DNA of 20,000 nucleotides from an uncultured virus (IMG/VR IMGVR_UViG_3300011693_000001) (taxonomy: Duplodnaviria > Heunggongvirae > Uroviricota > Caudoviricetes), in IMG/VR virus record IMGVR_UViG_3300011693_000001, positions 239,606 through 259,605 of that record. One strand, 5' to 3'. Of the stretch, positions 1 to 20,000 are shown one piece after another. The notes beneath the pieces were generated by a model. That model was not told the DNA's origin and searched no databases. It was given only the letters and a program-made list of their open reading frames with translations. The position numbers and the translations under genes were made by a program. The first letter of the stretch is position 1; every line of letters begins with the position of its first letter.

Positions 1-302
1 AAACAACGCGAATAGACATCCCACGCAGCACTCTGCTTAGGGTTTAAGTGAGTCACTTGTCTATCGCGGATCGTAAACGAAGAGATACAGCCGAACACAT
101 TAAGCAGTGCGGCTAGAGCACCATCAACGTCTTCTGGTGCAGCGAAGAACTTCGTCTGCATCAAAGCTTTCAACTTCTTTACAGTTATGCGCGGGCTGCT
201 ATCTATCTGAGCTTTGACGGTAAGCAACAGATGGCGTTTGTAATCCTCAGTGCAAGGGTTACGAAACATAGCAAAAGCATTATTTTCTAGTGCGGTATCC
301 AT
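1..302 (-). CDS. Hypothetical protein, 3'-truncated by window edge (MDTALENNAFAMFRNPCTEDYKRHLLLTVKAQIDSSPRITVKKLKALMQTKFF...), possibly winged-helix-like
   Basis: Manual translation: ATG at 302, 4 nt after the stop of the upstream gene, open to position 1; not in the ORF track. Confidence 0.75.
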   Translation of the reverse strand, partial: MDTALENNAFAMFRNPCTEDYKRHLLLTVKAQIDSSPRITVKKLKALMQTKFFAAPEDVDGALAALLNVFGCISSFTIRDRQVTHLNPKQSAAWDVYSRC

Positions 303-306
303 TATC

Positions 307-1377
307 TTATTTCCCTAGCGCTTTCCCGAGGTGGCTCAAGAAAGCCCTTGATAGTCCGGCATCGATGCCAAGAAAGTCATTCATGCGTGCCATGTACTCT
401 GCATTAGGCGCACGATTGTAGTAATCCTCCGAGTCCTCCCCTGCGCGCAAACAACGCTTGCTGCGCAGATACTCAGTAAAAGCAGGATCATCGTGACCAG
501 TAACCAGCAACAGGAATGCCTTTCTGTTTGGAGCATCACCGTAACGACGCATTAGCCTGTCGAAGTCCAGTGTCTCAGTTATATCAGAACCATCGTGACC
601 AAGATCATCGTAGGAAACATCACCCTCTTCACTTTTGATTTGGTTGTTGGAGACGATGACAAGATCGTAATCGTTTCCACCGAAACCATCTTTTGCTCCT
701 TGCACCAGTCGTCCAGCTTTAGCGCTTGTGCTGGCTTGAATGATATTCACAGCATGATTGTTGATAGCGCGCAGAATGTAGTTCTTTATGTAGGCAACAG
801 AGACGGGTTGCTTGAGAGGCATGAGAGAGTAAAACACACTCAACGCCTTACAAGCGAGTTCACTGTTCAGATCAGAGAACTCTGTGTTGGTACTGCTGCT
901 AATAAAGCGCATCCTCTTGTACGTGATGGACTTGATCACCCGAGTAATTGCAGGGTACAACTCACGGAAAACGATAAAGTCAGCATCGCGGCGAAGGGGA
1001 GTAACATCTGAGGGTCGATAACCCTGAGTTTTAATTTGGCTGCGCAAACCTCGCACCATTAACACTTTCTTCAGCATCACCATATCATTGTGGGTAATGC
1101 GGAAGTCTTTCTGCACTCGTGCCAGAACTTCAGGTGTTAGTTTATCCAAGCCTGCTGCAATAAAAGCATACTTGAGATTGACGGAAAAATAACTCTTAGT
1201 GGCGAGAGATAGCCTGTAGTTCTTCGCACTAACGCAGACTCCCTTGAAGTTCCTTTGAAACTTAAAGGCAGTATCCATACCGGCAAGGTAACGGAAAATG
1301 TGAGTGGCGTAAGTCACCGCTTGGGGTGAATTTAACTCGACGCCAAACTCTTCAGTAATGCTTCGACATAGGGTCAT
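307..1377 (-). CDS. Putative divergent (ECF-like) RNA polymerase sigma factor, 356 aa
   Basis: ATG 1377 preceded by AAGGGG SD. Segment FRELYPAI...EFSDLNSELACKAL...YIKNYILRAINNHAVNII resembles sigma region 2; VSYDDL...RKAFLLLVTG resembles the linker/region 4 start. Confidence 0.5.
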   Translation of the reverse strand: MTLCRSITEEFGVELNSPQAVTYATHIFRYLAGMDTAFKFQRNFKGVCVSAKNYRLSLATKSYFSVNLKYAFIAAGLDKLTPEVLARVQKDFRITHNDMVMLKKVLMVRGLRSQIKTQGYRPSDVTPLRRDADFIVFRELYPAITRVIKSITYKRMRFISSSTNTEFSDLNSELACKALSVFYSLMPLKQPVSVAYIKNYILRAINNHAVNIIQASTSAKAGRLVQGAKDGFGGNDYDLVIVSNNQIKSEEGDVSYDDLGHDGSDITETLDFDRLMRRYGDAPNRKAFLLLVTGHDDPAFTEYLRSKRCLRAGEDSEDYYNRAPNAEYMARMNDFLGIDAGLSRAFLSHLGKALGK

Positions 1378-1387
1378 GTTGTTCCCC

Positions 1388-2242
1388 TTAAACAATCATG
1401 TCCACACGGCTTCCTGATTTCCGTTTCACTTCGATAGAAGATTCCCCTTTCTTCTTTTTGTCGACAGCTTTCTTACGCTTAAGCGATTTGCCGCCTTTGA
1501 CGTCGTAACCCTGCATCAGATCACTAACAACTTGAACGAGGTCATACACTTCCGACTTGGTGCGCTTACCACCGTTCTCACGGAACACAGTATCGATAGT
1601 GGTGATGTTTCCTGCTTTGGAATCGTCGACCATATCCAGTTCGATTTCTTCCATGTGACGCAGACGCTTAACCGTTGTAGTGTGAACATCAGGATCGACG
1701 CGGCGACCCTTAGCTTCCATCTGGCGACGTATCGGTTCAAACTCTTCCGGTGTGTACATGGTCGGCATGCTTTCCTTCGTGTAAGTCAAAACACAACGAG
1801 CGTCTTTGCCTACCAGACGCATGTAGTTTTTGTTCACGAAGACAACATAAGCGGACATATAGTTGCTCAGATAATCCGCATTTGCACGACCACGATAACG
1901 AACATATACCTTCTGACCAAAGGCAAAGCCGTGTTTACGTGTAGTAGCTTCTGCTCGCAGAAGAGCAGAAAGAATCTTCAAATTTTTCCCGTCGATACCA
2001 GCAACGAGATTCGTAAGCCCTTCGAAACCTGTACTACCAACAAACCCTTCCAACTGACGAACATCAGGTGCGAACTTAGCACACGCTTCACAGTTCTCAG
2101 TCTTAGCAAACTCATCACGACAGCCTAGCTTCTGCTTGCCGCCAATAAGTTTGTCATAAGTAAACCCGCTGCAATCACCACAAGTGGTTTTTTGGCCGTG
2201 AAGGATGGTTGCTGCGATGCGGTTCTGAGTGGTGGTGCTCAT
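1388..2242 (-). CDS. Hypothetical protein with N-terminal Cys cluster (CxxC..C..CxxC) and possible SH3-like barrel; Lys-rich C-terminus
   Basis: 284-aa ORF: TCGDCSGF...GCR...CEACAKF; FGQKVYVRY...AYVVFVNKNYMRLV. Confidence 0.75.
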   Translation of the reverse strand: MSTTTQNRIAATILHGQKTTCGDCSGFTYDKLIGGKQKLGCRDEFAKTENCEACAKFAPDVRQLEGFVGSTGFEGLTNLVAGIDGKNLKILSALLRAEATTRKHGFAFGQKVYVRYRGRANADYLSNYMSAYVVFVNKNYMRLVGKDARCVLTYTKESMPTMYTPEEFEPIRRQMEAKGRRVDPDVHTTTVKRLRHMEEIELDMVDDSKAGNITTIDTVFRENGGKRTKSEVYDLVQVVSDLMQGYDVKGGKSLKRKKAVDKKKKGESSIEVKRKSGSRVDMIV

Positions 2243-2684
2243 CTTGAAGGTATCCCTTATGAATTAGTGTATACTTGATGCAGTAAAGTATAGCATTGGG
2301 TAGAGAGCCAAGCGCGTGATCAGTGCGAAACAGTTTCAACGCGCGATGAATCCTACAGGTGAGAGGAACTGTCAGCTTGTAATCCTTATCGAGCGGAATG
2401 TTATCATCTGCTCGAAGTATAGCTGATACCAGAATCTCTAAGTACGGTTTAGCGTTATTTTCTTGCCCTTCGTTTGCCCAAAACTGTTTCGGTGGCTTGC
2501 CGCCATGTTTATGAGCGACAATGCCTTCAGCTTGAGCGTGAAGTATCGTGTGACAAGAGCCGCATAGCGGGATTTGCAAACTGTTTTTCCCGCCTAGCGC
2601 TTGAGGGACTGTATGGTGCCAATGTAATGTGCGAAAGAAATGTTCGCAAATAAGACAGTTACCCTCTTGATACTTCTCTGTCAC
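2175..2684 (-). CDS. HNH endonuclease-like protein with putative C-terminal ribbon-helix-helix
   Basis: CLIC...WHHTVPQALGGKNSLQIPLCGSCHTILH is a Zn-binding HNH signature. GTG start at 2684 overlaps the upstream TGA (GTGA coupling). Confidence 0.8.
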   Translation of the reverse strand: MTEKYQEGNCLICEHFFRTLHWHHTVPQALGGKNSLQIPLCGSCHTILHAQAEGIVAHKHGGKPPKQFWANEGQENNAKPYLEILVSAILRADDNIPLDKDYKLTVPLTCRIHRALKLFRTDHALGSLPNAILYCIKYTLIHKGYLQDEHHHSEPHRSNHPSRPKNHLW

Positions 2685-3583
2685 AGAAGCGGCACATGGC
2701 GGTGCGGTAAACTCCAAGATGTGAGTTTAACCGTACGACCAACACGCGAGAGAATCTTCAACTTCTCAGCCGGGATAAGCCAAGCGAGAGACAGGTTCGC
2801 GTTACGCGGATTGCGCTGGAAAGTAGGAGACATTAGCTCGTACTTAACAGGACTGTTCTTGTTAATCTGCGTAAGAACATCCATGACTACAGCATGCAAG
2901 TCCAATTTGTTTTTCCGACCAGTACCAAACATTTCTGTGAGCTTAGGCACATCAGCCACCAACAACTTCTGCCCCTTCAGCACAACGAAAGATTCGGCAA
3001 TACGCTCGTATCGGAAACCAACCTGCTTGAGAGCTTTATCTTCCAGCAGATTGAAGTCCTCGAACAGAGGGACAATCGGATAGTCGATAACGGTAAAAGG
3101 TGTAGCAATACGTTCGGGAAGTTTCGAAGCGCCGTCGTAAAACTTCTGCATCTTAGCGCGGTCAACGTCAGTAACAGGAGGAAGGCCAGTTCCCTCGTGA
3201 AACATTTTCACGTTGTTCTTAATGCGCTGCTCGATGAACATCAGTTTTCCACGGGCAGGATCGTTGAAATCTGCGATCAAGTCGATGAGTTTATAAACTC
3301 CATCTTTGCGTCCAATCATCATCACCATAGTGTTCAGACGTAGGACCAGCTGCTTGATATCGTTTTCAACGTTTGCGGGGAGTTGCAAAATCTTCGGGTT
3401 GAGAAGTTTGACGCAGGATTCCAGCGCATCGATAATCTCATTGCGCTTCTTAATCTCCCGCTTCGTTACAGCTTTGCGGAAAGCGTCAAACTCAGTGAAC
3501 ACAGAGAGTACGTGTTCGGCAGGGTCTTCCGGTACATTGTTGAGGATGATGTACTTTTGTTTCAGGTCTTTGAAGTAGCTCAT
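2681..3583 (-). CDS. Hypothetical protein, 300 aa
   Basis: Long ORF; ATG 3583 preceded by AAGGAG SD. Confidence 0.8.
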   Translation of the reverse strand: MSYFKDLKQKYIILNNVPEDPAEHVLSVFTEFDAFRKAVTKREIKKRNEIIDALESCVKLLNPKILQLPANVENDIKQLVLRLNTMVMMIGRKDGVYKLIDLIADFNDPARGKLMFIEQRIKNNVKMFHEGTGLPPVTDVDRAKMQKFYDGASKLPERIATPFTVIDYPIVPLFEDFNLLEDKALKQVGFRYERIAESFVVLKGQKLLVADVPKLTEMFGTGRKNKLDLHAVVMDVLTQINKNSPVKYELMSPTFQRNPRNANLSLAWLIPAEKLKILSRVGRTVKLTSWSLPHRHVPLL

Positions 3584-3660
3584 TCCAAGCTCCTTATTGG
3601 GGTGAGAACGCGGTCGCCTGTACAACCGTGAATCACAGGTAGGTAGCAGAGTAAATTAGC

Positions 3661-3688
3661 AAGCCGTGGACTGCATCACCCACGGCTT
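3661..3688 (-). terminator. Hairpin downstream of topoisomerase gene (probable terminator)
   Basis: 9-bp perfect stem AAGCCGTGG/CCACGGCTT, 8 nt after the stop at 3697; weak U-tract. Confidence 0.55.
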
Positions 3689-3696
3689 TACTCTGA

Positions 3697-6474
3697 CTAC
3701 AATTTATCTTTTGTCTTCTTGATGTAAGCATCTACTTCATCGAGTTGACGAAGAACACGATCAGCTGGGGCTTTTTGATCAGCTTTCAGCGATTTAATCG
3801 TCTTCTTAATTTCCTTTTGCTTAGCTAGAATATCATTAAGTTCTAGCTTGGCAAGTCGGCGAGCTTGTAGGTCAAGAATGGCCTTAACAAACTCAGCTGG
3901 TTTCTTCCACTTTTTCATCAGCATCTGATCGGGGTCTTTCTTCGACTTCAATGCTTGGAAAATGTCTTCCAGATGATCGACAGCGAATTGCAGCATTTCC
4001 TGATGCTGATACTTTTTCTCCTCATCAGCAATCAGTTTCTTCAACACCGCCGATTCAAGCTTTACTCGAAACTCACACCACTTCTCCAGCATACCAGCTA
4101 CGTTAACTTCTCCAAAGTCAGCACTGCCGTCCTTGTTACGTCGCGTATAACCGATGTTGAATTGCAGTGCGCCGGTTAGCTCCTTCTCGATTTTCGAGAT
4201 TAGCGGCTCCAGCAAATGATCATCTAGGTTTTTCTTAAAACTGATCGTGTATCGGATGTTGTAATTACCAACACCAGCTGCCGAGTCATCGTTGATTTCC
4301 TTGATGCCGGGCAGGTCACGTAGTTTGACCAGTTTTTTCTCAATCGTGTTTTGCGAACCAAAAGCAGGCGAGCACGATTCAATGTACAGCTCGCGGCGGT
4401 GACGATCAAAGCGCGTTTCGCAAACAAAACGGATGCTACCACGACCAGTCTTGTACACTTCGAGGATTTCATCGAAAGTGGAAACAATACGACCGCCGTA
4501 TTTCGAATTCACTTCCAAATTCTTTGCTAACCACTTGCTAGTGATTTTCTCACCTTGCAAACAACGCTTCACTGCTTTCAGTACACCTTTTAGCTTGAAG
4601 CTAGGCATACCTACAGCTACACCAAACGCAGGCGCCCGCACTGTACCGGTCAGAAGTATGACAGGTAACTTGGCGGGAAAGAAAAGAGGCCATTCGGCAT
4701 CGTTCGAAAAGTTTTTTACATACGGAACAACAGCAAGATATTTCGGATCGAGAATAAACTTGTCGCTGAATTCAGACAGGCGTGCTTCCGTATTATGAAC
4801 GATCATACCGTTGGCTGTGTACGAGTTAGAACCCGGAACAGTCAGATCGTAAGTGGCCTCATCACCGATATAACGAATCGAGCGAACTTCGGTGAGGAAG
4901 TAGTCACAATCAAGGATATGCCGCAACTTACCAACAAGGGAAGGAAAATGCTTTCCGACAAACTTACCGACCGAGCTTAGCCATTCACGCAGACTTTCCA
5001 GAGTGCATGGCATCGCACGGCCAGACAGACCACGTAGCATAGCCAGCTCGTAACGTGGGATAGCTTGATTGTGCTCATTCACTTCACTATCAAGAATCTC
5101 ACTATAGTGATCGCGCACTACTTGCGGCAACCATGAGAGCTTCTGGTTATCGTAAGCAGAGTTGAGTGCTCTTCCGCCTTTGCGTTCAGAAAGGAAACCA
5201 ATCTCTCTCTGAAACTTATCGTACATCGTCTTGCTGCACAGATACAGAGTATGTTTGCTCTGACGGAACGGCAGGCCGAATTTCGTCAGCAGCAACACCT
5301 GTAGCTGATCCAGCAATTTGTTGCTTCTGGAACTGTAGCTGATGCCGGAGTTATGCACGCTACCGTCACCTTCAAACAATGCGGACAGGAAAGCGACAAC
5401 TTCTTTCTTGGAACCACGCAGAACACAAGCCGGAATCTCTTTGTCCTTAGCGGTGCACGGATGAATGCCGTTAGCTTCCAAGAACTTACGCACATGAGTG
5501 GAGTTAATTGTGACTTGAGCGTATTTACGCTTAGCCCAATTCTTTTTATCAGGCTCACGCCACGTGGTAGATACCACAATTCCGGGAAACAGTTTTTCGG
5601 TAAGATCGGTGAAGAGATTCACCATAGCCTCGTCCGAATTCATAAACTGAATCGAAGCTGTGCCGATGCTACCTTCTGAAATAAGCAGACCGAGCCATGC
5701 AGCAAAGTCAGCGGACATACGCTTAGGCACGGGGTAAACTTTATAACCGTAGCGCAAAGAGGATTCGCTAGGTGCTTCCGGTTGAATCAGAACACTACCC
5801 TGCTTGGGCCAAGAAACACTCGGGTTACGCTTGTAGCAAACAACATCACCCTCTTCCAGAGTCTCGATGGTACGCCATACGAAAGCCAAATCAGAGGAGA
5901 GAACCAGCAAAGGCTCGTTACTTGTACCTTTAATGTGACCTATTGCAGTTTCGACGCGATAAATTTCACGAACACCACTGTCCAACCAGAATGCAGCCTC
6001 TTCGACACCGTTACGTGTTTCGACTTTCAGTTGAATAGGCAGTTTCTTTTTAGGTGACAGACCCAACACGCTAGGAATATCACCGATAGGAATCAAACCT
6101 TTCTCAGTGCTTACCAGTGTATCGCCTGTGAAACAATAACGCATCGCTGCTGCACTTGAATCATGGCGACCCCAGTTACCAAAACCATCTACTAGGTTAG
6201 GCAGTGAATTCGCAATAGTAACCATCGCATCGTAGCAGGCTTGGTCGCCATGCGGATGGTATTTACCGATAACATCACCGACCGTACGTGCAGCTTTTTT
6301 ATACGGATCGTTGTAATGCAAACCCAATTGGTACATCGACCAAAGAATTGCGCGGTGAACTGGTTTCAATCCATCGCGGTAATCTGGAATGGCGCGATTC
6401 TCTACAACGTGAGAACCGTATTCCAGCATTGCACCTTCAACAAACTCTTCGAGGTGCTGGTTATTCGTTCCCAT
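3697..6474 (-). CDS. gyrA: Type IIA topoisomerase subunit A (GyrA/ParC-like) precursor containing an intein; about 477 aa after splicing, no C-terminal pinwheel domain
   Basis: [37 protein letters not shown], and AAAMRY|TEARLS catalytic motif split by the intein. Confidence 0.93.
4792..6135 (-). mobile_element. Intein (448 aa) with LAGLIDADG homing endonuclease, inserted immediately after the active-site Tyr113
   Basis: Starts CFTGDTLV, ends [21 protein letters not shown] followed by Thr+1; LAGLIDADG-like blocks [10 protein letters not shown] and [12 protein letters not shown]. Confidence 0.95.
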
Positions 6475-6487
6475 ACTTATACGTCCT

Positions 6488-6523
6488 TTAACTATCCGCG
6501 GAACCTTAACTACTACCGGAACC
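6488..6523 (-). repeat. Tandem 18-bp direct repeat GGTTCCG-N4-TAGTTAA x2 adjoining the topoisomerase SD
   Basis: Copies at 6506-6523 and 6488-6505, identical at 14 of 18 positions. Confidence 0.7.
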
Positions 6524-6558
6524 GTAGAGCGCCCCTCGGCAAGTGCGGGGGTAGGGCC

Positions 6559-6587
6559 ATGATAGCATGACCCTCCCGGCAGGTCAA
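6559..6587 (-). promoter_or_regulatory. Sigma70-type promoter for the topoisomerase gene
   Basis: TTGACC (6587-6582), 17-nt spacer ending TGC, TATCAT (6564-6559); intergenic and correctly oriented. Confidence 0.75.
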
Positions 6588-6636
6588 CACGTCTCAGCAG
6601 GTCCGACGAGCGGTCGAGTGTGATGGCACACAGCCA

Positions 6637-8172
6637 TCAGTCCTCGGCGTCGTCATCATCGGCTTCGACGGATTTCTTTTTCGCTTTTGCTTTCTTCGCT
6701 TCCAATGCACGCTTTTCAGCAAGCATTGCAAGTTCGCCACCTTTCTTATTGCACTGATCTTCCAACCACAAACGAAGTGCTTTTGGCTTTACGCCCTTAT
6801 CAGCACACAGGTCTTTGATTTGCGATTTAGTGCCTTCGATGAGAACTTTGAATTCAAGCCAAGAAAACTTCTTGCCGGCATACGGAGTACCTTCGCCGAA
6901 AAGAATCTTGTCACGCTGACCAGAGATTTGTCCTGTTGCTCTCAAATAATTCCAAGCATCCCAAGTCATGCAGAAGCCGGTAGGCTCCCCATCAGCATCA
7001 CCGATACGAGTACGTAGAATTACTTCTTGCAGCGGACGACCACCGAGTTTGTTCTTGATGGTTTTGACTTTGATGTAGGCGTAGTAATCAACAGCACCTT
7101 CATCTTTGATCGACTGCTCTTCTTCGATATAACCTTTGCCGTGTGGGATAACGGTTTTGGCTGTACGCATACGAACGTCCGAGAAGAACTTGAGTGCGTT
7201 ACCACAAGGCTCGCGTTCAGTCGGACCATACATAACGCCAATGTTTTCACGAATCTGATTGATACCAACAATCACGATACGCTTCTTCTTCATCTTAGTC
7301 TTGATACGCGGAATCTGCTTCGAGAACATCCGCGCTTGCAGACCGAGCGAGTTATCACCATCTTCCTTATCGTCCATCGACTGCGGGTTCATCGCAGGAT
7401 AAGAATCGGTCAGGATGATTGCTTGCAGGCTACCATCTTCTGCTTCAACACGCAGCTTGTTATGCTTGGAGAAATACTTCTTGTCGTATTTCCCTTTCAG
7501 CATCGACTGGTTTTCTTTGGTGTTCTCGTAAACGTAGTACCACTTGCCTTTCATGTACAACTTGTCAGGCAGGATACGTTCGAGTTCCGCAACAGCCGAG
7601 AAGAACTGTTCACCAGTATCCGGCGACGAGTAGTAAACCAGAGGTTCGCTAACGTAGTTACCGTCTTCGTCTTTCTGACCGAACACGTCTTCCGCACTAA
7701 CTTTCACACGGGCATTTTTCAGGATAGCTTCGAAGTAATCGAACTGCACCGAACCTTCGTAGTCGAAGTACGAGCTATAACCTTTGAAGTTGTTGCGCAG
7801 GATACTCGCAACGATAGTCATCGCCAGTGTCGACTTACACGACTGTTCACCACCCAACGCGGTGTACCAACCACCAGCAACCAGACCGCCGCTAATAATC
7901 AAGTCGAGGGAGATTAGGCCAGTCGAGAATCGCGGCTCATCTTTCGACAACGCGCCACTAACAAGGTCGAACTTCTTTTCGATCTTATGCAAACGAGTGC
8001 GAGCAAAGCTAACCGGGTTAAAGAACTCAGGTTGCTCGATTGCTACTGCGCTACCAGAATCTTCGTTATCCTCTGCGCCTTTTTTGCGACGGGTCTTAGG
8101 GGCAGATTCTTTTTTCGGAGAAGCACGCTTACCACGCTTCTTTTCTGACTCAGCTTTCGCAGCCTTCGCCAT
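6637..8172 (-). CDS. recA: RecA/UvsX-like recombinase, 511 aa, with Lys-rich termini
   Basis: FSTGLISLDLIISGGL, Walker A-like GGEQSCKST, Walker B ILTDS, GLQARMFS, INQIRENIGVMYG, GNALKFFSDVR, KNKL. Confidence 0.92.
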   Translation of the reverse strand: MAKAAKAESEKKRGKRASPKKESAPKTRRKKGAEDNEDSGSAVAIEQPEFFNPVSFARTRLHKIEKKFDLVSGALSKDEPRFSTGLISLDLIISGGLVAGGWYTALGGEQSCKSTLAMTIVASILRNNFKGYSSYFDYEGSVQFDYFEAILKNARVKVSAEDVFGQKDEDGNYVSEPLVYYSSPDTGEQFFSAVAELERILPDKLYMKGKWYYVYENTKENQSMLKGKYDKKYFSKHNKLRVEAEDGSLQAIILTDSYPAMNPQSMDDKEDGDNSLGLQARMFSKQIPRIKTKMKKKRIVIVGINQIRENIGVMYGPTEREPCGNALKFFSDVRMRTAKTVIPHGKGYIEEEQSIKDEGAVDYYAYIKVKTIKNKLGGRPLQEVILRTRIGDADGEPTGFCMTWDAWNYLRATGQISGQRDKILFGEGTPYAGKKFSWLEFKVLIEGTKSQIKDLCADKGVKPKALRLWLEDQCNKKGGELAMLAEKRALEAKKAKAKKKSVEADDDDAED

Positions 8173-8189
8173 GTTATAAACCTCACTAG

Positions 8190-8219
8190 AATGAAGAAGA
8201 GGGAGGCTAGTGCCTCCCT
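8190..8219 (-). terminator. Probable intrinsic terminator between ssb and recA
   Basis: Stem AGGGAGGC/GCCTCCCT with 4-nt loop, followed by CTTCTTCATT on the minus strand. Confidence 0.6.
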
Positions 8220-8245
8220 ACTGCTTAGAAAAACTCACAGCTCAC

Positions 8246-9358
8246 TTAGAACGGTACGTCTTTCTTTTTCTTCTTTTTCTTGCCACTATCCTTAGACTTC
8301 TTAGAAGACTTAGCTTCCTTGTCCTTAGAAGATTTCTTTTTCTTCTTTGGAGCTTCGTCTTCGTCGTCGTCATCCTCGTCGTCATCGTCATCATCCGACT
8401 TGGACTTCTTAGAGGACTTCTTAGAGGACTTCTTTTTCTTCTTTGGAGCTTCGTCTTCGTCGTCGTCTTCGTCATCATCGTCGTCGTCATCCTCGTCTTC
8501 ATCACGGGACTTCTTCGACTTCTTCTTGTCGCCTTTCTTTTTCTTACCTTTGCCAAGCGCGTAGCTGTCTTCGTCGTCTTCGTCGTCGTCAGTTTCATCA
8601 CCGCCGACGTATTCGTTACGCTTGAAGTCTTCGGCTGCTTCTTTTTCAGACAGAAGGCCAGTCAGTGTCAGCAGTTCCGGCGAGAGATTGTAAGTCAGAT
8701 ACTCTTTCTCTTCATCAGTAATCGGAGTACGATCACCTTTATCAACACTGTACTTATCTGTACCCGAAGCTTTCGGCTTGTAACGCAGCATTACATCACA
8801 GCCGTACTTCGGATGGTCGAGGTCGTAGTTGGCAGTTTTGCCAGTCTTCTTGTTTTTAGCTTTGTTCAGGTCTTTGAGTTCCTGAATACGGCTGGCTACA
8901 GAAGATGGGATACGGACAACCTTAACAGGAGTCCATGTTTTGCTATTCGGGTCTTTGAAGCCAGTCTTTGTTTCAGACTTAGTTGGATCAGACTTCTTAG
9001 CCGGCTCGTTCTCTTGTTCTTCCCGATCAATCGCATTCATCAGGTAGAAGAATTCGTAACTAGCTGTAGCGTTAGAGTCACCGCCACCGTGAGAAAGATC
9101 ACAGTAAGGGCAGTGTACATCATGCGGCTCTTCTTCGTTCAGCGGGTTATGCTTGAGGCAATAGCGCGGAACCTTGATGATCTTCTTTTCTTTGCCAGCG
9201 TAGATTTTAATCCAGTGACGCTTGATGGAAAGAATCTGATCGCCAATGAGGCGGAAAGGAGTAATCTCGTCCGGTGCGAATTCCAGCAGCTTGACTACTT
9301 CTTCCAGCCGCATGTTATCCTTACGGCCTGTTTTTGGTTTTGCTTTACCGATGGCCAT
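8246..9358 (-). CDS. Single-stranded DNA-binding protein, T4 gp32-like, with long acidic/basic tail ending DVPF
   Basis: RHW...YC...CPYC (putative Zn site), FYLMNAIDR, YDLDHPKYGCDVMLRY; lies next to recA; C-terminal DVPF resembles the bacterial SSB tip DIPF. Confidence 0.75.
   Translation of the reverse strand: MAIGKAKPKTGRKDNMRLEEVVKLLEFAPDEITPFRLIGDQILSIKRHWIKIYAGKEKKIIKVPRYCLKHNPLNEEEPHDVHCPYCDLSHGGGDSNATASYEFFYLMNAIDREEQENEPAKKSDPTKSETKTGFKDPNSKTWTPVKVVRIPSSVASRIQELKDLNKAKNKKTGKTANYDLDHPKYGCDVMLRYKPKASGTDKYSVDKGDRTPITDEEKEYLTYNLSPELLTLTGLLSEKEAAEDFKRNEYVGGDETDDDEDDEDSYALGKGKKKKGDKKKSKKSRDEDEDDDDDDDEDDDEDEAPKKKKKSSKKSSKKSKSDDDDDDEDDDDEDEAPKKKKKSSKDKEAKSSKKSKDSGKKKKKKKDVPF
8324..8491 (-). 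repeat. Imperfect 96-bp-period duplication encoding (D/E)n-EAPKKKKKSSK twice
   Basis: ctttggagcttcgtcttcgtcgtcgtc occurs at about 8345 and about 8441. Confidence 0.85.
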
Positions 9359-10538
9359 TGGTATCTCCGATTAGATGGCGTGTATCTCTATTTACAGATA
9401 GTGCAGCGTAGGCGCGCCGCGTCACTTTGTTCACCTGCCGCACACAAAACCGACGATCACGTTTAAGTTCAACGCGCTTCGGTGTTGCATAAATGGCGGT
9501 TGGTGCTGGATTGCTTTTCAGTAAATGGCCAAACTCACTGCGCATCTGCTGATCCATCTTCTCGATTTCCTGCACAGAGAAATATTCTCCAATATCGAGA
9601 AGCAAGCGTGCCGTTCCACGCTGATCCACTGACTTGATTAGATAACGAATGATATCATCCGTTTCGTCACGTTCAATGTTTTCGGCAATCCGTTCTTCGC
9701 TACTGACGGAACTATGAAGATTGCGTTCGCCTTCTTCATCGTCATTAGCCATACCGTCGAGGCTCACACTGAAGTTCACTTCGCCGCTTGATCCAGTAGC
9801 GAGTTTCTTCCGCTGTGTTTGCGGAATAGTGTACGCGATGCCATACTCATGCTCATCCGTACCGCAAGTCAGAGCATTGAGCACCCACCAGTTGATGTAT
9901 GAGGTAAGTGGGCCTCGATCACTGTCATATTTATCGATGGCGATCAGAACAGACTTGAGAATATTCTGACGAACATCCATGAAGTCGTAGTTCATAGACG
10001 GGTTGCTTTCAATGTAAGAAGCAGCCTGTTTACTCGCCATCTTGACGTAATGATCGACTACTGTAGTTCGATAGTTATAGAAGTTGCGTAAGTACCCATC
10101 GACCAACGACATGATGCGATATAAATCTTCGCGTGATGCGCAGCCGGCCTGACGAGCCATGTAGTCTAGTTGTTCGCGTAGCACTTCTCGGGATTTAGCG
10201 TTTACCATGTACTCACGGTATAACGACATGAACTCACGATTATGCGATTGGAACCTAGACAGGAACGTGTGGATAAATGAACGTTCAATCCGAGCGGAGC
10301 GGACGATTTCAAATTTCTCACGTCGATCCGTAGCTACCAAATACGAAGCTAACAACTCAATAACTGTTTCGCGTTCGATGGAGCTAATCTTACGCTTTCT
10401 GTTTCCTGTTGTTAGGTTAAGCAGATAGCTGACCTGTGTATCGAACACAGTGCTATGAACCACGACAGGTTCCAGCGCCTTGTACAAAAACAGGTCAAGA
10501 ATTATCTGAATCTGCTCGCCCGTCAGATTGTCGTACAT
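9345..10538 (-). CDS. Phage sigma70-family (RpoD-like regions 2-3) transcription factor, 397 aa
   Basis: DVRQNILKSVLIAIDKYDSDRGPLTSYINWWVLNAL matches regions 2.2-2.4; YTIP and VSLDGMANDDEEGERNL match region 3/3.2; no obvious region 4 HTH. Confidence 0.8.
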   Translation of the reverse strand: MYDNLTGEQIQIILDLFLYKALEPVVVHSTVFDTQVSYLLNLTTGNRKRKISSIERETVIELLASYLVATDRREKFEIVRSARIERSFIHTFLSRFQSHNREFMSLYREYMVNAKSREVLREQLDYMARQAGCASREDLYRIMSLVDGYLRNFYNYRTTVVDHYVKMASKQAASYIESNPSMNYDFMDVRQNILKSVLIAIDKYDSDRGPLTSYINWWVLNALTCGTDEHEYGIAYTIPQTQRKKLATGSSGEVNFSVSLDGMANDDEEGERNLHSSVSSEERIAENIERDETDDIIRYLIKSVDQRGTARLLLDIGEYFSVQEIEKMDQQMRSEFGHLLKSNPAPTAIYATPKRVELKRDRRFCVRQVNKVTRRAYAALSVNRDTRHLIGDTNGHR

Positions 10539-10549
10539 TTAAAGCCTGC

Positions 10550-10999
10550 TTAGCTCTGCTTGCTCTTAGGTGCGCGCGGCTTGGAACCGGTAGCTTTAGA
10601 AACAGGTTTTGAATCGGAGGAAGACTGCAAAGCACCAGCGGCTTCCAGATCGTTGAGCTGAGCTTGCAGCTGAGCGATCTTATTTTTCAATTCAGCATTT
10701 TCGGTGGAGAAACTTTTCTCCCGCTGCTTAGCTCCGGCAAACTGCTGCAATACTTCTTCGCGTTCAGAGCCGAGTACGCGAATCTGCTCGTTCAACTTAC
10801 TGATTGTTTGTTGCAGACCCGCAACATCAGTGTTACGCAGTTGAGCCAGTTCTTTACTCAGATTCTGAATGATGTTGTTGGCTCGCATCAGCTGAGCAGC
10901 AGAACGAATTTCGTTATCGAGACTGCGGTGAACCAAACCGATAGCGGCACAGACTTCCAGTTGAGTCAGATCGGTATTGTTTTGCGGATCGTACAGCAT
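10550..10999 (-). CDS. Coiled-coil protein, 149 aa
   Basis: Heptad-rich central part; AAGGGG SD; S/K-rich tail. Confidence 0.8.
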   Translation of the reverse strand: MLYDPQNNTDLTQLEVCAAIGLVHRSLDNEIRSAAQLMRANNIIQNLSKELAQLRNTDVAGLQQTISKLNEQIRVLGSEREEVLQQFAGAKQREKSFSTENAELKNKIAQLQAQLNDLEAAGALQSSSDSKPVSKATGSKPRAPKSKQS

Positions 11000-11009
11000 T
11001 ATAAGCCCC

Positions 11010-11675
11010 TTAGCGGTCTTGCGTTATCAAAAGGTTGGCAAAAGCAATTAAGTGTTTACACGCGCCGGGCACAGCCGACGGATTCATAAAGCCGGGGAAC
11101 ATCCCATTCGAATAAATCAAACGGGCAGCGTTATGAGCCGCGTTAGCGTATTCGTAAGTGAATACGTACGACTCACAGTCGCATTGCAGTAACACACGTT
11201 GTCGATTCACCGGCAATCCTGAATCAGCGTCCATACCAATGATGCTAACATTTCGCTTGCGCGGAGGTTTATCACGGGCAGGATCGTGTGTACGCATCAC
11301 ACCAAGATAAGCGGTCAGTCCTGACTTGGTTTTTGCTTTCTTGATGCTGAGCATTCTAACGTACTGCGCATTGTTGTGGAACAAGCGTGGTGTCATGCGG
11401 AGAATCTGCCGCAATTTCATCCCACGTTGATTCACCATAAGTTCATCAGGTAACGGCCTAGGTGGACCTAATGCTTTTAGTGGCATCCTCTTGTATGGAG
11501 TACCGCTAGCAATACGTTCAGATTTTTTCTTCGGTGGCTTACCATCGCGGCGAGCTTTGGCATCTTTCTCTCGTTTCAGAGCTTCGCGTTTTGCTTCGCT
11601 GGCCCGACCGCTGGTATTGGAGCGAGATTTCTTGAGAGGTTTGTAGTCACTCTTTTTAGTAATGCCCTTCTTCAT
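11010..11675 (-). CDS. SWIM-type zinc finger protein with basic N-terminus
   Basis: LLQCDCESY...PGACKHLIAF fits CxC-xn-CxH; K/R-rich first 60 aa. Confidence 0.75.
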   Translation of the reverse strand: MKKGITKKSDYKPLKKSRSNTSGRASEAKREALKREKDAKARRDGKPPKKKSERIASGTPYKRMPLKALGPPRPLPDELMVNQRGMKLRQILRMTPRLFHNNAQYVRMLSIKKAKTKSGLTAYLGVMRTHDPARDKPPRKRNVSIIGMDADSGLPVNRQRVLLQCDCESYVFTYEYANAAHNAARLIYSNGMFPGFMNPSAVPGACKHLIAFANLLITQDR

Positions 11676-12171
11676 CAGCTGCCACCATTTCAGGAGCCTG
11701 AGTCTCTGTTACTGTATTATTTACAGTTTCACCAGCATCAGACTCATTGCTCTTAAGTTGAATGGCTTCTAAGCCACCGGCGAAGAGATTGACCCGTATG
11801 GTTTCGAGAGAAGACAGAAGTTGTTTGGCAAAACCGGTATGAATCAATGTACCTGTAGTCCCAGCCAGCTTAACTATATCAGCGTGCGCTTTCAGCTCAG
11901 CTTCACCATCCAGAAATACTTTGCTTACCGTAGAGATAGTATCTAACCGGGCCTGAAGCTGTTTATCCGCTAGTTTCTTTAACTCAGCGTTGTAGGTTTC
12001 CATCGCTGCCGTAACTGCGCTGTTAGCTTTCAATCGATCTTGATAGGAACTATACAGCCGCTCATAATCACGAGCGTGATTTGCGAGCGCACGTAGGTGA
12101 TAATAAAAAGATACGACTCCTGTAGCTAAAATGCCGAATGCAATTCCAGCTAGCAAACTTGTGAATTCCAT
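11656..12171 (-). CDS. N-terminally anchored membrane protein with coiled coil, 171 aa
   Basis: Hydrophobic FTSLLAGIAFGILATGVVSFYY followed by a helical region. Confidence 0.75.
   Translation of the reverse strand: MEFTSLLAGIAFGILATGVVSFYYHLRALANHARDYERLYSSYQDRLKANSAVTAAMETYNAELKKLADKQLQARLDTISTVSKVFLDGEAELKAHADIVKLAGTTGTLIHTGFAKQLLSSLETIRVNLFAGGLEAIQLKSNESDAGETVNNTVTETQAPEMVAADEEGHY
11720..11729 (-). promoter_or_regulatory. AAACTGTAAA motif copy, about 45 nt upstream of the SWIM gene start
   Basis: Exact 10-mer shared with copies at 15738, 16432, 16957 and 17935. Confidence 0.5.
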
Positions 12172-12176
12172 AGCAA

Positions 12177-12281
12177 TCAGTTTTCCATATCGTGTTGGTC
12201 AAGCTCGTCGTTACGTTTACGCACTTCCAACCAAAGTAAAGCGAAGGCGCAAAGAGCGAGCACAGCTAAAAATTTAATCAT
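12177..12281 (-). CDS. Small single-pass membrane protein, 34 aa (MIKFLAVLALCAFALLWLEVRKRNDELDQHDMEN)
   Basis: Fills the gap between two genes, overlaps the upstream stop, TAAGG SD-like sequence, hydrophobic N-terminus followed by RKR; below the ORF-track cutoff. Confidence 0.7.
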   Translation of the reverse strand: MIKFLAVLALCAFALLWLEVRKRNDELDQHDMEN

Positions 12282-12561
12282 TTGTTTCTACCTTACGACT
12301 TGCACGCTTAGCTCGACGTAACCGGGCTTTGGATGAATTCAGTTTAGAGTTAAGTCGCTGGTTAGCGTCTCGTAACTCCCGCATGAGTTTAGTCTGCTGC
12401 TGATATTTTTCATGCCACTCATCACGTTCTCGGATAACTTCAGATAGCTGAATCTTATCCTTACGATAGACGCAGTAAGCAATAAAGGCAATCATCAGCA
12501 AGAAGAATGCGATGTATAGAGCGATGCGTAGGGAGATTATTAGCTCGACGATGGCGAACAT
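12274..12561 (-). CDS. Membrane-anchored coiled-coil protein, 95 aa
   Basis: Hydrophobic IALYIAFFLLMIAFIAYCVY then a basic coiled coil. Confidence 0.75.
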   Translation of the reverse strand: MFAIVELIISLRIALYIAFFLLMIAFIAYCVYRKDKIQLSEVIRERDEWHEKYQQQTKLMRELRDANQRLNSKLNSSKARLRRAKRASRKVETND

Positions 12562-13253
12562 AGTTTTCTCTTCAAGTCAACGTAGCGGTTATAGTTCTCA
12601 CAAACGCCTAATGTCTTAGTGGCGATTTTTAAGAACGGTGTGTGGATACAGCTTGTTTCAAGCAAACGCTTGGGTTTTAATTTGGCCAACAGCGTAGCCA
12701 ACTCGGAAAATCGACAATACTCAGGTAGAGTAAAATCGGTGCCGGACTTGGAAAACAACACTGCGAATTTGTAGATGTAATTTTCCGGGGTTTGCTCGTG
12801 ATGCTTCTCCATCATCACAGTGCTACTGACAATGGTAGTAGAATTCAGATGGAAGCCTGCCATCATGCAATCGTACATAACACGAGCCAACAAGGTTTGC
12901 TCTACTACAAATAGCAGATGACCATTATCACGTAGGACAGTGTACAGATCACCCATTACCGGGTTTATCTTACGACGCCATCCATCTTCCAGCAGAGCAT
13001 TATGAGCATAGAACGCACCATGCTCCGGGTAACTACAAATAAGATCAAAGCGTAACTCTTTCTCTACACAAGCGGCTGTCACATCATGCAAGTTCTGATG
13101 ACGTATTCGAATGCCATCATCTGCATTAAAGCTGCGTACTTTGTTCACTTGGTCCTTCTGCAAGGCGACTATAAAGCCACCATGCTCTTCGCACTTGGAG
13201 AGTATATGAACTTCCCCTCTTGATGTGCAACCACAACTGTAGAAATTGAGCAC
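12540..13253 (-). CDS. Degenerate beta-class N4/N6 DNA methyltransferase-fold protein with N-terminal Cys/His cluster
   Basis: GTG start with AGAGGA SD. FDLICSYPEH, LYTVLRDNGHLLFVV and RLLETSCIHTP...LGVCENYNRY follow beta-MTase motif order, but catalytic and SAM-binding motifs are degenerate. Confidence 0.5.
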   Translation of the reverse strand: MLNFYSCGCTSRGEVHILSKCEEHGGFIVALQKDQVNKVRSFNADDGIRIRHQNLHDVTAACVEKELRFDLICSYPEHGAFYAHNALLEDGWRRKINPVMGDLYTVLRDNGHLLFVVEQTLLARVMYDCMMAGFHLNSTTIVSSTVMMEKHHEQTPENYIYKFAVLFSKSGTDFTLPEYCRFSELATLLAKLKPKRLLETSCIHTPFLKIATKTLGVCENYNRYVDLKRKLCSPSSS

Positions 13254-13266
13254 AACCGTTTCCTCT

Positions 13267-13719
13267 TTATAGCGGCTGTTTGCCGGCGTTACCCGCTGCT
13301 TCTTTTATAGCTGCAACGGCAGCGCGTTCTCTCTCATCCAGCTCAGCGATACGATCCTCACCTACATCGGAATTTTCAGATTCAGGCTCAGGGAACATAT
13401 AATGACTGTGCGGATACTTAGCGCGACCTTCTGACCAATCCAATACCTGCTGATACAGGCCAGCTGCAAACAACAGTACGCTTTTTGGAACCTGTTGAAG
13501 CATACGTAGTTGCATCATGTTGGAATCAAGAATATCGTATTCGATTTCCCCATTAGACAGATCAGGATACAGGACTACGAAATAAGAGGCAGCGTCTACA
13601 GATGGAAATGGATGAATTGCGTATAGAGCAGATTTTAAATCCTGCTCCATAGCTTTTAATTTCATGTAGTCTTGTTCGTACTCGGCGAAACTAACGCCTT
13701 CTGTTTGAAATTCTGACAT
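13267..13719 (-). CDS. Hypothetical protein, 150 aa
   Basis: ORF in operon orientation; GGAAGAG upstream of the ATG. Confidence 0.75.
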   Translation of the reverse strand: MSEFQTEGVSFAEYEQDYMKLKAMEQDLKSALYAIHPFPSVDAASYFVVLYPDLSNGEIEYDILDSNMMQLRMLQQVPKSVLLFAAGLYQQVLDWSEGRAKYPHSHYMFPEPESENSDVGEDRIAELDERERAAVAAIKEAAGNAGKQPL

Positions 13720-14402
13720 TGTAACTCTTCCAGTTGAGGGAACTCTATCGCGTTCACATCGAGAGTAGGATACCCTACGCTTTTTACGATTCCACTGTCT
13801 GCCAGCACGTTTACTTTGCTCTTAGAGATAAAGTCTATACGCTTGCTAGCGTCGCCGCGAGATAACACGGAAAACTCAGCCATCAGCTGATGGACTGCTT
13901 CGATGACGTGTACCCGATACGGGCTATTACGTGACTCGTTAATTATTTCAGCGGAAGGTGAACCGTATAAGGCAATAGAGGTATGTGCTCGAAGAACGAT
14001 ATCGTAAGCGTTTTCGATAGGTTGAATCTTTTGGAATTCAAGCGGAGAAGGCTGACTGCCAAGACCCGTAATTTTTCCCAACTTATCTATCAGATATTCG
14101 ATGAAGGAAAGCTCATGCAGAGCTGCGGTGTAGCATGGCTGCGCAATTTCCATACGAGCATCTTGCTCTTCAACGTCACATAGGGAGCGCATCTTCTGTG
14201 ACGTTGATTCTTTCTCATCACCTAAGATTCGTCTAGCGGCCAGCACTTTGGCTTCGCTTCGTTTAGCTTCAGCTAAGGATGATTTAATGGCGAAGCTGCG
14301 ATCTTGCTTCAGTTCATGTAGAACACGAAGGGCTTCTACGCCTGTATGGCAATTGCCAACAATGTGATAGAAAATCTGAAAATCAGAATTCTTCCAGTTC
14401 AT
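13662..14402 (-). CDS. Hypothetical helical protein, 246 aa
   Basis: ATG 14402 (MNWKNSDFQIF) with GGGG SD, directly after a terminator; 58-nt overlap with the next gene. Confidence 0.75.
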   Translation of the reverse strand: MNWKNSDFQIFYHIVGNCHTGVEALRVLHELKQDRSFAIKSSLAEAKRSEAKVLAARRILGDEKESTSQKMRSLCDVEEQDARMEIAQPCYTAALHELSFIEYLIDKLGKITGLGSQPSPLEFQKIQPIENAYDIVLRAHTSIALYGSPSAEIINESRNSPYRVHVIEAVHQLMAEFSVLSRGDASKRIDFISKSKVNVLADSGIVKSVGYPTLDVNAIEFPQLEELQCQNFKQKALVSPSTNKTT

Positions 14403-14414
14403 CGCTAACCCCAT

Positions 14415-14449
14415 AAACAAAAAGGGCCGATGATGTTACTCACCGGCCC
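14415..14449 (-). terminator. Intrinsic terminator after the H1-like gene
   Basis: GGGCCGGTGA-GTAACA-TCATCGGCCC followed by TTTTTGTTT. Confidence 0.85.
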
Positions 14450-14469
14450 GTTGTACGGCGAAGAATGAC

Positions 14470-15027
14470 TTACAGGTCGAACTCGTCGTATTCTTTTTCG
14501 GCCTTAGCCGACTTCTTGGCCTTAGCTGGTTTAACTGCTTTTTCCTTCTTGCCACCTTTCTTTTCGGCTTTGGCTTTCTTAGCTGGTTTTTCAGCTTTGG
14601 CCTTCTTGCCCTTCACCGGCTTTTCAGCTACGGCTTCTTCTTCTTTGGCGGCTTTCTTGGACTTCGCAGGCTTTTCAGCTTTGGCTGGCTTTTCAGCTTT
14701 GGCAGCCTTCTTACCTTTGGCCGGCTTTTCAGCTTCAGCTTTGGCAGCAGCCTTCTTACCTTTGGCCGGCTTTTCAGCTTTGGCCGGCTTTTCAGCTTTG
14801 GTAGCTTTAGCAGTTTTAGCAGCACCCTTAGCTGCTTTCGGAGCCTTAGCAGTAGGAGCGGCTTCACCTTGCAAGGTGGCGATTTCTTTACGCGAAGATT
14901 CCAGCAGTGCGGATACTTTCGAAGTCTGAGCGGTCAGAGCTTTGAACATGGATTCCAGAGCGCGGCTTTGTTTGGTCAGAACCGAGACGGCGCGCGAGCG
15001 GTTAATCATTGCAACTTCTTTAGCCAT
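14470..15027 (-). CDS. Histone H1-like/AlgP-like Lys-Ala-Pro-rich protein with N-terminal coiled coil, 185 aa
   Basis: ATG 15027 with GAGG SD; repeated KAEKPA units; acidic C-terminal tip EYDEFDL. Confidence 0.85.
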   Translation of the reverse strand: MAKEVAMINRSRAVSVLTKQSRALESMFKALTAQTSKVSALLESSRKEIATLQGEAAPTAKAPKAAKGAAKTAKATKAEKPAKAEKPAKGKKAAAKAEAEKPAKGKKAAKAEKPAKAEKPAKSKKAAKEEEAVAEKPVKGKKAKAEKPAKKAKAEKKGGKKEKAVKPAKAKKSAKAEKEYDEFDL

Positions 15028-15060
15028 GATGGCTTTCCTCAAATTCTTTTTGAATTGAAA

Positions 15061-15083
15061 GAAGGGGACAGTATGCCCCCTTC
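15061..15083 (-). promoter_or_regulatory. 10-bp hairpin in the leader of the H1-like gene (5' stabiliser, attenuator or terminator)
   Basis: GAAGGGGGCA-TAC-TGTCCCCTTC followed by TTTC. Confidence 0.6.
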
Positions 15084-15114
15084 CTTTATTTACGTCGAAA
15101 CGGACAACGAGTCT

Positions 15115-15143
15115 AAATTAGCACTATCAAAACACTGTGTCAA
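15115..15143 (-). promoter_or_regulatory. Sigma70-type promoter for the H1-like gene
   Basis: TTGACA (15143-15138), 17-nt spacer ending TGC, TAATTT (15120-15115); the -35 lies in the perfect palindrome TGTCAATTGACA (15138-15149). Confidence 0.75.
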
Positions 15144-15182
15144 TTGACAGGTTGTTACGGTAACGATTTAACGGCGGGACGA

Positions 15183-15680
<498 letters not shown>

Positions 15681-15737
15681 CGCGGAACATCCTCATTATA
15701 GCAGTTAATGAAACGCAAACTTCTTTGCGTTCTAATC

Positions 15738-15747
15738 TTTACAGTTT
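15738..15747 (-). promoter_or_regulatory. AAACTGTAAA motif copy upstream of the diblock gene
   Basis: Exact 10-mer, intergenic, about 58 nt before ATG 15680. Confidence 0.6.
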
Positions 15748-15752
15748 TACAA

Positions 15753-15785
15753 TGACGCTACTCGAATCCTTATGAAGTAGCGTCA
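15753..15785 (-). terminator. Hairpin downstream of the acidic protein gene (possible terminator)
   Basis: Perfect 10-bp inverted repeat TGACGCTACT/AGTAGCGTCA with 13-nt loop; poor U-tract. Confidence 0.5.
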
Positions 15786-15807
15786 CGTTGATTAAGAGTG
15801 GGTTGAA

Positions 15808-16377
15808 TCAGCCGAAGGAATCTTCGTCATCTTCTTCGTCGAGGTCTTCATCTTCCTCTTCTTCGTCCTCGTCTTCTTCCTCTTCATCCTCGTCTTCGTC
15901 GAGTTCTTCCTCGTCGTCTTCGTCGAGTTCTTCCTCGTCGTCTTCGTCTTCGTCGTCTTCGTCTTCGTCGTCGTCTTCGTCTTCGTCTTCGTCTTCGTCG
16001 TCGTCTTCGTCTTCGTCTTCGTCGTCGTCGTCTTCGTCGAGTTCTTCGTCGTCCTCGTCATCACCCTCATCAGAGTCTTCGAACTCTACGTCGTCCATTG
16101 CTTCTTCTGGAAGCACGTTCGCAACCGAGTCGATAAAATCTTCGAAGGTGTAACCGTTTTCATCCAATGTACGCAGCATAGCGGACATTGCATTAACGGA
16201 ATGCTGAGAGAGCATTTGATCCTGCTCACTGACTTCGTTTTCTTCGAAGTGCTCGCTCGCGTCGGACTCAATAGCGTCGGCCAACTGGCCCAACGAAAGC
16301 TCTTCACCGTACTGTTCCCGTGAATAGGTCAGAAGGGCAAGCAGAGCCATGTTGGTAAAGTCGAAAGCGTTAGCCAT
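15808..16377 (-). CDS. Extremely acidic protein, 189 aa: helical N-domain plus about 85-residue D/E tail
   Basis: ATG with GGAG SD; direct translation. Confidence 0.85.
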   Translation of the reverse strand: MANAFDFTNMALLALLTYSREQYGEELSLGQLADAIESDASEHFEENEVSEQDQMLSQHSVNAMSAMLRTLDENGYTFEDFIDSVANVLPEEAMDDVEFEDSDEGDDEDDEELDEDDDDEDEDEDDDEDEDEDEDDDEDEDDEDEDDEEELDEDDEEELDEDEDEEEEDEDEEEEDEDLDEEDDEDSFG

Positions 16378-16431
16378 TTGTGTTACTCCAATTTATCAAG
16401 GAGATAGGGGGTGGTGTCGATGCTTGATGTA

Positions 16432-16441
16432 TTTACAGTTT
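16432..16441 (-). promoter_or_regulatory. AAACTGTAAA motif copy upstream of the acidic protein gene
   Basis: Exact 10-mer, intergenic, about 55 nt before ATG 16377. Confidence 0.6.
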
Positions 16442-16453
16442 GGAAAGAAGAAC

Positions 16454-16891
16454 TTATTCTTCTTCGGCAACGAATTCGATATTGATGCCCTTGTTATCCG
16501 GCAGGAAGATCACACCATCGGAAACGGTTTTAACAGTAGCACCATCAGCGCCGAAAGAAACGGCACCTTTGAATTGCAGAGGACGAACAACCGAACGGCG
16601 GGCGGTACGCAGAACTACGGTGCCTACTTCGCCATTCTCGGAAGGCATGGCAACAATTTCACGCATCGGGAAACGAGTGCGCATCATTTTCGAAGAAGCG
16701 CGACGCTTGTGTTGCAGAACAACGCCAGCGGCATCACGGGAAACTACGGTAGCGTCCAGTTTAACGACTTGCGGAACGTACACTTCGATGCTGTACGATT
16801 GGGAAACCTTCGAAGACGATTTAGCCTTTTTGGCTTTGGTAGCGCCTTTGCCGGCAACTTTGACTTTCTTTTTCTCAGTGACTTTGGCCAT
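16454..16891 (-). CDS. Basic protein, 145 aa, Lys-rich N-tail plus beta-rich domain
   Basis: ATG 16891 (MAKVTEKKKV) with AGGT SD. Confidence 0.8.
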   Translation of the reverse strand: MAKVTEKKKVKVAGKGATKAKKAKSSSKVSQSYSIEVYVPQVVKLDATVVSRDAAGVVLQHKRRASSKMMRTRFPMREIVAMPSENGEVGTVVLRTARRSVVRPLQFKGAVSFGADGATVKTVSDGVIFLPDNKGINIEFVAEEE

Positions 16892-16927
16892 TTTGATGCA
16901 CCTAAACAATTCAGTGTTGGGTTATTA

Positions 16928-16955
16928 AAGGGTAGAAGGTTTTCCCTCTACCCTT
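16928..16955 (-). promoter_or_regulatory. 12-bp hairpin (terminator of the upstream gene or 5' leader hairpin)
   Basis: AAGGGTAGAGGG-AAAA-CCTTCTACCCTT. Confidence 0.6.
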
Positions 16956-16956
16956 C

Positions 16957-16966
16957 TTTACAGTTT
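16957..16966 (-). promoter_or_regulatory. AAACTGTAAA motif copy upstream of the basic protein gene
   Basis: Exact 10-mer, intergenic, 4 nt after the stop at 16971. Confidence 0.6.
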
Positions 16967-16970
16967 GCGG

Positions 16971-18263
16971 TTATTCTTCCGCTTCACCGGACTCATCGGA
17001 ATCAGCTTTAACAGTGAATACAGCATACCCGCGATCAAATCGTACCGAACTACCTTCAGCGATCAAGCCTTGGAAAATATTCAGCAGATCAGGAGTAACG
17101 TCATCTTGGATCAGAATGTTTACCTGAACCGAAGAGACGGCGGTAGCTTCTTTCAGACGTGCTACCAGAGTGTTAACGACCTTGAGGTTATTCAAGAGCA
17201 TTCGCATTTCATCTTTATTCTTACGGGCAGCAGCTACGATAGCTGGGACCGCAAAATGCAGATCGATAGAGCGAATAGCAGTAAGCGCAGTACCACCCCA
17301 AGCGCCTTCGCTTTGTTCGAAGCGAGTAGCTACAGTAACAACTGCGCCGGATTCTTCATCGAATGGTTGATTCAAGCGGGACTCTACACCGCGCGCTTGT
17401 TCGTAAACATAATTCTCTGCGATGCTACTCGGAACAGCAACACCGAAGCGAATGGAATCGCCTTCCATAGAAACACCTTCGACGAAGGCATCCAGTGCAG
17501 CACGTACAGCGCCGGTTGCATCTTTCTCTTGACCTTTACCACGACGCAGCGGCTGATGCGTGGTCAAAAAGGTGCCATTCTTTTCGTAAATGGAACCTTC
17601 ACGACTGTCGAGGTAGATGCTGATGTTAATCTCATGCTTGTAGTTGAGATTTTCGATGCTAACCGTTTCAGGGACTTCATCTTCATCGACGAAATCCTCA
17701 TCGGAAGCGGGATGAATATGCAGTTCCGATTCGCCGTCATCGGACAGCTCGGCGATATCTTCTTCATCATCCATCGAATCATCGCTTTCGAGTTCTTCGA
17801 TTGGGGCTTCTTCGATGTTTTCATCGAATTCATCGTAATCAGGTTGTTCGGTAGTAGCACTCAGCACTTCGTTATCCTCTTCTTCATCAATCGATTCAAG
17901 GAAAGAATCGTCCATATCAGCATTGCCTGTATTGTTTACAGTTTGCTGATGTACAGATACAGCCAACGGGCTAGCAGAAGAGGCAGGCGAAGTCGGCAGA
18001 TTGAGATTCGTAGCTTTCTGCTCAGAATGGCGGAAAGAATCAGTGGTCATGTTCGTCGGCATCTTGGTTGTTGCGAGAACAACAGGGGTGTACTTGGAAA
18101 CAGGGCGACCGAGACGCTGCATATCAGCGTTATATTCCGACAACGCACGATTGTACAACTCGGGATGATCCCGGCGAGCGCTGGTAATGACATTCTGTGC
18201 CATCATGGTAGAAGAATTTGCCAGCGCGTTTTTCAGAGTGGATACTACGGATTCTGTGTTCAT
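16971..18263 (-). CDS. Hypothetical protein, 430 aa, with S/T-rich linker, acidic middle and folded C-terminal part
   Basis: ATG with AAGGAG SD; long ORF. Confidence 0.85.
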   Translation of the reverse strand: MNTESVVSTLKNALANSSTMMAQNVITSARRDHPELYNRALSEYNADMQRLGRPVSKYTPVVLATTKMPTNMTTDSFRHSEQKATNLNLPTSPASSASPLAVSVHQQTVNNTGNADMDDSFLESIDEEEDNEVLSATTEQPDYDEFDENIEEAPIEELESDDSMDDEEDIAELSDDGESELHIHPASDEDFVDEDEVPETVSIENLNYKHEINISIYLDSREGSIYEKNGTFLTTHQPLRRGKGQEKDATGAVRAALDAFVEGVSMEGDSIRFGVAVPSSIAENYVYEQARGVESRLNQPFDEESGAVVTVATRFEQSEGAWGGTALTAIRSIDLHFAVPAIVAAARKNKDEMRMLLNNLKVVNTLVARLKEATAVSSVQVNILIQDDVTPDLLNIFQGLIAEGSSVRFDRGYAVFTVKADSDESGEAEE

Positions 18264-18269
18264 GTGGTG

Positions 18270-19559
18270 TTACTCCTTTACACGATATACGATTCGACTA
18301 TCGGCGTTTGTTCGCTCGTCGTCGAGTTGAAGAACTTCGAGGCCGACTACCTTGTAAGGGATAGCCTCTTTATAGCGCTCGAAAACTTTTCGGTGATGTT
18401 TTCGGAACGTCGAAGCATCGTTGATCATTGGGATGCCAGTTAAATCGACGCTACGTGTTGTTACAGGGATGAAACCGAGAGAGTGCATACGAATTGCTCG
18501 GTGACTCAATTCCGTCAGGTGCAGAATCTCACCCTTAGAGTAACCGACCATATCGTACGCGACAAAATCAAGATATGTCTCAGGCTGCTTAGCTAACCAA
18601 GCTTCGCGCTGTTCTGCAAACGAATTCTTGGCTTCGATATACGCACGCTTTGCCGCCTTGTAATCACTCTTGCCTTTGCCAGATCGCTCAAACCGTTTCT
18701 TTGCCTTAACAGCAGCATCCCGCAACGGCTTGAGTTCATTCTCGTCAAACAACGCTTTGTCTCGAACGGGTGCAGCCAGATAAGCGTCCAACAAATTGCG
18801 AGCAGAACGCATATCAGGAAGGTTGCTCTTCAGTGCTGGGATTTTGTCCTTACGCACAGATAGCGTACCGTATACAAAAACGTATTTCCCTTGAATGCCG
18901 ACGTTACTGGAATGGCTAATGCGATCACCGTTCAACCATTCACCCAGCTTCATCGGCAGTACGCGGCTACCGAAATGCGAGAGCGCTGGAAGCATACGAT
19001 CTTCTTCCAACGTCCACATATCGTAAAGCATCCAATCAGCTGAGCCTTTCACCTTACGGTAACACGCAGCAACATGCACACCGCTAAGGAACGGCGATAC
19101 ACGAATGCTCGCACGTTTAGGTACAGTGATATCGTCGAACATCCCGAAGCCCAAAAACCGCTTGAACTTCTTCATAGCTTGGACATACGAATCGGGATAA
19201 ACGAAACCATCCTTAACAACGTTGATTGAATTAGCAATATCAGTTTTTAACCGTTTGCCAGCTTCCTCAAACGTTATGCTACCACCTTCCATGATCGAGA
19301 AGTGCGCCCAATCAGAGGCAGCTTGCTTGTTTTGTGGAACACCGATACCAAGATCGTACAGAGCGGAGACGACATACATCGCCTCCACATCACCAGCTTT
19401 TGAACGTCTATAAAGATCGATGATTTGGTTTTTGTCAATCCGCGCCATATATACACCCTTGTCGGTGTCAAGTTCCAGCGCGGAACCGTTTGGGTCAGCA
19501 ACCTGACTCAAGCACTTGGCTTGAATCAGGCGCTTTACAAGCTCAGGCTCGAACTTCAT
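18270..19559 (-). CDS. Sel1-like repeat fused to a degenerate NAD+-dependent DNA ligase adenylation-like domain, 429 aa
   Basis: GDVEAMYVVSALYDLGIGVPQNKQAASDW (Sel1). VSPFLSGVHVAACY, VFVYGTL, SARNLLDAYL, LDFVAYD, SLGFIPV, IPYKVVGLEV and RIVYR are colinear with LigA motifs. Confidence 0.6.
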   Translation of the reverse strand: MKFEPELVKRLIQAKCLSQVADPNGSALELDTDKGVYMARIDKNQIIDLYRRSKAGDVEAMYVVSALYDLGIGVPQNKQAASDWAHFSIMEGGSITFEEAGKRLKTDIANSINVVKDGFVYPDSYVQAMKKFKRFLGFGMFDDITVPKRASIRVSPFLSGVHVAACYRKVKGSADWMLYDMWTLEEDRMLPALSHFGSRVLPMKLGEWLNGDRISHSSNVGIQGKYVFVYGTLSVRKDKIPALKSNLPDMRSARNLLDAYLAAPVRDKALFDENELKPLRDAAVKAKKRFERSGKGKSDYKAAKRAYIEAKNSFAEQREAWLAKQPETYLDFVAYDMVGYSKGEILHLTELSHRAIRMHSLGFIPVTTRSVDLTGIPMINDASTFRKHHRKVFERYKEAIPYKVVGLEVLQLDDERTNADSRIVYRVKE

Positions 19560-19564
19560 TACGC

Positions 19565-20000
19565 TTATGCTTCCTCAAAGTGCTGAGCAAAGCTGTCCAG
19601 AGAAACAGTGATCAGTTTACCGCCACGCTTGGCCAGAACAATCTTAGCCTTGCTTACCAGCTTACTGTCGGAACCGATGAAGAAGTAAGGGTTATTCGTG
19701 CGAACGTCCTTAACTTTCGAACCGAGGCTAGCATTGGCATCGAAATCAGAGTCGAGGTAACGCTGGCCGTACTTTTCAGCGGCTTCTACACTAACGCCGG
19801 TGAGTTTGGCGATAGCTTCGAAATCCACGCTTTCCTCTTCCTCTTCGTCGTCTTCTCCGTCGAGGGATTCCAGCTCATCTTCATCTTCATCTTCGAAGTC
19901 GTCTTCGTCTTGCTCGGACTCTTCGTCGTCTTCCTCTTCTTCGTCGTCGAGTTCTTCGTCGTCGAGGTCTTCTTCCTCTTCGTCGTCTTCCTCTTCTTCG
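19565..20000 (-). CDS. Protein with long D/E tract followed by a small C-terminal domain; 5'-truncated by window edge
   Basis: The frame of the 87-aa track ORF stays open to the window end and encodes about 57 further, mostly D/E, residues. Confidence 0.85.
   Translation of the reverse strand, partial: EEEEDDEEEEDLDDEELDDEEEEDDEESEQDEDDFEDEDEDELESLDGEDDEEEEESVDFEAIAKLTGVSVEAAEKYGQRYLDSDFDANASLGSKVKDVRTNNPYFFIGSDSKLVSKAKIVLAKRGGKLITVSLDSFAQHFEEA

Follow-up and report, generated by a model that had tools for sequence, protein, structure and literature searches.

Lysine-, alanine- and proline-rich repetitive tails bind DNA non-specifically. In the Pseudomonas proteins AlgP and PhaF, a coiled coil is combined with such a tail of the KPAA/AAKP type, and related tail types are found in chlamydial Hc1/Hc2 and at the C-terminus of histone H1. 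Acidic partners are also familiar, i.e. prothymosin-alpha for histone H1 and the nucleoplasmin-type acidic chaperones. In bacterial SSB, a disordered linker joins the OB fold to an acidic tip that ends in a hydrophobic residue; SSB tails serve as docking peptides, and SSB forms condensates in E. coli. Among phage proteins, the T4 internal proteins, which are packed with the DNA, and the acidic prohead-core proteins are small, very basic or very acidic, and made in quantity, while Ocr and Arn are acidic DNA mimics.

Histone H1-like (PF07432) genes have been described in uncultured large aquatic phages (“moraphages”), for which the authors suggest a function in genome compaction (PMC12619734). 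The window analysed here, a stretch of 20,000 nt, is the terminal part of a complete jumbo phage genome of 259.6 kb that belongs to the PaBG/Lu11/Y3 (“Lupandier”) group. A sequence-only reading had proposed that six of seven consecutive co-oriented genes at 14470–20000 may encode a chromatin- or condensate-like set of an H1-like protein and acidic partners. All seven open reading frames (7/7) are present on the minus strand. The proposal is partly supported: synteny and charge are conserved, and some of the genes share a promoter motif with replication genes, but the resemblance to H1 is limited to composition.

Gene content of the locus

The features discussed below are the following:

8246..9358, minus strand: phage SSB with a 119-aa block-polyampholyte tail ending in DVPF (phrog_15004, E 1.6e-105); context, outside the cassette
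13662..14402, minus strand: 246-aa helical protein, conserved downstream neighbour of the module (= PaBG gp123, Lu11 gp166; BLASTP, tblastn)
14424..14449, minus strand: intrinsic-terminator-like hairpin, 10 pairs followed by a T run, just 3′ of the Lys-rich gene
14470..15027, minus strand: Lys-rich protein, 185 aa from ATG (translation, family alignment)
15113..15123, minus strand: TGCTAATTTAG, −10-like motif of the Lys-rich gene (upstream-region list)
15183..15680, minus strand: basic-acidic diblock protein, 165 aa, net charge −53 (translation)
15738..15746, minus strand: AACTGTAAA promoter motif, 58 nt upstream of the 165-aa gene
15808..16377, minus strand: acidic protein, 189 aa, net charge −102, positional equivalent of PaBG gp125 and Lu11 gp164 (translation)
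16432..16440, minus strand: AACTGTAAA promoter motif upstream of the 189-aa gene
16454..16891, minus strand: beta-domain protein, 145 aa from ATG, with a Lys-rich N-arm (= PaBG gp126, Lu11 gp163, Y3 gp322)
16957..16965, minus strand: AACTGTAAA promoter motif upstream of the beta-domain gene, followed by a hairpin
16971..18263, minus strand: 430-aa protein whose middle is acidic and whose C-terminal part is folded, positional equivalent of PaBG gp127 and Lu11 gp162
18270..19559, minus strand: 429-aa protein, not charge-extreme, with one Sel1-like repeat (= PaBG gp128, Lu11 gp161)
19565..20000, minus strand: C-terminal 144 aa of a 495-aa acidic protein (= PaBG gp131, Lu11 gp157)

Within the D/E repeat of the last of these genes, the two ends of the contig share 59 nt in frame, and joining them yields the 495-aa protein with a net charge of −91. 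The seven genes form one conserved module; our tentative reading is that its polycations and polyanions may act as a set on the phage DNA during infection, inside the cell, and are not parts of tails or fibres. Its products comprise two polycations (the Lys-rich and the beta-domain protein), two or three polyanions and two folded partners. A criterion that was set post hoc (17 or more D/E, or 13 or more K/R, in a stretch of 30 residues) classifies 18 of the genome's 318 crudely called genes as charge-extreme, and five of the seven cassette genes are among them (hypergeometric P for at least five of seven, 6e-6; 2e-3 once multiplied by 312 positions). The cassette has genes for a sigma factor, SSB, UvsX and topo II as neighbours; in Y3, topo II is the neighbour.

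The Lys-rich protein

The open reading frame list has a TTG start at 15042 for the Lys-rich gene, but the N-termini of the relatives read MAK. The protein contains 54 K+R and 23 D+E residues and KAEKPA-type repeats. A coiled-coil-like N-terminal region of about 55 aa is followed by a disordered tail rich in K, A, E and P and by the C-terminal tip EYDEFDL. In the family alignment the N-terminus is kept, and the tip has the pattern [DE][YF][DE][DE]F[DE]. The protein matches phrog_38087 (E 2.6e-13), and a comparison with Y3 gp324 gave an hhalign probability of 96.7% over 47 columns.

Its Lys/Ala/Pro-rich repetitive tail resembles those of AlgP, PhaF, Hc1/Hc2 and H1, and a helical part precedes the tail as in AlgP and PhaF. 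The phage protein has no winged-helix globular domain, however, and its tail is a mixed K/E polyampholyte (FCR 0.49, NCPR +0.21) with an acidic-aromatic tip. The term “H1-like” is appropriate for the composition only; no linker-histone, Hc1, Hc2 or Burkholderia H1-like model was reached. The Pfam search with the Lys-rich protein was empty, and none of the cassette proteins reached the threshold of a histone H1-like family in Pfam or NCBIfam: Hc2 scored 16.5 bits against a cut-off of 40, on the diblock protein only, and the NCBIfam model hist_H1_lk_Burk scored 17.2 against a cut-off of 80. The moraphages are likewise large phages encoding a Lys-rich H1-like protein; their proteins, however, reach a Pfam model, and the passages of PMC12619734 considered here describe neither paired acidic proteins nor a conserved module.

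Acidic proteins and their folded partners

Each of the two or three polyanions of the module consists of a helical or beta handle and 70–140 D/E residues. In the 165-aa diblock protein, KKAPA repeats and a short helix precede 73 uninterrupted D/E residues (kappa 0.77, compared with 0.21 ± 0.03 in shuffles); in the relatives, which have a single poly-D/E gene, the helical handle corresponds in the alignment to this short helix. The 189-aa protein is helical in its N-terminal part, which is followed by an acidic tail of about 90 residues that ends in the tip DSFG. In the 495-aa protein, an acidic tract of about 140 residues separates small N-terminal beta repeats with basic linkers from a C-terminal domain. 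At the DNA level the low-complexity tracts of the module are tandem repeats with periods of 6–33.

Judged from the translations, the phage seems to encode a putatively DNA-binding polycation beside disordered polyanions of comparable length, reminiscent of H1 with prothymosin-alpha and of nucleoplasmin-type chaperones. There is, however, no homology to these proteins, and in contrast to prothymosin-alpha the phage polyanions bear helical or beta handles and basic N-terminal segments, and are fused to the beta domain in 14 of the 75 relatives described below.

The acidic stretch of the 430-aa protein spans about residues 115–200. Only five relatives were found (40–100% identical), no Pfam family was assigned, and BLASTP gave no significant match to PaBG gp127. 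The 429-aa protein matches phrog_35683 (E 7e-30) and PaBG by tblastn (3e-22), and every Atlas feature match is to a Sel1 cluster (about 0.90).

The beta-domain family and the phage SSB

An AlphaFold2 model of the 145-aa protein is all-beta (mean pLDDT 80, above 90 over most of the beta domain), and the protein is predicted to be a two-barrel beta domain with basic arms. It matches its Y3 equivalent at E 9e-20. A profile search yielded 75 representatives at E ≤ 1e-3, and the beta domain defines an unnamed family. A basic N-arm is present in 60/75 representatives, a K/R-rich tail in 39/75, and an acidic tip in which one of the last four residues is hydrophobic also in 39/75. A poly-D/E tract resides on the same chain in 14/75.

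With its basic arm, beta domain, disordered charged tail and acidic, hydrophobic-ended tip, this architecture is similar to that of bacterial SSB, and residues 39–98 of the model superpose weakly on the OB folds of SSB and PriB. However, the charge of the tails greatly exceeds that of SSB linkers, the fold matches have Z scores of only 4.2–5.5, the best of which (5.5, to nucleic-acid-binding barrels) is under the meaningful level of the tool, and no solved chain was matched by sequence profile (best E-value 0.42). Other weak structural matches were to Hfq/Sm barrels (Z about 5) and ribosomal protein S17 (Z 4.2–4.4). The SSB of the phage itself also has an extremely charged tail (kappa 0.64, compared with 0.11 ± 0.04 in shuffles), which is a block polyampholyte in all five SSBs examined, including those of PaBG, Lu11, HRDY3 and Y3.

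Conservation in related phages

Synteny and conservation of the charge patterns in related jumbo phages had been suggested as a check, and Pseudomonas and Erwinia phages keep both. The order big acidic gene, 429-aa, 430-aa, beta, poly-D/E, Lys-rich and gp123-like gene is the same in PaBG, Lu11 and HRDY3, and also in six IMG/VR loci other than PaBG. The cassette order is kept in Erwinia phage Y3 (gp315–gp324), at a different genome position. The gp123-like neighbour matches PaBG gp123 (BLASTP E 1e-27) and Lu11 gp166 (E 7e-21), and tblastn revealed counterparts also in HRDY3 and BcepSauron/BcepSaruman.

The net charges in the window, PaBG, Lu11, HRDY3 and Y3, respectively, are +31, +31, +25, +23 and +30 for the Lys-rich protein, +15, +14, +17, +15 and +15 for the beta protein, and −53 and −102 (two genes), −93, −99, −107 and −90 for the poly-D/E proteins. 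The repeat sequences diverge: the acidic tract consists of both D and E, of E almost exclusively, or of D together with S. Sequence similarity between Y3 and the Pseudomonas phages is confined to the beta domain (BLASTP 4e-7 and 5e-10) and the Lys-rich N-terminus; comparison of the 429-aa families gave a probability of 3%. The remaining Y3 equivalences rest on architecture and order.

Promoter motifs

Four of the genes had been credited with their own intergenic signal and a Shine-Dalgarno motif, and both were found in the sequence. The signals are phage-specific motifs and not the sigma-70 consensus; a generic sigma-70 scan of the window yielded 3 sites compared with 4.1 expected, and none on the coding strand. 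The window contains six copies of AACTGTAAA, all on the minus strand, compared with 0.23 expected, and 0/200 shuffles reached six. The motif corresponds to the CTGTAAAT sites of Lu11, which are annotated “putative middle/late promoter”. Of 27 copies genome-wide, 18 have an open reading frame of at least 90 aa within 200 nt, and the downstream genes were scanned for the 13 of these 18 pairs that are outside the window. Seven of the 13 genes function in DNA or nucleotide metabolism (Cas4-like exonuclease, primase, DNA polymerase, clamp, HNH endonuclease, NTP pyrophosphohydrolase and RNR-beta), five have no known function, and one is a baseplate fragment with an intragenic motif. The less strict form CTGTAAA is also found ahead of the genes for the topo II large subunit and a RuvC-like resolvase, and tandem copies are present before the poly-D/E gene in Lu11, HRDY3 and Y3 and before the beta gene in Y3.

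The Lys-rich gene has a different signal, with TTGACA at 15138–15143, 17 nt upstream of TGCTAATTTAG. Because an identical copy of this 11-mer precedes a tail-sheath gene, the Lys-rich protein may be made together with virion parts. The core differs by one base in PaBG, and no motif of this type was found at the Lys-rich genes of Lu11, HRDY3 and Y3. The motif classes “middle” and “late” were deduced from the kinds of downstream genes.

A second basic/acidic set flanks the major capsid gene (K-rich, net +63 and +37; acidic, net −87 and −30), and its genes bear the same motif as tail-sheath genes. For the PaBG virion, Table 1 of PMC7412058 contains 14 identified bands; gp83, with a net charge of +36, is one of them, and gp124–gp131 are absent. 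We infer that the method used (Coomassie-visible bands, MALDI of tryptic peptides) would miss Lys-rich and D/E-only proteins.

Alternative explanations

That three cassette genes have the same promoter motif as replication genes fits an intracellular, DNA-linked role, which we tentatively favour, better than a fibre or decoration role. A role in the head interior or prohead would fit the tail-sheath motif of the Lys-rich gene and the second charged set at the capsid gene. Polycations packed with the DNA would neutralise its charge, and the polyanions would be scaffold-like escorts that are expelled or cleaved. The module resembles the T4 internal and core proteins in comprising small, very basic and very acidic proteins, and the PaBG clade places a basic protein, gp83, in the virion. 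In addition, the PaBG capsid protein is processed according to PMC7412058, and therefore a prohead protease and a core exist. We nevertheless consider this role fairly unlikely. The module is outside the head operon, which already holds its own charged set, and it adjoins replication genes in both genome arrangements; its acidic and beta genes bear the replisome-gene motif and not that of tail-sheath genes. The absence of all module members from the identified PaBG bands is a weak argument in the same direction.

Alternatively, the poly-D/E proteins could be directed against the host, mimicking DNA and sequestering nucleoid proteins or DNA-targeting defence enzymes, while the polycations act on the nucleoid. 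Their nearly pure D/E tracts have a DNA-like charge density, the tandem promoter motifs suggest high expression, and conservation of charge alone, not sequence, is what a non-specific electrostatic decoy would predict. To our knowledge, however, the DNA mimics described so far are folded and have patterned charges, unlike the homopolymer-like phage tracts. This explanation, which we rate as rather improbable, also conflicts with a motif class that is that of replication genes and not any recognisable early class, and it leaves unexplained the linkage to the beta domain (fusions included), the Lys-rich protein and the two folded partners. Another possibility, that the acidic proteins and the small beta barrels with their basic arms target RNA or translation rather than DNA, is very unlikely. 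The Hfq/Sm and S17 matches would fit, as would the PaBG record, in which gp125 is likened to a eukaryotic small-subunit assembly factor, probably reflecting composition only; but every structural match is under the meaningful level of the tool, no RNA-binding family in Pfam or NCBIfam was reached, and neighbours and motif class point to DNA transactions. Finally, unrelated proteins might merely have acquired low-complexity tracts by replication slippage in a tolerant region. The tandem repeats, the drift of tract length and D/E choice among relatives, and the break of the assembly within one D/E tract are compatible with slippage. Yet order, architecture and net charge are kept in Pseudomonas and Erwinia phages with barely alignable folded parts, charged tails recur over the 75 beta-family representatives, and cassette genes have dedicated promoter motifs, making the lack of a common function quite unlikely.

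Proposed role in infection

For the favoured intracellular, DNA-linked role, the following course can be envisaged. During replication, the polyanions, with their DNA-like charge density, and the basic-armed beta protein would occupy the zone of phage DNA, together with SSB and UvsX, both of which have alternating acidic and basic blocks. Jointly, these charged proteins could generate a charge-driven, coacervate-like replication zone, in which the acidic-aromatic C-terminal tips might, by analogy to SSB tails, be docking peptides. The polyanions would buffer the very basic proteins of the phage and keep them off the DNA, and perhaps host nucleoid proteins too. Late in infection, the Lys-rich protein would coat or condense the DNA before packaging.

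The module and its genomic setting

The window is the final 20 kb of a single contig of 259,605 bp (C1 in the coordinates below), which the collection rates as 100% complete with terminal repeats. Its two ends share 59 nt within a D/E-coding repeat of the 495-aa gene, and the join is in frame; because the overlap lies inside this repeat, the sequence is taken to be closed as a circle, with a break introduced by the assembly, and the repeat of the 495-aa gene may have been collapsed in the process. All window genes are encoded on the minus strand. Those outside of the module include genes for parts of topoisomerase II, a UvsX-like recombinase, an SSB, and the sigma factor. One of the topoisomerase II genes, for a subunit A-like protein (3697-6474, minus strand), is interrupted by an intein that contains a LAGLIDADG domain, and a free-standing HNH gene is located at 2175-2717.

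The sigma factor is 46-48% identical to those of the Pseudomonas phages PaBG, Lu11, and HRDY3, and the identity to Erwinia and Dickeya phages such as Y3 is lower (~41%). This similarity places the phage in the PaBG/Lu11/HRDY3 group, which the PaBG authors call the "Lupandier group" (PMC7412058).

The seven module ORFs predicted by the sequence-only reading are present, with two start codons corrected and the last gene running on at the contig start:

C1:254075-259605, wrapping to about C1:1111, minus strand: the seven-gene module
Window 14470-15027, minus strand: Lys-rich protein, start corrected to 15027
Next two genes, minus strand: 165-aa basic-acidic diblock protein and 189-aa acidic protein (the poly-D/E genes)
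Window 16454-16891, minus strand: beta protein, start corrected to 16891
Window 16971-18263, minus strand: 430-aa protein
Window 18270-19559, minus strand: 429-aa protein
Last gene, minus strand, across the contig ends: 495-aa protein, net charge -91

The low-complexity tracts are encoded by tandem DNA repeats with periods of 6 to 33. A gene was counted post hoc as charge-extreme when any 30 consecutive residues of its product included 17 or more D/E or 13 or more K/R; this applies to 18 of the 318 crudely called genes of the genome and to 5 of the 7 module genes (P ~6e-6 for one position, ~2e-3 over all positions).

Conservation among related jumbo phages

Synteny and conservation of charge patterns in related jumbo phages had been proposed as a check, and both were found in PaBG, Lu11, HRDY3, Y3, and IMG/VR loci. 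PaBG (gp123-gp131), Lu11 (gp157-gp166), and HRDY3 have the identical gene set in the same order, adjoining the same sigma/SSB/UvsX block, and the order is also found in six IMG/VR loci besides PaBG. The counterpart set of Y3 (gp315-gp324) adjoins the topoisomerase II genes of that phage, far from sigma/SSB/UvsX. A megablast search of window 14000-20000 against phage records gave no match. The 429-aa protein as a single sequence retrieved no related locus, and a four-sequence alignment of its family retrieved seven.

Net charges are nearly constant across the relatives, i.e. +23 to +31 for the Lys-rich protein, +14 to +17 for the beta protein, and -90 to -107 for the poly-D/E protein, of which the window phage has two paralogous copies (-53 and -102). 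The composition of the acidic tract varies: D and E are mixed in the window phage and PaBG, HRDY3 and two IMG/VR relatives have almost pure E, and others combine D with S. Between Y3 and the Pseudomonas phages, significant sequence similarity is confined to the beta domain (BLASTP 4e-7 and 5e-10; profile E-value 9e-20) and the N-terminus of the Lys-rich protein (hhalign 96.7%); the 429-aa family reaches a non-significant hhalign probability of 3% with Y3 gp319. In Y3, the place of the 430-aa gene is taken by gp320 (5089-8106 of the Y3 locus, L054), which has 1005 aa and a net charge of -190. The conserved property of the module is charge and architecture rather than sequence.

A few genes upstream of the module, PaBG (gp136; 25647-26072 of its locus, L001) and three IMG/VR loci (L007, L008, L012) contain an extra protein of 141-176 aa with a coiled coil and AKP/KPAA repeats; none was seen there in the window phage.

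Lys-rich and poly-D/E proteins

Members of the Lys-rich family share a conserved N-terminus (MAKNDVTIN..RLRK), followed by ~55 residues of predicted coiled coil and a K/A/E/P tail with the conserved tip [DE][YF][DE][DE]F[DE]. The poly-D/E family is built from a short basic N-terminal segment, a small helical handle, and 70-110 D/E residues, often with a DFD tip; its acidic tracts are homopolymer-like and predicted to be disordered. A complex prediction with the Lys-rich N-terminus and the helical part of the 189-aa protein gave a score of 0.02 against a mark of 0.32, which is evidence neither for nor against an interaction.

The designation "H1-like" holds for composition only: the tail of the Lys-rich protein is rich in Lys, Ala, and Pro, and the protein in its 190-aa reading contains 51 K, 49 A, and 10 P. 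No threshold of a linker-histone, Hc1, Hc2, or Burkholderia H1-like family was reached. The Pfam scan (E<=0.01) yielded no Linker_histone winged-helix domain in any of the seven proteins and no match to Hc1 (PF07432). Chlamydial Hc2 (PF07382) scored 16.5 bits against a gathering threshold of 40, only with the KKAPA part of the 165-aa protein, and the Burkholderia histone H1-like NCBIfam NF038053 scored 17.2 bits against a cut-off of 80, again only with the 165-aa protein; the Lys-rich protein has no Pfam match. Every family test failed, and "H1-like" describes composition and a probable mode of action, not family membership. H1-like genes occur in uncultured large phages (PMC12619734).

More generally, no module protein reaches any Pfam, NCBIfam, or PDB sequence family. 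ESM Atlas searches returned nothing usable for the C-terminal part of the 430-aa protein, and for the 429-aa protein only Sel1-repeat clusters at ~0.90, with a query model pLDDT of 0.42.

The tip of the Lys-rich protein, EYDEFDL (window 14470-14490), resembles the end of RNR-beta, FDEFDL (C1:174414-175532). A general copy of the RNR-beta C-terminal docking peptide was rejected: PaBG, Lu11, HRDY3, and one IMG/VR relative all keep the tip type, and a match to the RNR-beta of the window phage was found in none of the four, so that the likeness is probably due to chance or specific to this phage.

The beta-domain family

The beta protein had no match in a tblastn search of phage records, and its relatives were found later by profile. 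A profile of the beta domain alone retrieved 75 representatives at E<=1e-3, 31 of them at E<=1e-10. A basic N-arm is present in 60 of the 75; 39 have a K/R-rich tail, 14 a poly-D/E tail, and 5 a tail of both kinds. The fusions with poly-D/E indicate a functional link between the beta domain and this tract, which is encoded by a separate adjoining gene in the window phage. In 39 representatives the tip is acidic and the last four residues include a hydrophobic one; a disordered tail with such a tip is also found in SSB/PriB-type proteins. The beta protein of the window phage ends with VAEEE, without a hydrophobic end.

AlphaFold2 with 47 sequences predicted an all-beta model with a mean pLDDT of 80; a model from 6 sequences (pLDDT 54.5) was set aside. 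Foldseek retrieved no PDB structure at E<=0.001, with galectins (TM ~0.2) leading the list, and in BFVD it found only uncharacterised proteins of PaBG and Erwinia phage Alexandra and two unnamed entries. VIA-align 2 was run against 48,161 chains, and the best match was the SSB domain 3koj_B (Z 5.5, rmsd 2.4, 54 residues aligned), which is weak. PriB, Rim1, and RPA followed with Z 4.2-4.9, and the scores of Hfq/Sm barrels were just as high. Residues 39-98 of the model weakly match SSB/PriB-type OB folds and the rest Hfq/Sm-like barrels (Z ~5), a level that, according to the program, may reflect no more than a common arrangement. At the sequence level, the best E-value against PDB sequences in a profile search was 0.42, and the Pfam scan of all 47 family members gave scattered low-complexity matches only.

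Promoter motifs

Four of the module genes had been credited with their own promoter-like signals. Phage motifs do precede four genes, and a scan for generic sigma-70 promoters gave no site on the coding strand. The 9-mer AACTGTAAA, labelled "putative middle/late promoter" in the Lu11 annotation, is located 55-66 nt upstream of the 165-aa, 189-aa, and beta genes. The Lys-rich gene lies behind a hairpin and is preceded by the 11-mer TGCTAATTTAG instead, which also precedes one tail-sheath gene.

Genome-wide, AACTGTAAA occurs 27 times, and in 18 cases an ORF of 90 aa or more lies no further than 200 nt away. Outside the window, 7 of the 13 ORFs behind it serve DNA or nucleotide metabolism (Cas4-like exonuclease, primase, DNA polymerase, clamp, HNH endonuclease, NTP pyrophosphohydrolase, and RNR-beta), 1 is a baseplate fragment that contains the motif itself, and 5 are without known function. 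The looser CTGTAAA is also found upstream of the topoisomerase II large subunit and a RuvC-like resolvase. Tandem CTGTAAA copies are also found in relatives, upstream of the poly-D/E gene in three of them (Lu11, HRDY3, Y3) and, in Y3, upstream of the beta gene as well; PaBG has a one-base variant.

A sixth AACTGTAAA (window 17935-17943, minus strand) lies within the 430-aa gene, ~20 nt upstream of an in-frame ATG; a start there would yield a protein of 314 aa with the acidic stretch at its N-terminus.

The 8-mers [GC]TAATTTA occur 22 times in the genome, 12 of them within 121 collected upstream regions. The 14 scanned genes behind a TAATTT motif comprise 2 tail sheath genes, 1 tail assembly chaperone, 1 weakly virion-like gene, 1 gene, located ahead of the capsid gene, for an acidic protein of 590 aa, 2 HNH endonucleases, and 7 genes without known function. 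Three TAATTT-motif genes head the gene run leading into the capsid gene. From these kinds of downstream genes, we infer that AACTGTAAA marks a replication-time class and TAATTTA a virion-time class. The similar TAATTC before the Lys-rich gene is found among the relatives only in PaBG.

Charged proteins outside of the module

Further charged proteins are encoded in the window and elsewhere in the genome:

Window 8246-9358, minus strand: SSB with a charged tail
Window 6637-8172, minus strand: UvsX-like recombinase with a charged C-terminus
C1:102879-109782: second charged set, flanking the major capsid gene (C1:107122-108216); members of 278 aa (net +63, KKPAA repeats), 208 aa (+37), 590 aa (-87), and 171 aa (-30)
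C1:36647-37807: 386-aa protein, net +102 (86 K, 40 R), KKPAA and APAKRGRKPAA repeats, no PHROG family

The terminal 119 residues of the SSB consist of alternating D/E and K/S runs and end with DVPF. The tail has an FCR of 0.72, a net charge of ~0, and a kappa of 0.64, compared with 0.11 +/- 0.04 in shuffles. PaBG, Lu11, HRDY3, and Y3 encode SSBs of the same block-polyampholyte design. Opposite the SSB gene, a 418-aa ORF (window 8210-9466, plus strand) exceeds the SSB ORF in length; this artefact of the repeats that code for the tail could lead gene callers astray. At the C-terminus of the UvsX-like recombinase, an acidic block comes after a Lys block (...AKKAKAKKKSVEADDDDAED), and its relatives have similar acidic tips.

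In the second set, TAATTTA motifs lie upstream of the 278-, 208-, and 590-aa genes, and the 590-aa protein belongs to phrog_20988 ("ATPase"). The 386-aa protein has the most H1/AlgP-like composition of the genome.

Discussion

The module may quite possibly constitute an intracellular, DNA-directed set of polycations and polyanions that works during and after replication; we regard this as a tentative reading. A role inside the head or the prohead core appears improbable; two observations speak for it. One is the tail-sheath-type motif TGCTAATTTAG of the Lys-rich gene; the acidic and beta genes have AACTGTAAA instead. The other is that the clade uses charged proteins in heads: PaBG gp83 (net +36), whose position corresponds to that of the K-rich genes ahead of the capsid gene in the window phage, is a virion protein (PMC7412058). 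The module lies apart from the head genes, and the capsid gene (C1:107122-108216) has its own charged neighbours. PaBG gp124-gp131 are not among the 14 virion bands identified in Table 1 of PMC7412058 by a shallow, tryptic method. The part of the Y3 GenBank record covered carries no structural-protein labels. The Dickeya phage paper PMC6143709 contains no proteomics in its accessible part. Three RNA-labelled public runs of one sample hold contigs of a relative (~17 differences in 2.4 kb, depth ~10) alongside contigs of 71-98 kb, and contigs in an RNA library are no proof of transcription.

DNA mimics such as Ocr and Arn interact with a DNA-binding protein through a folded surface that imitates the arrangement of phosphates in B-DNA. 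That the polyanions of the module serve as anti-host decoys would account for their presence, but it would leave their linkage to the remaining module unexplained, and their homopolymer-like tracts, predicted to be disordered, differ from such folded surfaces; we consider this role unlikely.

The DNA-directed reading can be extended to the proposal, which we judge doubtful, that jumbo phages of the PaBG/Lu11/Y3 kind build a membraneless, charge-driven compartment for replication and packaging. The compartment would be a complex coacervate with the polyanions and polycations of the module as its scaffold, replisome proteins (SSB, UvsX) would be recruited via their own block-polyampholyte tails, and the acidic-aromatic tips would serve as docking peptides. 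Single-sequence searches of the genome with the phiKZ shell protein gp54 and PhuZ gave no match at E<=1, which, for searches of this type, is weak evidence of absence.

Full-text literature searches retrieved no description of the module, the beta-domain family, or the SSB tail. The words "histone" and "acidic" and the module genes were not found in the accessible text of the PaBG paper (PMC7412058), whose supplementary tables may annotate these genes. A jumbo-phage comparison of 2021 (PMC7824862), in its accessible part, names PaBG and Lu11 once each, in a topoisomerase passage, and contains neither "histone", "low-complexity", and "acidic" nor the module genes. In the accessible part of a 2026 review (PMC13282480), "histone", "condensate", "acidic", "phase separation", "PaBG", and the module genes are absent and Lu11 appears in the references only.

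Irrespective of the mechanism, the seven-gene module, the beta family (75 representatives, SSB-like build), and the clade-wide SSB tail are delimited for cloning and testing. If charge alone organises the phage DNA, the module would offer a compact bacterial-virus model of the polycation/polyanion chromatin chemistry of the H1/acidic-chaperone type, and a means of studying how large phages that lack a protein shell hold together and protect their replicating DNA. A charge-driven compartment, if true, would be a second, physically different answer to the problem that is solved by the phiKZ phage nucleus.
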